Source of the DNA: Candidatus Moraniibacteriota bacterium
GTDB taxonomy: Bacteria > Patescibacteriota > Minisyncoccia > Moranbacterales > JAPLXC01
Length of the DNA stretch: 64,000 nt
Assembly: GCA_026396275.1 (NCBI GenBank)
Contig: JAPLXC010000005.1
Location: 1,615-65,614 of the forward strand
Direction of reading: 5' to 3'
Shown here: piece after piece, positions 1 through 64,000 of the stretch
How positions within the stretch are numbered: the stretch's first letter is position 1
How the letters are laid out: every line of letters begins with the position of its first letter
Made by a program: the position numbers and the translations under genes
The notes under the pieces: model-generated
The model's input: the letters and a program-made list of their open reading frames with translations, nothing else
Told to the model about the DNA's origin: nothing
Database searches by the model: none

Positions 1-501
1 CTTTTTAAAGATTTCTCGTGTTTCGGCATTCATCAAGAGATCAAGATATCTTCTCCGTAAAAGTTCCTCAATGTCTTTGAGTCCGTAATATTCCGTCGGG
101 ATGGGGCGCATATTCTTTGCCAGTATTTTCCAGTCAAAAACATCCAGTGTTTTTTCCTCTTTTTTGGTCTTAAATAATTTTCCCTTGACTTCAATAAAGT
201 CGCCGATTTCAATGTTGTCAATAAATAATTTATATTTATTCCCTCCGACATTTTTTTTGCTTAAAAATATCTGAATTTTTGCTGTTCCGTCCTCAATATG
301 GGCAAAAGCTGACCCGCCCATTGGCCGAAGGGATTTCACTCGGCCGACCAAATAAATTTCGCTGGCGGCGAGCTTGTCGAAACATTCCAGAGCCTCTCCA
401 TTAGTGAAACTCCGCTGTGACTGTTCCGGGTATGGTTCCATTCCGGCTTTTTTTAGAGCTTCGAGTTTTTGCAATTTAGTTTTAATAATATCTTCGCGCA
501 T
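1..501 (-). CDS. lysS: lysyl-tRNA synthetase (class II), N-terminal anticodon-binding part; continues beyond window start
   Basis: Own translation of the frame open from 501 down to 1: MREDIIKTKLQKLEALKKAGMEPYPEQSQRSFTNGEALECF...GRVKSLRPMGGSAFAHIEDGTAKIQIFLSKK...KGKLFKTKKEEKTLDVFDWKILAKNMRPIP...RRRYLDLLMNAETREIFKK. The KGKLFKTK and RYLDL motifs match the LysRS N-terminus. Track ORF 33..251 is a different, overlapping frame. Confidence 0.85.
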   Translation of the reverse strand, partial: MREDIIKTKLQKLEALKKAGMEPYPEQSQRSFTNGEALECFDKLAASEIYLVGRVKSLRPMGGSAFAHIEDGTAKIQIFLSKKNVGGNKYKLFIDNIEIGDFIEVKGKLFKTKKEEKTLDVFDWKILAKNMRPIPTEYYGLKDIEELLRRRYLDLLMNAETREIFKK

Positions 502-548
502 GCTTATAATTTAACTTATTTAAAGGAAATTGGCAAATAAAAAGGACT

Positions 549-580
549 GCGACTCGCACAGTCCTTTAGCAGCAATCAAT
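549..580 (-). terminator. hairpin GGACTG-loop-CAGTCC followed by a T-run on the minus strand
   Basis: Inverted repeat then TTTTTAT read on the minus strand, just downstream of the small ORF and greA. Confidence 0.45.
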
Positions 581-587
581 GAGCAAT

Positions 588-689
588 TTACTTTTTATCT
601 TTTGCCAGTTCCTTAATTGGGCAAAAGCCGTACCAAGTACATAATTTCATATCGCAACCGCCATAATATCCGCCTTTGCACTTTTCCAT
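588..689 (-). CDS. unannotated 33-aa Cys/Gly/Tyr-rich peptide MEKCKGGYYGGCDMKLCTWYGFCPIKELAKDKK
   Basis: ATG preceded by AGGAGGTG at a 7-nt spacing. Four Cys residues. Lies between greA and the terminator. Too short for the ORF track. Confidence 0.4.
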   Translation of the reverse strand: MEKCKGGYYGGCDMKLCTWYGFCPIKELAKDKK

Positions 690-706
690 TTTCTTCACCT
701 CCTATT

Positions 707-1165
707 TTACTTCACATCCAAAATCTTATACCGAACTCTACCATTGGGCGTTTCCACTTCAACCGCATCTCCTTTGACGCGGCTCATAAAAGCCCGACCC
801 ATCGGGGATTCGTTGGAAATTTTAAATTCGGTCGGATTGGCCTCGTTTGAACCGACAATTTGAAATTCCATCTCACTGCCATTAAATTTCACTTTCACCC
901 GTGATCCAATCTGAATGCCGATAACCGACCTGTCATGCTTCACTATCTGAGAATCCTTGATAATCATTTCCAGCTCCGCTACGCGGGCCTCGTTTTCATT
1001 CTGCTGGCGCTTGGCCTCGGCGTATTCGGCGTTTTCGGATAGATCCCCTTGTTCCTTGGCTTCCTTGATCGCCTGGGCTATTTCCTGCCGCATTACTGTT
1101 TTTCGCCAGTCAAGTTCCTCCTGAAGTTTTTTGAACCCTTCTCTAGTAATGAGTCGTGCCATTTT
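707..1165 (-). CDS. greA: transcription elongation factor GreA
   Basis: MARLITREGFKKLQEELDWRKT...SENAEYAEAKRQQ... is a typical GreA coiled-coil plus FKBP-like domain. Start taken at the internal Met of ORF 707..1246. Confidence 0.85.
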   Translation of the reverse strand, partial: KMARLITREGFKKLQEELDWRKTVMRQEIAQAIKEAKEQGDLSENAEYAEAKRQQNENEARVAELEMIIKDSQIVKHDRSVIGIQIGSRVKVKFNGSEMEFQIVGSNEANPTEFKISNESPMGRAFMSRVKGDAVEVETPNGRVRYKILDVK

Positions 1166-1365
1166 ATTGATTGTCTTTAACTTTTTAAAAGAGGCCGCTG
1201 AAAAAGCAGCAGTCCCCCGAAATAAACCCCGCGGAAATATTGACACTGATTATCTAAAAATACTACTTTTATGGAATTTTATCAAGAGATAATTACTGCT
1301 TCAAAGCAGGTGATTTTCTTGCGGGGCAAAAAAGCAAACCCATCATATCAAATAATGCCAGGATG

Positions 1366-2694
1366 TCAAGCGCCGAAAATATTTTCTATTTTCTCAATCA
1401 CTTCAAAGCGCAAAATGTCGCGCATAGTTACGGCAATCATCAGAACAATGAGCAGAACAAATCCGATTGTATGAACCAGCTGTTCGACTTTCCGACTAAC
1501 TGGAGAACCCTTGAGTTTTTCAATTAAAATGAATAATATCCGGCCGCCGTCCAGCGCAGGAAAAGGAAGTCCGTTTATAATCCCCAAATTTATGCTAAGA
1601 AGAGCCGCGAACTGTAAAATATAAACCAATCCCAGTTCAGTTACTTGCTTGGTAAGGTAGGCAATCCCCACCGGTCCGGACACGTCTACGGCCACTTTTT
1701 CTCCCACGACCAGTCCTTTTATTATGTCAGCCAGAGTCACAAAAATTGTAACAATCAAATCAAAAGTTGTTTCAAAGCCCTTTATCAGCGCCTCGTACCA
1801 CGGATATTTTAACACGGCTGTCTGGACTAATGAGATGCCTAGCGCTCCCTGATCGGCCGGATGTTCTAGACGGGGAGTGCCCTCAAGATCCAGCAGTTTT
1901 TTTCCGCGCTTGATCTCAAATGCGATTTCTCTTCCTTTATGATCATTAATCACTTTCTGAACATCTGAGATTCGAGAAAAGGGAGCCGCGCATTGGGGAA
2001 TATCTATTTTACATCCTACGATTTCATCACCGATCTGCATCCCCATCAGTTCCGCTGGAGAGCCAGGAATAATCTGGGAAATTTGAATTTTTGATCCTTT
2101 GAGCGGCAGCTGTGATTCATCTACCGGCTGGGGAGCGCCAACGGCGTAAACGGCCGCGAGTAAAAGCCAAGCCAGCAAAAAATTCATAATGATTCCGGCC
2201 GCCAGCACCTTAATTCTGGTCCAGGCTGATTTTCCGGCGAAACTGTCCGGATCGGAACGCTCTGAACCATCTTCCCCTTTAATTTTGACAAATCCGCCCA
2301 GAGGAATCCAGTTCAATGAATAGACAGTACCCGCTTTCAATTGACCCTTTTCTATTGCCTCATTAGAAACAGTTTGCTTTTTTCCGAAAATAAAATTCCA
2401 CTTCTTTACCGGAACGATTTGATCAATCTCTTGAATTCTATCTGTCACTTTTTCCTCAATTATTTCTCTTGAGCCAATTTGATAGTCAGAAATTTGAACT
2501 TCTTCTGTTCGCTTTTCGGCTACTTTTTCTATTTTCTGACCAGTTAGAATCTGAAAACCAAAAATCCTGGGAGGAAACCCGAAGCCGAACTCTTCGGCGG
2601 CAATGCCATTTCTCCGCGCCAGCAAAAAATGCCCCAACTCGTGGACGAATATGAGCAAGCCGAGTACAATAATAAAAACTAGCGCCGTAAGCAT
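1366..2694 (-). CDS. rseP: RseP-like site-2 zinc metalloprotease with PDZ domain
   Basis: HELGHFLLAR HExxH motif in a TM helix, a PDZ-like segment, and a C-terminal LDGG motif. Confidence 0.8.
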   Translation of the reverse strand: MLTALVFIIVLGLLIFVHELGHFLLARRNGIAAEEFGFGFPPRIFGFQILTGQKIEKVAEKRTEEVQISDYQIGSREIIEEKVTDRIQEIDQIVPVKKWNFIFGKKQTVSNEAIEKGQLKAGTVYSLNWIPLGGFVKIKGEDGSERSDPDSFAGKSAWTRIKVLAAGIIMNFLLAWLLLAAVYAVGAPQPVDESQLPLKGSKIQISQIIPGSPAELMGMQIGDEIVGCKIDIPQCAAPFSRISDVQKVINDHKGREIAFEIKRGKKLLDLEGTPRLEHPADQGALGISLVQTAVLKYPWYEALIKGFETTFDLIVTIFVTLADIIKGLVVGEKVAVDVSGPVGIAYLTKQVTELGLVYILQFAALLSINLGIINGLPFPALDGGRILFILIEKLKGSPVSRKVEQLVHTIGFVLLIVLMIAVTMRDILRFEVIEKIENIFGA

Positions 2695-2728
2695 AAATTC
2701 ATCTTTTATTGCTAAATCTTGAACTTAA

Positions 2729-2834
2729 AAATCCAAATGTCAAAACCCAAATTATTTCAAATCAAGTCAAAATGCTTAAATTTTTAAAATTTAGTCATTT
2801 GAAATTGATTTGGCCATTTGAACTTTGAACTTTG
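2729..2834 (+). repeat. AT-rich miniature element with terminal inverted repeats AAAATCCAAAT / ATTTGGATTT (copy A)
   Basis: About 105 bp, homologous over its full length to 36186..36298 and to 56983..57113 (inverted). Confidence 0.55.
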
Positions 2835-2838
2835 GATT

Positions 2839-3396
2839 TCATACCGTCATTATCTCTCTTTCTTTCTTATCCCTTAACTCTTCAATCTGTTTATTATATT
2901 CATCAACAACTTTCTGCAATTTGTCTTTGCTCCGAAATTTGTCATCTTCGGAAATCTTTCCTTTCTTTTCCATATCCTGAATTATTTTCCAGACATCTTC
3001 CCGCCCGGTACGCACCGCGATTCTTGCCTCTTCGGCTTTCTGATTGAGTACTTTGACCAATTCTTTCCGGCGCTCTTCGGTGAGAGCCGGAATGGAAACA
3101 CGGACAACTTGACCATCATTAGCAGGATTTAGGCCTAAATCCGATCCTTTGATGGCTGATTCAATTCCAGTAAGAGCGTTTTTATCCCAGGGACTTATGA
3201 CAATGAGGCGCGGTTCGGGAACACTGATGGTGGCTAGTTGATTAAGAGGGGTCTTGGTTCCGTAATAGTCCACTAGAACATTTTCTACCAGGGCGGGGTT
3301 GGCCCTTCCGGTTCGTAGTTTTCCCATTTCTTCTTTAAAGCGTTCAATGGCTTTGTCCAGTTCTTCTTTTTTGTTTTCAATTAAGGATTCGTACAT
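2839..3396 (-). CDS. frr: ribosome recycling factor
   Basis: 185 aa. VDYYGTKTPLNQLA...RVSIPALTEERRKELVK are RRF hallmarks. Confidence 0.9.
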   Translation of the reverse strand: MYESLIENKKEELDKAIERFKEEMGKLRTGRANPALVENVLVDYYGTKTPLNQLATISVPEPRLIVISPWDKNALTGIESAIKGSDLGLNPANDGQVVRVSIPALTEERRKELVKVLNQKAEEARIAVRTGREDVWKIIQDMEKKGKISEDDKFRSKDKLQKVVDEYNKQIEELRDKKEREIMTV

Positions 3397-3411
3397 TATT
3401 TTTGTAGAGAA

Positions 3412-4464
3412 TTAGTTATCCTTTTTCAATCCCAGGTAAATAATCCCCGGGTTTAGTGGATCATATTGAATAACACTGGAAATTTTTGCTGTCTCAAGCT
3501 GTATCGTAAACCATTGTACTCCTCCGTCAATTGACTTATAGACCGCTTGGGCGGCGCTGTAGATCAGTTCCTGGGAATTTTGAGGATTGATCGTCATCGC
3601 CCTCACCGGAAAATTTTTAGAGCTCTCTAGCACGTTAAGCGGCGTCCAGGTCTCCCCAAAATCAGTACTTTTTGCAATTCCCTCATCCAAACCGGCATAC
3701 AAAGTTCCTGATCTTTGCGGATCAGAGGCAAGTGAAAAAACACGGTTGCTCCCGATTTCCGCGCTGCTTTGAAGATTTTTCTCAAGATTTTCAAAACTCT
3801 CCCCGCCATTTTTGGTTCTCAAAATCCCTTGTTCCAAAACTGAAAAGTACACTATATTGCCATCCGCCGAATCGAAGACACTCTGGGTAACTGCTCCTTG
3901 GACTTTAAAGAGATTAAGCCAGGTCTCGCCGCCGTTTTCTGTCTTAAATATCGCTCCCTCGCTGGTGCTGGCGTAAAGCACCTGGAAGTTTGCCGGATTA
4001 ATTGAGAGGGAGATAATAACAGTGCCGTCAGCCGGCTCTGTGTAGATTTCCTTCCAGTTCCCGCCGGCATCCTCGCTTTTGTAAATCTTTCCGCGCTTTT
4101 GCCATACCCCTAAAGCATAAAGAACTTGGGTATTGGATCGGTCGATTGCCAAACCATAAACCTTGCCCGGAGGAAAATTAATTTTTTCCCAATTTTCCCC
4201 TCCATTCTGGCTCAAATAAATTCCATTTTCTCTTGTCCCAATATAAACAATCTGGGAATTCGCGGGATCAATAGCGATTGATAATATTTCAACTGAAGAA
4301 ATGTTTTTTTCTTCACTGATTTTTACTTTCGGCTCCCATATTTTTCCGCCGTCAGTCGACTTTAAAATGCTCGCGCTGGATGGCGAACTATTTCCCGTCA
4401 AACTGCAACCAGAAAGAAAAAAGAGGGAGATGACTAAAAAAGAGAGTGCGATAAATTTTTTCAT
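3412..4464 (-). CDS. lipoprotein with BNR/Asp-box (SxDxGxTW) beta-propeller repeats
   Basis: MKKFIALSFLVISLFFLSGCS lipobox, then seven S-x-D-G-G-x-x-W repeats (STDGGKIW, SQNGGENW, SEDAGGNW, TENGGETW and others). Start taken at the internal Met. Confidence 0.6.
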   Translation of the reverse strand: MKKFIALSFLVISLFFLSGCSLTGNSSPSSASILKSTDGGKIWEPKVKISEEKNISSVEILSIAIDPANSQIVYIGTRENGIYLSQNGGENWEKINFPPGKVYGLAIDRSNTQVLYALGVWQKRGKIYKSEDAGGNWKEIYTEPADGTVIISLSINPANFQVLYASTSEGAIFKTENGGETWLNLFKVQGAVTQSVFDSADGNIVYFSVLEQGILRTKNGGESFENLEKNLQSSAEIGSNRVFSLASDPQRSGTLYAGLDEGIAKSTDFGETWTPLNVLESSKNFPVRAMTINPQNSQELIYSAAQAVYKSIDGGVQWFTIQLETAKISSVIQYDPLNPGIIYLGLKKDN

Positions 4465-4638
4465 GCTGTTATTATAGCACAGAAAAGGCGAAAAAAACAA
4501 AAAGGCGCTAAAAACTGACAACTGCCAAAAAAATTAGCACCTCCGCAAAAAACTTGCTCCAACTTACCAAAATTAACCCGCAGATGCCAAGCACCCGGAT
4601 CCCGGTTACAAACCAGCTTTGAATTATGAAAGGCGGAT

Positions 4639-4911
4639 TTACTCTTCTATTTTGAAGACCATTGCTCCTTCATGAGTGCCCTGGTCAACTTTCACCGCTA
4701 CTTCGTCTCCGCTTTTCCCGGACTGAATCTTTTCGTGTTCCACCTCCATTGACTCGATTTTCTGGGCGACTTCGCTCTCTCCATGGACAAACTTGACCGT
4801 CTCACCGATTGCCAGATTGTCGGTAAGCCGCACCACTGCCACCATCGCCTTGTCAAAATAGTGGATAACTTTGCCAACCTGTTTGCCGGCAGGCATGGTT
4901 TCCTTTTCCAT
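4639..4911 (-). CDS. hypothetical 90-aa protein
   Basis: Track ORF with no recognisable family. Acidic C-terminus. Confidence 0.3.
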   Translation of the reverse strand: MEKETMPAGKQVGKVIHYFDKAMVAVVRLTDNLAIGETVKFVHGESEVAQKIESMEVEHEKIQSGKSGDEVAVKVDQGTHEGAMVFKIEE

Positions 4912-4995
4912 AGGATTTTAACATTTAATTCCCGATAGACCTTTGCATAATGATATCATAAGCGCCACAAAAAAAGCAATAGCGCCGGTCTTTTA

Positions 4996-5023
4996 TTGAC
5001 TAATGAGGATTCTTTGATATAAT
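4996..5023 (+). promoter_or_regulatory. sigma70-like promoter TTGACT-16nt-TATAAT upstream of the tRNA-Lys locus
   Basis: Near-consensus -35 and -10 hexamers with a 16-nt spacer, about 95 nt before the first tRNA-like sequence. Confidence 0.5.
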
Positions 5024-5119
5024 GATATTTGTTTAGCCGCGTTTGTAAAAAAGCCGAGCATCACTTGTCTCGAGAATTTTTACGAATTAAAGCGCCCGCA
5101 CCCAGTTAATTAAGAGAAC

Positions 5120-5138
5120 GCGCTGTTAGCTCAGCTGG
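5120..5138 (+). pseudogene. duplicated 5' fragment (acceptor plus D-arm start, 19 nt) of tRNA-Lys
   Basis: gcgctgttagctcagctgg is identical to 5233..5251, then diverges. No matching 3' acceptor strand. Confidence 0.5.
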
Positions 5139-5189
5139 CCCGCCCGCCATCGCAAGCCTGGCTTGCTCAGGCGTTGCAGGCGGGTAGAA
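5139..5189 (+). repeat. GC-rich hairpin element (CCCGCC...GGCGGGTAG), family member
   Basis: Stem CCCGCC/GGCGGG with a ~30-nt loop. Related to the elements at 8228, 10619 and 34262. Followed by the palindrome AGGGTAAATTTACCCT. Confidence 0.4.
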
Positions 5190-5232
5190 AAGGGTAAATT
5201 TACCCTGAAAGCAATTGCTGAGAAATACAATT

Positions 5233-5305
5233 AAAGAAATGCGCTGTTAGCTCAGCTGGTAGAGCAGCTCCCTTTTAAGGAGACGGTCGGGGGTTCGAAT
5301 CCCTC
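5233..5305 (+). tRNA. tRNA-Lys (anticodon UUU), CCA encoded
   Basis: Cloverleaf: acceptor GCGCTGT/ACAGCGC, D-arm GCTC-AGCTGGTA-GAGC, anticodon loop CTTTTAA, T-loop TTCGAAT, 3' ACCA. Confidence 0.9.
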
Positions 5306-5323
5306 ACAGCGCACCAAAATACT

Positions 5324-6793
5324 ATGTTCAGCTACACGCTACAGCGAGTATTTTTTTGGACCTTGGTCCTCCTCTTTTTTGTCACCACGGGTGTTCTTAT
5401 CTTTTATGCCCTTGGATACCGTTTTAGTTTTGAACGCGGGATTTTTATTCACGCGGGATCAATTTCTGTAAAACCAAATCCCCAGCAGGTAAACATTACC
5501 ATAAACAGTAGTCCTGTTTCCCGAAAAAAACTAAACTACCTCAATAATTCCTATCACATCGACGGGCTCAAGCCGGGAGAATACCAGCTGAAGATTTCTT
5601 CGCCTGGATTCCAGGCGTGGTCAAAAAAAGTTGCGGTTCATAGCGGCACTTCCACTGAATTCTGGAATGTTCTGCTTGCTAAAGAGCAATATCCGCGCAC
5701 CAGTTTTTACACTTCTCAGGCCGGAAAATTTTTTCTTTCACTTAAAAGCAAATACATCGCCTACATCCAGAATCAAGGTCAAGAATTTCTTGTCAACATT
5801 CTCTCTCTTGATTCAGCTCTTTCCGAGACTGTTTTTTCTTCCCCGGACTATGAGTTGGATGAGAAAGAAAGCATCCAGTGGTCGCCGCAAGAACATGCTA
5901 TTATTATTCCAACAAATCAAAAAAATCCGGAAGAAAGAAAAAAGCATTATTTTATCGTTGACATTGACACAAAGCGCGCTATTAATCTTAAGGACCTGGC
6001 CGCGGCTGAAAATATTGAATCCGTCCATTGGAACACGACAAAAAAGAATTTTGTTTACTATCTTACTGAAAGAAATCTTTACCGTCTGGATCTTGGTAGT
6101 CCCCAAGAAAAAAAATTAGTCGCCCAAAATATCAGCGGTTTTAATCTTTCCTCAAGCGGCTTGTATTATTTTCAGCTTCCCAGCGGAATTGTCTACAGGG
6201 CGGATCCGGAAGGAGAAAGACCGCCGGTTCAAATTACCACTTCTCCCCCCGCCGACATGAGCAATACTAACTATCAAATCGTGGTTTATGACGAAAAAAG
6301 AATTGCTTTGCTTAATGAAACCAGCCGGAAAATATTCATTTGGAATCAGGGTGACCATGATAACTACTTTCGAGAACTTTCAGAAAATGCTTCAGGAGCG
6401 CAGTTTTCCGATGATGGAAAAAAGCTCCTGTTTTGGAACGATTGGGAAATATTCGTTTACTTCAGCCGCGACTGGGAGGTCCAGCCAGTTCGATTAGAGA
6501 ATGAACTGATGAATATCACCCGCTTTTCCCAAAAAATAGAGAATGTCCAGTGGTCAAAGGACTATGAACATGTTGTTTTTACCACTGACAAAAAAATAAA
6601 AGTGGTCGAACTTGACCACCGCGATCGCCGCAATATTTTTGATATTACTGCACTTAAAATAGATTATTCCTGGCTCATCAGCGACTTTTCTAATAATAAA
6701 TTGTATTTCACTGACAAGGCAAGCGAAGAAGATCCTTTTTTTGAAATCTATAGCATTGATTTTCCTGAAAAAACGGGAATTTTAGGATTGTAA
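5324..6793 (+). CDS. membrane-anchored hypothetical protein with PEGA-like and beta-propeller-like regions
   Basis: 489-aa ORF with an N-terminal TM helix. No confident family. Confidence 0.5.
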   Translation: MFSYTLQRVFFWTLVLLFFVTTGVLIFYALGYRFSFERGIFIHAGSISVKPNPQQVNITINSSPVSRKKLNYLNNSYHIDGLKPGEYQLKISSPGFQAWSKKVAVHSGTSTEFWNVLLAKEQYPRTSFYTSQAGKFFLSLKSKYIAYIQNQGQEFLVNILSLDSALSETVFSSPDYELDEKESIQWSPQEHAIIIPTNQKNPEERKKHYFIVDIDTKRAINLKDLAAAENIESVHWNTTKKNFVYYLTERNLYRLDLGSPQEKKLVAQNISGFNLSSSGLYYFQLPSGIVYRADPEGERPPVQITTSPPADMSNTNYQIVVYDEKRIALLNETSRKIFIWNQGDHDNYFRELSENASGAQFSDDGKKLLFWNDWEIFVYFSRDWEVQPVRLENELMNITRFSQKIENVQWSKDYEHVVFTTDKKIKVVELDHRDRRNIFDITALKIDYSWLISDFSNNKLYFTDKASEEDPFFEIYSIDFPEKTGILGL

Positions 6794-6835
6794 ACCCCGC
6801 TATATAGTGCGGGGTAAAAGGATAAGTGTCAGAAA

Positions 6836-7303
6836 CTATCGTTTCTGCCATTGCGGGGCGCGTCGGGCTTTTTTCAGTCCTGGCTTTTTGCGTTCCACAA
6901 TCCTCGCATCCCGAGTAAGAAAACCGTTGTCTCTCAAAACTTTTTTTAAGTTCTCATCATAAACCACCAGTGCTCGGGAAATTCCTAGCCGGATTGCTTC
7001 TGATTGTCCCCGAAATCCTCCCCCTCTTACCAGAGCAGACATTCTGAACTTCCCCTGCGTGCCGCTGATCTTAAACGGCGCCAAAACAAGATCCTGAAAA
7101 GACAAGACGGGAAAATAATCTTTCAACTTGCGTTTATTTATGACTAAATCATCTTCCTTAGATTGCACTTTGGAATAAAGTTTTACCTGGGCTACGGATG
7201 TTTTCCTTTTTCCAACCGCATAAAAGTACTTCTCCTTGGGAGCTTCCTTTTTTTCCTCCTTTATAATCTTCTTGTTTTCTTTAACTTTTTTTCTCACTGG
7301 CAT
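6836..7303 (-). CDS. rpsI: 30S ribosomal protein S9 with Lys-rich N-terminal extension
   Basis: C-terminal ...GLKKARRAPQWQKR is an S9 signature. Immediately downstream of rplM. Confidence 0.85.
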   Translation of the reverse strand: MPVRKKVKENKKIIKEEKKEAPKEKYFYAVGKRKTSVAQVKLYSKVQSKEDDLVINKRKLKDYFPVLSFQDLVLAPFKISGTQGKFRMSALVRGGGFRGQSEAIRLGISRALVVYDENLKKVLRDNGFLTRDARIVERKKPGLKKARRAPQWQKR

Positions 7304-7394
7304 ATAGACAGTTTACAAAATTACAAATCTATTGTGAATATTCAAATATATTTTTAAAATTCGTATATTCGTACAGATTCGTAATTCGTAGAGA

Positions 7395-7766
7395 TTAACC
7401 TATTTTGTGCGGATGCTTGTCATCTTTGTATATAAACAGTCTTTTCATCATTAACTTTCGAAGTTTATTTTTCGAAAGCATCCCATATATGGCGTCTTTT
7501 AATACTTTTCTCGAGTCCTTTTTTAGTTGCTCATCTAAAGTAGTTGAAGTTATTCCTCCGGGATAGCCGCTGAAGCGATGATAAATTTTCTTGTGCCGTT
7601 TACTGCCGGTAAAGCCAATTTTGTCCGAATTAATAATCACCACCGCGTCACCTTCATCCCGATGGGGGGCAAAATCCACTTTGTTTTTTCCCCGCAATAT
7701 TACCGCTACCCGGGAAGCTAAGCGTCCTAGGATTTTTCCTTCCGCGTTGAATAAATGATATTTCAT
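7395..7766 (-). CDS. rplM: 50S ribosomal protein L13
   Basis: MKYHLFNAEGKILGRLASRVAVILRGK... matches L13. Confidence 0.9.
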   Translation of the reverse strand: MKYHLFNAEGKILGRLASRVAVILRGKNKVDFAPHRDEGDAVVIINSDKIGFTGSKRHKKIYHRFSGYPGGITSTTLDEQLKKDSRKVLKDAIYGMLSKNKLRKLMMKRLFIYKDDKHPHKIG

Positions 7767-7780
7767 ACAATTATTAGAGA

Positions 7781-8146
7781 TTACACAAACTCTATCACCG
7801 CCATATTAGCGCTATCGCCTCTTCTTCTTCCCAATTTAACCACCCGCACGTAACCGCTTGATCTCTCACTAAATCTATTCAAAAAATCACTAGAGAGTTT
7901 TTTCACTGCCGGCGACGGGATCATATTTTGGAGATCTCTTATAACTTTCACTTTCTTTTTATCATCAACTTTCGCTTGTTTTGCTTTATGAATAATTCTT
8001 TCAACCAATGGCTTCAGTTCTTTGGCCTTGGCTTCGGTGGTGGCAATTTTTTCCCGCATAATCAAACTGGCCAGCAGTGATTTTAAAAGCGACCGGCGCT
8101 GTTTTCTGATCCGACTTAATTTTCTTCCTTTGACTCTGTGTTTCAT
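7781..8146 (-). CDS. rplQ: 50S ribosomal protein L17
   Basis: MKHRVKGRKLSRIRKQRRSLLKSLLASLI... matches L17. Follows rpoA in the alpha operon order. Confidence 0.85.
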   Translation of the reverse strand: MKHRVKGRKLSRIRKQRRSLLKSLLASLIMREKIATTEAKAKELKPLVERIIHKAKQAKVDDKKKVKVIRDLQNMIPSPAVKKLSSDFLNRFSERSSGYVRVVKLGRRRGDSANMAVIEFV

Positions 8147-8227
8147 GCAAATTGTCTACTAATTACGAATCTTGTACTAATGTACGAATTTTGCTTTTTA
8201 TTTTCTGTTATTCGTATATTCGTATGT

Positions 8228-8256
8228 GATTCGCCCGCCTGCCGGCGAGGCAGGTA
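8228..8256. repeat. GC-rich hairpin element CCCGCCTGCC-GGCGA-GGCAGGT
   Basis: A 22-nt core identical to 34262..34283. Stem CCTGCC/GGCAGG. Confidence 0.5.
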
Positions 8257-8281
8257 ATTCTCAGAGTTATTGCGCACAATA

Positions 8282-9274
8282 TTATTCTGATTGTTTTAAT
8301 GTAAGCCCGAACTCTCCGATCGATTTTTTAATTTCTTTAATCCCCTTCTCGCCCATTCCTTCAAGGTTTTTTAAATCCTCTTCCGTCATTTTAATAATAT
8401 TTTTCACCTTGGCGATTTTATTGGTTTCCAGTATGTTTAGTGTCCGGGTGGAAAGTCCTTTCAGTTCGGTAACTTTTATCCTAAGGGGATCATCCGGGAT
8501 GACTTGCTCGCCAGGCACCTCTTCGGTTTTTTCCTTGGCGGAAGAAACAGCTTCCAGCTTCCCAGCTGCCATTTCTGCTTCTTCTGCTGTCTCCACTTCA
8601 AGCAGCAGCGAAAACTGGTCAACCAAAATCTGAACGGCTTTCTGAAAGGCCTCTCGAGGAGTAATGCTTCCATCGGTGACAATCTCCAGCGTGATCTTGT
8701 TATAATCAGTTCTTTTTCCTACCCGCATATTCTCAACCTCGTAATTGACTCTTCTAACCGGTGTGTAGACGGTGTCAATGGCAATGGCGCCAATTTCTTT
8801 TTCTTTTCGCTCCTGCTGTTCAACCGGAACATAACCAATTCCTCCAGCTACTTCTAGTTCCATATCTATTTCTGTCTTTTTGTCGGTGACAGTAGCAATC
8901 AGCTGATCAGTATTAACAACCTCAATACCAGACGGGCATTTAATTTCACCGGCGGTGATTTTTCCTTCTCCTTTATGTTTCAGCACGACCTCCATTGGTT
9001 CATCGCCGTGCATCTTGAATCGAACCTTTTTGATATTAAGAATAATTTGTACCACATCTTCCATTATTCCCGGTATCGTGGAAAACTCGTGTGACACGCC
9101 TTTAATTTTTACCGATGTTACCGCCGCTCCGGAAAGAGATGAAAGCAATACTCTCCTAAGGGCATTCCCCAGCGTTGTTCCGTAGCCCGGATGGCAGTCC
9201 ATAATTTCAAATTTTCCGCTCCGTTCATCTATGGTAGTGTACTTCGGCTTTAGAGGAAGCGATATTGTTAGCAT
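8282..9274 (-). CDS. rpoA: DNA-directed RNA polymerase alpha subunit
   Basis: GTTLGNALRRVLLSS plus dimerisation and C-terminal domains. Start set at internal MLTISLPLKPKY by alignment to RpoA. Confidence 0.9.
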   Translation of the reverse strand: MLTISLPLKPKYTTIDERSGKFEIMDCHPGYGTTLGNALRRVLLSSLSGAAVTSVKIKGVSHEFSTIPGIMEDVVQIILNIKKVRFKMHGDEPMEVVLKHKGEGKITAGEIKCPSGIEVVNTDQLIATVTDKKTEIDMELEVAGGIGYVPVEQQERKEKEIGAIAIDTVYTPVRRVNYEVENMRVGKRTDYNKITLEIVTDGSITPREAFQKAVQILVDQFSLLLEVETAEEAEMAAGKLEAVSSAKEKTEEVPGEQVIPDDPLRIKVTELKGLSTRTLNILETNKIAKVKNIIKMTEEDLKNLEGMGEKGIKEIKKSIGEFGLTLKQSE

Positions 9275-9366
9275 AGTTTTAGCTTTCAGCTTGATTAGTT
9301 TTTTGGCTTTTAGAATTAATATTGATAAATCCCAATAAGCCAGCAAGCTAGTCAAGCTGTTAAAGT

Positions 9367-9999
9367 TTATCTTGAATAATACTCAACAACTAATTGAGGA
9401 TCAATGTTCATTCCCACTTCTTCGCGCTTGGGGATCGCGCTGATTTTTCCTGTCAGGGTGGAAGAATCAAACTGAATCCAGGAAGGAAAGTCCTTCTTAT
9501 TTTTCAAAATTGGAAGCTGCATGATGAAATAGTTTTTATTCTTTTTTGACTCTGAGATTTCTACTTTATCGCCGACTTTAACTTTAAAAGAGGGAATGTT
9601 GACCTTTTTTCCATTTACTAAAAAAGATCCGTGGCGCACTAGTTGGCGCGCGAGCTGCCTAGAACTTGCAAAACCAAGCCGGTAAACTATGTTGTCCAAG
9701 CGCATTTCCAGCCGTTCAAGCAGTAAATCTCCCGTAATCCCGGGTTTATGCTTCACTTCATTAAAGTGCTTCCTGAACTGCCGTTCCATAATGCCATAGA
9801 CCCTTTTAATCTTTTGTTTCATCGCCAACTGCCTTCCATATTCGCTTAATCCCCGCGACTTTTTTTTACCGTGTGCTCCCGGCGGATATGGCTTTCTTAT
9901 CATGGCGCATTTTGGCGAATTGCAGCGATCACCTTTAAGAAAGAGCTTTTCACCGGCTCGGCGGCACATTTTGCATTTGGAATTAAGAATTCTTGCCAT
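9367..9999 (-). CDS. rpsD: 30S ribosomal protein S4
   Basis: MARILNSKCKMCRRAGEKLFLKGDRC zinc-ribbon N-terminus and an S4 domain. Confidence 0.9.
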   Translation of the reverse strand: MARILNSKCKMCRRAGEKLFLKGDRCNSPKCAMIRKPYPPGAHGKKKSRGLSEYGRQLAMKQKIKRVYGIMERQFRKHFNEVKHKPGITGDLLLERLEMRLDNIVYRLGFASSRQLARQLVRHGSFLVNGKKVNIPSFKVKVGDKVEISESKKNKNYFIMQLPILKNKKDFPSWIQFDSSTLTGKISAIPKREEVGMNIDPQLVVEYYSR

Positions 10000-10099
10000 G
10001 ATGCTAATTATGATTCGAATTATATCCGAATTTCAATCCAAATTTTTAATAAAAATCATTCGGATATTTATTCGAATTTAATTCGGATGCTTATTCGAA

Positions 10100-10546
10100 T
10101 TACACCCGGCGCGGTTTCTTGGGCCGACAGCCGTTGTGAGGTATCGGAGTGACATCTTTAATTAAGACCAATTCAAATCCCCTGTTGGCCAAAGCTCGAA
10201 TAGCGGCTTCCCTGCCGCTTCCTACTCCTTTAACATAAACCTCGAGCTCGGAAATCCCGTATTTTTTTACTTTTTCTGTTACATCTCCCGCTACTTGAGT
10301 GGCAGCATAAGGAGTGGCTTTTTTCGCCCCCTTGAAACCCAAAAGACCGGAGCTTGACCAGCCAAGCATCGCGCCATTCAAATCTGTTACTGTTATCAGA
10401 GTATTGTTATAAGTGCACTGAATATAGGCCTTTCCTTTATAAATCTGCTGCCGAATTTTCTTTTTTTTCTTTTTCGGCAGTTCTTGAACGTCGGAGGTCT
10501 CACTCTTTTCTTCCTTATCTTTTCTAACTATATCTTTCCCAGCCAT
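10100..10546 (-). CDS. rpsK: 30S ribosomal protein S11
   Basis: C-terminal ...ALANRGFELVLIKDVTPIPHNGCRPKKPRRV. Confidence 0.9.
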   Translation of the reverse strand: MAGKDIVRKDKEEKSETSDVQELPKKKKKKIRQQIYKGKAYIQCTYNNTLITVTDLNGAMLGWSSSGLLGFKGAKKATPYAATQVAGDVTEKVKKYGISELEVYVKGVGSGREAAIRALANRGFELVLIKDVTPIPHNGCRPKKPRRV

Positions 10547-10618
10547 AAAGTTTCACTAATCACAAATTAAACACTTATGAGCAAATTAAAATTATTTATT
10601 CATACATTCGTACAAAAT

Positions 10619-10668
10619 TCGCCCGTCTGCCTCGATGGTCATCAAGGCATTTCGGGCAGGTATTTCGT
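10619..10668. repeat. GC-rich hairpin element, long-loop variant (CGCCCGTCTGCC...GGGCAGGTA)
   Basis: Flanks match the element at 8228; the loop differs. Confidence 0.4.
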
Positions 10669-10674
10669 AGAGAT

Positions 10675-11064
10675 TTACGTTTTTTCCGCCGCCGACTTGC
10701 GTCCGCTTCCCATAGTCCGTCGGACATTGCCTCTCACTGTTCGGCTGTTTGTCTTTGTCCGCTGGCCCCTGATCGGCAGTCCTTTCTGGTGTCGGCTTCC
10801 CCGGTAACAGCCGATTTCCTTGAGGCGCTTGATGTTCATTCTTACTTCATGCTTTAACTCCCCTTCTATCTTATACTTCTTTTCTATTTCTTCCCTAAGC
10901 TGATTGGCTTGCTCCGCCGTCAAGTCCTTCGCCCGGGTATTACGCGGGATGCTAAGATGATCCAAAATTTTCCCACTGGTAGAATGCCCTATACCAAAAA
11001 TATAGGTTAGCGCTATTTCTATTCTTTTTTCGTCCGGAAGGTTAACTCCCGCAATTCTTACCAT
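10675..11064 (-). CDS. rpsM: 30S ribosomal protein S13
   Basis: MVRIAGVNLPDEKRIEIALTYIFGIG... Confidence 0.9.
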   Translation of the reverse strand: MVRIAGVNLPDEKRIEIALTYIFGIGHSTSGKILDHLSIPRNTRAKDLTAEQANQLREEIEKKYKIEGELKHEVRMNIKRLKEIGCYRGSRHQKGLPIRGQRTKTNSRTVRGNVRRTMGSGRKSAAEKT

Positions 11065-11147
11065 GATACGAATTGTAATACGAATTATATTCGAATTATG
11101 GTCCGAATTCGTTTTTCATTCGGATTTAATTCGGATAATAATTCGTA

Positions 11148-11261
11148 TCACCCTTGGCGCTGCTTATGCTTGGGATTAGAACAAATCACGTAAATTTTTC
11201 CTTTACGCTTGACAATTTTGCATTTGGCGCAAAATCTTTTAACTGATGCCCTTACTTTCAT
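11148..11261 (-). CDS. rpmJ: 50S ribosomal protein L36
   Basis: Own translation gives [37 protein letters not shown] (37 aa). Absent from the track because it is under 60 aa. Confidence 0.85.
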
Positions 11262-11395
11262 AAAGTTAGCTACTAAATACTAATCTTTTACGAATATACC
11301 AATAAGTTTAGATTTTTTCCAAAAAATTCGTATATTAGTATGTGATTCACCACCGCCCTGGCGGGGTCCCGCTACAGCGGGATAATTAGTAGATA

Positions 11396-11611
11396 TTATA
11401 ATCTCTTTACTATTCTTCCTTTCGTCAAATCATAGGGACTTAGCTCCAGCAGAACCCGATCGCCGGGAAGAAGGCGTATATAATTCACCCTCATTCTTCC
11501 TGAAATGTGAGCCATCACCTCATGCCCGTTTTCCAGCTGAACCTTAAAGGTCGTACTAGGGAGGGTCTCAATAATTGTTCCCTCAAGCTTGATTAATTCT
11601 TTGTCCGCCAT
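11396..11611 (-). CDS. infA: translation initiation factor IF-1
   Basis: 71-aa S1-like fold, ...[16 protein letters not shown]... Confidence 0.9.
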
Positions 11612-11849
11612 AGATACTAATTATGATCCGAATTACATTCGAATTATTATCCGAATTCGTATTTCATTTGGATTTAATTCGTATTATCAATTCGGATCAA
11701 TACAAAAATAGAGGAGCTTTTATCCTGCCAACATTGCTCGCCAGATGACGAGAGACAGGAATGTAAGCGTTTCTATCCTAATTCCTGAAGTCCTACAATT
11801 TGCCACCTCTATTTTCCGCGCCTTATTTAGTTTTTCAAATGTCGTGTTT

Positions 11850-11877
11850 ATATTGTAACACCACGCTATTTTTTGTC
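11850..11877 (-). promoter_or_regulatory. sigma70-like promoter TTGACA-16nt-TACAAT for the infA/alpha operon
   Basis: Read on the minus strand: TTGACAaaaaatagcgtggtgtTACAAT, about 240 nt upstream of infA. Confidence 0.5.
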
Positions 11878-11887
11878 AATACCGATT

Positions 11888-13309
11888 TTACAAATTTAAT
11901 GTCCGCAACTCCACCGTGGTCTGTTTTTCGTAAGATGGAATTCGACTGGGAAAAAACTTGGGCCAAAAGTCAACTTCAATCCTCTCGATCTGAGGATAGT
12001 TTTTAAGCGTGTCTTTAATCTGCTCTTCATTCTTGCCCAAAAGATCTTTTTTCAACTGCTCAAGATTCAGTTCGGGATTTAAAATAATTTTCCCGTGGAC
12101 TTTGATCTTGACAATCCGGGCGCTAAAATCGGGAGAAATGTTCCCGTACTCAACTTGAACGGCTACCGGAGCAACTGACTCATTTTCTTCGGATTTTTGC
12201 CAAAATACTCCTGTAATTATTTTCTTAGTGTCGTCCTCTGAAAACGCGATTGCTCGGGCGGTAACTTTTATGTAATAATCAAAATTATCTTTCAGGTCTC
12301 CAACCTTTGCCGCGGGAGCCGCATCTTTTATTTCCTGTTCCAGCGCTCCCGGCAGAAGAATGTATCCGGCCGGAAAATCTTTTTTCAATTCCTCTTCCAG
12401 CTGGGCTTTAATTTCTGTTTCCGCCTTGCGCTTTGCCTCGTCAATATCCTGCTGAGAAACGATGGGAGTCGCAGTCCCTCCTGATCCGCCACTAGTCATT
12501 GGCTTTGTAGAGCGAGCGTAAAATTTTTCGTACTTGGGACCCCCCTCAAATCCGGGGATTGAAAACTCTGAAAGGCCAATGTTATAGGACTCTCCCGACT
12601 CATCCGCTATGACTTCCGCTTCAATCGCTCCTGGTTGGGCCTTGCCCTCCACTGAAGTCATTCCAGGCACAGTTACTCCCTTAACTAGGCGAAAAAGTTT
12701 TCCGTCTGAAGAAAGAAGGCGGGTAGTAGCTACAAGCGGCTGGGAAGAATTGCTATATTCATTGTAAATTACCACTTTCCCCCGAGCTTTCTGCAAAGAA
12801 GAAGCGCTTTTTCCGGTTGTCTGATAAGACACTGTAAGTTCCTTCTCTTTTTCGGTTACCTTTATGGGAATTGTCTGGGACTGCATATCCGCCTCGGAGC
12901 GAGCAGCATCTCCCGTTATTTCCAGATCCATTTCCTGGATCTTATGGCGGGGGTAGATAATAACTTTTGAGCGCGGAATAAATAAATACGCGGCCACTCC
13001 TGATCCGGCAAATAAGCATATAGAAATGAATATCACCAGAAGCTTTTTGGCTTTTCTAGAAATCGGCTCGGAAAGGCGCTCATCGGGTTTGGCAGTTTTT
13101 TTGGAAACCGGTCCAGTAACAGGCGTCTCGGACTCAACAGCTTTTTTGTCAACTTGAAAAAAGCTCTCTAACTTTTTTTCCTTTTGAGGACTGAGTTTTC
13201 TCTCAAACTGAAATCCTTTGGCAAGAGGAATATTTTCCTCGATTCTCTTTCCTCCAGAAGAAACAAGCACGTCATTTATAGCCGGGCTTCTCCTCGGAGT
13301 AGGCGCCAT
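11888..13309 (-). CDS. hypothetical single-pass membrane protein (473 aa)
   Basis: Track ORF with one TM helix (LLVIFISICLFAGSGVAAYLFI). No known family. Confidence 0.4.
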   Translation of the reverse strand: MAPTPRRSPAINDVLVSSGGKRIEENIPLAKGFQFERKLSPQKEKKLESFFQVDKKAVESETPVTGPVSKKTAKPDERLSEPISRKAKKLLVIFISICLFAGSGVAAYLFIPRSKVIIYPRHKIQEMDLEITGDAARSEADMQSQTIPIKVTEKEKELTVSYQTTGKSASSLQKARGKVVIYNEYSNSSQPLVATTRLLSSDGKLFRLVKGVTVPGMTSVEGKAQPGAIEAEVIADESGESYNIGLSEFSIPGFEGGPKYEKFYARSTKPMTSGGSGGTATPIVSQQDIDEAKRKAETEIKAQLEEELKKDFPAGYILLPGALEQEIKDAAPAAKVGDLKDNFDYYIKVTARAIAFSEDDTKKIITGVFWQKSEENESVAPVAVQVEYGNISPDFSARIVKIKVHGKIILNPELNLEQLKKDLLGKNEEQIKDTLKNYPQIERIEVDFWPKFFPSRIPSYEKQTTVELRTLNL

Positions 13310-13317
13310 TTCCTTGC

Positions 13318-13824
13318 TTATTCTCTCCTGGCCCGGTCTTTGCCTTTCGGTAGCCGGACCGCGCCGATTGCCTTCTTGGCTGATTTTCCGGTCTTATCTT
13401 CCTCTTCGTCGAAAAATTCTTGAGAGCCGATATTTTCCAGTCTTTCCCGCTTATCGACTCTTCTGACGGAAATTTCCTTCCCGCCGGTTAACTGCTTGCT
13501 GGCAGAAAGCAAAGTCAAATTCTCATCTTTCTCGCGAGCAGTCTCCAGTCCGTCTAAGTTCGAGCGAACCATTATTCCGACTTTGCGAGCCAGCGTCTCG
13601 CCGGCTTCATCTTGAGTGACAAAAACAATCTGCTTTTTTAACTTTTCTGCTTCCTTCTTAAGTATTTTTAAATTTACAACACTTTGCAAGACCATCGCTC
13701 GTTTGGGAACAACAAAAAAGTTTTCGCTCACCTTGGATTTTCTAAGGCGATCAACTAGGGAAGTAATTTCTTCATCGCCGCCGATGTATAATAACTGGTG
13801 CATAAATTTCCTTAATGTTGGCAA
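13318..13824 (-). CDS. hypothetical protein (168 aa)
   Basis: Track ORF tightly spaced with its neighbours. Confidence 0.4.
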   Translation of the reverse strand: MPTLRKFMHQLLYIGGDEEITSLVDRLRKSKVSENFFVVPKRAMVLQSVVNLKILKKEAEKLKKQIVFVTQDEAGETLARKVGIMVRSNLDGLETAREKDENLTLLSASKQLTGGKEISVRRVDKRERLENIGSQEFFDEEEDKTGKSAKKAIGAVRLPKGKDRARRE

Positions 13825-13871
13825 TTATTGAATTTAGGGAGAAAATTAGCCAAACCCGAATTTGGCTTGCG

Positions 13872-15137
13872 TTAGTTCTGAATGGATTGCACAGCCCTTC
13901 TTAAAATTCCGGCCATTACTTTTTCCTCCCCCGCGATATCCAGAGTCAAATTGGCCAGCCCCATCGGAGTCACATCTTGCGGACTGCGAAGCTCTCCCGT
14001 GCTGTCAATAATCCGGACCACGTCCCGGGGCTGTAAAAAATTTACCGCCGGTGCTTTAGCGAAAGGAAGGTTTTTCGTCCACTCCTTTGAGGAAAGTATC
14101 TTCCGAATACCCGGCAGAGCTGATCCTCCTCCGCAGAGCAAAATTTTTGAAGGCAAAACATCGGAACCGGCGAATTCCTCCAGTGAAAGCTCGACGCCGC
14201 TCAGCCAAACCAGATAATCATTCCTCAAAATCTGCTCGATTTTCAAACCGACATCAGCGCCTAATTTCCCTTCGGAGTATTTTATTTTGAGTACCTCGGC
14301 TTCGTCAAAACTGACCCCCAGTTCCTGGGCAAGCCGTTTGGTAAAAGCTATCCCGCCGAGAGCAAACATTTTTGTCCCTTCCAGGCCTCCATTGCGAACA
14401 ACAGCAATGTCCGTCGTTCCGCCGCCCATATCAATGAAAATAGCGCTAAAATCCAGAATGTCTTCATAATCCACTGATCGGGCAACAGCGTATGGCTCCG
14501 CCACTATGCTTAAAAGGTTGATTTCTAATTCATCGGCAATTGTCTGAAGGGCGCCCAGATGAATCATTGGCGCGTAAGCATTAAAAACGCTTATGGAAAC
14601 GTCTTTCCCTTGAAAGCCGGAAGGATTAGTTATTTGATAGCCATCAATTCGCGTGTCAACAATGGCAGCGTTAATAAGACGCACCTCGATGTCATTCTGT
14701 CCTGTTTCCCAAGCCAGCTGTTTCTGAATCCGTTCAAATGCCTTAACTTGGACTTTTTGGATAATGTTTTTCAGTTCTGGAAGATCGATCTTCGCTTCCG
14801 GATTGGCCCGCTCGTAATGAACAGTGGTGGTAGTGCCCTTTACCAATTCTCCGGCAATGCCGACAATGGCTTTTTTTATCTTTTTTACTCCCGCCTGCTT
14901 GAGAGCCGCGCTGATCGCCTCCTGGCAAGTGGCGATTACTCCACTTATGTCCGAGACCGCTCCGCTTTGCATGTTTCCGTGTTTCTGGAACGCCTTTCCC
15001 ACTCCGATAACTATTCCTTTCACTTCCTCTGAATACAATTCAAAAACCAGCGCTTTAACCACCCCGGTGCCGATGTCCAGCGCTAAAACTAAGTCGGAAT
15101 ATCCTTTGCCCTTAAAAATTTTCGAAAGAAAACTCAT
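13872..15137 (-). CDS. ftsA: FtsA/PilM-family actin-like ATPase
   Basis: LALDIGTGVVKALVFE phosphate-1 motif and an actin-like fold over its length; 421 aa fits FtsA. Confidence 0.65.
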   Translation of the reverse strand: MSFLSKIFKGKGYSDLVLALDIGTGVVKALVFELYSEEVKGIVIGVGKAFQKHGNMQSGAVSDISGVIATCQEAISAALKQAGVKKIKKAIVGIAGELVKGTTTTVHYERANPEAKIDLPELKNIIQKVQVKAFERIQKQLAWETGQNDIEVRLINAAIVDTRIDGYQITNPSGFQGKDVSISVFNAYAPMIHLGALQTIADELEINLLSIVAEPYAVARSVDYEDILDFSAIFIDMGGGTTDIAVVRNGGLEGTKMFALGGIAFTKRLAQELGVSFDEAEVLKIKYSEGKLGADVGLKIEQILRNDYLVWLSGVELSLEEFAGSDVLPSKILLCGGGSALPGIRKILSSKEWTKNLPFAKAPAVNFLQPRDVVRIIDSTGELRSPQDVTPMGLANLTLDIAGEEKVMAGILRRAVQSIQN

Positions 15138-15151
15138 TGTTTTTTAAATTT

Positions 15152-16162
15152 CTAAAGCCCTATGGCTCTTGCCTTTATCTCCTTGATTTTTTCGCTCATT
15201 TCCGCCTCGTTCAAAAGTCCCCCATGCGCTCCATAAAACTTAACTGAACTTCCTCCATTGGCAATTCCCCACCGCAGCGATTCATTAAGATCTTTTCCTT
15301 TTATTGTCGCCGCCAAAAAACCGCTGGAGAAAGCATCGCCGGCTCCTGTGGTTTCCAGTGGTTCAGTCACGATTGCTTCCGCCTGGAATATTTTATCTCC
15401 GCCGTATGACCAGGCCCCCCTGGCTCCGTCGGTTAAGGCCACTATCCGCGGACCCAGCTCCTTCAGAGTTCTGATTAGCGTCACTTCATCATTTAATTGA
15501 TCAGTGGAAAATCCTTTGCCTAAAGAGGAAACGATTTCAATTGATTCATCCTTATTTAAAAGCAGCAGATCGCAGGAGTGGACGGCTTCAATTACTTTTC
15601 CCACATTATCATGAATGGTTTTTTGTCGGGGATTAAAAGCCAGATGAACTTTATTTTTAGCAGCAAACTCAATAATCTTTGCGAGATTTTCTTTCCATTT
15701 TCCACTAAGATCGCCGATAAAAATCCATTCGGGATTTTCTATTTTTTCCGGAATAAATTCCAGTTTCGCGTTGGCTTTCTGGTTAGAAAATATGACGCGC
15801 TCCCCGCTCTCTTTATCCACCACAATCGCCGAAAGATCGCTTTGGCAATCATTTTCCCGTCTTAGATAACTGGTGTCTACTCCCACTTTTTTAAACTCAT
15901 TTTTTATCCATTCTCCCGCCAGATCATCGCCGATCGTAGTGTAGCAAGAGGCGCCCAGTCCTAGGCGCGCTAATCCGCCGGCGACATTAGCCGCGCATCC
16001 TCCCAGCGCCTCAAAGCGATCATCAATGTGATATTTAGCGCCCAGCTCAAAAGCTATTTTCCTTTGAGACGTTAAGTCCTCCGGGGTATCAAGAATAATC
16101 CCATCGCTGGTGGGAAAAAAGATGTCTTTTGAGGTGGAACCAATGCAGATAATTCGCGCCAT
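15152..16162 (-). CDS. PfkB-family carbohydrate kinase (ribokinase-like)
   Basis: GGCAANVAGGLARLG and TGAGDAFSSGF motifs. Confidence 0.8.
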   Translation of the reverse strand: MARIICIGSTSKDIFFPTSDGIILDTPEDLTSQRKIAFELGAKYHIDDRFEALGGCAANVAGGLARLGLGASCYTTIGDDLAGEWIKNEFKKVGVDTSYLRRENDCQSDLSAIVVDKESGERVIFSNQKANAKLEFIPEKIENPEWIFIGDLSGKWKENLAKIIEFAAKNKVHLAFNPRQKTIHDNVGKVIEAVHSCDLLLLNKDESIEIVSSLGKGFSTDQLNDEVTLIRTLKELGPRIVALTDGARGAWSYGGDKIFQAEAIVTEPLETTGAGDAFSSGFLAATIKGKDLNESLRWGIANGGSSVKFYGAHGGLLNEAEMSEKIKEIKARAIGL

Positions 16163-16186
16163 AAATTAAAAATCAAATATCAAAAA

Positions 16187-16382
16187 TCAAAATGTCAATG
16201 CAAAATGTAAAAATGGTTTTATTCTTTTTGATTTTTAATTTATCATTTTGCCTGCCCGAAATGCCCTCTATATTAAACTGACCAGTTTTGTTTGATTTCA
16301 TAAGAACGCAATTTTTCTAAATTATTTAAAGATTTCAAGGCAGGCGGGCATTTTGATTTTTGCATTTTGATTTCTTATGTTT
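16187..16382. repeat. AT-rich element bounded by inverted repeats CAAAAATCAAAATG(C/T)AAAA (family 2)
   Basis: Inverted 25-30-nt arms at 16187..16235 and 16335..16382. Homologous arms occur at 59779..59925 and 23470..23556. Confidence 0.45.
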
Positions 16383-16396
16383 GAAACTTTAATTGA

Positions 16397-17731
16397 CTAT
16401 TTATCCAGTAAATCCTCCTCTATTTTTAATAATCTGTTATATTTAACTATTCTCTCTCCTCTGGAAAGTGATCCTGATTTGATGAAGTCCGCTCCGGCGC
16501 CCACTGCCAGATCGGCAATGAAATCATCCGTTGTTTCTCCCGAACGATGAGAGATAATTATTTTCATTTTATTTTTTCTAGCCAGTTCTATGCAAGAGAG
16601 CGTTTCGCTTAATGTTCCTATTTGATTAACCTTAATTAATGCGCTGTTACATGCTTTTTCGGCAATAGCTCGCTTAAGACGCTTGATGTTAGTTACCAGC
16701 AGATCATCTCCAATAATCATATGCTCTTTTAAGATACTGCGCTGGATTCCCTGAAAAAGCGGCTTCTGGCCAACTCGTTCCATTAAGTAAGCCCATCCAT
16801 CCCAATCTTCCTCCTGCAGTCCGTCCTCAATAGAAACAACGTAATATTTATCAATGAATTCACGGTACAAATTAACCAAACCCTCCCGTCCCAACGATAC
16901 TCCTTCCGGTTTGAGAACATACTGGTTATCCTCTCTTTGATAAAAAGAAGTGGCCGCCGCATCCAGTCCCAAAACGATGTGAGCGCCTAGCAGATATTCG
17001 CTTTCCTTAACCGCCCGGGTAATGAATTCCAGTGCCTGGCTGTTGCTTTCCAGCCGGGGGGCAAAACCGCCTTCGTCTCCCACTCCGATGCTATAATCGC
17101 CTCTTCCCAAGAGGTCTTTAAGGTTCCAAAAAATCTCGCTTCCCGCCCGGAGTTGTTCAGAAAATGATTTAATTCCCGTTGGAATTATCAAAAATTCCTG
17201 AATGCTTAAGCCCGAGTCGCTGTGACGGCCGCCATTGAGCACATTAAACATCGGGATGGGTAGTTTTAGTTTTTGTTTGCCCACTGAATCTTTACCACCG
17301 AAAAGATTTTTAGGGTTTGAGATTTTATTTATATATTCGTAAAGAGGTACCTTTTCACTTTGAGCTGCCGCTCGGCAAACCGCCAGCGACACACCCAAAA
17401 TGGCGTTGGCTCCCAGACGGGATTTGTTCTCCCTTCCATCCAGCTCAATCATTGCTTTGTCAATTTTCTCCTGATCACCGGCAGGCATTCCCTTAAGCGA
17501 CTTAAAAATCTCCGTGTTCACATTCTCTACGGCTTGCCTTACTCCCTTTCCCTGATAGCGCGATTTGTCACCGTCGCGCAACTCAACGGCTTCAAAAGTA
17601 CCTGTCGAAGCACCTGAAGGAACAGCGGCTACTCCGATTTCCCCATTGTCCAGTTCAATTTCTACCTCAATGGTGGGATTCCCCCGCGAGTCCAGAATTT
17701 CCCGCGCCTGTATTTTTTTAATTTTTGACAT
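16397..17731 (-). CDS. eno: enolase
   Basis: MSKIKKIQAREILDSRGNPTIEVE... full-length enolase. Confidence 0.95.
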   Translation of the reverse strand: MSKIKKIQAREILDSRGNPTIEVEIELDNGEIGVAAVPSGASTGTFEAVELRDGDKSRYQGKGVRQAVENVNTEIFKSLKGMPAGDQEKIDKAMIELDGRENKSRLGANAILGVSLAVCRAAAQSEKVPLYEYINKISNPKNLFGGKDSVGKQKLKLPIPMFNVLNGGRHSDSGLSIQEFLIIPTGIKSFSEQLRAGSEIFWNLKDLLGRGDYSIGVGDEGGFAPRLESNSQALEFITRAVKESEYLLGAHIVLGLDAAATSFYQREDNQYVLKPEGVSLGREGLVNLYREFIDKYYVVSIEDGLQEEDWDGWAYLMERVGQKPLFQGIQRSILKEHMIIGDDLLVTNIKRLKRAIAEKACNSALIKVNQIGTLSETLSCIELARKNKMKIIISHRSGETTDDFIADLAVGAGADFIKSGSLSRGERIVKYNRLLKIEEDLLDK

Positions 17732-17745
17732 AATTATTACTATTA

Positions 17746-18822
17746 TTATACCATAAGAACCTTGATTCCTGGCAGAGAAATTCCGCTTAGATACTCCAGC
17801 ATCGCGCCACCCCCGGTGGAAACAAAAGAAATCTGATCCAGGGCCGCGTTTTCTTCAAGAACCTGAACTGACTCCCCGCCCCCCACTAAACTAAATGATT
17901 GGCTGGCAATGACGGCCTCTAAAATCTTTTTCGTCCCGTTATCAAATGGTTTTTCTTCAAATTTTCCCAGCGGGCCATTCCAAACGAGAGTTTTAGCAGT
18001 TTCAATAATTTCAGTAAATTTCTGAATGGTTTTCCCGCCAATATCCCGGCGGCCGTTAATATAATCGGAGGGCAAAATAACTTTTTTTGAAAACGCCACA
18101 TGCTGGTCCTGCGCTTCAGTAGCTATCTTTCCTCCTACCAGCACATGGTCGTAGGTTTTTTCCAAATTCCTAATAAGCGGCAATTTGGTTTCGATTTTTG
18201 CTCCGCCAATGATAGCCACGGCGGGACGGTCGGGATTATTTCTCACTTTGGAAAGATTCTCAATTTCTTTCTGCAGCCGAAGACCGGCATAACTGGGCAA
18301 AAATTTGGTCACTCCGGTAACGGACGCTTGATCGCGGTGGCAGACGCTGAAAGCGTCATTGACGAAGATATCAAACGGCTTAGCTAAAGCTTTGGAAAAT
18401 TCTTCATAGTTTTTCTCTGCCCCGTGATCTGCCGCCTCGGCGAATTTTACGGGGTCCTCCCCGGGATAAAACCGGACGTTTTCCAAAAGCAACACCTCGC
18501 CTTCTTTAAGTTCCTCGATACTTTTTTTAACTTCTTCATCAATGCAGCTTTCGGCAAATTTTATTTTTCTTCCTAAAATATTTTCCACATCGTCAATAAT
18601 CTGGCGCAGCGAATATTTTTCGTCAACTTTTCCCTCCGGCCGTCCTAGATGGCTAACTAAGGCAAGTTTTGCGCCCTTTTGTCCTAAAATATGCTCTACC
18701 GTCTCACAGCAGGACTTGATCTTGAATTTTTCCATTACGTCCTCATTTTCCAGTTCCACGTTAAAGTCAACTCGTAGTAAAACTTTCTTATTTTCTAAAT
18801 TTACTTCTTGAATTTTTCGCAT
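17746..18822 (-). CDS. pgk: phosphoglycerate kinase
   Basis: N-terminal RVDFNV and C-terminal GGGESVQ...STGGGAMLEYL motifs. Confidence 0.9.
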   Translation of the reverse strand: MRKIQEVNLENKKVLLRVDFNVELENEDVMEKFKIKSCCETVEHILGQKGAKLALVSHLGRPEGKVDEKYSLRQIIDDVENILGRKIKFAESCIDEEVKKSIEELKEGEVLLLENVRFYPGEDPVKFAEAADHGAEKNYEEFSKALAKPFDIFVNDAFSVCHRDQASVTGVTKFLPSYAGLRLQKEIENLSKVRNNPDRPAVAIIGGAKIETKLPLIRNLEKTYDHVLVGGKIATEAQDQHVAFSKKVILPSDYINGRRDIGGKTIQKFTEIIETAKTLVWNGPLGKFEEKPFDNGTKKILEAVIASQSFSLVGGGESVQVLEENAALDQISFVSTGGGAMLEYLSGISLPGIKVLMV

Positions 18823-18832
18823 TTTTGTATTA

Positions 18833-19585
18833 TCAGATTTTTATTATTAAATCATCCTTGGCAAAAACAGTGTTTTTGAAAATCTTTCTGGCTTCTTTTT
18901 GTGCTCTTCTTCTGTCCTGAAGCGACAAATACTGATTAGCGGAAAAGTGGGTGAGGATTAATTTTTTAACCCTGGCTTTCTTGGCAATGCTTGCTGTCTC
19001 CTGGGGATTAGTGTGTCCCCATTTTCCGGAAAAAACGCCGGGTGATGCTGAACACTCATGAATGAGAAAATCGCTTTCTTTTGCTAAATTAACAACATTT
19101 CTCGTCGGACCAGTGTCAGAACAGTAAGTAATAATTTTGCCTTCGATCTCCAAGCGATATCCCAATGAAGGATCGGCATGATAAAGCTTTTTCGCCGTGA
19201 AAGGAAAGGGTGATTTGTTTTTGCCTTCGGAAATTTCCACAATTTTTATTGGAAAAGGCCGTTTCTTGAACGGAACAGTGAAGGGGCTTCGGATAATTAA
19301 GTCCAAAAATTTTTTATTTCCCTTTCCAGTAAAAATAAAAAATGGTTTTTTTCTGCCAAGCTTGTCAAGTTTGTTGATAGCATGAAAACCGATAATATGA
19401 TCAAGGTGCAAATGACTCAAAAATAAATAAATCGGCTTATCCTTTTTCGCATACCTATTCAGTTTATGGATACCGTCACCGGCATCAAAAACCACATAAA
19501 AATTTTTGCTTTCAATAAGAGTACAAACAGTGTTTCCGCTTTTTGTCGCGTACCAGCCATTTGTTCCTAAAAAAGTTATTCTCAT
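18833..19585 (-). CDS. metallo-beta-lactamase-fold hydrolase (RNase Z-like)
   Basis: HLHLDHIIGF HxHxDH motif. Confidence 0.7.
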   Translation of the reverse strand: MRITFLGTNGWYATKSGNTVCTLIESKNFYVVFDAGDGIHKLNRYAKKDKPIYLFLSHLHLDHIIGFHAINKLDKLGRKKPFFIFTGKGNKKFLDLIIRSPFTVPFKKRPFPIKIVEISEGKNKSPFPFTAKKLYHADPSLGYRLEIEGKIITYCSDTGPTRNVVNLAKESDFLIHECSASPGVFSGKWGHTNPQETASIAKKARVKKLILTHFSANQYLSLQDRRRAQKEARKIFKNTVFAKDDLIIKI

Positions 19586-19791
19586 AAGTCGCGCTTAGAT
19601 TTATTTTTCCAATCTGAAATAATTATGTTTTTTCTTTTAATTTTTATGCTGATTTTCTGCTTTTCTTTCCACTTTAATTTCTTTACAAAATCTTTGGGAA
19701 TTACCGCCCCGTAGCTGTAGCGGCTCATTTTCATCAATTTCCCCGTTTCTTTTTCCATATTATTATATAGTATATACGTCGTACATATCAC
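19582..19791 (-). CDS. small AbrB/MazE-like (SpoVT/AbrB swapped-hairpin) protein
   Basis: MSRYSYGAVIPKDFVKKLKWKEKQKISIK resembles an AbrB-type DNA-binding fold. Overlaps the MBL gene by 4 nt. Confidence 0.35.
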   Translation of the reverse strand: MICTTYILYNNMEKETGKLMKMSRYSYGAVIPKDFVKKLKWKEKQKISIKIKRKNIIISDWKNKSKRDL

Positions 19792-19873
19792 GTCTATACC
19801 AAGTATATACCAAATTTATTTTAACAGCATCCGGATTGTAATTCGGATATAATTCGGATTTAAATTCGTATCA

Positions 19874-20971
19874 TTACCCCATTCCCAAAATTCCGATCAT
19901 CACACCAATAAGCGCCGTGACGGCGGTGAAAACCCAAGCCCGCATAGTTACTTTCGGCTCCGGCCAGCCCTTGGCCTCAAAATGATGATGGATTGGCGCT
20001 GCCAGAAATATCTTCCGACCCAGGAAACGTTTACTTAAAAGTTGAAGTGCCGCGCTTCCCGATTCTAAAACATACAAAAATACAATGATGAATAAAATGA
20101 TTGCTGAATTAGTAAGCATAGCCACTACTCCAAGGGTTATTCCCAGAGAAACCGCTCCAGTATCCCCCATAAAAAATCGCGCCGGATAGATATTGAACCA
20201 CAAAAAAGCCAGAAGCGCTCCGGCTAGCGCTGCGCAAAACGCCGCCAGATCCACCTTATTGTGAAGGAAGGCGATAAGTCCAAATGAAGAAAAGGCCATA
20301 AGGAGCACCCCGCCGTTAAGGCCGTCCAGCCCGTCCGTCTCATTGGAGGAAATAGCGGTAAAAATAATGACAAACATAAAAAGCGGAATATACCACCAGC
20401 CGATCGAAAAGTCGCCGACGGCCGGAATGTGAATCCGGTCCCAACCGAGTTTCCAAAAAAACCACCAGGCGCCTACTCCGGCAATAGTCAACAGCCACCA
20501 GAAGCGTGCGATAAACCGTATCCCTCCCCCCTTATTTTTCCCGCAACCGCGGACGCTCATAATGTCATCAAAAAGACCCAGCACGCCCGCCGCAACTAAG
20601 GCGAATAAAGGAAGCCATACCTGCTTTCGGCTTAAAAAATCAAGCCGGGCAATGAAATTAATGTTTAACCATTTGGCAATGATAGGAAAAAGATAATGGG
20701 AGGAAAAAACAAGAATAAGAACAGAAATCCAGACCAGCACTCCGCCCATCGTCGGAGTACCGGCTTTTCTGGCATGAAGCTTGCTCACAAAAGTAAGTTT
20801 TTCTCCGTCCACTGACTGATCTTTTATTTTAATTCCGATCCGGTACTTATACAGGATTTTTGTCCACAGCGGAGTAATTAAAAACGCCAGCAAAAATGCC
20901 AGTAGTCCCGTGACTAGCACCTTGATTATGTCAACCACTACTGGGATAGTTTGAATTTGCGCAAGTTGCAT
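19874..20971 (-). CDS. mraY: phospho-N-acetylmuramoyl-pentapeptide transferase
   Basis: Polytopic membrane protein with GT4 MraY/WecA motifs. Confidence 0.85.
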   Translation of the reverse strand: MQLAQIQTIPVVVDIIKVLVTGLLAFLLAFLITPLWTKILYKYRIGIKIKDQSVDGEKLTFVSKLHARKAGTPTMGGVLVWISVLILVFSSHYLFPIIAKWLNINFIARLDFLSRKQVWLPLFALVAAGVLGLFDDIMSVRGCGKNKGGGIRFIARFWWLLTIAGVGAWWFFWKLGWDRIHIPAVGDFSIGWWYIPLFMFVIIFTAISSNETDGLDGLNGGVLLMAFSSFGLIAFLHNKVDLAAFCAALAGALLAFLWFNIYPARFFMGDTGAVSLGITLGVVAMLTNSAIILFIIVFLYVLESGSAALQLLSKRFLGRKIFLAAPIHHHFEAKGWPEPKVTMRAWVFTAVTALIGVMIGILGMG

Positions 20972-21055
20972 ATCCGAATTTTAATCCTAATTATATCCGA
21001 ATAATAATCCGAATTCACATAACAATTCGGATATAATTTGGATTTTAATTCGCAT

Positions 21056-22069
21056 CTACCGCCATTCATAGGAACGCCACGCCCAGTCAACCATTGTCTT
21101 AATATCCTGCCAGCGATAAGGATCATCAAGCACTACTGCCACAATTTTGTGTTTTTTAGAAGGATCGGTTGAAGCCAGAAGCAACGAGTGGCCAGCCAGT
21201 GGAGTAAAGCCGGTTTTTCCTCCCAGGCAATTAGGTACCTGATCGAGCACCAGATCGGTATTCAAGATAGTGTGGGAATATTTACCGTCGGCGGATGTAA
21301 CAATGGTATTGGTGGGAAGCCGGAAAATATGCCAGATAAGATCGTATTTCATTGAGTAGGCGGCGATTCTGGCAACATCGTAGGCGGAAGAATGGCATTC
21401 TGATTCCCGGCCGTCTATTTCCAGTCCCGAAGGCGTGCAAAATCGGGAGTCCCCTAGTCCAAGCTCACGCGCTTTTTCGTTCATAAGTTTGGCAAATTCT
21501 TCCTGGGAGCCGCTGATATGTTTTCCTAAAGCTATAGCCGCGTCATTGGCACTGTTCATAAGCATCGCTTTTAAAAGACCAGACACGGTGATTTTTTCCC
21601 CTGCTTTAAGCCGCTGGCTGATGCAATAACCCGAACGGGGACAGCCGATTTTCGTTCCCTCGGCATAAACCGCTTCTTCATCCACTGTCACTTCTTCATT
21701 AAGATTGGAAATTCTTTCCATCACAATTACGGCGGTCATCAATTTTACCAGAGAAGCAATGGGGCGGTGCTCCCGTCCATTTTGATAGTGAAGGATAGTT
21801 CCTGATTCAACGTCTAAAATAAGAGAAGAGTGGGCATTGGGGATAGCCAGGTCCGTTGCCGCCTCTTTTTTTGTCGGTAAAACAGCAGGCGGAAGAGGAT
21901 TTTTTTTGGGGAAAAGCCCTTCCTGGGATTTTTCCGCTCCCTGAATTTCTTTGGCATAATTTTCCAAAATATTTTTTTTATTCTGACCATCGCTAATCCA
22001 CGGCGTCGTAATCCAAAAAAAATTCAGCGGGAAAATGATAATTGTGACTAGGGTAATAATACTGCTCAT
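21056..22069 (-). CDS. D-alanyl-D-alanine carboxypeptidase (peptidase S11, PBP5-like)
   Basis: SLVKLMT (SxxK), SAND and KTG-like motifs. Confidence 0.8.
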   Translation of the reverse strand: MSSIITLVTIIIFPLNFFWITTPWISDGQNKKNILENYAKEIQGAEKSQEGLFPKKNPLPPAVLPTKKEAATDLAIPNAHSSLILDVESGTILHYQNGREHRPIASLVKLMTAVIVMERISNLNEEVTVDEEAVYAEGTKIGCPRSGYCISQRLKAGEKITVSGLLKAMLMNSANDAAIALGKHISGSQEEFAKLMNEKARELGLGDSRFCTPSGLEIDGRESECHSSAYDVARIAAYSMKYDLIWHIFRLPTNTIVTSADGKYSHTILNTDLVLDQVPNCLGGKTGFTPLAGHSLLLASTDPSKKHKIVAVVLDDPYRWQDIKTMVDWAWRSYEWR

Positions 22070-22073
22070 TCTG

Positions 22074-22655
22074 CTATTCTTTAGTGATTATTGACTGGAC
22101 TCGCTCATCGGAAGAAAGACGCTCGTAATCAGGAAGTTTTTTAACATCGTCCATTCCCAAGACCTTCAGAAAATCAAACGATATCTGATAAATGTATCCT
22201 CGCGCGTCTTTGGGATTTTCTTCCCTTCTCACCAGGCCCCGGAGCAGCAGGTTTCGCAGCGTATAGGTGCAGTTTACTCCGCGGATGGACTCAATTTCTG
22301 AACGGGTAATTGGTCCCCGATAAGCGACAATTGAAAGCACTTCCAGCGCCGCCGAGGAAAGTGATTCCTGGAGTTCTCCCCGGATTAGCTGCTTAACAAA
22401 CTGGGCGTTATCCGGCTGGGTGGCCATCTGGACTTCGTCTCCGCTGCGCACTAAAATTAGTCCGCTTTTTTTCGTCGAATATTCAGCCGACAGCATCATC
22501 AGGGCGTTCTCCACCTCCGGCTTTAGGGCTTGCGTTATTTTTGCCAGGCGGGATAATTTCACCGGCTCGCCGCTGACAAACAACAAACTTTCAATGATGG
22601 ATTTTAATTTATTAATTTCCATATGGATGAACACAGATAAGAAACTGATTTTCAC
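22074..22655 (-). CDS. scpB: segregation and condensation protein B
   Basis: Two winged-helix repeats; LLFVSGEPV motif. Confidence 0.8.
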   Translation of the reverse strand: MKISFLSVFIHMEINKLKSIIESLLFVSGEPVKLSRLAKITQALKPEVENALMMLSAEYSTKKSGLILVRSGDEVQMATQPDNAQFVKQLIRGELQESLSSAALEVLSIVAYRGPITRSEIESIRGVNCTYTLRNLLLRGLVRREENPKDARGYIYQISFDFLKVLGMDDVKKLPDYERLSSDERVQSIITKE

Positions 22656-22727
22656 AGATCACAGATCATATTTTTCCATCCGTGATCCGTATTAATCTGT
22701 AAAATTAGTGTAATCGGTTTTATCACC

Positions 22728-23432
22728 TTAATCAGTTTTATACTTCATCTTTATCTCTTTAAACATTCCGCTTTGCTCGACATTTATTATCTTCTGCTTC
22801 ACCAGCTCCAGCATTGCCAGAAAAGAAACAATCACCTCGATTTTGTCCCGCGCGCCGGAAGCCACTTCCGCAAACGACACTTCAATTCTTTCACGCAGCA
22901 CTTTCTGCAAATGGGATATTTTTTCTTCCAGAGTCACAATCTCCCGGACTATTTCTTCTTCCAGTTTTTCCACCAGCGGAATTTCCTTCAAAACTTTGAG
23001 GAAGGACTCTTTAAGGGAAAACGCGCTGACTCCGGGGGGAGGATAAAAAAAGGGTGTGATGCCCAGAAAACTTTCGCGGGAAAAGCTGGATTTCGGAGAA
23101 TGAAAAAGGGCGCTGATTTGACGGGAGACATCCTTGAATTTTTTATATTCGGCTAGCTGGTACTCTAGATCCTTGATTTCTTTTTCTTCCTCATCGCTTA
23201 GCGCCAGCGTCGGCAGGAGTGCTTTGGACTTAATAAGAATGAGCCGGGAAGCAATTGACAGGAACTCCGCCAGGTTTTCCAGGGTGATGTTTTCTTGGCA
23301 CTCAACATATTTTAGGTACTGGTCTGCCACCTTTGCTAAACTGACCCGGGTGACATCCAGTTTCTGCTCTTCAATCAACGCCAAAAGAAGCTCCATCGGC
23401 CCTTCGAATTGTTCTAATTTTATCTTATACAC
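22728..23432 (-). CDS. scpA: segregation and condensation protein A (kleisin)
   Basis: FEGPMELLLALIEEQKLDV N-terminus. Confidence 0.8.
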   Translation of the reverse strand: MYKIKLEQFEGPMELLLALIEEQKLDVTRVSLAKVADQYLKYVECQENITLENLAEFLSIASRLILIKSKALLPTLALSDEEEKEIKDLEYQLAEYKKFKDVSRQISALFHSPKSSFSRESFLGITPFFYPPPGVSAFSLKESFLKVLKEIPLVEKLEEEIVREIVTLEEKISHLQKVLRERIEVSFAEVASGARDKIEVIVSFLAMLELVKQKIINVEQSGMFKEIKMKYKTD

Positions 23433-23555
23433 TACTTTACTTTAGCTCAAAATTTAAAGCTTAAATCTCAAAACTACAGCGAAAAGCTAAAAAATATTTT
23501 ATTATTTTTGAGTTTTGAGTTGTGACTTTGCGCTTTGCATTTTGCGTTTTACGCT

Positions 23556-24053
23556 TTACTTTTTCACACTGAAACTTCCGATAATCGGTTTTTCCTTTTT
23601 CACATACTGGTTAACAGCCACTCGAATAGAGATATCGTATTCTCCCGATCCCAGATAAACCTTTTTATTTTTAAGCAGCAACTTGTCAATATAGATGTCT
23701 TTTTTCAGAATTCCTCGGAAAGGAGGAGTGGCTCCTATTTTCCCCGGAGCATTTTTTTTCATCCAGGGTTCTTTGGCCAGTTCAATTCCCCGCTGCATTT
23801 TTTCGCCCTTCTTTTTCATTTCCGCGTTAACCGCCTTCAGGAATTTTGCTTTGTCCAGTTTTCTATCAGACGGCAGAAGCGCTACCATCCAGTCATTACC
23901 GGATTTCAGCACCAGCGCCTTGGCGACTTCTTGCGGTTTGACATGCTCGGTTTGAGCCGTGTCCCAAGCCGTATAGGTAGTGCGATGGCTAATAACTTCA
24001 TATTTATATCCGCTTTTTACTAAATAACCAGCGATTTTTTTGGAAATGGGCAT
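23556..24053 (-). CDS. ybaK: YbaK/ProX-type aminoacyl-tRNA deacylase
   Basis: 165-aa YbaK-like fold. Consistent with the ProRS here lacking an editing domain. Confidence 0.7.
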   Translation of the reverse strand: MPISKKIAGYLVKSGYKYEVISHRTTYTAWDTAQTEHVKPQEVAKALVLKSGNDWMVALLPSDRKLDKAKFLKAVNAEMKKKGEKMQRGIELAKEPWMKKNAPGKIGATPPFRGILKKDIYIDKLLLKNKKVYLGSGEYDISIRVAVNQYVKKEKPIIGSFSVKK

Positions 24054-24192
24054 AGGTTTTTATTATGAAATTACTTAGCCATTATAACATTTGGCTTGAA
24101 AAATTCAAATTCCCGAAGCCACGCTTCGGGAATTATTTTCCACTCCGGGAACTGCTATCTGCGATCCGCGTTCATCCGCACATAAATCTGCG

Positions 24193-27100
24193 TTAATCCG
24201 TAGTTTTAACTATCCACCAGCTAAATTCTAATTCTTCATCAACTGTTTTTTCTACTTCAACTTTGAAACTTTCGCTTTCTTTTATTTTGGTAACAGCCAG
24301 GGGTTGTTTGGCTACTTTTTTAGCCGTGACAAAAATCTCACATTTATCCGTCACTGCCTTGGTTTTCACTGTCACGCTTTTCCCGTCGGATCCCGTCTCG
24401 TCGTCTTTGCCGTCTTCGTCTTCGTCTTTTTCCACGGGGAGGATTTTGGCAGTGCCAAGAGTTCTTTTTTCTTCATCAGAAACCTTGACGGTAAACGCTC
24501 CGGCTACTATTCCTTCCGCCTCTACCTTGCCCAAGACGCTGATGTCGCCGGGATTTTGCACCTGATCAATACCCAGAACCAGCTTAATGTAGTCAATATC
24601 ATTTTTATTGGCTTCCATCTGGGCGACATTCAGTTCCTGGTTAGTGAGCGCCTTCAGTTCGTCAATTTGGGCCTGGAGCGTAACCGTGAGATTTTCCAGA
24701 GCGGCAACCCGGCTTTCCAAGTTGCTGTTTTGGGCTTCCAAATCCACAACCTTATCTTGAACATTATTGATATTATCACTAACAATTGAGAGTTGTTCGT
24801 CCACCGAGGTCTGCAGTTCCGCCAGATTAGTGACGCTTTCGTCCGTCTTGAGAGCCAGTGTCTCCACATTAGTTGATATCCGCTGGTCTTCGGTTTGCAA
24901 TCCGCCGATTTGTGTCTGCTGCTCCTGCATAGACTTTACTATCAAGGGAGTCAGCTTGGAATAATCCACCTGCCAGTATTTGGTGTCGTTTTCGGGAATG
25001 GTGACGGCTTGAGGGTATACATCATATAACTCCTGGGCGATGACGCCGTAGACAATTTCTTTGGTTGGATCGGACTTGAAGTTGAACTGGCGGATTTGGA
25101 TATTCATCAAATTATTGATGCCGATGTTGGCCAGAGTGACGTTTTCCTTCAGCCGGACGTCTGAAGAAGTGTTGTAATAAGTCTGGGTGTTGTTGTAAGT
25201 GATGGATCCAACGGCGGTGCCGTCACCGTCGTTGAACTGGATCAAGGTGTTGGTTCCGGCGGGAGTGTCTTCACCGGCTTGGATGAGCAAACCGTAGCGG
25301 TCGGTGTTGTTGCCGTCATTGTAAAATTCGGCGGCGTAATCTGCGGAAGCGTTGTCATAAACATGAAGCGCCGCTCCAGGCCCCGTCGTCCCGATGCCGA
25401 CATTGCCGGCGAAATATGACTGGCCGCCGGCTGAATAAATCGCATAATTTATGGCGCTCCCCCTACTTTGGTTCTCCAAGTAAAAGCCGTAGTTGTTTGT
25501 TATTGGCCCGGCGCCTGTTGGATTGGGAATATATAGAGCATACCCATCTGTTATGGTTCCTGCTCCTTCATTATGAATAGCGGTATATGTACCATATGCA
25601 GCAGTTACGGCCCCGGTACTCATATTCCCGGCACGATTCCAACTACCGTATGCAGTTGTAATAGTACTGGATGACCAGTTATGAGATTTATTCCTTGCCC
25701 CATATGATGTGGTCACATTTCCTGCTCCTGCGTAACTATTGGCAGTATGAGTGCCACCTACTAAGTCAGTTACGGTTCCAGACCCATAGTGCAAAGCAGA
25801 GTGATCCGACCCTTCAAGGCGCGGGAAGTTCTGCGCATTCCCGCTCTGCGTTGCAACTTCAAAATTGGAACCATATGCTTCAGAGGAGGGTGCGCTGGAA
25901 GGGTTAAGCGTGAGTCTTAGATAATGGCCTATGACATAACTAGTGCTGAGACTCGTCAGTATATCTCGACTGTCAATTAACGTTAGCGATGATGCTCCAT
26001 CTATTGCTTTGTTTATGCCACTGTCGGAACCAATGGCCGCCCTTTGAGAGACGGTGAAATTCCCATTGACTTCAAGTTTTTCCACCGGACTCGTCGTCCC
26101 AATGCCGACATTGCCGCCCTCAAATATAGCCGAATAATTAGTTGTTCCTCCAGTGGCATTTACATAAAGTCCGCGGTTGACAGCCGAGGTTCCGTCCCAG
26201 GTTCCGGTTGATGTTACCGATAAGCCCGTTTTTGTTATCGAGGCGGTTGAAGATGTGGCCGTGTTGGTAAGAAGATTGCCTATGTAATCGGCGGTTTTAG
26301 ACCCGCTGGCTATGGTGTGTAAAATGGAAGTTGGTGAAGTCGTCCCGATGCCGACTTTACCACCGAAATAAGATGGATTCCCGTCTGCTGCATATAGCGA
26401 ATATCTGGCACCAGAACCAGAATTGGTGTCATTTTCAATATAAAGCGCGGCTGTGCCGTATGAAGGGGATGTATCATTAGTCAGAATAAACTCACCAGCA
26501 TAATTAACTGACGCGTTACTGCCAACAACACTAAGAGCTTGTCCTGGACTCGTCGTCCCAATCCCCACAAGGCCATTGGAATTAATCACCAATCTATCAT
26601 TTGTCCCCAGAGCCGTGGTGGAAATCTTGAATTTGTCCGAGTCGGAATCGTCCACACCCATAGTGAATTTTACGGAAGGGGTGGCACCGACGCGGAACTG
26701 GAGAGAGGGATCGTAGGTGGTATCAGAAAGATTAGTGAGAGTTAATACCGGATTGGCGTCAGTGTCTTGGATTTCAAGAAGAGAGGCCGGACTCGTCGTC
26801 CCAACGCCGACGTTGCCGGCGAAATAGGACTGGCCGCCAGCCGAATAAATGGCGTAGCTGGTGGTGCCAAAGGCCTGGTTCTCAAGATAAAGGCCGTAGT
26901 GAGTGCCAATCGAGCCATTAGAGTAAGGAGAACGAATATAAAGACCATAGTCAGTCGTGACTGAAGAACCAGCCCGGTAGGCGCCGCTTCTGATTCTGGC
27001 TCCGTAATTGTTGGTGACTGTGCCGTCAGTGGCGACATCAAGGTCAATGCCATAGTTGTTGGTAATAGAACCTAAATTTGAAGCGTTATAGATGCAGGAA

Positions 27101-28344
27101 TAAACATATAATCCCGTCATCTCTCTGACATCGCCTCCTCCGACCGAAGTGGCCCATATAGTACCGCTGGTAAGATAATCTATTGTTCCGCTTCCATAAT
27201 GATTCGCTCCCGCTCCCAGTGCAGAGACGAAAGCAATATTTTTAGTATTGCCGGAAGGAATTTGGGTTTCAAAGTAGGCGCCGGTAGCTCCTCCCCAATC
27301 TGCTCCGGTCAGATCAATGGTCGGATCAACTTTGATAGTAGAATTGAGAGGATTCCAATATTTATAAGTGGAGAAATCAGTCAGGGTTTGGGAAAAATCA
27401 AAAAGTAAAGGCCAGTCCCAGTCATTCGTCACTCTTCCCATCGCATCATTGCCAGCCGAGATCCGGCCGGTGGCGACAAAATCGCCACTCACCGTGAGCT
27501 TGGCTAGAGGAGAGGTAGTCCCGATTCCCAGCCAGTCGTTGGTGTCATCCCAGTACATTCCGGAGAAGGCCGTCCAGGAGCCGGCGTTATTGTAGAGCAT
27601 CTGGCCTTCGGTGCCGTTGGGGAGTGAACCGCCGCCGGAGAGATTAGTTGTTCCCCAGTAAAGATTTCCGCCGGAGTTGTAAAGCGTGGCAGTGGTAGTT
27701 GAAGGAGCGGCGTCATTGAGATAGATTCCGGCCGACCCTCCGTCTGTGCCTTGGACGTGAAGCTTATTAGAAGGAGAAGAGGTGCCGATGCCGACGTCGC
27801 CTTGAGCAACCAAGTTCCCGTCAGAAGTGATGCCACTGGCGGCATAGAGAGTATTAACGGTGAGGTCAATGTCGTCGTCAATGTCTTCGTTTTTAATGGA
27901 TTCGTTTTTAATTTCGCGGGAATCCACCGCTCCGGTGATAATCCGGACAAGGCCGTTGGATTTGATCTGGATGTCTCCGGTTTTGTATTTTGTCGTTCCG
28001 TCTTCGGAGATGACCGGGGTGAAGATTATTCGGGAAAGGATTCTATCGTTTTGTGAGGAGGGATCAAAATAAAGGGTATCGAGAGTATTATCGTTAGAGG
28101 CCATACCTCTTAGAGTTGTTGATGTTAAGAGAGGTGCTGTCTCTTGATTGGATTCTTCTCCGAGGATATTTTCGTTGCTGTTAGTATCCAGACTGTTAGT
28201 ATTCAGCTCTTTCTGGAGATATTGGAAAAAAACAAAAAAAATAATCAGGATTATTATGAGGAATATCAAAATCATTCTTCCGGGGAAGGAAAACCGGGAT
28301 GATGGCTGGGGAGAATTTTGGGAATGCGGATATGAAGAAATCAT
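24193..28344 (-). CDS. giant repetitive surface protein with phage tail-fibre-like C-terminal intramolecular chaperone (peptidase S74-like) domain
   Basis: 1383 aa with an N-terminal TM/signal region and many GN(V)GIGTTSP-type repeats. NTSSDVRLKENV...GVIAQELYDVYPQAV matches the tail-fibre chaperone/endosialidase auto-processing motif. A C-terminal coiled coil follows. Confidence 0.7.
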   Translation of the reverse strand: MISSYPHSQNSPQPSSRFSFPGRMILIFLIIILIIFFVFFQYLQKELNTNSLDTNSNENILGEESNQETAPLLTSTTLRGMASNDNTLDTLYFDPSSQNDRILSRIIFTPVISEDGTTKYKTGDIQIKSNGLVRIITGAVDSREIKNESIKNEDIDDDIDLTVNTLYAASGITSDGNLVAQGDVGIGTSSPSNKLHVQGTDGGSAGIYLNDAAPSTTTATLYNSGGNLYWGTTNLSGGGSLPNGTEGQMLYNNAGSWTAFSGMYWDDTNDWLGIGTTSPLAKLTVSGDFVATGRISAGNDAMGRVTNDWDWPLLFDFSQTLTDFSTYKYWNPLNSTIKVDPTIDLTGADWGGATGAYFETQIPSGNTKNIAFVSALGAGANHYGSGTIDYLTSGTIWATSVGGGDVREMTGLYVYSCIYNASNLGSITNNYGIDLDVATDGTVTNNYGARIRSGAYRAGSSVTTDYGLYIRSPYSNGSIGTHYGLYLENQAFGTTSYAIYSAGGQSYFAGNVGVGTTSPASLLEIQDTDANPVLTLTNLSDTTYDPSLQFRVGATPSVKFTMGVDDSDSDKFKISTTALGTNDRLVINSNGLVGIGTTSPGQALSVVGSNASVNYAGEFILTNDTSPSYGTAALYIENDTNSGSGARYSLYAADGNPSYFGGKVGIGTTSPTSILHTIASGSKTADYIGNLLTNTATSSTASITKTGLSVTSTGTWDGTSAVNRGLYVNATGGTTNYSAIFEGGNVGIGTTSPVEKLEVNGNFTVSQRAAIGSDSGINKAIDGASSLTLIDSRDILTSLSTSYVIGHYLRLTLNPSSAPSSEAYGSNFEVATQSGNAQNFPRLEGSDHSALHYGSGTVTDLVGGTHTANSYAGAGNVTTSYGARNKSHNWSSSTITTAYGSWNRAGNMSTGAVTAAYGTYTAIHNEGAGTITDGYALYIPNPTGAGPITNNYGFYLENQSRGSAINYAIYSAGGQSYFAGNVGIGTTGPGAALHVYDNASADYAAEFYNDGNNTDRYGLLIQAGEDTPAGTNTLIQFNDGDGTAVGSITYNNTQTYYNTSSDVRLKENVTLANIGINNLMNIQIRQFNFKSDPTKEIVYGVIAQELYDVYPQAVTIPENDTKYWQVDYSKLTPLIVKSMQEQQTQIGGLQTEDQRISTNVETLALKTDESVTNLAELQTSVDEQLSIVSDNINNVQDKVVDLEAQNSNLESRVAALENLTVTLQAQIDELKALTNQELNVAQMEANKNDIDYIKLVLGIDQVQNPGDISVLGKVEAEGIVAGAFTVKVSDEEKRTLGTAKILPVEKDEDEDGKDDETGSDGKSVTVKTKAVTDKCEIFVTAKKVAKQPLAVTKIKESESFKVEVEKTVDEELEFSWWIVKTTD

Positions 28345-28409
28345 TTCCTTTGGTGAAAATTTTTACTATTTGTCCGATTATGCTTTAATTTTACCAACTT
28401 TGGAAAAAT

Positions 28410-29651
28410 TTACAAATCCCTCTCTGTTTCTCCCTTTGTTAAAGGAGGAACTCTTATTTCCCTCTCGCTTCTGTTATCCACCAGCCGGAAAGCCGGATAA
28501 AGGGCGGAAAAAGCGACCAGCGCTGTCAGGAGGAAAATCGATTTAAGCGGAAAAATGAACAGAAAAGGCGTTGAAATAATGGCGGCTGCGATGTAAGCTG
28601 CCGCCCGCGAAGTCCGGAAAAAGTCAATGACATCTATGTCAGTGCTTTCAATCCTTTTATAAAAATAAGAATCGCGCAAAATTTCAACCAGTGACGCCCC
28701 GATTCTGGTGGCAAAAAGCACGAGCGCCCAAACGGCAACCGAAGTGGAGCTTATGAAGTAGACAGAAAATGTGGCGATTGCCATAACAATGAGAGAAAAA
28801 ATAATAAGTTCTTTCTCTCCGGTTTTTTTGTCGGCGATCAGTCCGGCCGGATATTGAAACAAGACAAACGGAACAAGCATCACGGTAAAGACAATTCCGA
28901 TTTGATCCCATCCCAAACCCAAGTTGCGAAGATAAATCGGCGTGTAAATCACCATCAGCGCATAGAAAAATTCAAGTACAAATGAGATGTAGTAAGCGCG
29001 TAAAACATTCTTTCGCAGGGACACTTTTTTTAAAATTTCCATTATGGTGGGGCGGTATTTCACGTTTTCTCTTAAATTACGCAGCCCTAAAAGAGCAAAT
29101 AAAAATATGAAAGAATAAAGGATAATTAAAAAAATAAAAATTCCATGAAATCCGAATTTGTCCAGGAGCCGGGTGGAAAGAAGCGGTCCGAAAACGTAAC
29201 CGGTGTTCATAATGGTAAGGTGCAGCCCCCGGATTCTTCCGGAAAATCGGTCAGTCGAGCAGGACTCCAGAATCATATCCAGCGCTACCCAGGCCAAACT
29301 GCCGGCAATGAGATATAAAATAAGCGGTATCAGGGCAAGAAAATTCGGAGGCAAAAAAACAAGTAATAGAATAATTGGAATTTTACAGAGCAGAATGAAA
29401 AGAAACGCCCGGGATCTCCCGTAGGCGGCGACGACTTTGTGAAAATTAAGAAGGATAATAAGCTCGATGGCGTAAGCGACTAAATAAAACACTCCGACAT
29501 TTTCCGTTCCCGAAATGTTCTTGAAGTACGTTGACAAAATGTAAATCAGGACTGCCTGGCCGAATCCCAATAAAAAAGAAATAAAACTGATCAGTTTTAT
29601 CTTTTCTTCGTTTAAGTGCTCTTTGTGAAAACAAAATTCGCTGTCGGACAT
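28410..29651 (-). CDS. MFS-family transporter
   Basis: About 12 TM helices. Confidence 0.7.
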   Translation of the reverse strand: MSDSEFCFHKEHLNEEKIKLISFISFLLGFGQAVLIYILSTYFKNISGTENVGVFYLVAYAIELIILLNFHKVVAAYGRSRAFLFILLCKIPIILLLVFLPPNFLALIPLILYLIAGSLAWVALDMILESCSTDRFSGRIRGLHLTIMNTGYVFGPLLSTRLLDKFGFHGIFIFLIILYSFIFLFALLGLRNLRENVKYRPTIMEILKKVSLRKNVLRAYYISFVLEFFYALMVIYTPIYLRNLGLGWDQIGIVFTVMLVPFVLFQYPAGLIADKKTGEKELIIFSLIVMAIATFSVYFISSTSVAVWALVLFATRIGASLVEILRDSYFYKRIESTDIDVIDFFRTSRAAAYIAAAIISTPFLFIFPLKSIFLLTALVAFSALYPAFRLVDNRSEREIRVPPLTKGETERDL

Positions 29652-29679
29652 TGTGTTTTAGTTTTCTGACCAAGTATTA

Positions 29680-31089
29680 TTAGAAAATTTTTCTTTTCGT
29701 CTTTCTTTTGATTACTTTTATACCCACTTCTTCTAACTGCTCTTTGCCTAACTCGCTCGGGGCTTTCATCATTAAATCTTCCGCTTCTCCAGTTTTTGGA
29801 AAAGCTATCACCTCTCTAATATTAGGCTCATTCATAAGGATCATGATTAATCTATCAATACCGGGAGCAATACCGCCATGAGGAGGAGCGCCATATTCGA
29901 AAGCTTCAAGCATGTGACCAAATCTTTCTTTAATCGTTTCTTCATCCAGTCCTAAAAGCCGGAAGATCTTATGTTGAATTTCCTTTTTATGAATTCTGAT
30001 ACTCCCCCCTCCTATTTCACATCCATTTAGTACAATATCGTAAGCCCGAGCACGTACTTTATCTGGATTCGTTCCAAGTAGCTTAATGTCTTCTTCAAGA
30101 GGGGCTGTGAAAGGATGATGAGATGAGGTACGTCGGCCGTTCTCGTCCTTCGTAAAAAGTGGAAAGTGTAAAATCCAGCAGAATGCTAACTTATTTCTGT
30201 CATTTTTGTCAGTTCGAAGATCCGGTTTATCAGTTCCATATCTTTCCATTGCATCTTGATAATTTAATTCGGGAAAAGGTATCTGGGTGATTTTTTTCTC
30301 TGGAAAGTGTTTCTTAACAAGTTGAATAAGACACTCCTCATACAGATCTCTAATTTCCTTTTCGTCTGCAAAACTCATCTCCACATCAAGTTGAGTAAAT
30401 TCCGGCTGGCGATCACCTCTTTGGTCTTCATCGCGAAAGCATCTCGCAATTTGGAAGTACCTTTCAAATCCTGCCACCATTAACAACTGTTTAAACTGCT
30501 GGGGCGACTGAGGAAGAACATAAAATTTACCTTTATGAAGGCGTGAAGGAACAATATATTCTCTTGCTCCTTCAGGAGTTCCTTTTGTAAGAATAGGGGT
30601 TTCTATCTCTAAGAATCCTTTTTCCAGATAAAAATCTCTTATAAATTTTATCACCCTACTTCGTATTATTATGTTATTTCTCATTCTATCTGTACGAAGA
30701 TCCAGATAGCGATATTTTAGTCGAATCTCTTCCTGTACTTCAGAAGTATCTTTTTCTATTTCAAAGGGAGGAGTTTTTGATTCATTCAAGATCTCTATTT
30801 TCTCTACCGTTATTTCCACTCTCCCTGTAGAAATTTTTTCATTAACAGCGCTACGTGGTCTTTCCTTAATTATTCCCTCCAGCTCTATGACATACTCACC
30901 GCGCAGTCCTTTGGCGGCTTCATAGGCCTCCTTTTTGTCGGGAATAATCACGCATTGAACGATGCCGCTCCGGTCGCGAAGATCAATGAAAATAAGCTTG
31001 CCGTGATCACGGCGCCGGTGTACCCAGCCCTTGAGAAACACTCGCTCTCCTATTTTTTTCGGCGTGTCAATGATTAAAGTTCGCTGCAT
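29680..31089 (-). CDS. aspS: aspartyl-tRNA synthetase (short form lacking the GAD insertion)
   Basis: N-terminal OB fold and class II motifs [18 protein letters not shown]...GGGSIRIH. Confidence 0.85.
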
Positions 31090-31184
31090 AAATTAAACTA
31101 AAAAAACTGAGAAGCTGAAGAACAGAGAAACATTTTTAAGCTTCTTGGTTTCTCAGTTGCTTAGTTTTTTAGTTGCTTAGTTGC

Positions 31185-31988
31185 TCAGTTATTTAATATT
31201 TCTTCAACTTTTTTTGACAAATCGCTCGGTACGATCCGGGTTTTGACAAAAAAATCAGAAATTCCCATCGCCTGAACTTTTTTTAATTCTTCATCATCAA
31301 CTGAAGCGGAAAGAACGATCAGAGGAATATTTTTCGTTTTTTCTTCCAGTTTCAGCCGCTCGATTAATTCGCTTCCGGTCATCGCCGGCATTATCACATC
31401 CAGAATGATGAGGTCAAAATTTTTAGCCAGCGCTTCTTTGAGTCCCCAGGCGCCGTTTCTGGCAAATTCCACTTCATAGCCGTCCGTGCGCAGTTTCTCT
31501 CCAAACATTTCCAAAAAAATTTCTTCGTCCTCAATAAAAAGAATTCTTTTCTTCTCTCCCTCTTTCTCTTCAGAAGAAGGGTTCCCTCTTCTCTGCTCAT
31601 TCTTTTTTTCTTCCTCATACTCACTAAGCATTCGCTGAATTTCCTTTACTAGATCTGATGGGGTGTAGCGGGTTTTGGGAATGAATCCGTCCGCCCCGGC
31701 CTCAAACGCTTTATCTTGATCCTCTTTTTCGTCCAGGTTGCTGAAGATTATCACTTTCATTTCCGGGTTGTATTTCCCGCTTTGCTTGAGCTCTTTTAAC
31801 ACGCTCAAACCGCTCATGTCCGGAAGCACCATATCAAGAAGGACAAGATCAAACTTATCATCCCGGGCTTTTTTAAGAACCTCGGCTCCGCTGGCCGCCA
31901 CGCCAACCTCAAAACCGGCCGCGGAAAACTTACGCTCGTAAATTTCCGAAATCATCGGATCGTCTTCAACAATAATGATTTTGGACAT
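31185..31988 (-). CDS. response regulator with two tandem receiver (REC) domains, no output domain
   Basis: Two D-D...D...K receiver patterns (LLDMVLPDMSG and ILDVIMPAMTG). Confidence 0.8.
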   Translation of the reverse strand: MSKIIIVEDDPMISEIYERKFSAAGFEVGVAASGAEVLKKARDDKFDLVLLDMVLPDMSGLSVLKELKQSGKYNPEMKVIIFSNLDEKEDQDKAFEAGADGFIPKTRYTPSDLVKEIQRMLSEYEEEKKNEQRRGNPSSEEKEGEKKRILFIEDEEIFLEMFGEKLRTDGYEVEFARNGAWGLKEALAKNFDLIILDVIMPAMTGSELIERLKLEEKTKNIPLIVLSASVDDEELKKVQAMGISDFFVKTRIVPSDLSKKVEEILNN

Positions 31989-32020
31989 ATGTTTACATTT
32001 TATCTAAAACAAGCAAAAAA

Positions 32021-32899
32021 TCAAGTTCCGTTTTTCCTGAAATATTCCACTACTTCCTGAATTACCCATTGCGGAGTTGAGGCGCCAGCGGTAATGCCGA
32101 CTTTTTCAATTTTTCTAAGCCATTCTTTTTTAATCTGATCAGCTCTTTCGATAAAATAGGACCGCGGATTGATTCTTTTGGCAATTTCCCAGAGCCGAGT
32201 GGAATTGGCGGACTCCGAAGAGCCAATTACCACTACCGCGTCGCTTTGGCGGGCGATTTTTTTCACTTCATTCTGGCGATCATGAGTTGTGCGGCAAATG
32301 GTATTGATGACCTTAACATCAGGGCAGAAGTTATGGACGAAGGAACTCACGATTTCGGCGAGATCCAGATCCTGGGTTGTCTGGAATAAAACAGTGACGC
32401 GCTTAAACGAATTTAATTTCAGTTCTTTTAATTCTTTTACCTTTTCCACGATTATGGCGGTATTTTTAGACCATTCTCTGATGCCTTTCGTTTCTTTATG
32501 GTCTTTGTCGCCAATGATGACAAGCTTGTGCATTTTTTCAGCGAATACTTTGGCGAGCCGCTGCACCCTTATCACTCTCGGGCAGGTTGTGTCAATAAGC
32601 CAGATTTTTTCTTTGCGGCAAAATTCATAAAGCGCCGGTCCGATTCCATGAGCAGTGATTACTAGCGTGCCGATCTTGCTTTTAAGGTTTCGTAAATTTT
32701 TGAAAAGATTTCGGTCAACCTGGATTTTTTTCACTCCCAGATCTTCCAAATTCTTCACGACATCGGCATTGTGAACCAGCGATCCCAAAACATAAATTGG
32801 TTTTTTGACTTGAGGATTGCCAACAGCGCTCACGATCATATCATAAGCGCGCCTTACTCCCTCGCAAAACCCGGCGTGTTTAGAAAGTGTAATCTTCAT
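32021..32899 (-). CDS. ispH: 4-hydroxy-3-methylbut-2-enyl diphosphate reductase
   Basis: MKITLSKHAGFCEGVRRA; full-length LytB. Confidence 0.9.
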   Translation of the reverse strand: MKITLSKHAGFCEGVRRAYDMIVSAVGNPQVKKPIYVLGSLVHNADVVKNLEDLGVKKIQVDRNLFKNLRNLKSKIGTLVITAHGIGPALYEFCRKEKIWLIDTTCPRVIRVQRLAKVFAEKMHKLVIIGDKDHKETKGIREWSKNTAIIVEKVKELKELKLNSFKRVTVLFQTTQDLDLAEIVSSFVHNFCPDVKVINTICRTTHDRQNEVKKIARQSDAVVVIGSSESANSTRLWEIAKRINPRSYFIERADQIKKEWLRKIEKVGITAGASTPQWVIQEVVEYFRKNGT

Positions 32900-33016
32900 G
32901 AAATAAATAATTTACCCCAAACTCAATTCAGGGGTCTATTAAAGCCATCCTAACAAAAATGGCTGTTTTTTACTTATTCTCAAAGTTATTTTACCAAACT
33001 TTTCGCCAAAATAAAA

Positions 33017-33046
33017 GGAGATGTAACAATTCGCTGTTACATCTCC
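33017..33046 (-). terminator. perfect hairpin GGAGATGTAACA-loop-TGTTACATCTCC followed by T-run
   Basis: A 12-bp stem then TTTTATTTT on the minus strand, after the gene at 33071..33637. Confidence 0.6.
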
Positions 33047-33070
33047 AATTCTAAGGATCAAAATAAAGTA

Positions 33071-33637
33071 CTAACTTGCGAGCAACGCCGCGGGATTGAA
33101 GTCGCTCCAGTCGTCGTCAAGCCAGCGGCCGTGCCAGTGCCACCTGCCGCCGTGCCAGTCGAGGTAACGGACGCTGAGGTAGCCAGTGGAGTCGCGATAA
33201 ATCGTTCCCCAAAAAAACACGTATTTGTCTTTCCATTCCTCAGGAATAAGGTGTGGATTGGCAAGTAGATAATCAAGGACGTTGGCGTTGAGAACTGGCA
33301 TTTTTTCCAATTCCTTGTGCAGTATGTTTCCCTCGATCACTTTTCTATCCCTTTGCTTCTTAGAAAGATAAAGTGAGATTTCTGTCGGATCCCACTTTAA
33401 CTGCCTGCCCTTTTTGTGCCTAATCACATTCCATCCGCTTGGGACGAAGGGATCCGCATCACAGTTGATTACATGGTCGATAAGCTTAATTTCTGCATAA
33501 CCAAGTATTACCTGACGAACTTGAGCAAGGATATCGCCCTCACTTAATTTTTTTATCTCTGCATTTGTCCAATCTCCGCGCCGAAACGCGGCTTTTAACT
33601 CCCCAGCCTGGTCAACATCGAGCATTATTTCGCTCAT
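33071..33637 (-). CDS. hypothetical protein with His/Trp-rich GC-rich C-terminal tail
   Basis: 188-aa ORF. The last ~40 codons (...WHGGRWHWHGRWLDDDWSDFNPAALLAS) are about 60% GC, against ~38% locally. Confidence 0.5.
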   Translation of the reverse strand: MSEIMLDVDQAGELKAAFRRGDWTNAEIKKLSEGDILAQVRQVILGYAEIKLIDHVINCDADPFVPSGWNVIRHKKGRQLKWDPTEISLYLSKKQRDRKVIEGNILHKELEKMPVLNANVLDYLLANPHLIPEEWKDKYVFFWGTIYRDSTGYLSVRYLDWHGGRWHWHGRWLDDDWSDFNPAALLAS

Positions 33638-34002
33638 CGTTAACTCCTTTCTTTTTGCAACAGTGTTCTTGCGAACGTGTTGCGGTTATTAAGAACATTT
33701 ATCCCGCTAATGCGGAATACCGGCCATTTTTATGACCAACGCTTAATTGTACACCTAAACCGGCCGACTGTCAAATGCCGGAGTCAATTTTTGGTTTAAA
33801 TGAAGTATTTATTAGCTCAGATTTTAAATTATATTCACTAAAAGCATATCTTAAGATATTTTATTACACTTCCAAACTTTAAAAAATCAATAACTCCCAT
33901 GGATTGCGACCGCAATTTATGGCAACCATAAGAAAAATTCTAAAATCTTTTGACACTTTGCTCCGATCGGGGCATACTGTCAAATAAATTATTTTTGGCG
34001 AG

Positions 34003-35280
34003 CTACTTTTTACTCTTTATAAGCTCTACTAATTTTTGAATATCGAAAAGTGTCGGTTTATTTTCATTTCTCTTCTTCACTTCCACTCCCCCGGCTTTCA
34101 ATGATTTTTCACTTACCACAACACGATATGGAATACCGATAAGATCCGCGTCGGCAAATTTCTCCCCGGCGCTCGCTTCACGATCGTCATGCAGCACTTC
34201 AATTCCATTGTCCTGCAATAATTTATATATTTTATCAACCTCTTCATCAATTTTGATTTTTGACCCGCCTGCCGGCGAGGCAGGTTTTTGATTTTTGATT
34301 TTGAGCAGGTGCACCTGGTAAGGTGCAACTGCGATTGGCCAGATGATTCCTTTTTCGTCATGATGAAGCTCAACAATCGTTCCCATAAGGCGATTAAGGC
34401 CGATGCCATAACAACCCATGGTAATTAATTTGTCTTTTCCGACTTTGTCTTTGACAGTCAAATTAAACGGCTTGGTAAATTTATCCCGAATCTTGAAAAT
34501 ATTCCCGACTTCAATTGCTTTTTCAGTTCTGAACTTATCAGTGCCGCACTGGGGGCATTGGGGCGTTTCATGTTTAATTTCTTTGTTAATCGCCACCTTG
34601 CATTTATCGCAGATATATATGGTATCTTCGCCGGCTTCGGAGAGGGTCTGAAATTCATGGGAATATTTGGAAAAAGTGCCGCCGGTGGCAAAAGTAAGGT
34701 GGGTTTTTCCGCCAATGCCTGCTTTATTAAAGATGTTAAAGTAACTTTTCTTTACTTTTTCGTAGTAATTATTAAGATCATCCTCATTAAGATGAAAAGA
34801 ATAGAGATCTTTCATTAAAAATTCCCTTCCCCGCAGCAGCCCGGACTTTGGCCGCAGCTCCATCCGGAATTTGTTCTGAATCTGATAAGCGTAAAAAGGG
34901 ATATCTTTGTAGGAATGGATGTATTTTTGAACAAGGGGAACAATCACCTCCTCATGAGTTGGCCCCAGGGCGAATTCACGCCCGCCCGAATCCTTGACTT
35001 TATACAAATCATCCATCGTGTTCCAACGTCCGGTTTTTTCCCAATTTTCCTTAGGCTGAAGCGCCGGCATAAAAATTTCCTGCCCGCCGACAGCGTTTAT
35101 TTCTTCCCGGATTATATTCTCTATCTTTTTCATTACCCGGAGCCCTAGTGGAAGAAAAGAATAAACCCCGGCCATTAATTTCTCCACAAAACCGGCTCGA
35201 ATTAGAAGCTGGGCATTGGCGCTCGTCTCGTCCTTCGGTGCCTCTTTTTGGGTTTTAGTGAAAAGCTTGGACTGCAACAT
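34003..35280 (-). CDS. proS: prolyl-tRNA synthetase (no editing domain; Zn-ribbon insertion)
   Basis: Class II motifs and an anticodon-binding domain. CDKC...CPQCG ribbon. Confidence 0.9.
   Translation of the reverse strand: MLQSKLFTKTQKEAPKDETSANAQLLIRAGFVEKLMAGVYSFLPLGLRVMKKIENIIREEINAVGGQEIFMPALQPKENWEKTGRWNTMDDLYKVKDSGGREFALGPTHEEVIVPLVQKYIHSYKDIPFYAYQIQNKFRMELRPKSGLLRGREFLMKDLYSFHLNEDDLNNYYEKVKKSYFNIFNKAGIGGKTHLTFATGGTFSKYSHEFQTLSEAGEDTIYICDKCKVAINKEIKHETPQCPQCGTDKFRTEKAIEVGNIFKIRDKFTKPFNLTVKDKVGKDKLITMGCYGIGLNRLMGTIVELHHDEKGIIWPIAVAPYQVHLLKIKNQKPASPAGGSKIKIDEEVDKIYKLLQDNGIEVLHDDREASAGEKFADADLIGIPYRVVVSEKSLKAGGVEVKKRNENKPTLFDIQKLVELIKSKK
34262..34306. repeat. GC-hairpin plus TTTTGATTTTTGATTTTG element embedded in-frame in proS
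   Basis: Identical 22-nt core to 8228..8256. Read on the minus strand it encodes ...KIKNQKPASPAGGSK... inside ProS. Confidence 0.5.
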
Positions 35281-35321
35281 AACTTTATTTTTTATTTGCC
35301 TTGGTTATTTGGCTTAACTCT

Positions 35322-35774
35322 TTACCTCAATAATTCTTCTACTATTTTTTTCACCATGTTTCCATCTGCTTGACCTTTGAGGCGTCCCATGGCGGCGCCC
35401 ATCACGCGTCCCATATCGGCTTTCGACGCCGCGCCGGTACCCGCGATAACTTCCTTCACGATTTCCCTGATTTTATCTTCACTCAACTGCTCCGGCATAT
35501 AAGCGGAAAGGATCTCAATTTCTTTTTTTTCTTTTTCGGCAAGGTCGCTCCTCCCACCTTTTTCGTATTGTTCGACACTGTCGCGGCGCTGTTTGATCGA
35601 GCGGGCAATAACCTCGACAACTTCCTCGTCGGATAGTCCTTCATCCTGCTTCTTTTTTTCAATTTCAGCGTTGTGGATAGCGCTGCCAAGAAGGCGCAAA
35701 ACATCGCGGCGAAACGCGTCGCCGGTTTTCAGCGCTTCTTTTAGATCATTGGAAATTTTTTCCTTTAAATTCAT
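35322..35774 (-). CDS. yqeY: GatB/YqeY-domain protein
   Basis: 150-aa YqeY-like. Confidence 0.75.
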   Translation of the reverse strand: MNLKEKISNDLKEALKTGDAFRRDVLRLLGSAIHNAEIEKKKQDEGLSDEEVVEVIARSIKQRRDSVEQYEKGGRSDLAEKEKKEIEILSAYMPEQLSEDKIREIVKEVIAGTGAASKADMGRVMGAAMGRLKGQADGNMVKKIVEELLR

Positions 35775-35882
35775 ATTCTTGTTTACGAATTACTAATTCC
35801 ATACGAATATACGAATATACGAATTACTTTTTGAATATTAGTATATTCGTAAAAGCGAAGCGCATTAGTAATTAGTAAATAC

Positions 35883-36134
35883 TTATTCCATTTTACGTTT
35901 AATATCTTTCAGTGTTTCTTCGTCAAATTTTCCTAATTTTTTCAGTTTATCAATTTCCTTGCGGATTCGGACTTTATATAGCGCTTCTTTTCTCTTTTCC
36001 CTTTTGCTTTTTTCTTCAGCCCGAAACCGCGTCCGGCGGGCGCGAACAAGAATGCCGCTCTGCTGAACCCGGCGGGAAAATCGGCGGATTAAACTTTCCG
36101 CTGTCTCTCTTTCCTTTTTTCGCACTTCAATCAT
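35883..36134 (-). CDS. rpsU: 30S ribosomal protein S21-like
   Basis: Basic 83-aa protein, ...ESLIRRFSRRVQQSGILVRARRTRF... Confidence 0.65.
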   Translation of the reverse strand: MIEVRKKERETAESLIRRFSRRVQQSGILVRARRTRFRAEEKSKREKRKEALYKVRIRKEIDKLKKLGKFDEETLKDIKRKME

Positions 36135-36185
36135 CTAAAACCTCCAATCTAGAAATTTCTAATTACCAACTTCTAATTTCCAATA

Positions 36186-36298
36186 AAAATCCAAATGTCA
36201 AAATCTAAATTGTTCCAAGTCAAGCCCAAAATCTAAATTTTTAAAAATTTAAACATTTGAAATTGATTTGAAATTTGAGCTTTGGAATTTGGATTTTT
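36186..36298 (+). repeat. AT-rich miniature element with TIRs AAAATCCAAAT / ATTTGGATTTT (copy B)
   Basis: Aligns end to end with 2729..2834. Confidence 0.55.
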
Positions 36299-36304
36299 AA
36301 TAAA

Positions 36305-36652
36305 TTAAACTGGTCTTATTTCTTCATACAATTTTGCTCCTCCGATGAGATGCAAATGAACATGAGGAACCTCCTGTCCCCCGTCTTTTCCCGTTCGAAA
36401 CAACAGCTTGTATCCCTTTCCCGCAATTCCCGTTTGCCGGGCAATGTTTCGAGCGGTAATTATCAATTTTCCAATGAGCTCTTTGTCATTTTCCTCTAAA
36501 TCATTGGTGCTGGCGATATGCTTTTTGGGAATAATCAAAATATGGACTGGTGCAATAGGATGAATATCTTTGAACGCCAAGACATCGTTATTTTCATAAA
36601 CAATCTCTGCCGATATTTCTTTGGCAACAATTTTGCAAAAAATACAATCCAT
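36305..36652 (-). CDS. HIT-family hydrolase
   Basis: HVHLHLIGG histidine triad. Confidence 0.85.
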   Translation of the reverse strand: MDCIFCKIVAKEISAEIVYENNDVLAFKDIHPIAPVHILIIPKKHIASTNDLEENDKELIGKLIITARNIARQTGIAGKGYKLLFRTGKDGGQEVPHVHLHLIGGAKLYEEIRPV

Positions 36653-36685
36653 AATTCCTGAATTATCCGCTGCGCAATACCACGC

Positions 36686-38098
36686 TTATTGTTTTAAAAC
36701 AATTACCGGACTTTTGAGAATTTTTCTCACTGCTGTGATTAGCTTTTCGCCGGTAACTGTCTCTTGAGTTCCGCTTACCATGTCTTTTACGATTACTGTT
36801 CCGTCCAAGGCCTCTTTCTGGCCGATAATAAGGGTAATTTCCACTCCCAATCGATCAGCTATCCGCAACTGCGATTTTAAACTGCCTCTGCCAAAACTTT
36901 CTGCTACGAGGATGCCGTTTTTCTCCAATTCGGAAAACAGCCGCAAGCTTTTCTTTTTAGCTAGATCCCCGAGTTGTGCCAGAAAGATTCTGGGTTTGGG
37001 TTCCCGGTATGGTTTGGCGTTCACCCTTTTCATTTCCAGCACCAGACGGTCCAGTCCCAGGCCAAAACCAATGGCTGGGGTGGATTCGCTTCCGAGCAGT
37101 TTAATGAGATCATCATATCTTCCTCCGCCCCCAAGGGAATATTTTCGTCCTTCTTCTTCCTCTGACCAAATTTCAAAGACGGTTTTCGTGTAATAATCTA
37201 GCCCTCTTACCAATCGCGGATTAATAAAGTACGGGAGATCCAGCTCGTCCAGATATTCCAGAAGATTCTTAAAATGCACGCGGCACGGCGCGCACAAGTG
37301 ATCAACTGATTGGGGCGCGGCCGCCGCCAACTGAGCACATTTGTCCTCTTTGCAGTCCAGAATGCGCAAGGGGCTGACTTCTAATCTTTTCCTGCAGTTT
37401 TGGCACAGTTTATGTTTTTTTGATTCCAGATAGGAAACCAGGAGTTTTTGGTACCCCGGACGACATTCCCCGCAGCCGATGCTATTAACCTGAAACTGGA
37501 TGTTTTTTATTCCCAAACTGCTAACTACTCGCTGGGCCAGCTGAATGACTTGAGCGTCCAGGATGGGATCCTGCTCGCCAAAGACATCAAAATTTGCCTG
37601 CCAGTGTTCCCGATAACGTCCTTCCTGGGGACGATCGTAGCGGTAAACCTGGCCCACTGAAAAAAGCTTTACCGGTTTCGGCCACACGTTCATCCCATGC
37701 TGAATATAAGCCCGCGCTATCCCGGCCGTAAATTCCGGGCGAAGCGCTACTTTATCCCCGCCCTTAGTGACGAAGGTGTACATTTCTTTTTCCACAATAT
37801 CAGTTCCTCGGCCAATCGAACGGGCAAAAAGATTGGAATATTCCAGCACCGGCGTGTCAATTCTTTTAAATCCGAATTCCTGTGCCGCCCGACCAACAAC
37901 TCTCCTCACCTGATTCCAATAGGGCTGTTCCCCCGGCAAAATGTCGCGCATTCCTCTAGGCGGCTGAAGAAAAATAATTTCTTCCGTCGGAAGTTCCTTT
38001 TTCTTCCTGACGCTTTTTTTCGCCACAGGTCTCCTCGGCGCTTTGGCTCGACGCTTTGTTTTTTTCGAATTTTTTCTCCTGTCTTTGCCTTTCACCAT
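36686..38098 (-). CDS. hisS: histidyl-tRNA synthetase with Lys/Arg-rich N-terminal extension
   Basis: Class II HisRS motifs and an anticodon-binding domain. The first ~40 aa are highly basic. Confidence 0.9.
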   Translation of the reverse strand: MVKGKDRRKNSKKTKRRAKAPRRPVAKKSVRKKKELPTEEIIFLQPPRGMRDILPGEQPYWNQVRRVVGRAAQEFGFKRIDTPVLEYSNLFARSIGRGTDIVEKEMYTFVTKGGDKVALRPEFTAGIARAYIQHGMNVWPKPVKLFSVGQVYRYDRPQEGRYREHWQANFDVFGEQDPILDAQVIQLAQRVVSSLGIKNIQFQVNSIGCGECRPGYQKLLVSYLESKKHKLCQNCRKRLEVSPLRILDCKEDKCAQLAAAAPQSVDHLCAPCRVHFKNLLEYLDELDLPYFINPRLVRGLDYYTKTVFEIWSEEEEGRKYSLGGGGRYDDLIKLLGSESTPAIGFGLGLDRLVLEMKRVNAKPYREPKPRIFLAQLGDLAKKKSLRLFSELEKNGILVAESFGRGSLKSQLRIADRLGVEITLIIGQKEALDGTVIVKDMVSGTQETVTGEKLITAVRKILKSPVIVLKQ

Positions 38099-38149
38099 AT
38101 TTTTTTCTTAACTTATCGCTAAAAATTGACTGTGAATTTACGGACCGAG

Positions 38150-38788
38150 TTAAAAAACCGATGCTTTCTCAAGCGGCCAGGCGCGGAGAATAACTTTCCC
38201 GATAACTTCATCACTTTTGAGCGGCCCCCAGGAACGCGAGTCGTGGCTGGACGAACGGTTGTCTCCTAATACAAAATACTCATCGCCTCCCAGCTGGAGC
38301 ACAACACTGCCGGCGGTCTTTACGCCAGAAGCCAGATATTCACTTTCATCCAAAATGGAGCCACCCGGATTTCTCGCATTGTAGATTAAAACTTCTCCAT
38401 TTTCTATTGCTATCTTTTCTCCAGGAAGACCAATCACCCGTTTGATAAAATACTGCTGGTGATTTTTAGGATAGCGAAACACAATCACATCTCCTCTTTT
38501 AAGTTCCTTGAAGGGACGGATTGAAAAAAAGTGAATTTTATCAAAACCGACATCCGTCTTTTTATATCCCAGCTCATTAATAATAAGATATTCACCATCT
38601 TCAAAAGACGTTTCCATTGAAGCGCCCTGAACAAAAAATGGCTGAAAAAGAAAGACCCTGATCGGCACGATAATCACCAGCGCCCAGAGGAAAACTTTAA
38701 CAACTTCCACAATAAAACTGCCTACTCCGTAGTATGATTCTTTCCGGCTGTGGCCAGCGTAATTTTTTCCCGGATTGTCTTTTTTCAC
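38150..38788 (-). CDS. lepB: signal peptidase I
   Basis: GASMETSF and ...GDNRSSSHDSR S26 motifs. Confidence 0.85.
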   Translation of the reverse strand: MKKDNPGKNYAGHSRKESYYGVGSFIVEVVKVFLWALVIIVPIRVFLFQPFFVQGASMETSFEDGEYLIINELGYKKTDVGFDKIHFFSIRPFKELKRGDVIVFRYPKNHQQYFIKRVIGLPGEKIAIENGEVLIYNARNPGGSILDESEYLASGVKTAGSVVLQLGGDEYFVLGDNRSSSHDSRSWGPLKSDEVIGKVILRAWPLEKASVF

Positions 38789-38878
38789 GGTTATTTCCCT
38801 AAAAAGATGCTAAACATACTCATCTTATCATCTTTTTTCTGTCTTTGCAAGGGCGGTCTCCGGCGTAACTTTTGACAT

Positions 38879-40390
38879 TTGCCTCCAAGCTGGGATACTA
38901 TGAAAACGATGGATGTGATCAATATCAAAAGTGACAAAAAGAGTAAAAAAAATGTAATACTGCTGGTTGTTGCAGTTCTCTTTTTAATAATCGCATTGGG
39001 GGGGATATATTTCGGCTGGAAAATCCACGCGGTTAGCAAAAGAATTAATATCAGCAACAGCACTGGTGTTTCTTTTACTGATAATGTCCAAGCGGTGGCT
39101 TCTTTAGTTGTTCCCTCCTCGCGTCAAGTTCTCAAAGGGGAAGAAGAAGGCAGGATAAACGTTCTGCTGCTTGGAACAGCCGGTGAAAATCAGCCGGGCA
39201 AAAACTTGACCGACACGATAATGATTATGAGCATCAACACCGCCAGTAAAAAAGTGGCTCTTCTGTCTCTTCCTCGTGATTTATATGTCTCTGCTCTCGG
39301 AAAATCCTGCGCGACAAGAATTAATGAAGTCTACCATTGCGGTCTCCTCCACGGCGAAGGGGTTGATCCGATCAAAAGCGTCGTAGAAGAGATTACCGGA
39401 ATTCCGATTCACTATTTCCTGGCTTTGGATTTTGAGGGATTTAAAAAAATTATTGATGATATTGGAGGGATCAATATTATGGTTGAGCGCGACATTTATG
39501 ATCCCCGCTATCCCGGGCCAAATTACAGCTACGAGACCTTCGAAATAAAAAAAGGCCTCCACCATATAGATGGAGCAACAGCATTGAAATACGCCCGGGA
39601 GCGCCATGCTGACCCTGAAGGCGATTTTGGCCGGGCTCGCCGCCAACAACAGATCATTCAAGCGTTTAAAAATAAAGTGTTCTCCCTGCAAACCTTCCTC
39701 AATGTTTTCAAATTAAACAGTCTGCTCAACACTTTAGAAAAAAATATAAAAACTAATGTCTCGCTGGAGAAAATTGAAAGTTTTATCCACTTAAGCAAAC
39801 AAGTTGATAGCCAGAACGTCACCAATATTGTAGTTGATGCCTGGAAAAAAGACAGTCTTTTGAAAGTATCCCATCTGCAAAGAGGAGACCTGCGCGTGTT
39901 TATCTTGATCCCACGAGTGGGAAATTTCAGCGAAATTCAGGAATTAGCGCAAAATATATTCGATGTTGAGAAAATACGCGAGCGCTGGGCGGAAATTGAG
40001 AAAGAAAAGGCAAGTATCGCGATAATAAATCAAAGCAGCGACAAAAACCTGGCAGTCAAGATTCAAAATTTGTTAAGGGAAAAGCTGAAGCTTACTGATG
40101 TCAAACTGATTACCTCTCGTAGCACAATCAGCAGAGACAATACAATAATTATCGATAATACTTCAGGAAAAAAACTTTTTTCTCTTGACGAATTGATCAA
40201 AAAACTGCCGGCTACTTTAGGCAAAGAAAGAAATGATATAATAAGCGTGAGCACAGATTCAGATTTTGTTATCCTGTTAGGAAAAGACCTGGAGAAAACC
40301 TACGCTTTTGAGGAGGACAGTATTGAGGAGTTTAACAAAGCAAGCGAGGATCAGGAATATTTCTTAAATAATCAGCAAACTAAATACTAA
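38879..40390 (+). CDS. LytR-CpsA-Psr (LCP) family protein with C-terminal extension
   Basis: LLLGTAGENQPGKNLTDTIMIM...LPRDLYV LCP core. Confidence 0.8.
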   Translation: MPPSWDTMKTMDVINIKSDKKSKKNVILLVVAVLFLIIALGGIYFGWKIHAVSKRINISNSTGVSFTDNVQAVASLVVPSSRQVLKGEEEGRINVLLLGTAGENQPGKNLTDTIMIMSINTASKKVALLSLPRDLYVSALGKSCATRINEVYHCGLLHGEGVDPIKSVVEEITGIPIHYFLALDFEGFKKIIDDIGGINIMVERDIYDPRYPGPNYSYETFEIKKGLHHIDGATALKYARERHADPEGDFGRARRQQQIIQAFKNKVFSLQTFLNVFKLNSLLNTLEKNIKTNVSLEKIESFIHLSKQVDSQNVTNIVVDAWKKDSLLKVSHLQRGDLRVFILIPRVGNFSEIQELAQNIFDVEKIRERWAEIEKEKASIAIINQSSDKNLAVKIQNLLREKLKLTDVKLITSRSTISRDNTIIIDNTSGKKLFSLDELIKKLPATLGKERNDIISVSTDSDFVILLGKDLEKTYAFEEDSIEEFNKASEDQEYFLNNQQTKY

Positions 40391-40394
40391 CAAA

Positions 40395-40934
40395 ATGAAA
40401 ATAATAATCGGTCTGGGTAATCCCGGAAAAAAATATGCGAATACCCGCCATAATGTCGGGTTTATGATAGTGGATAAATTGCGGGAAGCGTGGGACTTCT
40501 CTGCTTTTGAATTAAATAAGAAATTTAATTCTGAAATTTTAGAAGGAAATATAGATGGAAAAAAAATAATGCTCGTCAAACCGCAAACTTTCATGAATTT
40601 ATCCGGCGAAGCAGCAAGAAAGATTTTAGATTTCTATAAATTGACGCCGGCCGACATTATTGTTATTCACGACGATTTAGATATTGATCTTGGAAAATTC
40701 AAAATTTCCGACGATTCCTGCGCAGCAGGACATAACGGTGTGCAGGATATTATTGATAAATTAAGCACACAAAAATTTAAAAGAGTAAGAATTGGAATCG
40801 AGGGCGAAGAAAAAAATAAAAGCCGGACAGTCCCCAGCGAAGATTTCGTGCTTCAAAAATTTGAAGATGTAGAATTAGGAAAAATAGAAAAAGTTTTAGA
40901 AGAAATTCTAGAAGAGCTAAGAAACTCTTTATAA
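40395..40934 (+). CDS. pth: peptidyl-tRNA hydrolase
   Basis: MKIIIGLGNPGKKYANTRHNVGF. Confidence 0.9.
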   Translation: MKIIIGLGNPGKKYANTRHNVGFMIVDKLREAWDFSAFELNKKFNSEILEGNIDGKKIMLVKPQTFMNLSGEAARKILDFYKLTPADIIVIHDDLDIDLGKFKISDDSCAAGHNGVQDIIDKLSTQKFKRVRIGIEGEEKNKSRTVPSEDFVLQKFEDVELGKIEKVLEEILEELRNSL

Positions 40935-40971
40935 TAATCTAGTCACTTTATAATAACCAAAATAAAAGTCA

Positions 40972-41000
40972 TATTACACTATCTGTCGGCCGACATAAGG
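40972..41000. promoter_or_regulatory. 28-bp palindromic operator-like site ACAC-N5-GTCGGCCGAC-N5-GTGT (copy 1)
   Basis: Imperfect palindrome. Two related copies sit upstream of the wHTH gene. Confidence 0.45.
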
Positions 41001-41052
41001 TGTCAAAAGATATTAAATATGCAAATCCATAACTTCCGAATTTATGTTCTGT

Positions 41053-41634
41053 TTAGATAATATTTTTATAAACTTTTTCTACAAGCAAATAATTGACATA
41101 ATTTCCTATTTTTCTTCTTTTTATTTCTTTTATCAAGTCCTCTGTTAAAGAATGCTTGCTTATAAAAACGCTCTCCTGTAATTTTCTGTAGTTTAGAAGA
41201 TATAATTCTTGCCTTAACCAGTTGCGTATTTTTCTTTTATCTTCAGGAATATCAAAAATGACTACTCTGAACTTATTGTCCCATTTTTTATCTAGGGTCT
41301 TTTTTCGATTTAAAACATATTTGGCCAGTATTTTCCCCATTTTTGTTAACACATACTTGTTCCCCCTTTTTTCCACGAAGCCCTGTTTTTGTAATCTTCG
41401 AATGCTCTGTCTTATTGTATTCTCTTTAAAACTGGTCTTTTTTGAAGAGGGTCCTGGCCAATCAAATGATGAGGCGGGAAGATCCGCATAAATTGATGGC
41501 GATAAGAAAGCATTAATAGTTAATTCTCCCATTTGGATTAAGGCAACAAATACCCAGGCCGAAGCATTGAGGGAATTTCTCACAACATTCCTGGTTATAG
41601 CTCTTACCAGTTTCAAGTTTTTCTTCTTTGTCAT
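41053..41634 (-). CDS. winged-helix DNA-binding protein fused to a Cas2-like (VapD/Cas2 fold) C-terminal domain; putative regulator
   Basis: N-terminal wHTH-like (...IRRLQKQGFVEKRGNKYVLTKMG...). C-terminal FRVVIFDIPEDKRKIRNWLRQELYLLNYRKLQESVF...GNYVNYLLVE follows the Cas2 pattern (YDV...RRR...YGxRVQxSVFE...R.YLL). Confidence 0.5.
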   Translation of the reverse strand: MTKKKNLKLVRAITRNVVRNSLNASAWVFVALIQMGELTINAFLSPSIYADLPASSFDWPGPSSKKTSFKENTIRQSIRRLQKQGFVEKRGNKYVLTKMGKILAKYVLNRKKTLDKKWDNKFRVVIFDIPEDKRKIRNWLRQELYLLNYRKLQESVFISKHSLTEDLIKEIKRRKIGNYVNYLLVEKVYKNII

Positions 41635-41679
41635 ATAACCATCTTTTAAAATTAATTCTATATTCCCGCTAGCTATATT

Positions 41680-41708
41680 ACACTATCTCACGGCCGGAGT
41701 AAAGTGTC
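41680..41708. promoter_or_regulatory. 28-bp palindromic operator-like site (copy 2), overlaps the putative promoter of 41053..41634
   Basis: ACACTATCTCACGGCCGGAGTAAAGTGT. On the minus strand a TAATAT -10-like hexamer follows directly. Confidence 0.45.
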
Positions 41709-41754
41709 ATATGACACACTATTTTAGTATTGCTTGTTAAATTAATATTAATTA

Positions 41755-41783
41755 TGTTACATAATCTGGCGGCCGGCGTCAAG
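41755..41783. promoter_or_regulatory. 28-bp palindromic operator-like site (copy 3)
   Basis: ACATAATCTGGCGGCCGGCGTCAAGTGT. Confidence 0.4.
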
Positions 41784-41831
41784 TGTAGTATAATTTATAC
41801 TCTATTATTTCTGAACGCTATTTTGGAAAAT

Positions 41832-42127
41832 AAAAAAGGCAGGTCTTGGTTTCCTAGATCTGCCTTTAAAGATTACTTTCTTTTGCCTTCCACAATTCCA
41901 CCCGCAGTGGCATCCTCACCTGAAAATTCAGGATCAGATACGCTTAACTACTTGCGGACATTAAGGAGGATCGCCCGCTTTGGACTGCGAGCAGAACCAT
42001 GGAAAGCAAACGACGAAGTCGTCCTGAACCCACCTTTGGCGGGTGAAGGATCTCGCAATAATACCGCGAATGGCGTTATTTATTAGATTCATCGACTTCG
42101 TTTGGAATGACAGATTGTTAGGAACTA
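41832..42127 (-). ncRNA. candidate ~300-nt structured transcript of unknown class (own promoter and terminator)
   Basis: Minus-strand promoter TTGACA-17-TATACT at 42134..42162 and an intrinsic terminator hairpin plus T-run at 41832..41866. About 48% GC. No ORF of 60 aa or more. tmRNA, RNase P and SRP hallmarks not found. Confidence 0.35.
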
Positions 42128-42133
42128 ACAATA

Positions 42134-42162
42134 CAGTATAGCAAATTACCGATCATTTGTCA
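42134..42162 (-). promoter_or_regulatory. consensus sigma70 promoter TTGACA-17nt-TATACT (minus strand)
   Basis: Read directly from the sequence. Divergent from dprA. Confidence 0.5.
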
Positions 42163-42193
42163 ACCCTCAAATTTGTGCTAAGATAAAGGCATT

Positions 42194-43297
42194 ATGGAGA
42201 ACAAAAATGACCTAAAACATTTAAACGCTTTGAATAAAATCCCAGGCGTCGGTTCCCAGAAAATGAAAATGCTCCTGAAATTTTTTAAAAGTTCCGAAAA
42301 TATCTGGAAAGCGGATTTGAAAAATCTCAAGGAAAGCAAAATTGGCGAGGCATTGGCTCAAAAAATTATCACGGAAAGAGAAAAAATAAATCCCAGCCTG
42401 GAATGGGAAAAATTAGAAAAAGAAAATATCAGAATAACAACCTTCACTGATGATAATTATCCCAAGCTTCTTAAAGAAATTATCAGCCCGCCGTATATAT
42501 TATATGTAAAGTCCGCCGATATGAATTTTAATTGGAATTCACAGCCGATGGTTGCCATAGTGGGTTCGAGAAAATTCACCCAGTATGGAAAACAGGTGGC
42601 GGAAAATTTCGCCAGAGAGCTGGCGAGAGCCGGAATTTACATTGTGAGCGGAATGGCTTATGGCATTGATTCATTCGCCCACAGGGGAGCGCTGGAAGGC
42701 GGAGGAAAGACCGTTGCCGTGCTGGGTAGCAGTTTAGAAGACAAAAATATCGGCCCGCGGTCCAATTATGAATTATCCCGGGAAATTATGGAAAACGGCG
42801 CGCTAGTTTCTGATTTTCCGACCGGCATTGTCTCTCTTCCCGGCAATTTTCCGGCGCGCAATCGAATTATGGCAGGACTGTCTCTTGGGACAATTGTAAT
42901 TGAAGCGGCGCTTGACAGCGGGAGTTTAATTACGGCCAATTTAGCGCTTGAAGCCAACCGCGAGGTCTTCGCCGTTCCCGGCTCTATCTTTTCTCCCCAG
43001 TCGGAAGGAACGAATAAATTGATTAAAAGCGGCGCCAAATTAGCCGCCAGCGTCACCGATATTCTAGAAGAATTAAACATTGAAAAGAAAGCCAGCGAGG
43101 AAAAAATTAAAAACATAATTCCGGCCACTCCCGAAGAAGAAAAAATTATCAAAAACTTGACGCATGAACCGACTCATATTGACACAATCACCAAACTTAC
43201 TAAACTGGAAGCAAGTGTCGTCTCTGGGACGCTCGCAGTGATGGAAATGAAAGGAATGATAAGGAATATCGGGGGGCAGAATTACATTGTTATATAA
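42194..43297 (+). CDS. dprA: DNA processing protein DprA (Smf)
   Basis: Rossmann-like DprA core (VAIVGSRKFTQYG...VSGMAYGIDS) and a C-terminal wH domain. Confidence 0.85.
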   Translation: MENKNDLKHLNALNKIPGVGSQKMKMLLKFFKSSENIWKADLKNLKESKIGEALAQKIITEREKINPSLEWEKLEKENIRITTFTDDNYPKLLKEIISPPYILYVKSADMNFNWNSQPMVAIVGSRKFTQYGKQVAENFARELARAGIYIVSGMAYGIDSFAHRGALEGGGKTVAVLGSSLEDKNIGPRSNYELSREIMENGALVSDFPTGIVSLPGNFPARNRIMAGLSLGTIVIEAALDSGSLITANLALEANREVFAVPGSIFSPQSEGTNKLIKSGAKLAASVTDILEELNIEKKASEEKIKNIIPATPEEEKIIKNLTHEPTHIDTITKLTKLEASVVSGTLAVMEMKGMIRNIGGQNYIVI

Positions 43298-43372
43298 CAT
43301 ATAACATGAAACATATAACAAATTTTAAAAAATGATTTGTTAGATTGTTACATGTTACGTGTTTCATGTTTC

Positions 43373-45601
43373 ATGAAACTGATTATCGTCGAATCTCCCA
43401 CTAAAGCCAGAACTATTTCCAAATTTTTGGAAAAAATTTATACTGTAAAATCCTCTTATGGCCATGTTCGCGATCTTCCCAAAAGCGAGATGGGAATTGA
43501 CATTGAAAATGATTTTAATCCCCGCTATATTATTCCTACTAAAGCCCGGACCAAAGTTTCAGAGCTTAAAGAACTTTCTAAAAAATCGGATGAGGTGATT
43601 CTGGCCACTGACGAAGACCGCGAAGGAGAAGCAATCGCATGGCACTTGGTTGAGGCACTCGGCCTAAATGCCAGCCGAGATACAAACGTTAAACGTATTG
43701 CATTTCACGAGATTACTAAGAATGCCATATTAAAGGCCTTAGAAAGTCCAAGGAATATTGACATGGATTTGGTCGATGCCCAGCAGGCGCGAAGGATTTT
43801 GGATCGCTTAGTCGGCTATGAACTTTCGCCGTTTTTGTGGAAAAAAGTGAAAAGAGGATTATCAGCCGGACGCGTGCAATCAGTCGCGCTAAGAATCATC
43901 GTGGAAAGAGAAAGGGAAATTGAAAAATTTGAAAAAGAAAATTATTGGGCGATAACCGCTGTACTTTCTAGGGATAAAAATAATTTTGAAGCCGGCCTCG
44001 CAAAAATCGGAGAAAAAAACGTTGAAGAAATCGTCACGCTAAAACTTTTCGCCGGTGACTACAAAACCAAAAAAACTGTCATCGACAGCGAGGCAAGGGC
44101 CAGAGAAATTATTGCCGATTTAGAAAAAGCAAATTACAAAGTAAAAAATATCACCGAAAAGGAAACTTCGCGCTATCCTTCCGCGCCTTTTACCACTTCT
44201 ACTTTGCAGCAGGCGGCCAATGCCAATTTGGGATTTTCCGCCAAGTTCACGATGAGCGTGGCGCAAAAACTTTACGAGCAAGGGCATATTACTTATATGA
44301 GAACCGATAGTGTGAATCTTTCTCTCGAATTAATGCTCGCGGCCAAAAAAATTATTACAAAACTTTTTGGAAAAAACTATGCTCTTCCCAATCCGAGATT
44401 TTATAAAACCAAATCCAAGGGCGCCCAGGAAGCCCATGAAGCCATCCGGCCGACTTATCCCGGCGAGACCCCGGAGGATTTAAAAAACAAGCTAGATCCG
44501 GCCGAATATAAATTGTATAACTTGATTTGGAAAAAAATGATTGCCTGCCAGATGCAGCCGGCAATTTTCGATTCAGTGAAAGCGGAAATTGAAGCCAGTT
44601 ATAAAGGCAATTATCTTTTACGAGCCAATGGTTCAACGCTTAAATTTGACGGGTTTCTGAAGGCATATAACAGCAAAGCACCAGGCGAAAACATTCTGCC
44701 GAAAATGAAAATTGGAGATAAATTAAATTTAATAAAAATTAATTTCGAGGAGAAAGCCACCACCCCTCCGCCGCGATATTCCGAAGCGACATTAATTAAA
44801 GTCCTGGAAGAAAACGGAATCGGCCGGCCGTCCACCTACGCGCCGATTATTTCTACCATCATTGAACGCAAGTATGTTGACAAGAACGAAGAGAAGCGTC
44901 TTTGCCCTCTGGAAATCGGGAAAGTGGTCAATGATCTTCTGGTAGAACATTTTCCCGAAATCGTGGATATTAAATTTACGGCAAACATTGAGGAATACTT
45001 TGATGAAATCGCGGAGGGAAAAAATGAGTGGGTTCCGGTCATTCGCAAATTTTATACGCCTTTTCATAAACACCTGGAGGCGAAAACCAAAGAAGTGAAA
45101 AGAGAAAATGTTCTAGAAAAACTTGATCGTCCTTGCCCTGATTGCGGCGGCGATCTTATTGTAAAATTCGGCCGTTTCGGAAAGTTCATAGCCTGCGCTA
45201 ATTTTCCAAATTGCAAATACACCGAAAAAACAGCCGAGGAAAAAAAGGTGGACGAAGAAAACTCTGGCGTTGTCTGCGACTTGTGCGGCGCCCCGATGAC
45301 AGTCAAGCGCGGAAGATATGGGACTTTTCTAGGATGCTCAAAATATCCTGAATGCAAGGGCATCAAGAAAATTGAAAACAAGATCGGCATGAAGTGCCCG
45401 AAATGCGAAAAGGGAGAAATAGTTGAGCGAAAATCCAAGCGGGGAAAAACCTTTTACGGCTGCAACCGCTGGCCGGAGTGCGATTTCGCGCTTTGGAATA
45501 AACCAACTGGCGAAACTTGCCCGCAATGCGGATCGCTTCTTGGCTATTCTTTCAAAAATAAAATAAAGTGTTCCAGAAAAGAGTGCGATTTTGAAAAGTA
45601 A
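43373..45601 (+). CDS. topA: DNA topoisomerase I with C-terminal zinc ribbons
   Basis: TOPRIM (MKLIIVESPTKARTI, DEDREGE), an active-site Tyr region and four C4 ribbons. Start set at the internal Met. Confidence 0.9.
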   Translation: MKLIIVESPTKARTISKFLEKIYTVKSSYGHVRDLPKSEMGIDIENDFNPRYIIPTKARTKVSELKELSKKSDEVILATDEDREGEAIAWHLVEALGLNASRDTNVKRIAFHEITKNAILKALESPRNIDMDLVDAQQARRILDRLVGYELSPFLWKKVKRGLSAGRVQSVALRIIVEREREIEKFEKENYWAITAVLSRDKNNFEAGLAKIGEKNVEEIVTLKLFAGDYKTKKTVIDSEARAREIIADLEKANYKVKNITEKETSRYPSAPFTTSTLQQAANANLGFSAKFTMSVAQKLYEQGHITYMRTDSVNLSLELMLAAKKIITKLFGKNYALPNPRFYKTKSKGAQEAHEAIRPTYPGETPEDLKNKLDPAEYKLYNLIWKKMIACQMQPAIFDSVKAEIEASYKGNYLLRANGSTLKFDGFLKAYNSKAPGENILPKMKIGDKLNLIKINFEEKATTPPPRYSEATLIKVLEENGIGRPSTYAPIISTIIERKYVDKNEEKRLCPLEIGKVVNDLLVEHFPEIVDIKFTANIEEYFDEIAEGKNEWVPVIRKFYTPFHKHLEAKTKEVKRENVLEKLDRPCPDCGGDLIVKFGRFGKFIACANFPNCKYTEKTAEEKKVDEENSGVVCDLCGAPMTVKRGRYGTFLGCSKYPECKGIKKIENKIGMKCPKCEKGEIVERKSKRGKTFYGCNRWPECDFALWNKPTGETCPQCGSLLGYSFKNKIKCSRKECDFEK

Positions 45602-45868
45602 CATCACGACAGTGTCTGACGAAATCGGGAGTGCTACAATTAATTTTCACTTCAGTATCCTGAAAGATCCTGAAGTTTTTTCATTTACCCACACCAATTC
45701 TTATAAAGACCTTTGGCAATCAATTACTAAAGTCAATAGGCGGCTTCGCCTTACGGCTTTAAATTACCTTGGGGTTTCCCTGGAATTGGTGCGGGGATAT
45801 GCCCAGCATAATTTCTATAACTTTCTTTAAACTTGCTCCTTTCTCCTCTTTCGTATAATCTAAAATAT

Positions 45869-47350
45869 ATGCTTGTCCTAGACGACATTTTAAAGTCCTT
45901 CAAGTTAGAGCTTACCGATGAGCGGCGGAAAATGATTACCGAGACCTATGAATTTGCCGCATCGGCCCACACCGGGCAAAAAAGAAAGTCCGGCGAGGAT
46001 TACATCCAGCACAGCTTGGAAACCGCCAAAACCCTGGCTGATATCGGCATGGGCTCACGCACTATTTCAGCAGCGCTTCTTCATGATGTTCCCGAAGACA
46101 CTGCCGTGGGACTTGAAGAAATAGAGAAAAAATTCGGAAAAGAAATCGCCAAAATTGTTGACGGCGTCACCAAACTGGGAAAACTGCGCTTGCGGGGATC
46201 GCAAAAGGAATTTTATCTTGAGAATCTCCGCAAGATGTTTTTCGCCATGGCGGAAGACATCCGCGTCGTGATTATAAAACTGGCTGACCGGCTTCATAAT
46301 ATGCGCACGCTGGAGCATCTTCCTCCCGAAAAACGAAAGCGGATTGCCCGGGAGACAATGGAAATCTTTGTGCCAATCGCCAACCGGTTAGGAATCGGCG
46401 AGATTAAAGGCCGACTTGAAGACCTGGCTTTTAAATACCTTGATCCTGAAAACTACGAATACGTAAAAAATCTTGAAGCCAAATACTACCAAGAAATAGA
46501 AAAATACATCAATCAGGCCATTAAAGAATTAAAAAAAGAACTTAAAAATGAAGGGATTGAAGTAATTGATATTTACGGCAGGGCCAAGCATCTATATCGG
46601 CTGTTTCTCAAGCTCCAACGCCACGATATGGACATAAGCCAGGTTTACGACTTAGCGGCTATTCGCATTATTGTCTCCGAGGTGGCTGATTGCTATGAAA
46701 CACTCGGCATCGTTCACAAAAAGTATCACCCGATGATCGGAAGAATAAAAGACTACATATCGCTTCCCAAGCCCAATGGCTATCAGTCCATCCACACCAC
46801 CGTTTTCGGCCCGGAAGGAAAAATTTTGGAAATCCAGATACGAACCAAGAGAATGAACGATGAAGCTGAATTCGGAATCGCCGCTCACTGGACCTACAGT
46901 GAAAAAGAAAAGAAGGGATGGAGAAAATACTTTTTCCCCAGAAAAAAGAAAGTTCCTGATGAAGAAATTGCCTGGGTCGGACAGCTTCAGGAATGGCAAA
47001 AGGAAATCGGCAGAGACGGCGAAGAATTTATGGAGGGGCTAAAGATCGACTTTTTTAAAAATCACATCTTTGCCTTCACTCCTAAGGGAGATATCATTGA
47101 TCTTCCGGAGGAAGCTACTCCCATTGACTTTGCTTATGCTATTCACAGCGAAATCGGAGAGAGGGCCGTAGGCGCCAAGGCCGACGGGAAAATGGTTCCT
47201 CTTGATTACTGCATCAAAAATGGTCAGGTGATTGAAATTCTTACTACCAAAGAATCCAAGCTCCCCAGCCGCGACTGGCTCAACTTCGTCAAAACATCAG
47301 TAGCCAGATCTCATATCGGAAGACGCTTGAGAAAAGAAGGGAAGCTGTAA
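45869..47350 (+). CDS. bifunctional (p)ppGpp synthetase/hydrolase, RelA/SpoT family (short, no TGS/ACT)
   Basis: HD domain (HDVPEDT) and synthetase motifs (YxSLH, RIKDYIS...GYQSIHT). Start at the internal Met, directly after a TATAAT box. Confidence 0.85.
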   Translation: MLVLDDILKSFKLELTDERRKMITETYEFAASAHTGQKRKSGEDYIQHSLETAKTLADIGMGSRTISAALLHDVPEDTAVGLEEIEKKFGKEIAKIVDGVTKLGKLRLRGSQKEFYLENLRKMFFAMAEDIRVVIIKLADRLHNMRTLEHLPPEKRKRIARETMEIFVPIANRLGIGEIKGRLEDLAFKYLDPENYEYVKNLEAKYYQEIEKYINQAIKELKKELKNEGIEVIDIYGRAKHLYRLFLKLQRHDMDISQVYDLAAIRIIVSEVADCYETLGIVHKKYHPMIGRIKDYISLPKPNGYQSIHTTVFGPEGKILEIQIRTKRMNDEAEFGIAAHWTYSEKEKKGWRKYFFPRKKKVPDEEIAWVGQLQEWQKEIGRDGEEFMEGLKIDFFKNHIFAFTPKGDIIDLPEEATPIDFAYAIHSEIGERAVGAKADGKMVPLDYCIKNGQVIEILTTKESKLPSRDWLNFVKTSVARSHIGRRLRKEGKL

Positions 47351-47448
47351 TAATTTCTAATTGATCTAATTATTCTAATTGACCTAAAAAATTTCCAAAA
47401 TTTTTTATTGGGATTTGAGAATTGGAGATTAATTAGAAATTAGATCAA

Positions 47449-48372
47449 TCAGGAATTAGAAATTTTGTTCAAGATGTTATTCAATTCTTCTTCTGAATAA
47501 TATTCAATAATAATTCTTCCTCCGCCTCCGGACTTGGCAATTTTGACTTTCGTTCCAAGAAATCCTACCAACTTATCTTCCAATTCTTTAATTTGAGGAT
47601 CAATGTTTAAAATCCGCTTATGAGGCCGGACAGAAATTTCCCTGGTCTTGTTTTCTGTTTGCCTCACCGTCAGATTTTGCTTTATAATAAGCTCGAACAG
47701 GACCCGCTGCTTTTCCGGATTGTCCATCGCTAAAATGGCTTTGGCGTGCCCTTCGGTAATTTGCCCCCCAGCAAGCGCTCGCTGAATTTCAACCGGTAAT
47801 CCTAAAAGGCGAATCTTGTTGGCGACCGAACTGCGACTTTTTCCTATCCGCAGCGCCACCTCTTCCTGGCTCATCTGAAAATCATCAGTGAGTTTTTTGT
47901 AGGCCCTGGCTTCTTCTACAGCATTGAGATCATATCGTTGGACATTCTCTACTAGAGCCAGTTCTAGCTTCTCTTTTTCTTTTGCCTCGCGAATTACAAT
48001 CGGGACAGTTGAGAGTCCCACTTGCTTGGCGGCTTGGAATCTTCTTTCTCCGGCGATGAGTTCAAATCGTGAACCGTTCTGGCTCACTACTAATGGTTGA
48101 ATAATTCCGTGCTGTTTAATTGATTGGGCTAGCCCTACTAGTTTCTCCTCGTCAATCTGAAGACGGGGCTGGTGAGGATTGGAATCAATTAAATTAATGT
48201 CGATCTCTGATACTTTACTTTGCATGAAACTTTCCTCTGAATTTCTGTTTACTTGCTCCTTTATTTCTCCGTTTTTCTGTTCTTTTGTTTCTCGGTTTTT
48301 TTGTTCTTGCGTTCCTTTATTTTTTTGAGGTATCAACGAGGCCAGGCCGCGCCCTAATCCGTAATTTTGCAT
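47449..48372 (-). CDS. parB: chromosome partitioning protein ParB
   Basis: GERRFQAAKQVGL and an HTH. Lys/Glu-rich N-terminal extension. Confidence 0.85.
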   Translation of the reverse strand: MQNYGLGRGLASLIPQKNKGTQEQKNRETKEQKNGEIKEQVNRNSEESFMQSKVSEIDINLIDSNPHQPRLQIDEEKLVGLAQSIKQHGIIQPLVVSQNGSRFELIAGERRFQAAKQVGLSTVPIVIREAKEKEKLELALVENVQRYDLNAVEEARAYKKLTDDFQMSQEEVALRIGKSRSSVANKIRLLGLPVEIQRALAGGQITEGHAKAILAMDNPEKQRVLFELIIKQNLTVRQTENKTREISVRPHKRILNIDPQIKELEDKLVGFLGTKVKIAKSGGGGRIIIEYYSEEELNNILNKISNS

Positions 48373-48395
48373 AAAATTGTTACATTGCTAAATTG

Positions 48396-49181
48396 TTACA
48401 CTGTAAATTTTTTATTTTCTTTTTCCTTTTCCAATATTTCTCTCGTCAGATTTTTATAGGCCCTGGCTCCTCCGGAAAAAGCGTCAAAATGCAAAATAGA
48501 TTTTCCGAAACTGGGAGCTTCGGCTAGACGCACGCTGCGAGGAATAACGCTGTCAAAAACATGACCAGGGAAATGATCGCGCACTTCGCGCACTACTTGG
48601 CGAGCCAGACGATTACGGCGATCATACATCGTGAGCACTGCTCCCATTACACTCAACTGCGGCTGGAGATTTTCCTTCACTAAATTAATCGTCTCGAGCA
48701 ATTGGCTCAAGCCCTCCAAAGCGTAATATTCCGTCTGGACCGGTATGATTACTTCGTCGCTGGCTGCCAGTCCGTTGATTGTGAGCAGCCCCAAGCTGGG
48801 GGGACTGTCGATAATAATATAATCGTATTCGGTGCGAATTTGGCGAAGAACATCATAAAGTTTAAACTCGCGGTTTTCAATGTGAACCAGTTCAATATTT
48901 GCTCCTGCCAGATCCTGCGAGGCTGGCATGACATCATGCCCGAAACTTTCCGTTTTCATGATAATTTCACGGGGGTGATGACCCATTATCATCGCATGGT
49001 ATAGGCTTTTAGAGAGTTCGCGAGTGTTAATACCCAGTCCTGATGAAGCATTTCCTTGCGGATCAAGATCAACCAGAAGCACAAACTTACCCGCCGCCGC
49101 AAGATACGTAGCTAAATTAATAGCTGTGGTGGTTTTTCCCACTCCGCCTTTTTGATTGACGAGAGATATGATTTTCGCCAT
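48396..49181 (-). CDS. parA: chromosome partitioning ATPase ParA/Soj
   Basis: KGGVGKTTTAINLA deviant Walker A. Confidence 0.9.
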   Translation of the reverse strand: MAKIISLVNQKGGVGKTTTAINLATYLAAAGKFVLLVDLDPQGNASSGLGINTRELSKSLYHAMIMGHHPREIIMKTESFGHDVMPASQDLAGANIELVHIENREFKLYDVLRQIRTEYDYIIIDSPPSLGLLTINGLAASDEVIIPVQTEYYALEGLSQLLETINLVKENLQPQLSVMGAVLTMYDRRNRLARQVVREVRDHFPGHVFDSVIPRSVRLAEAPSFGKSILHFDAFSGGARAYKNLTREILEKEKENKKFTV

Positions 49182-49205
49182 AATTAGCTATAGTATACAT
49201 CAAAA

Positions 49206-49221
49206 GCCGCTGTGGCGGAAT
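49206..49221 (+). pseudogene. orphan 5' tRNA fragment (acceptor plus D-stem start) complementary to the 3' half at 49443..49478
   Basis: gccgctgtggcggaa follows the pattern of the tRNA-Leu 5' end gccgaagtggtggaa. Its acceptor strand pairs with cagcggc at 49471..49477. Confidence 0.4.
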
Positions 49222-49268
49222 CCATGCACCAATCCCGACAAACGGGGTGGTGCGGGACAAGCTGGCAG

Positions 49269-49351
49269 ATTTACCCCGCACTAATTTTGCCGAAGTGGTG
49301 GAACGGTAGACACGTACGACTCAAAATCGTATGAGCTTATGCTCATGTGGG
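49269..49351 (+). tRNA. tRNA-Leu (anticodon CAA), long variable arm
   Basis: Acceptor GCCGAAG/CTTCGGC, anticodon loop CTCAAAA, a 17-nt variable arm, T-loop TTCGATT. Flanked by 18-bp inverted repeats CCCCGCACTAATTTTGCC / GGCAAAATTTAGTGCGGGG. Confidence 0.85.
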
Positions 49352-49442
49352 TTCGATTCCCACCTTCGGCACAATTTAGGCAAAATTTAGTGCGGGGCGC
49401 GCGACTCCCCAAACCAAATTCTCTTTCAGCGAATTGGTATGG

Positions 49443-49478
49443 GGCAGGCAAAATCGTGTGGGCTTACGCTCATATCGG
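49443..49478 (+). pseudogene. tRNA-Leu-like 3' half (anticodon loop to 3' end) lacking a contiguous 5' half
   Basis: caaaatcgtgtgggcttacgctcatatcggttcgactccgatcagcggca parallels the 3' half of the adjacent tRNA-Leu. No 5' acceptor strand within 200 nt except the fragment at 49206. Confidence 0.45.
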
Positions 49479-49596
49479 TTCGACTCCGATCAGCGGCACA
49501 TGTTTTGAACATGCTTCGTTGCTTGACTTTTTATCAATTCTGTACTAATATGATATATCGGACTTGTACAAGGTTTATTTAAAAAAGGAGGAAAAA

Positions 49597-49707
49597 GTGA
49601 AGAAATACGAGGAAAAAAACGGAGACCAGACACTTTTCGAAAAAATAAAAGAGAAGCTGGAATCGCTCTTGGCAACGATAATATTATGGAAGGGAGGACA
49701 TTTCTAA
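49597..49707 (+). CDS. unannotated 36-aa ORF (MKKYEEKNGDQTLFEKIKEKLESLLATIILWKGGHF)
   Basis: GTG start 6 nt after AAGGAGG. Followed by a perfect hairpin terminator at 49718..49751. Confidence 0.3.
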   Translation: MKKYEEKNGDQTLFEKIKEKLESLLATIILWKGGHF

Positions 49708-49717
49708 TTCCTACTGT

Positions 49718-49751
49718 CAGCCGCTTGTTCTAGATTTCTAGACAAGCGGCT
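49718..49751. terminator. bidirectional hairpin CAGCCGCTTGT(T)CTAGA-TTCTAGACAAGCGGCT
   Basis: A 16-bp inverted repeat between the convergent small ORF and tatD. Confidence 0.55.
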
Positions 49752-49767
49752 TTAATTTTCGAACTAT

Positions 49768-50628
49768 TTATAAATTGAAAAGTATTCGGGCATTTTGGGT
49801 GGTTATCTTAGCTATTTCTTTAACATCCAAGTTTTTCACTTCCGCAATTTTTTGAGCCGTGTACTTTACATAAACCGGTTCGTTTCTTTCTCCTTTTTTC
49901 GGAACCGGAGCAAGATAAGGGCAATCGGTTTCCAGCAGCACATTTTCTAAGGCGACTTCTTTAATCAGACGATTAAAGCTGTTTGAATAAGTTATCACTC
50001 CATTGAGGCCGATTTTATAGCTAAGTTCTGTGAATTGACGGGCGGTTTTGTAGCCGCCGACGAAACTGTGAATCACTCCTCTTTTTTCCACCGGATTATT
50101 TTCCAAAATTTCGTAAAGATCGTCGTAGGCATCCCAGCAGTGGATTATCATTGGCTTTCCAGTTCCATTGGCTAATCTTATTCCCTCTAAAAAAACTTTC
50201 TTTTGCTTCTTCTTCAATTCTTCTACGTTATCGCTTTCCTCAAAATGGTGATAATCCAGTCCCATTTCTCCAATTGCCACCATCTTACTATTTAAAGTGA
50301 GGGTCCTGTATTTATCATAATCAAAATTTTCTCCATTGAGAATAATTTCTTCACTTTCCCATTCTTCACTGCCGCTATATTCAATTTTACTTTTCTCAAG
50401 ATGAAGCGGATGAATTCCCACTGCCGCCCAAACTCCGCTTTCATATCTTTCGGCAATTTCCACTGCCCGCTGGCTTGTTGAATATTGTGAGCCAACATTA
50501 ATAACGAGCACATCATTATCGAGTGCCCGTTTTAAAACTTCGTCGGCGTCTTCGCGGAATGCTTTGAAATTTACGTGAGCGTGGGTGTCGATGAGCATGG
50601 CGTTGTCATGCTGAACTTGTTTCAGCAT
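49768..50628 (-). CDS. tatD: TatD-family metal-dependent DNase/hydrolase
   Basis: MLIDTHAHVNF; TIM-barrel TatD motifs. Confidence 0.85.
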   Translation of the reverse strand: MLKQVQHDNAMLIDTHAHVNFKAFREDADEVLKRALDNDVLVINVGSQYSTSQRAVEIAERYESGVWAAVGIHPLHLEKSKIEYSGSEEWESEEIILNGENFDYDKYRTLTLNSKMVAIGEMGLDYHHFEESDNVEELKKKQKKVFLEGIRLANGTGKPMIIHCWDAYDDLYEILENNPVEKRGVIHSFVGGYKTARQFTELSYKIGLNGVITYSNSFNRLIKEVALENVLLETDCPYLAPVPKKGERNEPVYVKYTAQKIAEVKNLDVKEIAKITTQNARILFNL

Positions 50629-50670
50629 CTAATTAGATCCCGAAACAAGTTCGGGATGACATTAATGATG

Positions 50671-52179
50671 TCATTTTATCCTTTGAAAAAGCGGTCCTGT
50701 CTTTTTAGTTTCCAAGGCGGTCTTAATTTTTTGAGATGTTTCGGGCATGAAGGGCATCAGTAAATCAGAATAAAGCATTAGATGAGAAAACAATTTTACT
50801 ACACTTTCTTTTAATTGTTTACTGTTTTCTTTGAATTCCCATGGTTTAGTTTTTTCAATATACTCGTTCATTTGTTTAATTCCTTTAAGCGTCCAATGGC
50901 TAACAAGTTTTCCTTTCTCATAATAGCCTCCTGATGTTCCCAACCAAATACCATAAAGTACTTGTTCTAATTTAAACTCAAAAAAAATAGATTGATACCA
51001 TTTTTTTATTTCGTCTAGGTCTATATCTTTTTCTGTGTAGTTATTAATTTCCTTAAATAGTTCCTTACCGTTTAATTGCAGTTTTTCGCTCATTTTTATC
51101 ACACGTGAAAGTAAATTTCCTAATCCATTGGCAAGTTCCGCATTATATTTTTCCGTAAATTTTTCCCAGCTGACATCCATATCCTCTCCAAAATTTCCAA
51201 AACTCAAAAGTAAGTAGCGCGTTCCATCTACACCAAATTTTTCAATCATTTCAAAAGGAGAAATTACATTTCCGAGAGATTTGCTCATTTTTTGGCCGTC
51301 AACCCCGATAAATCCGTTAATAAATATCTGTTTGGAAGAGGAAATTCCAGCTGACATTAACATTGCCTGCCACATAGCCACTTGCTGACGCAAATTATCT
51401 TTTCCAGCTAATTGCACTACCGGCCACCATTTTCGAAATTTTTCCATATCATCCGGCCAGCCAATAGCTGAAATGTAGTTTACCAGCGCTTCAAACCAGA
51501 CGTACATTACTTGTTCTGAATCGCCTGGCACTTCTACTCCCCATGGCATTTTGCTTTTGACCCGCGATATACTAAAATCTTCCAGTCCCTTTTCAACAAA
51601 TTTTTTCACTTCATTTAATCTCTTCCTGGGCAAAACAAATTCAGGATTCTTTTCGTAAAGAGCCAGTAAATCTTTCTGATATTTTGAAAATCGAAAGAAA
51701 TAATTTTCTTCCTCAATGATTTCCATTTCCTGATCCGGGTGAAGCGGGCATTTGCACCCGCCAATTAATTCTGACTCAGTTTTTTCCAATTCGCAGCCAA
51801 CACAGTATTTAATTTTATACTTCTTTTTATAAATATCTCCGTTGCTGTTACATCTTTCCCAAAATTCCTGTGCCGCTTTCACGTGATGCTCGTCTGTTGT
51901 TCGAATAAAATTATTAAAGCTCAAATTTAAAGTTCCTTTCAATTTTTTGAAAGATTCAGCTTGTTCATCACAGTATTTTTGAGCATCCATTTTTAATTCT
52001 TCGGCCTTTCTGAAGATTTTGAGTCCATGTTCGTCAGTGCCGGTATTAAAAAAAACTTCATCCCCTATTTGACGATGAAATCTGGCCAAGACATCCGCTT
52101 CAATAATTTCCAGCGCAAAACCAATATGCGGTTCGGCATTTACATATGGTAATGTGGTTGTTATGTAGAATTTATTCAT
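50671..52179 (-). CDS. metG: methionyl-tRNA synthetase (short form)
   Basis: LPYVNAEPHIGFALE aligns to the MetRS HLGH region. KMSKS and a CxxC...CxC zinc knuckle present. Confidence 0.9.
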   Translation of the reverse strand: MNKFYITTTLPYVNAEPHIGFALEIIEADVLARFHRQIGDEVFFNTGTDEHGLKIFRKAEELKMDAQKYCDEQAESFKKLKGTLNLSFNNFIRTTDEHHVKAAQEFWERCNSNGDIYKKKYKIKYCVGCELEKTESELIGGCKCPLHPDQEMEIIEEENYFFRFSKYQKDLLALYEKNPEFVLPRKRLNEVKKFVEKGLEDFSISRVKSKMPWGVEVPGDSEQVMYVWFEALVNYISAIGWPDDMEKFRKWWPVVQLAGKDNLRQQVAMWQAMLMSAGISSSKQIFINGFIGVDGQKMSKSLGNVISPFEMIEKFGVDGTRYLLLSFGNFGEDMDVSWEKFTEKYNAELANGLGNLLSRVIKMSEKLQLNGKELFKEINNYTEKDIDLDEIKKWYQSIFFEFKLEQVLYGIWLGTSGGYYEKGKLVSHWTLKGIKQMNEYIEKTKPWEFKENSKQLKESVVKLFSHLMLYSDLLMPFMPETSQKIKTALETKKTGPLFQRIK

Positions 52180-52181
52180 AT

Positions 52182-53420
52182 TTAATCCAATAACCTCTCA
52201 TAATTATTCGCCCAATAGAGGACTCGCTGGCAGTACCAGTTGTATTTGGACGAGGTTGTTCCTGACAAATACAATTTGGCCGCGTTGCACTCGCCTGATT
52301 TTTTGGTCGCTCCGCCCTTTGCTAATTTAAGCCCCATTGCCACCACTCCGTCAGTAAGATTCCAAGGATCCGGCGGATTGTGGCCGGTGACAGAAGCGAT
52401 TCGGCTTTTATATCCTATCCAGGTATCGGACATAAATTGCGCCACGCCCATCGCCCCGCCGGTTCCAGAATAGGAGCTGGGTGGGCAGGAAACTTTTCTC
52501 TTTTTCCATTCATAATCCAGTTCATCGCAAATGTCTTTGAATAATTCCAGTCTTCTTCCGCTCATCCGGCTGTCTTTTGCATAACATCCACCGGTGAATC
52601 TTCCTAGGTCCGATTCTACCACCAGCATTCCCATAATGAAATCTTTTCTCACACCGGATACTTTTGAAGCAAACCTTGCGGCGTCCTCAATGTCTTTGGC
52701 ATTATATGATTTTCCCAAATATCCAGAAAGATTGCTCCGCAATTTATACAGCTTGGCGTTAAGTTCGGCAATGGTCGCCTCTTTTTCCTGAATGTCGCCC
52801 TGCGTTTCATATTTTTCGGAAAGAAGTGCTTGCTGCTGATCTTGTTTAAGCGCCAGCAAACGCTCGTGATCTTTTTTGAGCTCTTCAAACTTTACTTTTT
52901 CCCCTTCAAGCTTCCCTTTGGAGGACTTAATATCCTCAATCAGGCCAAAAACTTTCTGCTGAATTAGGGCAATGTGATCAAGGCCGCCAAGAAATTGAGA
53001 AAAATTACTTTTGTCTAAAAGCGCTACTACCGGCGAATTGCTCCGGCTATAGTACATTTCCCGAACCAAGCTGGCCAGCACTCTCCTTTGAAAATTCATT
53101 TTTTCATTAGCCAGTTCTATTTCACTTTCGGCGCGGGAAATGTCTTCTCTAGTCCCTTGTACAAATGATTCGGTTTTTCTGACTTCTCCTTGAGTATAAT
53201 TGACGGATTGCTGAATCTGGCCGAGTTCTTGCTCCAATTTTTCTCTTTCTGCTTGCTCCTTTTCAATTTTGCTCTCGATATTTTCAATATCCTCCTTTAT
53301 TTCCGCTTGATTGGCTGGATCCTCGGCCACGACTACCCTGCCAGAAAGCACCATTAAGAGAAGCGACAACAAACAAACAAGAAGAAAGGGTGTAATCTTT
53401 TTTTCCTTCAGATTCCCCAT
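52182..53420 (-). CDS. secreted coiled-coil protein with C-terminal lytic transglycosylase (SLT-like) domain
   Basis: Signal/TM region, a long coiled coil, then MGMLVVESDLG...GTGGAMGVAQFM fitting the SLT catalytic Glu and GAxGxMQ motif. Confidence 0.65.
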   Translation of the reverse strand: MGNLKEKKITPFLLVCLLSLLLMVLSGRVVVAEDPANQAEIKEDIENIESKIEKEQAEREKLEQELGQIQQSVNYTQGEVRKTESFVQGTREDISRAESEIELANEKMNFQRRVLASLVREMYYSRSNSPVVALLDKSNFSQFLGGLDHIALIQQKVFGLIEDIKSSKGKLEGEKVKFEELKKDHERLLALKQDQQQALLSEKYETQGDIQEKEATIAELNAKLYKLRSNLSGYLGKSYNAKDIEDAARFASKVSGVRKDFIMGMLVVESDLGRFTGGCYAKDSRMSGRRLELFKDICDELDYEWKKRKVSCPPSSYSGTGGAMGVAQFMSDTWIGYKSRIASVTGHNPPDPWNLTDGVVAMGLKLAKGGATKKSGECNAAKLYLSGTTSSKYNWYCQRVLYWANNYERLLD

Positions 53421-53452
53421 TCTTTTATTTTACCACTGATTATTGCCAAGTC

Positions 53453-53485
53453 AAAAGCAGGACAAACGTCCTGCTTTTTTCTCTT
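53453..53485. terminator. hairpin GCAGGAC-aaac-GTCCTGC with flanking T-runs
   Basis: Inverted repeat between lytic transglycosylase gene and the GC-rich block downstream of rplY. Confidence 0.5.
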
Positions 53486-53634
53486 ATCGAAAAACAATTT
53501 GCCCACGCACCAGAAAGCCACGAACGCCGACTCGTGAGATGAATGACCTTCAGGCGGCTTTCGGTGCGGGGTTCCGCGCTTCCGAAAACCGAAAGGGCTG
53601 AAAACCCCGACCGTAAGGTCGAGGAGTGCTTCAC

Positions 53635-54330
53635 CTACTCTTTCTTTTCTACTGCTACTGCTTCTTCTTCCTTGCTCGCTACTTCCTCCACTGGAGCTTT
53701 TTCCGCTACTCCCTCAATGGCCGCTACGTCCTCCTCTACTTTTTCTTCAAGTTTTGCCAGTTCTTCCTCACTGCGCGGAGGAGCAACATTGGCTACTACT
53801 GTTTCTGTATCAACTAGTATTTTTACTTTGTCAGAAATATTAAGATCACTTATTTTTATTACATCGTCAAAGGTTTTAAGAGCGCCGGTATCAACTTCTA
53901 TTTTGGCTGGAAGATCAGCTGGAAGACAGTTTATGGGAATGGCATCAATACTTTTTACCAGAACTCCCCCCAATGCTTTAACCGCTTCTGATTCCCCGAT
54001 AAATTCAAGCGGGATTTCGGTTTCGATTTTTTGATCCATCCGGACCTGGAAGAAATCAATATGGGAAAATTTTTCGGATAGAGGGTCGATTTGAACGTCG
54101 TGAATCAGGACATTGGCTTTATTTTTTCCGTCGATGTCCAGCTCCAGGATAGTGCTTTCACCCGCTTGATCATAGGATTTCTCAAAATCCGAATAATTAA
54201 CCCAGAGCGGCCGGGAGGTAATTTTATTTCCGTAAAGAACAGCCGGAATCAGGCCCGCTTTTCGATGGACTTTTATTTTCTTTCCCATTACTTCCCTAAT
54301 CTTGGATTTTAAAATTATTTTTTCAGTCAT
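53635..54330 (-). CDS. rplY: 50S ribosomal protein L25/general stress protein Ctc
   Basis: N-terminal L25 beta-barrel (KVHRKAGLIPAVLYG) and an acidic C-terminal tail. Confidence 0.8.
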   Translation of the reverse strand: MTEKIILKSKIREVMGKKIKVHRKAGLIPAVLYGNKITSRPLWVNYSDFEKSYDQAGESTILELDIDGKNKANVLIHDVQIDPLSEKFSHIDFFQVRMDQKIETEIPLEFIGESEAVKALGGVLVKSIDAIPINCLPADLPAKIEVDTGALKTFDDVIKISDLNISDKVKILVDTETVVANVAPPRSEEELAKLEEKVEEDVAAIEGVAEKAPVEEVASKEEEAVAVEKKE

Positions 54331-54405
54331 TATTTTGCAAAACGAAATTAGTTACCAATCCAGTTTACATCAGCTTTGAAGAAAACGCAAGCCAATACAC
54401 TTTTT

Positions 54406-55512
54406 TTATTCTTTTTTTTCTTCACTATATTCTCTCCGGCCGCTTATGCCGAGCAGTATTCCTAAGGCGGCAAAAGCCGTGAGTAAAAAACTTCCTCCGT
54501 AACTTAAAAAAGGGAGCGGAATGCCGGTTACTGGTATGATTCCTATGTTCATTCCTATATTCACCAGAACCTGGATAAAATACATAATTAGAATTCCGCT
54601 AGCCAGGAGATAACCAAAGTTATCCGGAGCACGGGAAGCAATTCTTTTTATCCGGTAAAAAGCAACAAGAAACAGAAAAATAACCAGCCAGGAGCCAAAA
54701 AGCCCCAGCTCTTCAGACACCACTGCGAAAATGAAGTCGGTGTGTTTTTCCGGAAGAAAATTCAGCTGTGACTGCGAGCCATGGCCGATGCCTTTTCCAA
54801 TAAGCCCTCCTGATCCAACGGCTACCATTGACTGAATTACGTTATAGCCGCTTCCCCGCGGGTCGGATTCGGGACTGACCAGGCTTATGACCCTAGCTTT
54901 TTGGTAATCACCAAGATAAATCCAGCCGCTAGAAGCAAGAATAGCACCCGCTAAAATCAGGATGACGAGAGTCCTTTTGCTTATTCCCGAAATGAGAATC
55001 ATCCCCAGCCAGATTCCCGCCAGCACCATAGCCGATCCCAGGTCTGGCTGACGAAGAACCAGAAAAATCATAGCCGCGGTTAGAATCAGCGACGCGATTA
55101 ATCTGCCGGTTTCTCCCAGTTCCATTTTCTTTTGGGAAATAAAACTGGCCAAAAAAATGATGAGGGAGAGCTTTGCTATTTCCACCGGTTGAATATGAAA
55201 AGGCCCAAGACCGATCCATCCCACGGTGCCGCGGACAGTGCTTCCCAAAAAAAGAACCGCCGCCAAAAGAAATAGCATGGCAAAGTAAATGGCAGTGCTG
55301 TATGATTTGAGATAATGATAGTCGGAAAAAGCAAAAAAAAGCATTACTGCTGCTCCCAGTGCGGAAAATACGCACTGCCGGACAAAAACATTTAATCCGC
55401 CATTTGACTGGCCAGTCGCAGAAATGCTATAGAGCGAAAGAAGGCCGATGCCGAGAAGGAGAAGCACTGAAATAAGTAATATCCAATCAAATTTTAAAAG
55501 CTTATTAAGCAT
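54406..55512 (-). CDS. SEDS-family peptidoglycan polymerase (RodA/FtsW)
   Basis: 10-TM FtsW/RodA pattern. Confidence 0.85.
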   Translation of the reverse strand: MLNKLLKFDWILLISVLLLLGIGLLSLYSISATGQSNGGLNVFVRQCVFSALGAAVMLFFAFSDYHYLKSYSTAIYFAMLFLLAAVLFLGSTVRGTVGWIGLGPFHIQPVEIAKLSLIIFLASFISQKKMELGETGRLIASLILTAAMIFLVLRQPDLGSAMVLAGIWLGMILISGISKRTLVILILAGAILASSGWIYLGDYQKARVISLVSPESDPRGSGYNVIQSMVAVGSGGLIGKGIGHGSQSQLNFLPEKHTDFIFAVVSEELGLFGSWLVIFLFLVAFYRIKRIASRAPDNFGYLLASGILIMYFIQVLVNIGMNIGIIPVTGIPLPFLSYGGSFLLTAFAALGILLGISGRREYSEEKKE

Positions 55513-55598
55513 GATTTTATACTAAGCAACAAAAGAACAGAGAAACTAAAGAACCGCGGAACATTTTTTGTTTTTTAGTTCTTTAGTTTTTTAGTTCT

Positions 55599-56411
55599 TT
55601 AGTATTCTTGAAATTTTCCCCCCGGAAGATATTGCTTGATAAAGTTTTGAGAGTTATATACGTCGGCCTCGGCTTCCATTTCGACAATTTCCACCTCTCC
55701 TGGAAAGCTAAATGGCCACAGCAGGCGAAAGTCCCTTTGTTCGCGAGAATTTACCGTCCTCATATCTGTTGAATTTAAAGCCACCGGTTTTTTTCCAGAG
55801 TCCCTCAAAATCACATTTATTTTGATAAAGTTAAAGTCAAAAGGGCTGTCGTTTCGGAGCAGCCCATAGGCCTCACTGTATCCTACTCCTCCCGAAATTA
55901 GATTATAACGCTTGTTGTAAATGTCGAGTCGCGGCTTTTCGTAGTTCGAAAATTCCGCCCATTCAGTGCTCGCAATTATTACTTCCACTTCCTGGGGACC
56001 GACCGCCTCTAAATTGCTCTCAATAATATACTTCGTCTCCGCCGGAAGAATAAACCCTTTTCCGGAACGCCTGTCTATTTCTTTTCCGGAGGAATCCTTC
56101 AAAATAAATTCATAGGAAAAATCCGGGCTGCCGTACTCACTATTGGGATTTGATATTTTCGTCATTACATCATACCGGCCCGGCCCGCCGTAAATGAAAG
56201 CTTTTTCGGCAACTGCCAGCGGCTGCGCCATAAAAACTTTTTTGCAAGGGGCGCAAGGCCCGCCACAGTCAGTTCCCTCTTCTCTCTGATTTTTTTTCCC
56301 ATCAAAGCAGGTGGGAGCCGGTTTTGTCATTTGATAAATCAGCAGGCCAACAAGAAAAAAGATAACCAGGTAAACCGCGATAATAATAAGTCGCTTATAG
56401 TTTCGGGTCAT
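55599..56411 (-). CDS. membrane-anchored hypothetical protein with Cys-rich segment
   Basis: TM helix then CFDGKKNQREEGTDCGGPCAPCKK; the rest has no known family. Confidence 0.5.
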   Translation of the reverse strand: MTRNYKRLIIIAVYLVIFFLVGLLIYQMTKPAPTCFDGKKNQREEGTDCGGPCAPCKKVFMAQPLAVAEKAFIYGGPGRYDVMTKISNPNSEYGSPDFSYEFILKDSSGKEIDRRSGKGFILPAETKYIIESNLEAVGPQEVEVIIASTEWAEFSNYEKPRLDIYNKRYNLISGGVGYSEAYGLLRNDSPFDFNFIKINVILRDSGKKPVALNSTDMRTVNSREQRDFRLLWPFSFPGEVEIVEMEAEADVYNSQNFIKQYLPGGKFQEY

Positions 56412-56469
56412 TTTTTAGGCCTAATGCTTAATGCGTACTTCTGAAGATGCATTTTTATTATAATCAAAA

Positions 56470-56540
56470 ACAAAAAAACAAGCTAGTTTACCCCGCTCTT
56501 ATGGGCGTACGCTCATAGGCGGGGTAAAGATGGCTTGTTT
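56470..56540 (-). terminator. long imperfect hairpin plus T-run downstream of 5S rRNA
   Basis: AACAAGC...TACCCCGC...GCGGGGTA...GCTTGTTTTTTTG read on the minus strand. Confidence 0.5.
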
Positions 56541-56571
56541 TCCAAAAGCATTGTTCTAGCAACGACCCGAT

Positions 56572-56786
56572 GACTAAACTCACAATCTTGGCGACGGCCT
56601 ACTCTCCCCCCACACCAATTTCAACTACAGACCGCAATAATATTTCGCGTGCAAGTGAAGCGACTTCGCTTTCACAACTAAAATACCATAGCGACGTACC
56701 AAAAATTGGTGTGGGGGTACCATCGGGGCTGAAGTGCTTAACGGCCGAGTTCGGAATGGGATCGGGTGTACCCACTTCGCAAAAAT
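56572..56786 (-). rRNA. 5S rRNA with ~87-nt insertion in the helix IV terminal loop
   Basis: Aligned by eye to E. coli 5S. A 13-bp helix I (CAAUCUUGGUGAU / GUCGCCAAGAUUG), loop C CCGAACUC, ...CCGAUGGUA, then extended helix IV CCCCCACACCAA...UUGGUGUGGGGG enclosing ~87 nt, then GAGAGUAGG. Confidence 0.7.
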
Positions 56787-56982
56787 CACCAAGATTGTAA
56801 GTTCAGATCAAAATTTGAACTTCAAATTTATTTTAAGTAACTGCTAACTGCTAACTTGAAAAACGAGAAAGGTTTAATAGTTTATTAGTACTTCTTGGCT
56901 GAATCCCTCTCGGGACTTACACCTGAAGCCTATCAACCTCGTCTTCTTCGAGGAAACCATACCGCGCACAGCGCGGAAGTTC

Positions 56983-57113
56983 AAATTTCAAAGCTCAAAT
57001 TTTCCCGCCAAAGCGAGATCCCGCCGTGGCGGTGGCAAATCAATTTCAAATGGCTAAATTTCAAAAAAATTTTGTCATTTGGATTTTGGGCTTGATTTGT
57101 CATTTGGATTTTT
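56983..57113 (-). repeat. AT-rich TIR element (copy C) at the helix-98-equivalent variable site of 23S
   Basis: Its reverse complement aligns with copies A and B. Flanked by duplicated CGUGCGCAGCACG-like hairpins. Confidence 0.5.
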
Positions 57114-57162
57114 GATTTTGACATTCCGTGCTGCGCACGACAGTTGCCTAATCTTGGGGTGA

Positions 57163-57193
<31 letters not shown>

Positions 57194-57273
57194 TCGTCCG
57201 AACATAGCTACTCGGCGTTGCTCCTGGCGGAACAGCCGATACACCAGAGGTTCGTTCTTCTCGGTCCTCTCGT

Positions 57274-58042
57274 CACATATTCCCTTATTTCTAAGAGTGT
57301 AGACTATATCTTCATCCCCGATGGACATCGAGGAGCCGACGTGTTATAGCAACACATTTCCATATATTTTCCGTTGCTATCCTATCCCGCCTTGGCGGGA
57401 TAAAGTCGTTACGGGGTCAATCCTAAAATTTTTAGCAATTTTCTTTTGGTTCTTTTTTTCTTAGTAACATAATTTTCTTTCTGAATTTTCATCACGCAAT
57501 TAATAAGTTTAATGTAATCCTTCTTTTCAAGGTTCTTTTTACTAAGAATTTTTATAGCTTTTAATATTTCTTGGCACTGGATCTTTTTGAATTTAATAAA
57601 TGGCTTTAGTTTTTCGAGAATACTTTTTGCCTTATTATAGCCATTAATTCGTAGTTCGGTTATGCTATCATTTCTTCTGGAAATATAACCAATGCCGATT
57701 TTTTTCCTAATCCAGTACAAGGGTTTTTCGTGGCGCGAATCCTGATAAAAGCAAATAGTAACCATGAAGCGGCTTTTTCCATTGTCGCTTCGTTTTTTTA
57801 TTTGCAACATTAAGCTTCCATCGCCATCAAGAAAACCTGCAATATAAGCTAAATTAATTTTAGAACGACTTCCCACGGTATTATCTTAATTATTTATCCG
57901 GTCCTCAAGTAACTTTATCATATCACAAAATTCGCTGGACCGCAAATCATTTTGTGATCCCACAAACCGGAAAATAAATGAAGACTTCACCGTTATTAGT
58001 CGGATTTTCAATTCCGCTTGCGCGGAAAAGTAGCAATCTTCT
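57274..58042 (-). mobile_element. group-I-like intron in 23S rRNA at the sarcin-ricin loop (between E. coli U2656/A2657 equivalents), encodes a LAGLIDADG endonuclease
   Basis: Exon junction reconstructs CUCUAGU|ACGAGAGGACC. 5' exon ends in U and the intron ends in G. Shares blocks (AUCCGACUAAUAACGGUGAAG, AUACCGUGGGAAGUC) with the intron at 59118..59358. Confidence 0.7.
57409..57876 (-). CDS. LAGLIDADG-family homing endonuclease (intron-encoded)
   Basis: LAYIAGFLDGDGS motif near the N-terminus. 155 aa, single-motif type, inside intron A. Confidence 0.8.
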   Translation of the reverse strand: MGSRSKINLAYIAGFLDGDGSLMLQIKKRSDNGKSRFMVTICFYQDSRHEKPLYWIRKKIGIGYISRRNDSITELRINGYNKAKSILEKLKPFIKFKKIQCQEILKAIKILSKKNLEKKDYIKLINCVMKIQKENYVTKKKRTKRKLLKILGLTP

Positions 58043-58105
58043 TACTAGAGAAGACTCCCCTCAAGCAACAACGCCTACGGCAGATAGAGACCAACCTGTC
58101 TCACG

Positions 58106-58389
58106 CATATTTGTTCACTTATTACTAAGTGTATGGACTATAACTTAATCCTTTTTTATTTTGTACAAAATTAGGATTGCTAACATTTAGTCTCTACGGG
58201 TTTGTAATTATTTACAATTCCCTCGGTATTGTCCAAACATATTTTGGATTTTACCGAAATTAGTTAGCTTCTCTTTTAACATTACTGTTAAAAGCCGCCA
58301 TGAATGATGTCATTAAATATCCTCGGGTTCAAACAGTAAAATCTCCTTTAACTAAAAAGCTAATGAAGCTAATAGCTAAAAGCTGCTTT
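58106..58389 (-). mobile_element. group-I-like intron in 23S rRNA at the I-CreI-type site (E. coli ~2593; AACCGU|CGUGAGACAG)
   Basis: A 284-nt insertion in the invariant GUCGUGAGACAG segment. Intron ends in G. No ORF. Confidence 0.65.
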
Positions 58390-58453
58390 ACGGTTTGAAC
58401 CCAGCTCGCGTACCGCTTTAATTGGCGAACAGCCAAACCCTTGGGAGCTTCTC

Positions 58454-58493
<40 letters not shown>

Positions 58494-58720
58494 TCCTCCG
58501 TCGATATGGACTCTTGGGAGGAATAAGCCTGTTATCCCCGGGGTAACTTTTATCTGATGATCTTCCACCCTCCTATGAGGGATGGTCGGTTCACTAAATT
58601 CCACTTTCGTGACTGATTGACTTATGGGTCTTTCAGTAAAGCTGGCTTGTGCTTTTGCGCTACCGGCCCGATTTCCATCCGGACCTAGCCAACCTTAGTA
58701 AACGCCTCCGTTGCATTTTG

Positions 58721-58751
<31 letters not shown>

Positions 58752-59117
58752 AGGCACTGTTCCCAACCCGGTACCAATAACCAACAACTTACAACTCACA
58801 ACTAAAATAACATTAAAAGAAATGTTATCAGTTGTTTGTTATCAGTTAGTCATTAGTAACGGGTTAGGGTTAGAACTAAAACTTCAGCAGGGTGGTATTC
58901 CACTGTTGCCTCCATCCCGACCAGAATCGGGACTTCATCGGCTCCCACCTAAGCTCGGCAGCTAAAACTCTAATCCAATGCCAAGTTGTAGTAAAGCTCC
59001 ACGGGGTCTTTTCGTCTTGCCGTAGGTCGACGGCATCTTTACCGTCATTGCGATTTCACCGGGTCCTTCGTCGAGACAGTTACCAAGTCGTTACGCCTTT
59101 GATGCGGGTCAGAATTT

Positions 59118-59358
59118 CATTTTTGCTGTTTTGCTTTCGCAAACAATAGACTATATCTTCACCCCGATATTATATCGGGGGCCGACGTGTTACCCACAAT
59201 AATTGTGAGTCCAGATTAAATAAATAATCTGAGTCGTTACGGGGTCACTAGGACTTCCCACGGTATTACCATATCCTTCAAGGACTTAGGCTTCACCGTT
59301 ATTAGTCGGATTGCTCATGCCGCATTGCTGCGGCATTCAGGCAAATGTCTGACACTTT
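59118..59358 (-). mobile_element. group-I-like intron in 23S rRNA near E. coli position 1951 (CCUUGUCAGGU|AAAUUCUGACC)
   Basis: A 241-nt insertion. 5' exon ends in U and the intron ends in G. Homologous to intron A. No ORF. Confidence 0.65.
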
Positions 59359-59778
59359 ACCTGACAAGGAATTTCGCTACCTTAGGACGATTATAGTTAT
59401 CGCCGACGTTCACTGGCGCTTCGGGAACAAGCTTTCACCCGCTCCGTTAACGTTCCAGCACTGGTCAGGCGTCAGCCCCTATACTTCCCCTTGCGGGTTT
59501 GCAGAGACCTGTGTTTTTGGTAAACAGTCGCCTGGTAAACTTTCGCTGCGTCCCGCCCTTTTGGACTAAAATTTTAAGGCTTCATGAATTTTATTTTCAC
59601 AAGCTTAAAATTCATTCCCAAAAGGGCGGGAAAGACATTTCGCGAACTTACGTCTAGTTTTTTTGCCGAGTTCCTTAACGAAGGTTCTCCCGTTCACCTT
59701 GGGCTACTCGCCCAGTCCACCTGTGTCGGTTTTCGGTACGGACGCTGTTAGATTCGCTCGTATCGCGCTTCGCGCGAT

Positions 59779-59925
59779 ACATCGCTAAATTCAAAAATCA
59801 AAGTGCAAAATGCAAAATTAAGGAACTCGCTACACTCGTAATTTTTTATATTTTAAATATAAAATAATCAGTCGCGAAACGACACCAAAATTTTGATTTT
59901 TGATTTTTGCATTTTGAATTTGAGT
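59779..59925. repeat. AT-rich family-2 inverted-repeat element inside a 23S variable region (domain III)
   Basis: Arms CAAAAATCAAAGTGCAAAATGCAAAA / TTTTGATTTTTGATTTTTGCATTTTG, like 16187..16382. Confidence 0.45.
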
Positions 59926-61085
59926 GAGTATCACACGAAAGGTGATACGAACGACATAGAGGTTTTTCCTGGTAGCGCGCTCGTTCAGCTTCCCCTGATA
60001 AAATCAGAGTTCGCCGCGTTTCTTGAAGTAATGCCCTGCGGATTTGCCTGCAGAGCCCTCTTAAAACGCGGACGTTAATCCAATAAATCGCCTGAATTAC
60101 TGCACTACGTCACCTCATTTATAAACTAATAGCGGTGCCGGAATATTAACCGGCTGTCCATCGACTACGCCTTTCGGCCTCGCCTTAGGACCGACTAACC
60201 CTGGGATGATCGTCATTGCCCAGGAAACCTTGGACTTGCGGTGTGCCGGGTTTTCACCGGCATTGTGGTTACTCATGCCAACATTCTCACTTCCATAAAC
60301 TCCAGTCCGACTCACATCGAACCTTTGCTGCTTATGGAACGCTCTCCTACCGCCAATGCAAAGCATTGGCCCATATCTTCGGTACCATGTTTAGCCCCGT
60401 TACATTTTCGGCGCGAATCTTCTGGTCTAGTGAGCTGTTACGCACTCTTTAAAGGGTGGCTGCCTCTAAGCCAACCTCCTAGATGTATAAGAAAATTCAC
60501 TTCCTTTCCCACTTAACATGGATTTAGGGACCTTAGATGATGATTTGGGCTGTTTCCCTTTTGAGATCCGACCTTAGCGCCGGATTTCTGACTGCCTCGG
60601 TAAATATCGCAAGAATTCGGAGTTTGGTTGAGAACCCTGCGGCGAACCGCGAGTCCTCATTCAGTAGCTCTACCTCTTGGATACAATGTCGAGACGCTAG
60701 CCCTCAAGCTATTTCGGAGAGAACCAGCTATTGCCAAGCTCGGTTGGAATTTCTCCTCTACACACAAGTCATCTCCCAGTTTTGCACGGCTGGTGAGTGC
60801 GGGCCTCCCCCCGATTTTACTCGGGGTTCACCCTGCTCATGTGTAGCTCGCCTGGCTTCGGGTCTAGTCCGCGCGACACGCCTTGTACCACAATGGTACA
60901 AGGCAAAGCCCATTTAAGGCTCGCTTTCACTGTGCATATCCTCCAAAGGAGTTTATACAAGTCACGCAAAACTAACTCGTTGGCTCGTTCTACAAAAAGC
61001 ACGCAGTCACCCCGACTTGCGTCGGGGCTCCTACTCTTCGTTTGCATATGGTTTCAGGTTCTATTTCATCTCCCTCACCGGGATA

Positions 61086-61122
<37 letters not shown>

Positions 61123-62180
61123 ATCTCGCACAATATTTAGCCTTGGAAGATTAGTGCTCCCAGATTCAGACGGGATTTCTCCGGTCCCGCCCTACTTGAG
61201 AATAATAACCGTAAAGATGTTTTCTTTTTATGTACAGGGCTATTACCTTCTATGGCCGCTCTTTCCAGAGACGTTCTATTAAAAAAACATTTTATAACTC
61301 TACCTCCGCAGAATGTAACACGTTGAGAAAAATCTCAAGATGTTACAAACTCGGAGCGTTACCATCCCGCAACGCCGCAATCACCAAAGTAATTACGGTT
61401 TTGGCTTTTCCCCTTTCGCTCGCCACTACTTGGGGAATCACTATTGTTTTCTTTTCCTCCTGGTACTAAGATGTTTCAATTCCCAGGGTGCGCCATACGC
61501 ACCTATGAATTCAGCGCGTATTAATCCCGCCGAGGCGGGATTGGATTGCTCCATTCGGATATCCCCGGATCAAAGCTTGCTTGGCAGCTCCCCGAGGCTT
61601 ATCGCAGCCTGCTACGTCCTTCATCGCTTGTACGAGTCAAGGCATCCACCATATGCATGAGTAAACCTTTCTCTTTGTTAGCAGTTAGCAATTACTTAAC
61701 TTTAGCTAACTTTTTCTTAATTTACGACCTACTTAAAACTTACCACTTTTCACTGACTCATCTTTCCGCAAAACGCGAACAAGCCAATGACAGTTGGTTA
61801 AGACCTATTCAGTTTTCAAGGAGCGATTACTGCGGAAATAAATTAGAACAATATTATTCAAACTTATTTCAACACTAATCATCAACCTGTCACCCACTCA
61901 CCAGTTTCGAAAGCATTCTGGTGATTTCCTAAAACTGGATACACAGTCGCGCCTTCGGCTTGATCTGAAAAAATATTAAATATTGATAAAAACTGGTGAG
62001 GGATTTGTTTCTCTTATCAAAATCAAAGATTTTGAAGAGAAACAAAAAACCGCTTGTTCGGCGGGCTGTCTCCTCAAGAACAACTTAAAAATAAAGAATT
62101 TACCCGCTTCTTTTTCCAATATGCTTTTTTCGAATTGTCTTTACTATATGTTTGAAAAAATAATTAGTTAGTCAGTTTTC

Positions 62181-62223
62181 GACAACGTGTTGTCATATTA
62201 ACAATTCCCGAAAAGGATGTCAA
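62181..62223 (-). promoter_or_regulatory. rRNA promoter TTGACA-17nt-TAATAT with adjacent 14-bp palindrome GACAACGTGTTGTC
   Basis: On the minus strand: -35 at 62218..62223, -10 at 62195..62200, palindrome 62181..62194 at the predicted start site, about 510 nt upstream of mature 23S. Confidence 0.45.
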
Positions 62224-62305
62224 GAGGTCACACCAGAAGTTCTGTGAATAACTCATGCCTTTTGTTGTCCACTCTGTATTACAAACTTAATTACAACAAA
62301 TTTCA

Positions 62306-62331
62306 AACAAAAACAGCTTAGATAAGCTGTT
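62306..62331 (-). terminator. hairpin AAAAACAGCTTATCTAAGCTGTTTTT
   Basis: Perfect inverted repeat with T-run immediately after 62352..63044. Confidence 0.55.
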
Positions 62332-62351
62332 TTTGAAATTTCTAAATTTTT

Positions 62352-63044
62352 CTACTGGTTTCTTTCGGAAATTTCCTCCCGCAGTTTTTTAAGTATCGCC
62401 GCCGCTTCGTCTTTGCCACCCAGACCGAAAGCCAGTCCTACTGCCAGAGACAGCGCCGCTATCAAGCCAATGAATATGGTGTTAACCAAGGAGACCGCGA
62501 TTCCTAATTGAACGAGAGCCGCCAGCAACCCGAAAACCACAATCGCCCATTTGGAAATTGTCGCAAGCAACGTCGCGCTCATTATTCCCGCCGCCCGGGT
62601 GCTATGACGGACCACGTTATAGACGAAATTACCGAGCAAAAAGGCGATGGCCAAAATGATCGTGGCTACCACGAGATTGGGAATATAGAGAATGACGTTA
62701 TTGAGAAAGCCAGTTACTTGGCTAAGGCCAAGAATGTCAGTCGCCGCCATCAAAAATACCAAAATCAAAAACCATTTCACCAGCTCGCCGAAAAACCGGG
62801 AGACGCTTATCCGAAGACCTGTTCCCTTGAACTTTTCCCCTATCCCCATCTTATCCAGCGCTTGATCAATGCGAAGAACCATGATAATTTTTTCAGCCGC
62901 TTTTCCCAAGGCAACCGCTGCAATAAGTCCGAAAAGGAAAACAAGCAGTGCCCCGATAAGAGCAGGAAGAAAACTGATAAACCTCGCCCACAATTCAAGC
63001 AGGGACATTGTTATTGCTTCCCCCCATGTTTGTACCGGATTCAT
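62352..63044 (-). CDS. polytopic membrane protein (small mechanosensitive-channel-like / TM-helix repeat protein)
   Basis: About 5 TM helices and a charged C-terminus. Weak resemblance to the MscS N-terminal region only. Confidence 0.4.
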   Translation of the reverse strand: MNPVQTWGEAITMSLLELWARFISFLPALIGALLVFLFGLIAAVALGKAAEKIIMVLRIDQALDKMGIGEKFKGTGLRISVSRFFGELVKWFLILVFLMAATDILGLSQVTGFLNNVILYIPNLVVATIILAIAFLLGNFVYNVVRHSTRAAGIMSATLLATISKWAIVVFGLLAALVQLGIAVSLVNTIFIGLIAALSLAVGLAFGLGGKDEAAAILKKLREEISERNQ

Positions 63045-63156
63045 TTATTCACCTCCCGTCTAGTAAGCCCCTACACCCTTATGGATGTGGGGGTAAAAAT
63101 TATAAATCCTAAAAACTTTTAATGAAGTTCGGAGTCAGTGACAATTTTTCAAAACC

Positions 63157-63729
63157 CTACCGATTCAGTTCTTTCTTGAATTCTTCATAAATCTTTTCCA
63201 ACACTCCCAGCTCCGGCTGGCCGTCAACTGACAAAACCTTCATCCGGGCCTTAAAAAGCCGTTCTTTGGCTTCATTCAAAGCCAGTCCTTCTTTTTCCGC
63301 TTCTAGAAAGATTAGAGAAATATCTCCCAGATAGTGAATAAACTCCTGGCATTCCTTGCAGTCCTTATACTTTTCCAGCAGTTTTTCAGTTACGGAATAC
63401 ACCTGGCCGATACTGGCATAAAGAGAGTGAAAGTCGTCATAGATCGCCCTGAAAACCTTATCGTCCACGCCGGTTTCCAGTGACATTAAATAGATTTCTT
63501 TTTTAATCAGATCCTCCTTTGTCTGATCATCACTCCAGCTTTTCACTCTGGCTTCAATAAAAACCTCCTCGGCTGACCGCAGGTAGTCAACAAATTCCAC
63601 CAGTTCTTGATAGGGACTGTACTTTTCCTTGAGTTTCGTGCTGATCAGTTCAATTTTTTCTATCTCCTTTTGCATCCGTACTTCCTTTTCATATTGAGAC
63701 GACAAATTTTCCGGTGACTCAATTGACAT
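63157..63729 (-). CDS. hypothetical protein (190 aa)
   Basis: Track ORF with no family recognised. Confidence 0.4.
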   Translation of the reverse strand: MSIESPENLSSQYEKEVRMQKEIEKIELISTKLKEKYSPYQELVEFVDYLRSAEEVFIEARVKSWSDDQTKEDLIKKEIYLMSLETGVDDKVFRAIYDDFHSLYASIGQVYSVTEKLLEKYKDCKECQEFIHYLGDISLIFLEAEKEGLALNEAKERLFKARMKVLSVDGQPELGVLEKIYEEFKKELNR

Positions 63730-63768
63730 ATTTTCTAATTAAATCCTTTTTGCTCCTATGATTTTTTG

Positions 63769-64000
63769 TTAGGGTGCCGGGGTCTCTTGAGGGGCTTGTT
63801 CGGCGGATTGTTCCGGCGTCTGAACAGGCGGCTGGCTCTCATTGGCTCCACGGAGATTATTGGTAATGTTGGTGCCTCCGCTTTCAATATTGGCAATCAT
63901 CTTTTCTATCTGCTGCTTCGCGTCTTGCGATCCTTCCGGGAGCAGATCCAGCACGGTTCGATATTCACTAATAGCATCGCTCTTCCTCTGCGTCTTTTCA
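63769..64000 (-). CDS. hypothetical protein, N-terminus outside window
   Basis: Frame stays open upstream of the GTG at 63954 to the window end. Pro/Gln/Glu-rich C-terminus. Confidence 0.35.
   Translation of the reverse strand, partial: EKTQRKSDAISEYRTVLDLLPEGSQDAKQQIEKMIANIESGGTNITNNLRGANESQPPVQTPEQSAEQAPQETPAP

Follow-up and report, generated by a model that had tools for sequence, protein, structure and literature searches.

The protein encoded at 41053..41634 on the minus strand (193 aa) of this uncultivated, ultra-small CPR bacterium is a short member of the PaaX superfamily that lacks the C-terminal effector domain, and its gene is associated with palindromes that are conserved and co-vary with it across related loci. 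The conservation of this bracketing of the gene across the family is a new comparative result. We consider it probable, with confidence somewhat above even, that the protein is a minimal PaaX-like regulator which sits as a dimer on its cognate palindromes and represses its own gene. All coordinates refer to the window, by which we mean the whole stretch of 64,000 nucleotides that was analysed. The CPR/Patescibacteria have very small genomes with few recognisable regulators, and their transcription control is almost uncharted. Nearly every family member examined has a probable binding site that is recognisable in the sequence flanking its gene, and this would provide a ready-made set of naturally orthogonal regulator-operator pairs and a testable entry into CPR gene regulation. 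The family also shows the PaaX scaffold minus its effector domain and links the Cas2 fold once more to the recognition of a defined length of double-stranded DNA; a widespread "Cas2" misannotation is corrected by the analysis.

Domain architecture and the Cas2 annotation

The gene was characterised by means of the ORF list, Pfam, an AF2 model and Foldseek, and the motifs FDIPE, LQESVF and NYVNYLLVE quoted for it in the first-pass annotation are all present. In the AF2 model (pLDDT 83.9) approximately residues 20-97 form a winged helix (wHTH), interrupted at 50-64 by a disordered insert; a linker helix follows at residues 98-115, and the C-terminal half folds as beta-alpha-beta-beta-alpha-beta. 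Residues 116-187 match the Pfam family PF20803 (PaaX_M, "PaaX central Cas2-like domain") at E = 3.7e-17 (62.6 bits; cut-off 24), and the same domain is carried by 120 of 120 homologs among the matches listed. A Foldseek search with the model placed PaaX (8a39, E = 6e-6, 195 aligned columns) at the top over the whole chain, followed by the PaaX-like structures 3l09 and 3kfw and then by Cas2 chains. The proposal of a winged helix followed by a Cas2-fold domain is therefore borne out by the domain score, the model and the structural matches. The further idea of a newly recruited solo Cas2 or a new fusion did not hold, since a wHTH joined to a Cas2-like central domain is the known architecture of PaaX repressors (PF20803; PMC9493321).

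PaaX itself consists of a wHTH and a dimerisation motif, its operator is the long inverted repeat TGATTC(N27)GAATCA, and it represses its own Px promoter by steric hindrance (PMC9493321). Our protein resembles it in the order of the N-terminal winged helix and the central PF20803 domain, and PaaX is its best whole-length structural match. The putative operators described below also have widely spaced inverted-repeat half-sites, with symmetric blocks 10-18 bp either side of the centre; they differ from that of PaaX in their invariant CGRYCG centre and in having copies on both sides of the gene. The protein is shorter than PaaX (193 aa vs ~305-316) and, unlike PaaX, has neither the five-helix PaaX_C effector domain nor the phenylacetyl-CoA site, keeps the Cas2-type aspartate (in FDIPE), and has no paa genes near its gene, the window neighbours being pth, lytR, dprA and topA. 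Pfam gave no match to PaaX_C at E up to 10, and the chain ends 6 residues past the PaaX_M match, the final strand in the model being 180-185. Lacking the phenylacetyl-CoA-binding PaaX_C, the protein is therefore not a phenylacetate regulator. The score against TIGR02277, the full-length PaaX equivalog, was 31.2 bits against a cut-off of 264.55.

Two features of the chain count against a PaaX-like regulator. The N-terminal winged helix scores only 14.5 bits against the Pfam PaaX family (PF07848, threshold 24.8); by structure, a wHTH is predicted. Also, residues D128, E131, Y149, Y182 and Y189 are invariant in the family, and such acidic and tyrosine residues would be superfluous in a pure dimerisation domain. 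A PDB sequence search with the family profile returned generic winged helices only (eS19, AspA, DtxR) and neither PaaX nor Cas2; it takes Pfam and fold comparison to see the relationship. The family comprises 2,378 cluster representatives (50% identity) at E = 1e-10 or better, with members so far from CPR/Patescibacteria assemblies only. No published description of it was found in the literature on PaaX with Cas2 or PaaX with CPR. By hmmsearch the window holds no second member besides 41053-41634.

NCBI names the product 'CRISPR-associated endonuclease Cas2'. On this basis one may ask if the protein is a genuine Cas2 or VapD-type nuclease, left over from CRISPR adaptation or acting as a toxin, with the repeats being degenerate CRISPR-like or regulatory elements; we regard this as highly improbable. 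Apart from the name, the NCBIfam cas2 model TIGR01573 is marginally matched (26.4 bits vs a cut-off of 24.5), PADLOC reports Cas2 at E = 1.6e-6 and a Csa3/CasR-type wHTH at E = 6e-7 to 2.5e-6, and residues 122-185 form a ferredoxin-like beta-alpha-beta-beta-alpha-beta fold that matches Cas2 chains with Foldseek probabilities of ~0.97-1.0. As in Cas2, an aspartate (D128) is kept at the end of strand beta1, and the repeats, at 28-37 bp and partly palindromic, are CRISPR-repeat-like. However, Pfam CRISPR_Cas2 (PF09827) stays below its threshold (18.8 vs 23.8) where PaaX_M is far above, the best full-length structural match is PaaX, and unlike Cas2 or VapD the protein carries a fused wHTH. The repeats bracket the gene and do not have the layout of a repeat-spacer array. 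TRF found no CRISPR array in the 64 kb, and a PADLOC search of the 53 window ORFs of at least 90 aa returned only this protein's own Cas2 and Csa3 matches, without cas1 or any other cas gene, in agreement with what had been stated from the letters alone. Neither are cas families found among the commonest neighbour families of 63 related loci. A CRISPR remnant was therefore rejected, as the window has neither array nor cas genes; for the same reason the name "Cas2" is a misnomer and should be treated as an artefact of annotation. The toxin-like module that had been offered as an alternative found no support either: the 63 loci show no conserved, antitoxin-like partner gene and Pfam gives no VapD-type match. 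It may also be noted that residues 64-107 of the wHTH match the PADLOC models Csa3, CasR and CARF-wHTH (E = 6e-7 to 6e-4); unlike those regulators the protein has no CARF domain and no CRISPR context, and the likeness is limited to a generic winged helix.

Palindromes at the gene and in related loci

Three copies of the 28-bp repeat, which are candidate operators, lie at the gene, all in the same orientation (minus strand). The proximal upstream copy, O1 (41680..41707; ACACTTTACTCCGGCCGTGAGATAGTGT on the gene strand), is centred 60 nt before the ATG. The distal one, O2 (41759..41786), lies 79 nt further upstream (centre 139 nt before the ATG) and is the most degenerate among the four copies of the window. 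The downstream copy, O3 (40976..41003), begins 50 nt past the stop codon and is placed between the gene and the convergent pth gene (40395-40934, plus strand). The pattern ACAYWATCTNNCGGCCGNNNTMARGTGT has exactly 3 matches in 64 kb against 0.00 expected (100 shuffles), and an architecture score of 12 or more is reached by 4 sites in the window against 0.4 in shuffles. The three repeats reported by the first-pass annotation are thus real, although two of the three intervals given for them were 4 nt off, and the consensus ACAC-N5-G(T/C)CGGCCG(A/G)C-N5-GTGT fits the downstream copy only; what all three have in common is ACAY-N7-CGGCCG-N7-GTGT. Similarity between the three reaches over ~40 nt. The window copies are imperfect palindromes, the two upstream ones being poor, and perfect palindromes of 28-36 bp are common among the copies in other genomes. 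Rfam searches gave no match at the repeats, either over the whole window with gathering thresholds or over 40900-42250 with E up to 10.

A fourth, remote copy lies in inverted orientation at 33953..33980 (plus strand; TTGACACTTTGCTCCGATCGGGGCATACTGTCAA), with an architecture score of 13/14, and had been missed earlier. It is the best palindrome of the four and shares the identical 11-nt stretch TCTTTTGACAC with O3. It is located 23 nt past the stop of a class II aminoacyl-tRNA synthetase gene (34003-35280, minus strand) and 316 nt upstream of an orphan 188-aa ORF (33071-33637, minus strand). This ORF was considered as a second family gene near the remote copy and rejected, having no Pfam match and no profile similarity to the family.

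For the comparison across CPR genomes, the 300-nt stretches on either side of the gene were matched to each other in 78 non-redundant related loci, with other ORFs of the same loci as controls. A shared 28-mer (at least 21/28) was found on both sides in 73 of the 78 loci (~94%) as against 5 of 98 control ORFs. With direct orientation only, bracketing was seen in 55 of 79 loci vs 2 of 157 controls. The seeming lack of repeats in loci L009-L011 was an artefact of this direct-orientation search, the copies there being inverted. This family-wide bracketing could not have been visible to the first-pass annotation, which had no other genomes at hand. The downstream copy is present in 73/78 loci independent of the orientation of the next gene, and tandem upstream copies as in the window also occur in L029, L032, L022 and L083. 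Across the loci the palindrome is 28-38 bp long; its core CGRYCG is nearly invariant, and the arms vary between lineages and between paralogs of one genome (e.g. L018, L021, L029). Even a frameshifted locus, L025, retains both copies. Copies away from the gene are few: the window has a single remote one in 63 kb, of the 7 further copies found in 301 kb of flanking sequence all but the window's own lie within ~3 kb of the gene, and in L083 no further copy was found elsewhere within 10 kb either side of the gene.

Nature of the site and the proposed regulation

The elements could instead work as RNA or single-strand hairpins, placed at both transcript ends (5′ and 3′) as terminators, attenuators or mRNA-stabilising stem-loops, which the Cas2/VapD-like domain might bind or cut. 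Such a possibility is raised by the perfect palindromes of 28-36 nt in many genomes (e.g. L003, L020, L021, L035, L069), by central four bases that are not always symmetric and so loop-like, and by an A-run on one side with a T-run on the other in some lineages (e.g. L026). Also the remote copy at 33953-33980, just past a gene end, gives a good RNA fold (-14 to -16 kcal/mol, z -4.6 and -6.0), unlike the other three copies. However, O1-O3 fold no better than shuffled sequence (z = -1.0, -0.4 and +1.3), and a consistent T-run after the downstream copies is absent. Symmetry is 98% in the core, 60-69% at positions 5-9 and 76-93% at positions 10-18, so that the least symmetric positions are those adjoining the would-be loop. 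Mismatches are mostly incompatible with wobble pairing and show no wobble or strand bias (78 vs 81, plus 237 of other types). When the upstream and downstream copies of a locus were compared, 153 differences were one-sided and 22 compensatory, the latter out of 57 double changes, which is not above chance. Generic terminators, moreover, would be neither family-specific nor matched to the upstream copy of the same gene. The hairpin or terminator reading was hence rejected on the symmetry profile, the mismatch types, the missing compensatory change and the folding energies, and we hold it to be very improbable. The symmetry, mismatch types and folding energies fit a dimer on double-stranded DNA rather than a hairpin.

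A promoter-like site was found on each copy. The sequence ATGACA-17-GATAGT at 41710..41682 overlaps O1, in line with the earlier remark on a -10-like hexamer at the proximal copy, and TTGACG-17-TAACAT at 41782..41754 lies at O2. A further hexamer, TAGAAT at 41655..41660 (minus strand, read from 41660 to 41655), sits between O1 (19 nt away) and the ATG (20 nt away); it is a candidate -10 and an alternative to the GATAGT hexamer inside O1. Family-wide, -10-like hexamers are ~3x enriched at +5..+34 nt from the centre of the upstream copies on the gene strand, and no such enrichment is seen at the downstream copies. In L026 and L027 an extended -10 occurs ~24 nt after every copy, ahead of a co-directional gene. 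The earlier view of the repeats as cognate operators of the 193-aa protein is therefore very likely right, the upstream copies overlapping promoter-like sequence and the binding being predicted. Against repression it may be said that in L026/L027 the site is upstream of the -35 position, which would fit activation too; the register of the promoter hexamers relative to the palindrome also varies between lineages.

For the minimal PaaX-like regulator that we favour, the following mechanism may be proposed. The long helix would join the winged-helix DNA-binding domain to the Cas2-fold domain, which by analogy with PaaX and Cas2 would form a symmetric homodimer. The dimer would then bind a long palindromic double-stranded site of ~28-36 bp through three recognition zones, namely the CGRYCG centre, which hardly varies, and two arms that differ from lineage to lineage and lie 10-18 bp either side of it. 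With O1 and O2 on or beside the gene's own promoter, their occupancy would most likely block RNA polymerase, so that the gene would be negatively autoregulated in the way known for PaaX and its Px promoter. O3 would most likely be a second operator, either as a loop partner of the upstream sites or as a roadblock that insulates the small transcription unit from its densely packed neighbours. A downstream operator is nonetheless unusual, and O3, lying between convergent genes, has no known gene's promoter to control, which is a point against, as is the lack of -10 enrichment at the downstream copies. The remote copy at 33953-33980, ~7.7 kb away, hints at a further target or more than one. A conserved functional partner was looked for in 63 loci and rejected, since the genes next to the module are diverse and unrelated housekeeping genes; because of them no regulated function can be named.

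In phage lambda the repressor gene cI lies between its own operators OR and OL, where cooperative looping gives tight autoregulation. The gene studied here likewise stands between copies of its candidate operators, which by analogy would permit looping; unlike cI it belongs to an unrelated protein family, and its bracket of ~0.7 kb encloses the regulator gene alone.

Insertions and deletions at the palindromes

Between related genomes, the boundaries of insertions and deletions end exactly at the palindromes. This brings in a different explanation, in which the primary role of the palindromes is in recombination or as cassette boundaries, like integron attC sites, dif modules or REP/RAYT elements, and autoregulation is secondary. 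The wHTH-Cas2-like protein would then act specifically at these sites, as a nuclease, recombinase or accessory protein, and the DNA lying between copies would be captured, excised or shuffled by it. We consider this unlikely; were the palindromes shown to serve in recombination, the importance of the finding would rise considerably. L027 corresponds to L026 with an additional 1.5-kb segment (a CDPS-SBP gene) bounded exactly by two copies, the copy in L026 is a hybrid of the two L027 copies, and between the same two copies there is a racemase gene in L026 and a Mur-ligase-like gene in L030. In L001 two copies enclose a diversity-generating retroelement (Avd and RT), and one copy together with an internally deleted remnant encloses an rve integrase gene; L004 has a single copy at each of these two positions. 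L003 and L004 are syntenic only as far as the upstream copy, and so are L029 and L031. The module occurs in unrelated housekeeping contexts with no conserved partner, its site-gene-site arrangement in ~750 bp is insertion-sequence-like, and D128, E131 and three tyrosines are invariant. The 11-6-11 layout of the palindrome, which is like that of the core sites of tyrosine recombinases, was also counted in favour.

Yet all the indels can be explained by ordinary deletion between directly repeated promoter-operator units of 40-46 bp, or alternatively by insertion into the spacer between tandem operators. The presence/absence polymorphism at the sites in L026/L027/L030 and L001/L003/L004 is explained equally well by deletion between direct repeats. 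The module has no recombinase or HUH fold by Pfam and Foldseek, and no conserved recombinase was found beside it in 63 loci, the rve gene of L001 being a single case. Paralogs from the same genome have diverged (39-49% identity to the query), unlike the near-identical copies of active mobile elements, and the position between dprA and pth is maintained in relatives at 61-68% protein identity. Palindrome copies are not dispersed (301 kb of flanks; L083 +/-10 kb), and the extra gene in L016 has no second flanking copy. It is quite unlikely that the protein and its cognate palindromes make up a new, self-contained, CPR-confined DNA-transaction module that nicks, bridges or recombines the palindromes. 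That such a module captures, exchanges or deletes segments with a retroelement, cyclodipeptide synthase, racemase or IS between copies is similarly doubtful, and we give as little weight to its being an integron- or REP/RAYT-like system built on the Cas2 fold without Cas1, tyrosine recombinase or HUH.

In REP/RAYT systems (REPtrons) a single-copy gene is flanked by cognate palindromes, each paralog has its own palindrome family, and inheritance is largely vertical. These three features are also seen here; the difference is that the 193-aa protein lacks the HUH/Y1 transposase fold (Pfam, Foldseek) and that no high-copy dispersal occurs in the sequence scanned (window, 301 kb of flanks and L083). 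When L026 was compared with L027, the central GGTC/GACC seemed at first to be flipped at both sites; this largely dissolved, since the downstream copy of L026 is a recombinant of the two L027 copies and only one orthologous site therefore differs.

Fold and family of the PaaX-like protein

The gene at 41053-41634 (-) had been read in the first-pass annotation as a 193-aa fusion of a winged helix with a Cas2-like domain, flanked by three palindromic repeats. The ORF and all three repeats are present and the fold was called rightly: an AlphaFold2 model built from 36 homologs (pLDDT 83.9, pTM 0.77) has a winged helix interrupted by a disordered insert (residues 50-64), then a long helix (98-115) and, at 122-185, a beta-alpha-beta-beta-alpha-beta domain, and Cas2 chains found by Foldseek match its C-terminal half. 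The fusion is not novel, being the known N-terminal plus central architecture of PaaX. The top PDB match is E. coli PaaX (8a39; E = 6e-6, 195 aligned columns), followed by the PaaX-like 3l09 and 3kfw and then by the Cas2 chains, and PF20803 ("PaaX protein central Cas2-like domain") covers residues 116-187 with 62.6 bits against a cut-off of 24 (E = 3.7e-17). Other Pfam models for CRISPR_Cas2 (18.8 bits, threshold 23.8) and the PaaX winged helix (14.5 bits, threshold 24.8) stay below threshold and PaaX_C has no match in the regulator, while in NCBIfam the cas2 model TIGR01573 is marginally over its cut-off (26.4 vs 24.5) and the PaaX equivalog is far under (31 vs 265). Since the marginal TIGR01573 match exceeds its cut-off, an identical database protein carries the NCBI name "CRISPR-associated endonuclease Cas2". 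Public names are inconsistent across the family, including this protein and the database protein P0001: 'CRISPR-associated endonuclease Cas2', 'PaaX family regulator', 'PadR family regulator', 'RecG-like helicase' and 'hypothetical' are all in use. Residues invariant in the 36 homologs include W118, D119, K121, R123, F127, D128, P130, E131, R137, W139, R141, Y149, Y182 and Y189.

As a Cas2 the protein fails, having neither cas1 nor an array beside it. There is indeed no repeat-spacer array in the 64-kb window, as had been stated, and for cas genes PADLOC on 53 window ORFs gives only the regulator's own weak Cas2 and Csa3 matches. It shares with PaaX the two N-terminal domains but lacks the C-terminal five-helix domain, which in PaaX binds phenylacetyl-CoA (PMC9493321), and it is set apart from PaaX proper by the missing PaaX_C, the low equivalog score and the absence of paa genes nearby. 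By analogy the regulator may work like PaaX; its dimerisation, binding, sign of regulation and biological role are inferences. We would describe the family as a minimal, PaaX-like one of CPR bacteria whose genes are bracketed by predicted operators; the literature searched contains no account of it. A word-indexed search gave 171 homologs of ~180-230 aa, with PF20803 in all those listed, and with an E-value cut-off of 1e-10 an exhaustive profile search gave 2,378 representatives of 50%-identity clusters; the top 150 measure 79-231 aa, mostly ~165-230 aa. Scanning one genome per species identified 344 family-encoding loci, the best 80 of them all in CPR/Patescibacteria-type assemblies (Moranbacteria, Saccharibacteria, Microgenomates, Sungiibacteriota, Daviesbacteria and others). 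Several genomes encode two or three divergent paralogs; the window holds one member only.

Palindromic copies bracketing the gene

A degenerate pattern drawn from the three repeats matches three times in the 64 kb, in the same orientation, at 40976-41003, 41680-41707 and 41759-41786, and never in 100 dinucleotide-preserving shuffles. Two of the three intervals first reported were off by 4 nt; the consensus first proposed fits the downstream copy and not the other two. What the three imperfect palindromes have in common is ACAY-N7-CGGCCG-N7-GTGT, with similarity reaching ~40 nt. A scan for this architecture (outer ACAC/GTGT with a CGRYCG centre) added a fourth, oppositely oriented copy (33953-33980), and these four are the only sites in the window scoring at least 12/14, against 0.4 expected. 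Two further elements share the intergenic region 33640-34002 with the fourth copy: a degenerate copy that looks internally shortened (33749-33775), and a 26-bp palindrome with a CGRYCG-type core and unrelated arms (33896-33921, CCATGGATTGCGACCGCAATTTATGG), which might be recognised by a paralog encoded elsewhere in the genome. An orphan 188-aa ORF (33071-33637, -) with a Trp/Asp-rich C-terminus and no Pfam match lies downstream of the fourth copy and is possibly an additional target of the regulator.

The bracketing is conserved across loci of family members in related CPR genomes. On comparing 300 nt upstream with 300 nt downstream of the gene locus by locus, a 28-mer matching at >=21/28 is common to both flanks in 73 of 78 non-redundant loci (54 direct, 19 inverted or ambiguous) as against 5 of 98 control ORFs from the same loci; for direct orientation at >=22/28 the figures are 55/79 loci vs 2/157 controls. 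Even L025, the closest relative, which is frameshifted, has both copies. In every case the shared sequence is a palindrome of 28-38 bp, usually centred 20-100 nt ahead of the ATG and once more 15-70 nt past the stop, and several loci have two or three tandem upstream copies as in the window (L029, L032, L022, L083). In 301 kb of flanking sequence we found 7 further copies, all except the window's own within ~3 kb of the gene, and in the 20.6-kb locus L083 copies occur only at the gene (three upstream, one downstream). The arms vary between lineages and between paralogs of one genome (L018, L021 and L029 belong to one MAG), and the centre CGRYCG is nearly invariant; we read this as arms that would co-evolve with the protein encoded between the copies. 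BsiEI and similar type II restriction enzymes recognise CGRYCG, and its variants CGATCG and CGGCCG are the sites of PvuI and EagI. The motif is rare in these AT-rich genomes: the 64-kb window has 54 sites, and 20 kb of L083 has 10, 4 of these inside elements.

With 121 elements aligned on their centres, symmetry at each distance from the centre is 98% at positions 2-3, 81% at position 4, 60-69% at positions 5-9 and 76-93% at positions 10-18, falling to background past position 20; the central pair is purine-pyrimidine in every case. A hairpin stem was considered and rejected, as selection for pairing should not leave symmetry weakest beside the loop, and positions 5-9 are the lowest. The profile would be better fitted by a dimer that contacts the DNA at the centre and at two major-groove patches further out. 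Most mismatches are incompatible with wobble pairing, without strand bias (78 vs 81, other types 237), differences between the two copies of a locus are one-sided in 153 cases and compensatory in 22 (about chance level among double changes), and RNA folding of the three copies at the window gene is no better than shuffles (z = -1.0, -0.4, +1.3). From these four lines the element is read as a predicted double-stranded binding site of a symmetric dimer. Its span is similar to that of the PaaX operator, TGATTC(N27)GAATCA (PMC9493321).

The downstream copy occurs both where the next gene is co-directional (41/63 loci) and where it is convergent (22/63; pth in the window), so it cannot simply serve that gene as operator; it could plausibly act as a loop partner or as a roadblock to transcription. 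There is no conserved partner gene, the neighbours being diverse housekeeping genes, and the dprA-pth position is kept in relatives at 61-68% protein identity.

Promoter-like sites and genes between the copies

A sigma-70-like match on the gene strand coincides with each copy in the window. That at the proximal copy, ATGACA-17-GATAGT, bears out the -10-like hexamer first noticed there, and a TAGAAT hexamer lies 19 nt past this copy and 20 nt ahead of the ATG. Family-wide, -10-like hexamers are about three times enriched on the gene strand at +5 to +34 nt from the centre of upstream copies, with no such enrichment at downstream copies. Every copy in the L026/L027 lineage is a 42-nt core followed ~24 nt on by an extended -10 (TGGTAAAAT and variants), and behind these copies lie co-directionally the regulator, a cyclodipeptide-synthase/SBP fusion, a racemase and the next ORF. 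Such a layout fits a regulator that would control its own promoter and, in some lineages, also a few genes next to it. PaaX represses its own Px promoter (PMC9493321), and by this analogy negative autoregulation is the likeliest reading, though activation could occur where the site stands upstream of the -35 position. The genes found between copies in this one lineage, a cyclodipeptide synthase fused to an SBP_bac_3 domain (L027, 3706-5133), an Asp/Glu racemase (L026, 3685-4488) and an 840-aa Mur-ligase-like protein (L030, 3728-6250), are all tied to the chemistry of peptides or the cell wall and may together be a small local regulon.

Differences between related loci stop at the palindromes. 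A 1.5-kb segment exactly between two copies in L027 is missing from L026, whose single copy is a hybrid of the two; L030 has a different gene between the same two copies; in L001 a diversity-generating retroelement lies between copies, and so does an rve gene, one of these copies being a remnant with an internal deletion, where L004 has single copies; and synteny of L003/L004 and L029/L031 breaks off at the upstream copy. All these cases are accounted for by deletions between 40-46-bp units in direct repeat and by insertions into the spacer separating tandem predicted operators, and because of this we consider a dedicated recombination function improbable. The L001 remnant (6056-6075) has lost its inner 20-odd nt and kept the outer ends (gattatAC|TGTGTataa), its intact ortholog being at L003 1359-1386, and is an example of palindrome instability. 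The retroelement (L001 1130-3961, also in L002 and L005) comprises bAvd, RVT_1 and two unannotated ORFs, and is the immediate upstream neighbour of a family member, with a copy of that member's palindrome at either end. It may be under control of the regulator, since an extended -10 comes after the copy at L001 1130 (TGTAGAAT).

Other features of the window

Between dprA and the regulator gene lies a GC-rich stretch (41826-42130, -; up to 56% GC in a ~33% GC region). Its promoter-like site at 42163..42135 is strong (11/12 matches, with TG), a canonical terminator hairpin stands at 41867..41835, and its folding energy is -117 kcal/mol (z = -8.75). The stretch matched no Rfam family, and L025 retains part of it in the equivalent place (2166-2284), making it a candidate for an unclassified structured RNA of ~300 nt; the 118-aa ORF crossing it (41730-42086, +) is probably spurious. 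Two group I intron matches from Rfam (58115-58316 and 59128-59368, -) lie within and beside the 23S rRNA gene (58333-61672), and some window ORFs match homing-endonuclease models in PADLOC.

Follow-up and report, generated by a model that had tools for sequence, protein, structure and literature searches.

6S RNA, a global decoy of RNA polymerase, is an irregular hairpin of 160-200 nt, in which a large central bubble that mimics an open promoter separates the closing stem from a terminal stem at least 25 bp long. Other non-coding RNAs (ncRNAs) carry an anti-Shine-Dalgarno (ASD) sequence. The alpha-r14 small RNAs (sRNAs), such as NfeR1, contain the ultraconserved ASD motif CCUCCUCCC in loops on variable stems, and act by antisense pairing to mRNAs (PMC10746234). 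OLE RNA contains in its P6 an exact CCUCCU copy of the ASD, which recruits bS21 and links this ncRNA to translation control (PMC12054373). In Bacteroidia, the ASD of the ribosome is held by bS21, bS18 and bS6, Shine-Dalgarno sequences (SDs) are rare, and rpsU has a strong SD (PMC9976891, PMC7797042).

In the window, which is the whole 64,000-nucleotide stretch of Candidatus Moraniibacteriota DNA analysed here, a promoter and an intrinsic terminator on the minus strand enclose about 300 nt of GC-rich DNA without a conserved open reading frame (ORF). The product of this unit is referred to as the RNA. The positions of its features are listed in Table 1.

Table 1. Features of the RNA locus and of the bS21-like gene in the window
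Feature	Position	Strand	Description
dprA divergent promoter-like site	42157..42184	+	TTGTCA-16-TAAGAT with TG; ends 10 nt before dprA ATG 42194
RNA promoter	42135..42163	-	sigma-70-type; -35 TTGACA 42163..42158; -10 TATACT 42140..42135
5' extension	42011..42128	-	lineage-specific, structured, ~118 nt, outside conserved core
Conserved family core	41880..42010	-	131 nt, three-way junction (P1, P2, P3)
P1 5' strand	41985..42010	-	pairs with 41882..41907; 26-bp closing helix, many U-G wobbles
J1/2	41979..41984	-	UCCAAA; family pattern U-Y-N-R-A-A (alignments)
P2 hairpin	41954..41978	-	GCGGGC/GUCCGC; 13-nt loop GAUCCUCCUUAAU at 41972..41960
J2/3	41942..41953	-	AAGUAGUUAAGC; conserved AGUA(G) and RAGC
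P3 long hairpin	41910..41941	-	base GUAUCU/GGAUGC; internal loop GAU/UGA; apical stem CCUGA/UCAGG
P1 3' strand	41882..41907	-	preceded by 2-nt J3/1 CA at 41909..41908
Intrinsic terminator	41827..41867	-	hairpin 41867..41835, G+C core 41864..41838, U-run 41837..41827
bS21-like gene	35883..36134		GGAGGT SD

The first-pass annotation of this DNA described a near-perfect TTGACA-17-TATACT promoter on the minus strand, a strong terminator at the end of the unit, and a block richer in G+C than the genome. The promoter is found as described, but its coordinates were off by one base. Its 17-nt spacer has TGC at the end (the TG of an extended -10), its score is 11 out of 12, and it is the top-scoring site of the promoter scan across 40500..43500. 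Transcription of the RNA probably starts at about 42129..42126 on the minus strand. The pattern TTGACA-N16-18-TAnnnT is observed nine times in the window, compared with 1.27 times expected, and one of these nine sites precedes 23S rRNA. The RNA promoter is near-consensus and of the same type as the 23S rRNA promoter; in the window, a separate promoter belongs to the 23S-5S operon, and no 16S lies upstream of it. The terminator is present as well: the hairpin (GGCAG-A-UCU-A-GG AAA CC-A-AGA-C-CUGCC, extended by flanking A-U pairs) is followed by the U-run UUUUUUAUUUU and folds with -14.9 kcal/mol (z -3.1). It is absent from the consensus scan, because its stem contains two mismatches and reads as if it had a long loop. 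The difference in base composition also holds, with a GC content of 0.41-0.50 over 41800..42200 versus 0.26-0.39 in the flanks. The -35 of the promoter-like site of dprA overlaps the opposite-strand -35 of the RNA promoter (palindromic TTGACAA/TTGTCAA). This back-to-back layout is found in 10 of 20 loci, and we infer that the two promoters may be functionally linked.

The 301-nt unit folds with a minimum free energy (MFE) of -111.5 kcal/mol (z -7.45). For the core, the MFE and centroid values are both -62.1 kcal/mol, with z values of -7.63 (minus strand) and -3.27 (plus strand), and the core covariance model (CM R1) scores 118.8 bits on the minus strand versus 21.1 bits on the other strand. 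The 5' extension consists of a start-proximal hairpin and a multi-hairpin domain closed by CGAAGUCG/CGACUUCG, and folds with -34.1 kcal/mol (z -3.4). A search with nhmmer finds no homologue of this extension in the other loci. Most homologues have no 5' extension; those of L014, L029 and L038, about 50-80 nt long, are unrelated or variable, and the extensions of L029 and L038 are similar to that of the window only in short strings. The proposal of the first-pass annotation, a small structured RNA of an unknown class that has a promoter and a terminator to itself, is supported; as far as sequence can tell, none of the three outcomes that it names as refuting is seen. Two refinements are made: the conserved unit is the 131-nt core only, the 5' third of the predicted transcript in the window being the lineage-specific extension, and the core contains a recognisable functional motif, an anti-SD sequence that is predicted to be exposed.

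Each helix of the core changes in sequence among homologues. P1 shows double changes in 14 of 24 modelled pairs, with 91% of the cells paired, and is 24-29 bp long in the distant homologues L006 and L007, in which its sequence is quite different. The P2 stem shows double changes in all of its six pairs and occurs in at least seven different sequences. P3, which is about 11-14 bp long, has the compensatory variants GUAUCC/GGAUAC (L016), GUGUCU/GGACGC (L038) and UAAG/CUUA (L006, L007); its loops, rich in A and U, differ between clades (AUUU, AAUUUU, UAAU, UUUUUU), and its internal loop is not conserved. From the family pattern of J1/2, we infer that this segment may form a T-loop-like U...A pentad. 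J2/3 is the site of optional large hairpin inserts in some homologues, of which those of L001 and L019 have a common stem and that of L004 is 103 nt long.

Nineteen distinct homologues are found in Moranbacteria, Buchananbacteria and Falkowbacteria, with CM scores of 80-131 bits on the forward strand versus 17-37 bits on the reverse strand. A TTGAC(A/T)-N16-18-TAnnnT promoter lies upstream of the RNA in 19 of 20 homologues. A terminator comes directly after the core in the window and in L021, L034 and L007; in L006, a U-run comes after P1 itself. The stand-alone terminated RNA is present in all three candidate phyla. Where the neighbours are visible, the RNA is convergent with pth and/or divergent from dprA, and the syntenic constant near these genes is the RNA, not the gene downstream of it. 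The RNA is absent near dprA in the Moranbacteria loci L002, L005, L031-L033 and L035, and in Magasanikbacteria L010, where only a hairpin lies between pth and dprA, as judged by nhmmer and by unfiltered CM searches of these loci. The Moranbacteria loci that lack the RNA show mraZ..tRNA..dprA synteny. The weak CM matches in L008 and L010 are regarded as AT-rich hairpins. No usable upstream sequence is available for L012, L036 and L037, and a pattern scan of viral contigs finds nothing.

Using a covariance model of 132 positions, 17 sequences were aligned over 41 modelled pairs. Double compensatory changes are found in 26 of these pairs, and 90.5% of the cells are paired, versus 37-48% in slid controls. 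The covariation score is 0.458, compared with 0.09-0.14 for slid controls, and none of 500 shuffles reaches the observed values; the shuffle statistics are inflated by the relatedness of the sequences and by the fitting of the alignment to the model. In a MAFFT alignment, 90.5% of the P1 and P3 cells are paired, versus 38-50% in slid controls. The signal is strand-specific; many U-G pairs would become C-A mismatches on the opposite strand. As judged from these sequence comparisons, the locus is an independent, strand-specific structured RNA gene with a core conserved in at least three Parcubacteria lineages at one pth/dprA site, and the RNA very probably represents a genuine family of structured ncRNAs.

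The possibility that the block is instead a small-protein gene, or a functionless chance block of GC-rich hairpins, is extremely unlikely. The longest minus-strand ORF over the unit encodes 56 amino acids (aa), and its ATG-start form is the 43-aa peptide noted in the first-pass annotation; an ORF of 118 aa lies on the opposite strand. However, neither the 56-aa nor the 118-aa ORF has a match in Pfam, none of these ORFs is kept in the homologues, and the 43-aa ORF begins in the 5' domain that is missing from other homologues. Each frame of the RNA strand is interrupted by stops in the majority of homologues. On the opposite strand, the open frame differs between the two clades, and inserts disrupt it. 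The choice posed in the first-pass annotation between codon wobble and compensatory base-pair changes is decided in favour of the latter. These compensatory substitutions, and the retention of locus, promoter and structure across three candidate phyla, argue against both a small protein and chance, and agree with its description of the block as non-coding.

The RNA was compared with the 4227 models of Rfam 15, including those of 6S, SRP, RNase P, tmRNA, raiA, OLE, Y RNA-like and ar14 RNAs, riboswitches and ribozymes. The window copy has no match at the gathering score, and at E<=10 only chance hairpin matches to the terminator are found over 41650..42300. Likewise, none of the 18 homologue loci scanned has a match at the gathering score where the RNA lies, and five whole homologue loci show no consistent sub-threshold match at E<=10. 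ARAGORN detects only two tRNAs and no tmRNA in the window. The Rfam scan recommended in the first-pass annotation therefore matches no family to the RNA, and, together with ARAGORN, bears out its statement that hallmarks of tmRNA, RNase P RNA and SRP RNA are lacking. Several known classes are rejected individually. 6S RNA is rejected, as the consensus is a three-way junction with a J3/1 of 2 nt and a P3 of about 11-14 bp, and RF00013 gives no match at E<=10. Domain IV of SRP RNA has symmetric and asymmetric loops with conserved A/G residues and is capped by a GNRA tetraloop; the clade-variable P3 loops and the unconserved internal loop differ from it, and no SRP model matches. Readings of P3 as a hammerhead, a twister or a K-turn are rejected, because these motifs are not conserved between clades.

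The P2 loop is the sole hairpin loop that never varies, and it is predicted to display the ASD sequence (U)CCUCCU(U). In the window, the motif reads CCUCCUU (41969..41963, minus strand) and is predicted to be unpaired with a probability of 0.95-1.0. The form UCCUCCUU is found in 16 of 17 tabulated Moranbacteria copies, the exception being L001 with ACCUCCUU, and also in the P2 loop of L038, which was read directly. The motif reads CCUCCUCCUU in clade B, the second Moranbacteria subgroup, and CCCUCCU in L006 and L007. In clade A, the window-type subgroup, its flanks AUC...UUA resemble the 3' tail of 16S rRNA. A pseudoknot between the loop (AUCCUC) and GAGGAU is rejected, because GGAUGC is occupied by the covarying base helix of P3 and the complementarity is absent in clade B. 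In the window, a 12-nt complement of the loop shows no enrichment (12 matches at no more than two mismatches, versus 8.75 expected), no complementarity to the SD region of the bS21-like gene extends beyond GGAGG, and no extended target is found, so that a specific target cannot be named.

The genomes that contain the RNA are poor in SDs. Of 69 called genes, 15 have an SD 4-mer and 8 a 5-mer; in the window, the SD rate is 25%, versus 31% in an internal control. Housekeeping genes have no SD, and strong SDs are found on small accessory ORFs, on a divergent bS21-like gene and on the ORFs that come right after the RNA in ten loci. The best explanation of the RNA, which we advance tentatively, is that it serves as an abundant decoy of the ASD for the minority of mRNAs that have an SD. 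Its junction and long P1 helix would provide a stable scaffold for the exposed P2 loop, which would pair with GGAGG-type SD tracts of mRNAs and hide them from the 30S subunit. This decoy could act in trans, and also in cis on read-through transcripts, leaving bulk translation untouched. It would tune the SD-led minority selectively, because the genomes are SD-poor and strong SDs are confined to a few kinds of genes. Like sRNAs with an ASD seed, the RNA has a stand-alone gene with promoter and terminator and an invariant anti-SD loop on a covarying stem. Counting against a decoy, the strict length of 131 nt, the invariant junction nucleotides and the helix of 24-29 bp exceed what a seed sRNA needs; they are more typical of a ribonucleoprotein (RNP) or an RNA with a tertiary fold.

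These same features, together with the conserved sequence of the P1 base, would fit an RNP in which the AUCCUCCUUA loop, held on a rigid three-way junction, mimics the 3' tail of 16S rRNA and binds the platform protein bS21, possibly with bS18 or bS6. Such an RNA would store, titrate or sense the protein and thereby reset the handling of SDs by the ribosome. This mimicry of a protein-binding site, the main rival of the decoy, is somewhat unlikely. The 16S tail consensus is GAUCACCUCCUUA, and the clade A flanks match it beyond the core that SD pairing needs, which favours protein binding; these flanks are, however, not conserved in clade B, L006 and L007, in which only CCUCCU is kept. The perfect CCUCCU mimic in P6 of OLE RNA is bound by bS21, with matching phenotypes (PMC12054373), but is paired with an SD-like strand, whereas the loop of the RNA is predicted to be open. 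The window shares the Bacteroidia signature of few SDs and a bS21-like gene with a GGAGGT SD, but the identity of this gene is based on weak matches, all to bS21, with an E of 1e-3 and below the Pfam and NCBIfam cut-offs.

Whether the RNA acts in cis is judged by the genes that follow it. The core is followed in 10 of 19 loci by an ORF in the same direction, which begins 37-66 nt further on and has a strong SD (AAGGAGG, GAGGAGG, GGGAGG and similar); no obvious terminator intervenes in these loci, and one is usual where no gene follows. Because strong SDs are otherwise rare in the host genomes, this arrangement is consistent with a 5' leader, in which the anti-SD loop would sequester the SD of the following gene in response to a ligand, temperature or a protein. 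Nevertheless, such a leader is distinctly unlikely. The downstream genes encode a CDP-alcohol phosphatidyltransferase, a 731-aa membrane protein and assorted hypothetical proteins of 55-145 aa; they are unrelated and come and go, while the RNA stays at pth/dprA. The RNA is not a gene-specific leader: apart from the lack of relationship among these genes, no SD-led gene in the same direction comes after the core in 9 of 19 loci. Small hypothetical ORFs elsewhere in the genomes also have strong SDs, and therefore the enrichment of SDs after the core is a property of this gene class. In addition, the anti-SD loop is about 130-150 nt away from the downstream SDs, with no evident alternative-pairing expression platform, and the next gene in the window lies 245 nt beyond the terminator and has its own promoter-like sites. 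A riboswitch or another cis-regulatory leader would be expected to lie consistently before genes of related function, with an expression platform overlapping its aptamer; it is rejected likewise, as the downstream genes are unrelated or absent and five loci from three phyla have an independent terminator after the core.

The RNA might instead act in trans as a surrogate of the ASD, docking on the 30S platform and supplying an ASD for the few SD-led mRNAs in Parcubacteria whose 16S ASD is lost or hidden. The ASD motif at the 3' end of 16S rRNA is detected in only 48% of Parcubacteria, but its loss is tied mainly to a subgroup lacking uL1 (PMC9297842). Strong and correctly spaced SDs persist on a subset of genes and the promoter is of the rRNA type, as a surrogate would suggest; however, SD-led small genes are also present in the Moranbacteria loci in which the RNA is absent near dprA, the RNA has no similarity to small-subunit rRNA in Rfam, and a surrogate would be without known precedent. 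This function is thus highly improbable. A broader proposal, that the RNA is a dedicated component of the translation apparatus in SD-poor Parcubacteria, is unlikely. As a free-standing copy of the 16S tail on bS21 and/or the 30S platform, it would decide whether SD-led mRNAs are translated, either by masking SDs or by supplying the ASD in trans where that of 16S rRNA is lost or sequestered. If true, it would tie the RNA to the missing 16S ASD motif in about half of Parcubacteria.

Much of bacterial diversity belongs to the CPR/Patescibacteria, nearly all of which are uncultured and whose ribosomes are reduced and unusual. To our knowledge, almost nothing is known about their regulatory RNAs, and no ncRNA of this kind from CPR is described in the literature searched. 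Across three candidate phyla, promoter, terminator, synteny and covariation give good support to the new structured RNA family proposed here. It makes testable how initiation at SDs is managed in SD-poor lineages and in those Parcubacteria that are reported to be without the 16S ASD. Even if its mechanism is the ordinary one of a seed-loop sRNA, the family would merit an Rfam entry and improve the annotation of CPR genomes.

Among known systems, the alpha-r14 sRNAs are, with Gram-positive sRNAs that have C/U-rich seed loops, the nearest kind. In both alpha-r14 and the RNA, an anti-SD motif (CCUCCUCCC versus UCCUCCUU) is unpaired in a hairpin with a variable stem, and the gene stands alone with promoter and terminator. 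The mechanism is antisense pairing to SD regions in alpha-r14 (PMC10746234) and would be the same in the RNA. The alpha-r14 sRNAs consist of three simple hairpins, each with the motif, and belong to alpha-proteobacteria, whereas the RNA has a single ASD loop on a length-invariant three-way junction with a helix of 24-29 bp, and is found in an unrelated phylum, in SD-poor hosts and without an Rfam match.

OLE RNA and the RNA are both conserved structured ncRNAs in which the 16S ASD, CCUCCU, is exactly copied, and the RNA would add to OLE a second and compact case of such copying. OLE RNA is about 600 nt long, is found in Bacillota, is associated with the membrane together with OapA/B/C, and has its ASD paired to an SD-like strand. 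In contrast, the RNA has a core of 131 nt, a loop that is predicted to be open, no match to the Rfam model of OLE and no oap genes seen nearby. The AGUAG of J2/3 resembles the AGUAGG of OLE, but its pairing to the ASD loop would require that P2 is melted and has no support from covariation. The 'SD-blind' system of Bacteroidia resembles the hosts of the RNA, in that most genes lack an SD and a bS21-like gene has a GGAGGT SD, but it has no separate RNA component. The likeness to 6S RNA is conceptual: each may be regarded as an abundant, highly structured housekeeping RNA, which has a long closing helix and imitates a nucleic acid bound by a core machine. Unlike 6S RNA, the RNA forms a true three-way junction with a J3/1 of 2 nt, and the motif that it would mimic comes from translation, not from a promoter.

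The minus-strand RNA gene divergent from dprA had been described in the first-pass annotation as a unit of about 300 nt with a consensus promoter and an intrinsic terminator around a GC-rich block, and as a structured small RNA of unknown class. The promoter is the top-scoring promoter-like site within 40500..43500 and only its coordinates, which had been placed one base off, require correction. The 64-kb window contains nine TTGACA-N16-18-TAnnnT sites, where 1.27 would be expected; one of the sites lies ahead of the 23S rRNA. The terminator is confirmed as a hairpin with its 3' tract, and the GC content is 0.41-0.50 at the locus versus 0.26-0.39 in the flanking DNA. The 301-nt unit folds with -111.5 kcal/mol (z -7.45). 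The longest minus-strand ORF at the locus encodes 56 aa, and the 43-aa peptide proposed as the best coding candidate is the ATG-start version of this ORF. Neither the 56-aa ORF nor the plus-strand 118-aa ORF, which had been doubted, has a match in Pfam. The features are listed in the table.

Features of the RNA locus, of its conserved core and of the rRNA unit
Feature	Position	Strand	Description
RNA promoter, -35 TTGACA	42163..42158	minus	17-nt spacer, ending TGC
RNA promoter, -10 TATACT	42140..42135	minus	11/12 match overall, extended -10
Conserved core	42010..41880	minus	131 nt
P1			closing helix, 24-29 bp
J1/2			6-7 nt, pattern U-Y-N-R-A-A
P2			hairpin, 5-8 bp
J2/3			about 12 nt, with AGUA and RAGC
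P3			long hairpin: 6-bp base, internal loop, 4-6-bp apical stem
J3/1			2 nt
Terminator hairpin GGCAGAUCUAGG-AAA-CCAAGACCUGCC	41864..41838	minus	two mismatches; the -10 box lies about 265 nt upstream
UUUUUUAUUUU tract	41837..41827	minus	directly 3' of the terminator hairpin
83-aa highly basic protein gene	35883..36134	minus	strong SD UUGGAGGUUUUAGAUG, one of few in the window
23S-5S rRNA unit	56686..62223	minus	own TTGACA-17-TAATAT promoter, 62223..62195
Group I intron	59368..59128	minus	inside 23S (Rfam)
Group I intron	58316..58115	minus	just 3' of the LSU match end (Rfam)
5S rRNA	56793..56686	minus	preceded by an unexplained stretch of about 1.3 kb

When the whole window is compared with Rfam 15 at the gathering score, which is the check proposed at first reading, only 23S rRNA, 5S rRNA, two tRNAs and two group I introns are detected. 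At E<=10, the RNA region of the window yields nothing beyond chance hairpin matches to the terminator. No match at the RNA position is obtained at the gathering score in 18 homologue loci, and no consistent sub-threshold match at E<=10 in five whole homologue loci. ARAGORN finds no tmRNA in the window, in agreement with the reported lack of tmRNA hallmarks. The RNA family is absent from Rfam 15, and no description of it was found in the searchable literature. The promoter of the 23S-5S rRNA unit immediately follows a terminator, that of a mechanosensitive-channel-like gene (62352..63044). Because the window contains no 16S rRNA upstream of this unit, the rRNA operon appears to be split.

DprA relatives assign the window to Candidatus Moranbacteria (CPR/Parcubacteria). 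An nhmmer search with the RNA recovers just its 3' two-thirds, upstream of dprA in three loci (L001, L003 and L004), and this region is therefore defined as the conserved core. Further copies were obtained from contigs encoding DprA relatives (L013, L014/L015, L016, L034, L038) and by a degenerate-pattern scan of metagenomes (L019, L021, L022, L024, L025, L026, L028, L029, L030), which also gave two false hits and three duplicates. The covariance model R1 detects a copy in Buchananbacteria (L006; 44 bits, E about 1e-7), and a run of the same model with filters off adds one in Falkowbacteria (L007; 25.8 bits). Both are full-length and have their own promoters, and that of L007 also has a terminator. 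Both are located directly after a convergent pth, as in Moranbacteria, and the L007 copy is also directly divergent from dprA. The distinct copies number 20 including that of the window, one per locus, and the core is exactly 131 nt long in most Moranbacteria. The RNA is absent near dprA in Moranbacteria of different synteny (L002, L005, L031-L033, L035) and in a Magasanikbacteria locus in which pth and dprA are adjacent. In the close relative L012 (1..170), an RNA-type promoter with the upstream flank of L013 and L034 is followed immediately by the opposite-strand C-terminal end of an IS30-like transposase gene (read by eye) and then by the contig end; an insertion sequence appears to have interrupted the RNA gene or displaced it.

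All copies fold into one three-way junction. When 16 sequences are aligned with MAFFT, pairing in P1 and P3 amounts to 90.5%, compared with 38-50% after sliding of the partners, and double changes are seen at 12 pairs. In a covariance-model alignment of 17 sequences including L006, 26 of the 41 pairs show double compensatory changes, the covariation score is 0.458 (0.09-0.14 for slid partners), and on each of five measures all 500 shuffles fall short of the observed value, although these figures lean towards the structure because this alignment is fitted to the model. The P2 stem has at least seven different sequences among the copies. The P3 base GUAUCU/GGAUGC is replaced by GUAUCC/GGAUAC in L016, by GUGUCU/GGACGC in L038 and by UAAG/CUUA in L006 and L007. 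P1 of L007 has almost no sequence in common with that of the window but still pairs at 23 of its 24 positions. The structural signal is strand-specific: the model scores 80-131 bits on the forward strand versus 17-37 bits on the reverse, the window core folds with -62.1 kcal/mol (z -7.6) on the minus strand versus -40.1 kcal/mol (z -3.3) on the plus strand, and the numerous U-G pairs of the RNA become mismatches when read on the opposite strand. No reading frame is conserved across the homologues. Compensatory pairing rather than codon wobble is observed, and the locus is a structured RNA, not a peptide gene.

A terminator or U-run follows the core directly in five copies from three phyla (window, L021, L034, L007, L006), and several of these copies have a convergent pth opposite. 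At ten loci, a co-directional ORF starts 37-66 nt past the core with no clear terminator, as might be expected if the RNA were a cis-acting leader. These ten ORFs are unrelated, encoding a CDP-alcohol phosphatidyltransferase, a 731-aa membrane protein and hypothetical proteins of 55-145 aa. Because it is the RNA that stays constant in synteny, whereas the genes downstream vary, it is read as an independent gene, and a leader function is improbable. We read the strong RNA promoter as sometimes also used by inserted genes.

The unit of about 300 nt is real, the first-pass interpretation of it is upheld, and it is now resolved into a lineage-specific 5' domain, the conserved 131-nt core and a short terminator-bearing tail. 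The distance from the -10 box to the core is 5-27 nt in most homologues versus 124 nt in the window, where this stretch folds into a structured 5' domain (z -3.4) for which no homologue can be detected elsewhere. In L014, L029 and L038, different 5' extensions separate the -10 box from the core by 60-87 nt. L001, L019 and L004 have optional large hairpins, all inserted at a single J2/3 site. Those of L001 (3723..3648) and L019 have the stem ACCCCC(U/A)CACCAAUU...AAUUGGUGUGGGGGU in common, but their apical parts are unrelated, and that of L004 is a different hairpin of 103 nt; these inserts may represent an expansion segment, or else a small mobile hairpin. L021, the sole homologue without a recognisable TTGACA promoter, contains a GC-rich, apparently structured stretch (230..400; ...GGGCCGAGGAGGAAAGCUGAAUC...) about 150 nt upstream of the core, which has no Rfam match and may represent a further RNA element or else a long 5' extension.

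On the dprA strand, a promoter TTGTCAA-N16-18-TAnnnT (42157..42184, plus) has a -35 box that is palindromic with the TTGACAA of the RNA promoter (42135..42163, minus). This arrangement is shared by 10 of 20 loci, including the window, L001, L013, L014, L026, L028, L030, L034 and L038, and mutual exclusion of the back-to-back promoters is possible. The dprA promoter of the window ends 10 nt before the dprA ATG, and the dprA mRNA would therefore be leaderless or have a very short leader. Just upstream of the RNA promoter -35, clade A, the window-type Moranbacteria subgroup, has the conserved block CCCUUAAUUUAGCC (seen in L012, L013, L034, L038), which includes the -10 box of the divergent dprA promoter. 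At the same place, clade B, a second subgroup, has the block AAAUAUUCYCCAAAACUUCUARYGGKG (seen in L004, L024, L025), which may be a regulator binding site or UP element. The gene past the RNA terminator (41053..41830, minus) encodes a 193-aa protein with winged-helix and PaaX_M/Cas2-like domains; two AT-rich palindromes and several promoter-like sites lie ahead of it (41815..41682) and suggest an autoregulated operator region.

Of the loops of the RNA, only that of P2 is invariant. Its sequence is UCCUCCUU in 16 of the 17 tabulated Moranbacteria copies (ACCUCCUU in L001) and, read directly, in L038; it is CCCUCCU in L006 and L007. The motif is the anti-Shine-Dalgarno (ASD) stretch CCUCCU of 16S rRNA, and is predicted to be unpaired (P >= 0.95). 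The 3' tail of 16S rRNA reads AUCACCUCCUUA. The flanks of the clade A loop AUCCUCCUUA also resemble this tail. The RNA is structured, conserved and encoded by a stand-alone gene with a strong promoter, and it exposes a copy of the ASD.

The host genomes are SD-poor. Among six Moranbacteria loci (L013, L014, L016, L031, L034, L035), a 4-mer SD precedes only 15 of the 69 called genes, and a 5-mer SD only 8. Across the window, the SD rate is 25% upstream of starts versus 31% at internal start-like codons, which we treat as equal. Housekeeping genes without an SD include hisS, lepB, lytR, pth, dprA, topA, relA, parAB, mur, ftsI and mraZ; many such genes have a -10-like box just before the ATG and are likely leaderless. 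Strong, correctly spaced SDs occur in three places: small hypothetical ORFs (AAGGAGG-type), the 83-aa gene and the ORFs following the RNA. The 83-aa protein gives 26 PDB matches, all to bS21 at full length (E from 1e-3), and stays below the Pfam and NCBIfam cut-offs; from these matches, the gene is predicted to be a divergent rpsU.

Our best guess, held tentatively, is that the RNA acts as a decoy through its P2 loop. The loop would pair with GGAGG-type SD tracts, P1 and the junction would supply stability and loop presentation, and the decoy would tune the minority of SD-led mRNAs and leave the SD-less housekeeping genes unaffected. No enrichment of a 12-nt sequence complementary to the loop is seen in the window. 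The main rival, a mimic of the 16S tail that binds a bS21-type protein, is favoured by the RNP-like rigidity of the scaffold and by a precedent in OLE RNA, whose CCUCCU ASD mimic is bound by bS21 (PMC12054373); we consider it rather unlikely. The 16S ASD motif is detected in just 48% of Parcubacteria (PMC9297842), and that the RNA would serve ribosomes in trans as an ASD surrogate is highly improbable.

The ribosomes of Bacteroidia are SD-blind since the ASD is retained by bS21, bS18 and bS6; the strong-SD gene there is rpsU (PMC9976891, PMC7797042). The pairing proposed for the P2 loop in the decoy reading is that of the alpha-r14 sRNAs, whose aSD loops pair with SD tracts (PMC10746234). Small RNAs that carry an anti-SD loop or an ASD mimic are already known as a kind; new here are the architecture, the clade of the hosts and their SD-poor context.

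Follow-up and report, generated by a model that had tools for sequence, protein, structure and literature searches.

A tRNA-Leu(CAA) gene broken by palindromic insertions encloses a second, complete tRNA-Leu(CAA) gene beside parA in a Moranbacteria genome

Introduction

Fragments of tRNA genes beside a tRNA gene are normally read as scars left by integrases. Next to the divergent parA gene of a Candidatus Moraniibacteriota bacterium, both ends and the middle of one tRNA-Leu gene enclose what is most likely its own replacement, and the question is how one tRNA gene came to lie within another. A first-pass annotation of this locus had offered three answers: an integrase attachment scar, the nested insertion of one tRNA unit into another, or a split tRNA. 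We analyzed the locus within a window of 64 kb (the whole stretch of DNA under study) and compared it with related loci. The GTDB reference genomes held no close relative (best ParA 64% identical), and close relatives were drawn from the protein collection and a metagenome scan. Literature searches found no published description of such insertions in tRNA genes of CPR bacteria.

Results

The inner of the two genes, here called type B, was called by ARAGORN as an 84-nt tRNA-Leu(caa) and scored 60.9 bits with the Rfam covariance model RF00005, against a gathering threshold of 29. It is a type II tRNA-Leu of the RF00005 family with a cloverleaf, a long variable arm, the anticodon CAA and the acceptor stem GCCGAAG/CTTCGGC, and is presumed to be a functional tRNA-Leu(CAA) gene. 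The first-pass annotation had recognized this intact gene but put it at 49269-49351 rather than 49289-49372; some of its coordinates were off by about 20 nt. The outer gene, type A, is wholly present as four pieces (49206-49221, 49263-49269, 49398-49406 and 49449-49499), which are separated by three hairpin insertions at tRNA positions 16/17 (D-loop), 22/23 (end of the D-loop) and 33/34 (anticodon loop). The features of the locus are as follows.

49156-49184, + strand: sigma-70-like promoter TTGACG-17-CATAAT (10/12 matches), within the start codon and first codons of divergent parA
49206-49221, + strand: outer tRNA positions 1-16, GCCGCTGTGGCGGAAT, with the acceptor 5' strand, U8-G9, the D-stem 5' strand and the start of the D-loop; 16/16 identical to intact type A genes
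49222-49262, + strand: insertion (i), D-loop 16/17, an H2-type palindrome CCATGCACC...GGTGCGGG followed by ACAAGC (DNA fold; L084 homologue)
49263-49269, + strand: outer tRNA D-loop segment TGGCAGA, positions about 17-22; the junction TGGCAGA-TTTA-CCCCGCAC recurs in L096/L118
49270-49288, + strand: left side of insertion (ii), with TTTA, the hairpin arm CCCCGCAC (49274-49281) and the leader TAATTTT (inverted repeat I2)
49289-49372, + strand: inner type B tRNA-Leu(CAA), uninterrupted (ARAGORN; Rfam RF00005)
49373-49397, + strand: right side of insertion (ii), with the trailer AATTTAGGCAAAATTTA and the hairpin arm GTGCGGGG (49390-49397) (inverted repeat; L096 hairpin)
49398-49406, + strand: outer tRNA positions 23-33, CGCGCGACT, with the D-stem 3' strand, G26, the anticodon-stem 5' strand and C32-U33 (alignment)
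49407-49448, + strand: insertion (iii), exactly between U33 and C34, an H2-type palindrome CCCCAAACC...GGTATGGGG with a nested central hairpin, then CAGG (DNA fold; L120 homologue)
49449-49499, + strand: outer tRNA positions 34-76, with CAA, the anticodon-stem 3' strand, the variable arm, the T-arm, CAGCGGC and the discriminator A (direct repeat D1)

When joined, the outer pieces were identical to the intact type A gene of L095 at 81 of 83 positions, apart from one 2-nt deletion. The 16-nt tRNA 5' end that had been noted at 49206 was confirmed, and L102 carries an identical 16-nt fragment with an identical breakpoint. Its acceptor strand, GCCGCTG, exactly complements the CAGCGGC of the 3' piece, as had also been reported. 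The 3' piece differs from intact type A genes at two positions, both in the variable arm, and is identical to a fragment in L094; extended to 49500, it is a direct repeat of 49322-49373, 81% identical from the anticodon CAA to the 3' end. This 3' half had been described earlier at 49443-49478; since it ends at 49499, the feature runs about 20 nt past the end first assigned to it. On the other hand, the view that the stretch from the D-loop through the anticodon 5' stem was missing proved to be wrong, as this stretch is represented by TGGCAGA and CGCGCGACT. In L096 the D-loop and CGCGCGACT-type pieces are contiguous around the same hairpin as in the window. The CGCGCGACT run is 9 nt long, 2 nt short of the canonical CGCGCACGACT, and the joined product therefore carries a 2-nt deletion in the anticodon-stem 5' strand, along with a G:G mismatch or weakening in the D-stem. 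These matches are not due to chance: related metagenome contigs contain intact tRNA-Leu(CAA) genes to which the pieces are almost identical. ARAGORN with intron options (-i0,300, lowered threshold) returned the inner tRNA and one spurious low-quality call, and nothing else; the outer copy had no Rfam match up to an E-value of 10 and was called tRNA-Leu(CAA) by ARAGORN only once the three insertions had been removed in silico. The outer copy is probably a young pseudogene.

Insertion (i) holds at its centre a nested hairpin, ATCCCG-ACAAA-CGGGGT, and gave a DNA fold of -10.5 kcal/mol (z = -3.0); L084 has an insertion homologous to it (alignment A2). Insertion (iii) gave a fold of -8.7 kcal/mol (z = -2.8) and has a homologue at the same site in L120 (alignment A3). 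The H1-H2 units of L085, L089, L096 and L098 also occupy 33/34, and H1/H2 hairpins lie exactly at this site in several different tRNA-Leu variants. Insertion (ii) is a hairpin whose stem is an 18-bp inverted repeat and whose centre is occupied by the inner tRNA. The arms CCCCGCACTAATTTTGCC (49274-49291) and GGCAAAATTTAGTGCGGGG (49379-49397) are complementary but for one 1-nt bulge, with matches at 18 of 19 positions, in agreement with the 18-bp inverted repeats first noted around the intact tRNA; the left arm, 18 nt long, reaches 3 nt into the inner tRNA, and the right arm is 19 nt long. When a short artificial loop was used to join them, the arms folded at -19.7 kcal/mol (z = -9.1). A cargo-free version of the same hairpin, CCCCGCACC CTTGT GGTGCTGGGG, was found at the same tRNA position in L096, and the order in L096/L118, TGGCAGA-TTTA-CCCCGCACC-CTTGT-GGTGCTGGGG-CGCGCACGAC, has no tRNA inside. 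Homologous left junctions occur in L108 (CCCGCGCTAATTTT, then tRNA) and in L121 (CCCTGTATTAATTTT).

The H1/H2 stems are supported by covariation: 95% of cells pair, 5 of 16 pairs changed on both sides, the covariation score was reached by 0 of 500 shuffles, and slid controls collapsed. In 740 kb of fetched related DNA, all H1/H2 hairpins lay at tRNA-Leu loci, and we found no further hairpin copies elsewhere in the window, where a 14-nt match at the rpsI terminator was judged to be chance. No Rfam family covered the hairpins in six related loci; at the window locus, matches other than tRNA at E <= 10 (MIR904, Deinococcus Y RNA, ROSE) were noise. Several known element classes were also considered. 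A MITE or other TIR transposon would account for the terminal inverted repeats, with arms of 15-18 bp around the inner tRNA, but there was no target-site duplication (the flanks GATTTA and CGCGCG are not duplicated), and dispersed copies were lacking in both the window and the 740 kb of related DNA. On inspection, we also set aside integron attC sites (R''/R' consensus unmatched, H1 only about 24 nt), Xer/dif sites (wrong sequence and location), REP/BIME (not multicopy) and T-box or tmRNA-like RNAs (no matches).

At least nine related Moranbacteria contigs, with ParA 79-86% identical, have an intact type A gene divergent from parA at the equivalent position, and these genes carry the exact 5' and 3' ends found in the window. 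The outer gene is therefore the disrupted ortholog of a gene that relatives keep whole. A single contiguous tRNA explaining both halves, or two ordinary tandem tRNA-Leu genes at orthologous loci, had been named at first as outcomes that would refute the rearrangement; this has come true in part, since the orthologs show one ordinary, contiguous tRNA that covers both halves. Every related locus retains exactly one uninterrupted tRNA-Leu(CAA). In relatives, an interrupted copy is either truncated or a chimera made from mismatched halves (L096, L098), and outer copies are decaying: 65 of 81 positions still match in L084, while L081 carries indels and only a truncated copy is left in L120. Nesting also occurs the other way around, since L108 and L121 have type B fragments around a type A gene. 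Several of these arrangements are 100% identical in independent assemblies (L096 and L118, L089 and L119, L081 and L082), and hence they are not assembly artefacts. Taken together, the related genomes show that the tRNA-Leu(CAA) locus has been repeatedly invaded and rebuilt.

A single precursor covering the whole tRNA locus is probably transcribed from the promoter-like site at 49156-49184. From there to the inner tRNA we found no second such site, and relatives conserve the CATAAT that overlaps the parA ATG. The divergent order of parA and tRNA-Leu(CAA) is conserved in other CPR lineages, and tRNA-Leu debris was present in 12 of the 17 distinct Moranbacteria loci examined, which bears out the earlier suggestion that the parA-proximal position is a hotspot.

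In relatives the hairpins often adjoin a small stand-alone GIY-YIG gene. GIY-YIG ORFs (PF01541, E-values down to 1e-16) adjoin the tRNA locus in L085, L086, L096 and L118, and their products are bare catalytic domains of 83-94 aa of the UPF0213 type with no recognisable DNA-binding domain. A GIY-YIG module bounded by H1-H2 repeats is present in L118 and absent in L119, and one of these repeats, a 54-nt H1-H2 unit, is 100% identical between the two loci while its flanks are only 82-86% identical. This identity, the presence or absence of the module and the reciprocal nesting are signs of hairpin mobility, and circumstantial evidence makes the GIY-YIG protein the putative mobilising nuclease. 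We infer that the palindromes are a lineage-specific family of small elements confined to tRNA-Leu loci in Moranbacteria. Among viral contigs, the H2+CAAAAT pattern matched ordinary terminators only and the outer tRNA 3' end was unmatched, so a phage origin is unsupported.

Discussion

An ancestral type A gene has been split in four by three palindromes, the second of which has a complete type B gene at its centre. We consider it likely that the locus has been caught while one tRNA gene is being replaced through a nested cassette, brought about by a lineage-specific palindromic mobile element, and that the type B tRNA most likely took over the role of the split type A gene. Of the options raised at first, the comparative data support nesting, with one tRNA unit inserted into another. 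The palindromes would spread in a homing-like manner, by break repair triggered by a nuclease or by gene conversion, and such spread would drag along flanking tRNA sequence and leave 5' and 3' tRNA fragments around a surviving intact copy. The palindrome centres may be fragile sites into which further sequence is copied, here the tRNA cassette. The whole region would still be transcribed from the old promoter within the parA start; only the inner tRNA would mature, with RNase P acting on the 5' side and 3' processing on the opposite side, and it would supply tRNA-Leu(CAA), the outer pieces being a recent pseudogene. Some observations count against this reading. The outer pieces are no farther from intact type A genes than those genes are among themselves, the product of in-silico removal is callable as a tRNA, and in the predicted MFE RNA fold of the whole locus (z = -6.7) the outer acceptor strands pair with each other and every insertion stands out as a hairpin. 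Parts of the insertions also occur in genomes with ParA only about 80-85% identical. An old pseudogene should have decayed and the outer pieces have not diverged, which leaves three options: a recent event, renewal of the pieces by conversion, or selection acting on them. Also against this reading, we found neither a target-site duplication nor defined element ends, the 64-kb window has no GIY-YIG, integrase or transposase gene, the GIY-YIG proteins of relatives are bare catalytic domains, and one contig alone shows the exact arrangement.

The undiverged outer pieces, the callable joined product and the RNA fold would suit a functional nested tRNA with several introns, in which the inner tRNA is released, the three hairpins are removed and the outer pieces are rejoined into a second, type A tRNA-Leu(CAA). 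Such a gene would be a counterpart in bacteria to the multi-intron or split tRNAs of archaea. The covarying stems and the many rRNA introns known in CPR bacteria (PMC10714607; PMC9297842) agree with it too, but its real support is limited to the pristine outer pieces and to the placement of the insertions in cloverleaf loops. The defects of the joined product in the anticodon stem and D-stem argue against it, and the insertion between U33 and C34 would need exact removal for decoding. No bulge-helix-bulge geometry was seen on inspection of the predicted fold, where the insertions are plain hairpins abutting the exon with no 3-nt bulge pair around a 4-bp helix. A group I signature was also lacking: RF00028 had no match at 49100-49650 up to an E-value of 10 or in six related loci, its matches in the window were confined to 23S rRNA, and the insertions are either 41-42 nt or mostly filled by tRNA. 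No splicing endonuclease or RNA ligase was found among the scanned ORFs adjoining the locus in the 64 kb of genome covered, and bacteria are not known to have a tRNA splicing endonuclease. In relatives, moreover, interrupted copies always stand beside an intact gene. Although it fares best among the alternatives, we consider this reading improbable. The split tRNA of the first-pass annotation is not supported, as the middle of the gene is present, relatives keep one uninterrupted tRNA-Leu(CAA) and outer copies are decaying.

A classical integration scar, in which a tyrosine-integrase element entered tRNA-Leu and lost its interior to leave partial copies resembling attL and attR, is very improbable. 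The 3' fragment does begin at the anticodon loop, a known integration sublocation, and L003 has an exact 18-nt duplicate of its own tRNA 3' end. However, the direct repeat is only 81% identical over 52 nt, with the acceptor strands CTTCGGC and CAGCGGC; the 76 nt between the full gene and the 3' fragment hold no gene; a 5' fragment lies upstream as well, with middle pieces interspersed; and no viral contig matched the outer tRNA 3' end. The genes nearby encode TopA, RelA/SpoT, ParB, ParA, TatD and MetRS, all housekeeping proteins, and no GIY-YIG, integrase or transposase gene was found in the window (tblastn for GIY-YIG). The attachment scar first proposed is not upheld by these data.

It is more doubtful still that the locus is a metagenome assembly artefact, a chimera of strains with type A and type B alleles. 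The exact arrangement was seen on one contig only (ParA cluster P0001, with one member), and the contigs of L108, L113 and L121 break inside the tRNA, which shows that assemblers struggle here. Yet its junctions were found independently (slashes mark breakpoints): GGCAGATTTACCCCGCAC in L096/L118, GGAAT/CC in L102, CCCGCGCTAATTTT followed by tRNA in L108, and CGACT/CCCC...GGGCAGG/C in L120. Equally complex relatives are reproduced exactly across assemblies, and the nested order of pieces is unlike the product of a collapsed repeat. The least credible alternative is an invertible, phase-variable cassette whose 18-bp inverted repeats act as recombinase sites to flip the inner tRNA on and off, for although inverted repeats of 15-19 bp flank an 87-nt segment and the 9-6-9 palindrome geometry resembles recombinase core sites, the inner tRNA has a constant orientation across related loci, no recombinase gene is nearby, the 5-nt loop of the L096 hairpin makes the arms one palindrome and not two sites, and turning off what is probably the sole tRNA-Leu(CAA) would be harmful.

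Returning to replacement by a nested cassette, the covarying palindromes enter loops of the cloverleaf and appear to pass from one genome to another that has diverged from it. Should the homing-like model be true, this would be a selfish element able to destroy an essential single-copy tRNA gene, which it could afford because a substitute tRNA travels along; this would account for the marked differences among close relatives in the acceptor stems of tRNA-Leu(CAA). In the improbable case that the insertions are removed as introns, no bacterial tRNA before it would have had multiple introns that do not self-splice, and no earlier tRNA gene would have lain within the D-arm of another. For tRNA annotation in CPR genomes the locus serves as a practical warning, and it offers a defined site for asking whether non-group-I insertions can be removed from RNA by CPR bacteria, a capacity that has been put forward for their rRNAs.

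Comparison with known systems

Partial tRNA genes derived from integrating mobile elements are attL/attR duplications (PMC9897764, with Williams 2002 cited there). The locus resembles these in having tRNA-Leu fragments beside a complete gene, a 3' fragment that starts at the anticodon loop, and a recurrent hotspot. Unlike them, it has no integrase or island, its 81% repeat comes from a different tRNA allele, the fragments lie on both sides and are themselves interrupted, and the complete gene is inside the broken one.

Archaeal multi-intron, split and tri-split tRNAs carry mobile bulge-helix-bulge introns (PMC10714607, citing Fujishima et al.; PMC4090602). The likeness is that a single tRNA gene has received several short, structured insertions, at positions that are not canonical, and that insertion sequences are common to different tRNA genes, suggesting transposition. 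In contrast to the archaeal cases, the host is a bacterium with no evident bulge-helix-bulge or splicing endonuclease, interrupted copies always coexist with an uninterrupted paralog and are often truncated, and one insertion carries a whole tRNA. Group I introns interrupt bacterial tRNA anticodon loops in tRNA-Leu(UAA) and others (bioRxiv 10.1101/2020.01.27.920355). Here too a tRNA-Leu anticodon loop is interrupted, and the genome has group I introns in its 23S rRNA, but the locus gave no RF00028 match (E <= 10) and its 42-nt insertion is far below the size of a group I core.

SegB of phage T4 is a free-standing GIY-YIG homing endonuclease that promotes the inheritance of a tRNA gene region (PMC2330249). 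Relatives of our genome likewise have a GIY-YIG gene among tRNA copies, with presence/absence polymorphism and possible co-conversion of flanking tRNA sequence. Unlike SegB, their proteins are UPF0213-like, 83-94 aa long and without a DNA-binding domain, the hosts are CPR bacteria and not phages, and the window itself has no GIY-YIG gene. Double-hairpin elements, such as the DHEs of Allomyces, and GC-cluster palindromes are found in fungal and protist mitochondrial genomes. The DHEs share with the present family units of about 50 nt made of two hairpins, covarying stems, a location in or beside RNA genes, endonuclease ORFs and partial gene duplications. The likeness is one of organisation; the DHEs belong to another domain of life, whereas the family described here is tied to one tRNA gene and to position 33/34 within it.

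Structure of the tRNA-Leu(CAA) locus beside parA

The window belongs to a genome of Candidatus Moranbacteria (CPR/Patescibacteria): its 23S rRNA is bacterial and contains group I introns, and an NCBI Moranbacteria MAG has a protein 100% identical to its ParA. ARAGORN and Rfam (60.9 bits) identified a single tRNA-Leu(CAA) on the + strand divergent from parA. The intact gene reported by the first-pass annotation is real but lies about 20 nt to the right of the position given for it. The 16-nt tRNA 5' end, the inverted repeat (one base bulged) and the tRNA-Leu 3' portion described there were also found. From the anticodon onward, the 3' portion directly repeats the inner gene at 81% identity, and its CAGCGGC exactly complements GCCGCTG, as had been noted for the acceptor strands.

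On the other hand, the claim that the middle of this outer tRNA is missing was wrong. A metagenome scan with the outer 3' end as query returned 22 loci, most of which were ordinary uninterrupted tRNA-Leu(CAA) genes of the outer type (type A), such as L095 (GCCGCTGTGGCGGAATTGGCAGACGCGCACGACTCAAAATCGTGTGAGCTTATGCTCATATCGGTTCGACTCCGATCAGCGGCAC). When an intact type A gene was mapped onto the window every part was located, and in order, indicating that the outer gene is interrupted by three insertions.

Features of the locus and its surroundings (window coordinates)
48396-49181, - strand: parA, divergent from the tRNA-Leu locus (+ strand)
49156-49184: sigma-70-like promoter TTGACG-17-CATAAT, overlapping the first parA codons
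49206-49221, + strand: outer tRNA positions 1-16 (GCCGCTGTGGCGGAAT)
49222-49262, + strand: insertion (i), D-loop, position 16/17
49263-49269, + strand: outer tRNA D-loop segment TGGCAGA
49270-49397, + strand: insertion (ii), position 22/23, holding the inner tRNA
49274-49291: inverted-repeat arm CCCCGCACTAATTTTGCC
49289-49372, + strand: inner (type B) tRNA-Leu(CAA)
49379-49397: inverted-repeat arm GGCAAAATTTAGTGCGGGG
49398-49406, + strand: outer tRNA positions 23-33, CGCGCGACT, 2 nt short of the canonical CGCGCACGACT
49407-49448, + strand: insertion (iii), precisely at the U33/C34 junction of the anticodon loop
49449-49499, + strand: outer tRNA positions 34-76
49523-49551, + strand: promoter-like site TTGACT-17-TAATAT of a small gene
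49598-49708, + strand: 36-aa ORF MKKYEEKNGDQTLFEKIKEKLESLLATIILWKGGHF with a strong Shine-Dalgarno
~49718-49752, + strand: perfect hairpin 3' of the ORF
56686-56793, - strand: 5S rRNA

The joined outer pieces matched L095 at 81/83 positions, while intact type A genes matched one another at 74-81/85, and ARAGORN accepted the joined sequence as a tRNA-Leu(CAA) with a weakened D-stem. TTGACG-17-CATAAT is the sole promoter-like site upstream of the tRNA unit. This promoter of the old gene probably now drives the inner tRNA, with a leader of ~100 nt. The separate small gene directly downstream (49523-49752, + strand) encodes an ORF with no Pfam match; a weak, sub-threshold match to the Rfam DUF805 RNA (E = 0.54) was seen at 49614-49650. 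In the 56686-61672 region (- strand), the 23S rRNA match spanned 3340 nt against a 2925-nt model, and there are two Rfam group I intron matches (59128-59368 and 58115-58316). The latter falls past the 3' end of the LSU alignment, and the 23S 3' exon may therefore be displaced.

The resident gene and its probable replacement

Divergent parA and tRNA-Leu(CAA) also occur in Parcubacteria, Saccharibacteria and Paceibacterota reference MAGs. At least nine Moranbacteria contigs encoding a ParA 79-86% identical to that of the window have an intact type A gene next to parA. The outer gene of the window is therefore orthologous to this resident gene but disrupted, and the newcomer is the inner type B gene. 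In genomes with a ParA 80-90% identical to that of the window, the intact parA-adjacent genes varied widely in acceptor stem (GCCGCTG, GCCGAAG, GCCCGGA, GCCCGAG, GGGCGTG, GCCCGGG and GCCGCGA). This variety suggests that alleles have often been replaced, not that they diverged slowly. A Paceibacterota locus (L003) carries an exact 18-nt duplicate of the tRNA 3' end (AAGTCCCACCCCGGGCAC) ~170 nt downstream of its tRNA-Leu(CAA), indicating that partial tRNA-Leu copies beside parA extend beyond Moranbacteria.

A family of palindromes at tRNA-Leu loci

We read 17 distinct parA-adjacent loci of relatives and found tRNA-Leu debris in 12 of them. A recurrent unit had the order ...ACGACU(33), H1, H2, CAAAAU(34...), in which H1 is a hairpin of the form ..GAAC-N8-GTTC.. 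and H2 one of the form CCNNGCACC-N6-GGTGCNNGG. This unit was present in L085, L089/L119, L096/L118 and L098, whose host tRNA-Leu copies differ in the acceptor stem. The stems covary: 95% of cells pair, both sides have changed in 5/16 pairs, and the observed covariation score was reached by 0/500 shuffles, while pairing dropped to 23-43% in slid controls. In this form the H2 pattern was confined to tRNA-Leu loci within the 740 kb of DNA fetched, nothing similar occurred elsewhere in the window, and no Rfam family is known for the hairpins.

All three window insertions are H2-type palindromes with extra sequence in the centre, and a stable hairpin is predicted for each: CCATGCACC[...]GGTGCGGG for (i), CCCCGCAC (TAATTTT, the inner tRNA and AATTTAGGCAAAATTTA) GTGCGGGG for (ii), and CCCCAAACC[...]GGTATGGGG for (iii). 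Insertion (i) is homologous to an insertion in L084 (alignment A2) and (iii) to one in L120 (alignment A3). L096/L118 reads TGGCAGA-TTTA-CCCCGCACC-CTTGT-GGTGCTGGGG-CGCGCACGAC, which is the hairpin of insertion (ii), located identically in the D-arm but with a loop of 5 nt in place of the tRNA. Hence the 18-bp inverted repeats of the first-pass annotation are the arms of one palindrome, whose centre the tRNA entered. Ahead of an intact type A gene, L102 has the identical 16-nt 5' fragment, broken at the same point. L108 and L121 are nested reciprocally: a 5' fragment of type B (positions 1-22) leads through ...CCC..TAATTTT into a type A gene, inside which both contigs stop.

Further debris was seen among the relatives. 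In L098, three or more tRNA-Leu 3' fragments are arrayed up to ~620 nt downstream of the intact tRNA, on the upstream side of parA. H1-H2 hairpins at 33/34 precede two of them, which also carry 38-70 nt T-loop insertions, and another H2 hairpin adjoins the final 13 nt of an acceptor end of type A. The 3' fragments of L084, L094 and L114 share ...GCACG CCTGTCCGCC TTT GGCGGAACT|CAAAATCG. Since the shared TGGCGGAACT corresponds to tRNA positions 8-17, these may be fusions of positions 8-17 to 34-76 with a local inverted duplication, not an inserted element. A mini copy downstream of the intact tRNA in L085 joins GCCACGG directly to GTCT, followed by H1-H2, CAAAA and a full 3' half ending CCGTGGC; its acceptor strands are perfectly complementary despite deletion of the D-arm and the anticodon-stem 5' strand.

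A GIY-YIG gene and signs of mobility

An 83-94-aa GIY-YIG protein is encoded amid the tRNA pieces of L085, L086 and L096/L118 (Pfam PF01541, E-value 1e-16). It is a bare GIY-YIG domain, and its closest solved structure is UPF0213 protein BH0048. The 1177-nt contig L086 has an intact type A tRNA-Leu, the 94-aa ORF and a second type A copy that lacks its first 2 nt and contains a perfect palindrome of 19 nt (CCTGCCTGC-T-GCAGGCAGG) at position 22/23 of the D-arm, the site of the window's tRNA-bearing hairpin. The module is present in L118, bounded by H1-H2-CAAAAT units, and absent from L119 of the same sample. These two co-occurring Moranbacteria lineages are only 82-86% identical in flanking genes, yet they share one 54-nt H1-H2-CAAAAT unit at 100% identity (L118 1739-1792, L119 1907-1960), which points to recent transfer or conversion. 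L096 and L118, L089 and L119, and L081 and L082 are identical across independent assemblies, so these complex arrangements are not assembly artefacts.

Status of the outer copy and a possible mechanism

Could the outer copy still function through splicing? Its pieces are undiverged, and in the predicted fold of the whole 295-nt region (-128.9 kcal/mol, z = -6.7) the outer acceptor strands pair and every insertion is extruded. We nevertheless consider spliced function highly improbable. Joined in silico, the copy has a 2-nt anticodon-stem deletion and a defective D-stem; no group I signature is present at it, no bulge-helix-bulge geometry was seen in the predicted fold, and decoding would demand exact excision of the U33/C34 insertion. 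Equivalent copies in relatives decay (L084 matches at 65/81, L081 has indels, L120 is truncated), other interrupted copies in L096 and L098 are chimeras of unmatched halves, and exactly one uninterrupted tRNA-Leu(CAA) is kept at every locus. On balance, the outer copy is probably a young pseudogene. Its pieces are pristine in the window, although parts of the insertions are common to fairly distant relatives.

The locus is real and is structured beyond what the first-pass annotation saw: palindromes disrupted the resident tRNA gene, a replacement tRNA lies at the centre of one of them, and a covarying hairpin family is specific to this tRNA locus, with a presence/absence polymorphism and reciprocal nesting also seen among the loci. 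Break-induced repair or gene conversion may propagate the palindromic elements, with the GIY-YIG nuclease as a possible trigger, and would co-convert flanking tRNA sequence in the manner of T4 SegB. Palindrome centres would act as fragile sites gathering templated insertions, and a disrupted resident gene would be tolerable if an intact tRNA copy were carried or retained. Such replacement would account for the unusual acceptor-stem diversity among close relatives.

Comparison with known systems

Short double-hairpin mobile palindromes occur in some mitochondrial genomes. Such palindromes, together with the free-standing homing-endonuclease region of T4 SegB, for which co-conversion of flanking tRNA sequence has been described (PMC2330249), offer the closest working likeness. 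The literature searched contained no account of such elements in the tRNA genes of CPR bacteria. Att-site tRNA fragments (PMC9897764) look similar, but they are defined by identical repeats, an island and an integrase, and the locus has none of the three. Its likeness to archaeal multi-intron and split tRNAs (PMC10714607; PMC4090602) is superficial. The locus is best classed with known phenomena, as tRNA pseudogene fragments made by mobile DNA, and is genuinely unusual in that the disrupted predecessor holds an intact tRNA in its D-arm, within a palindromic element.
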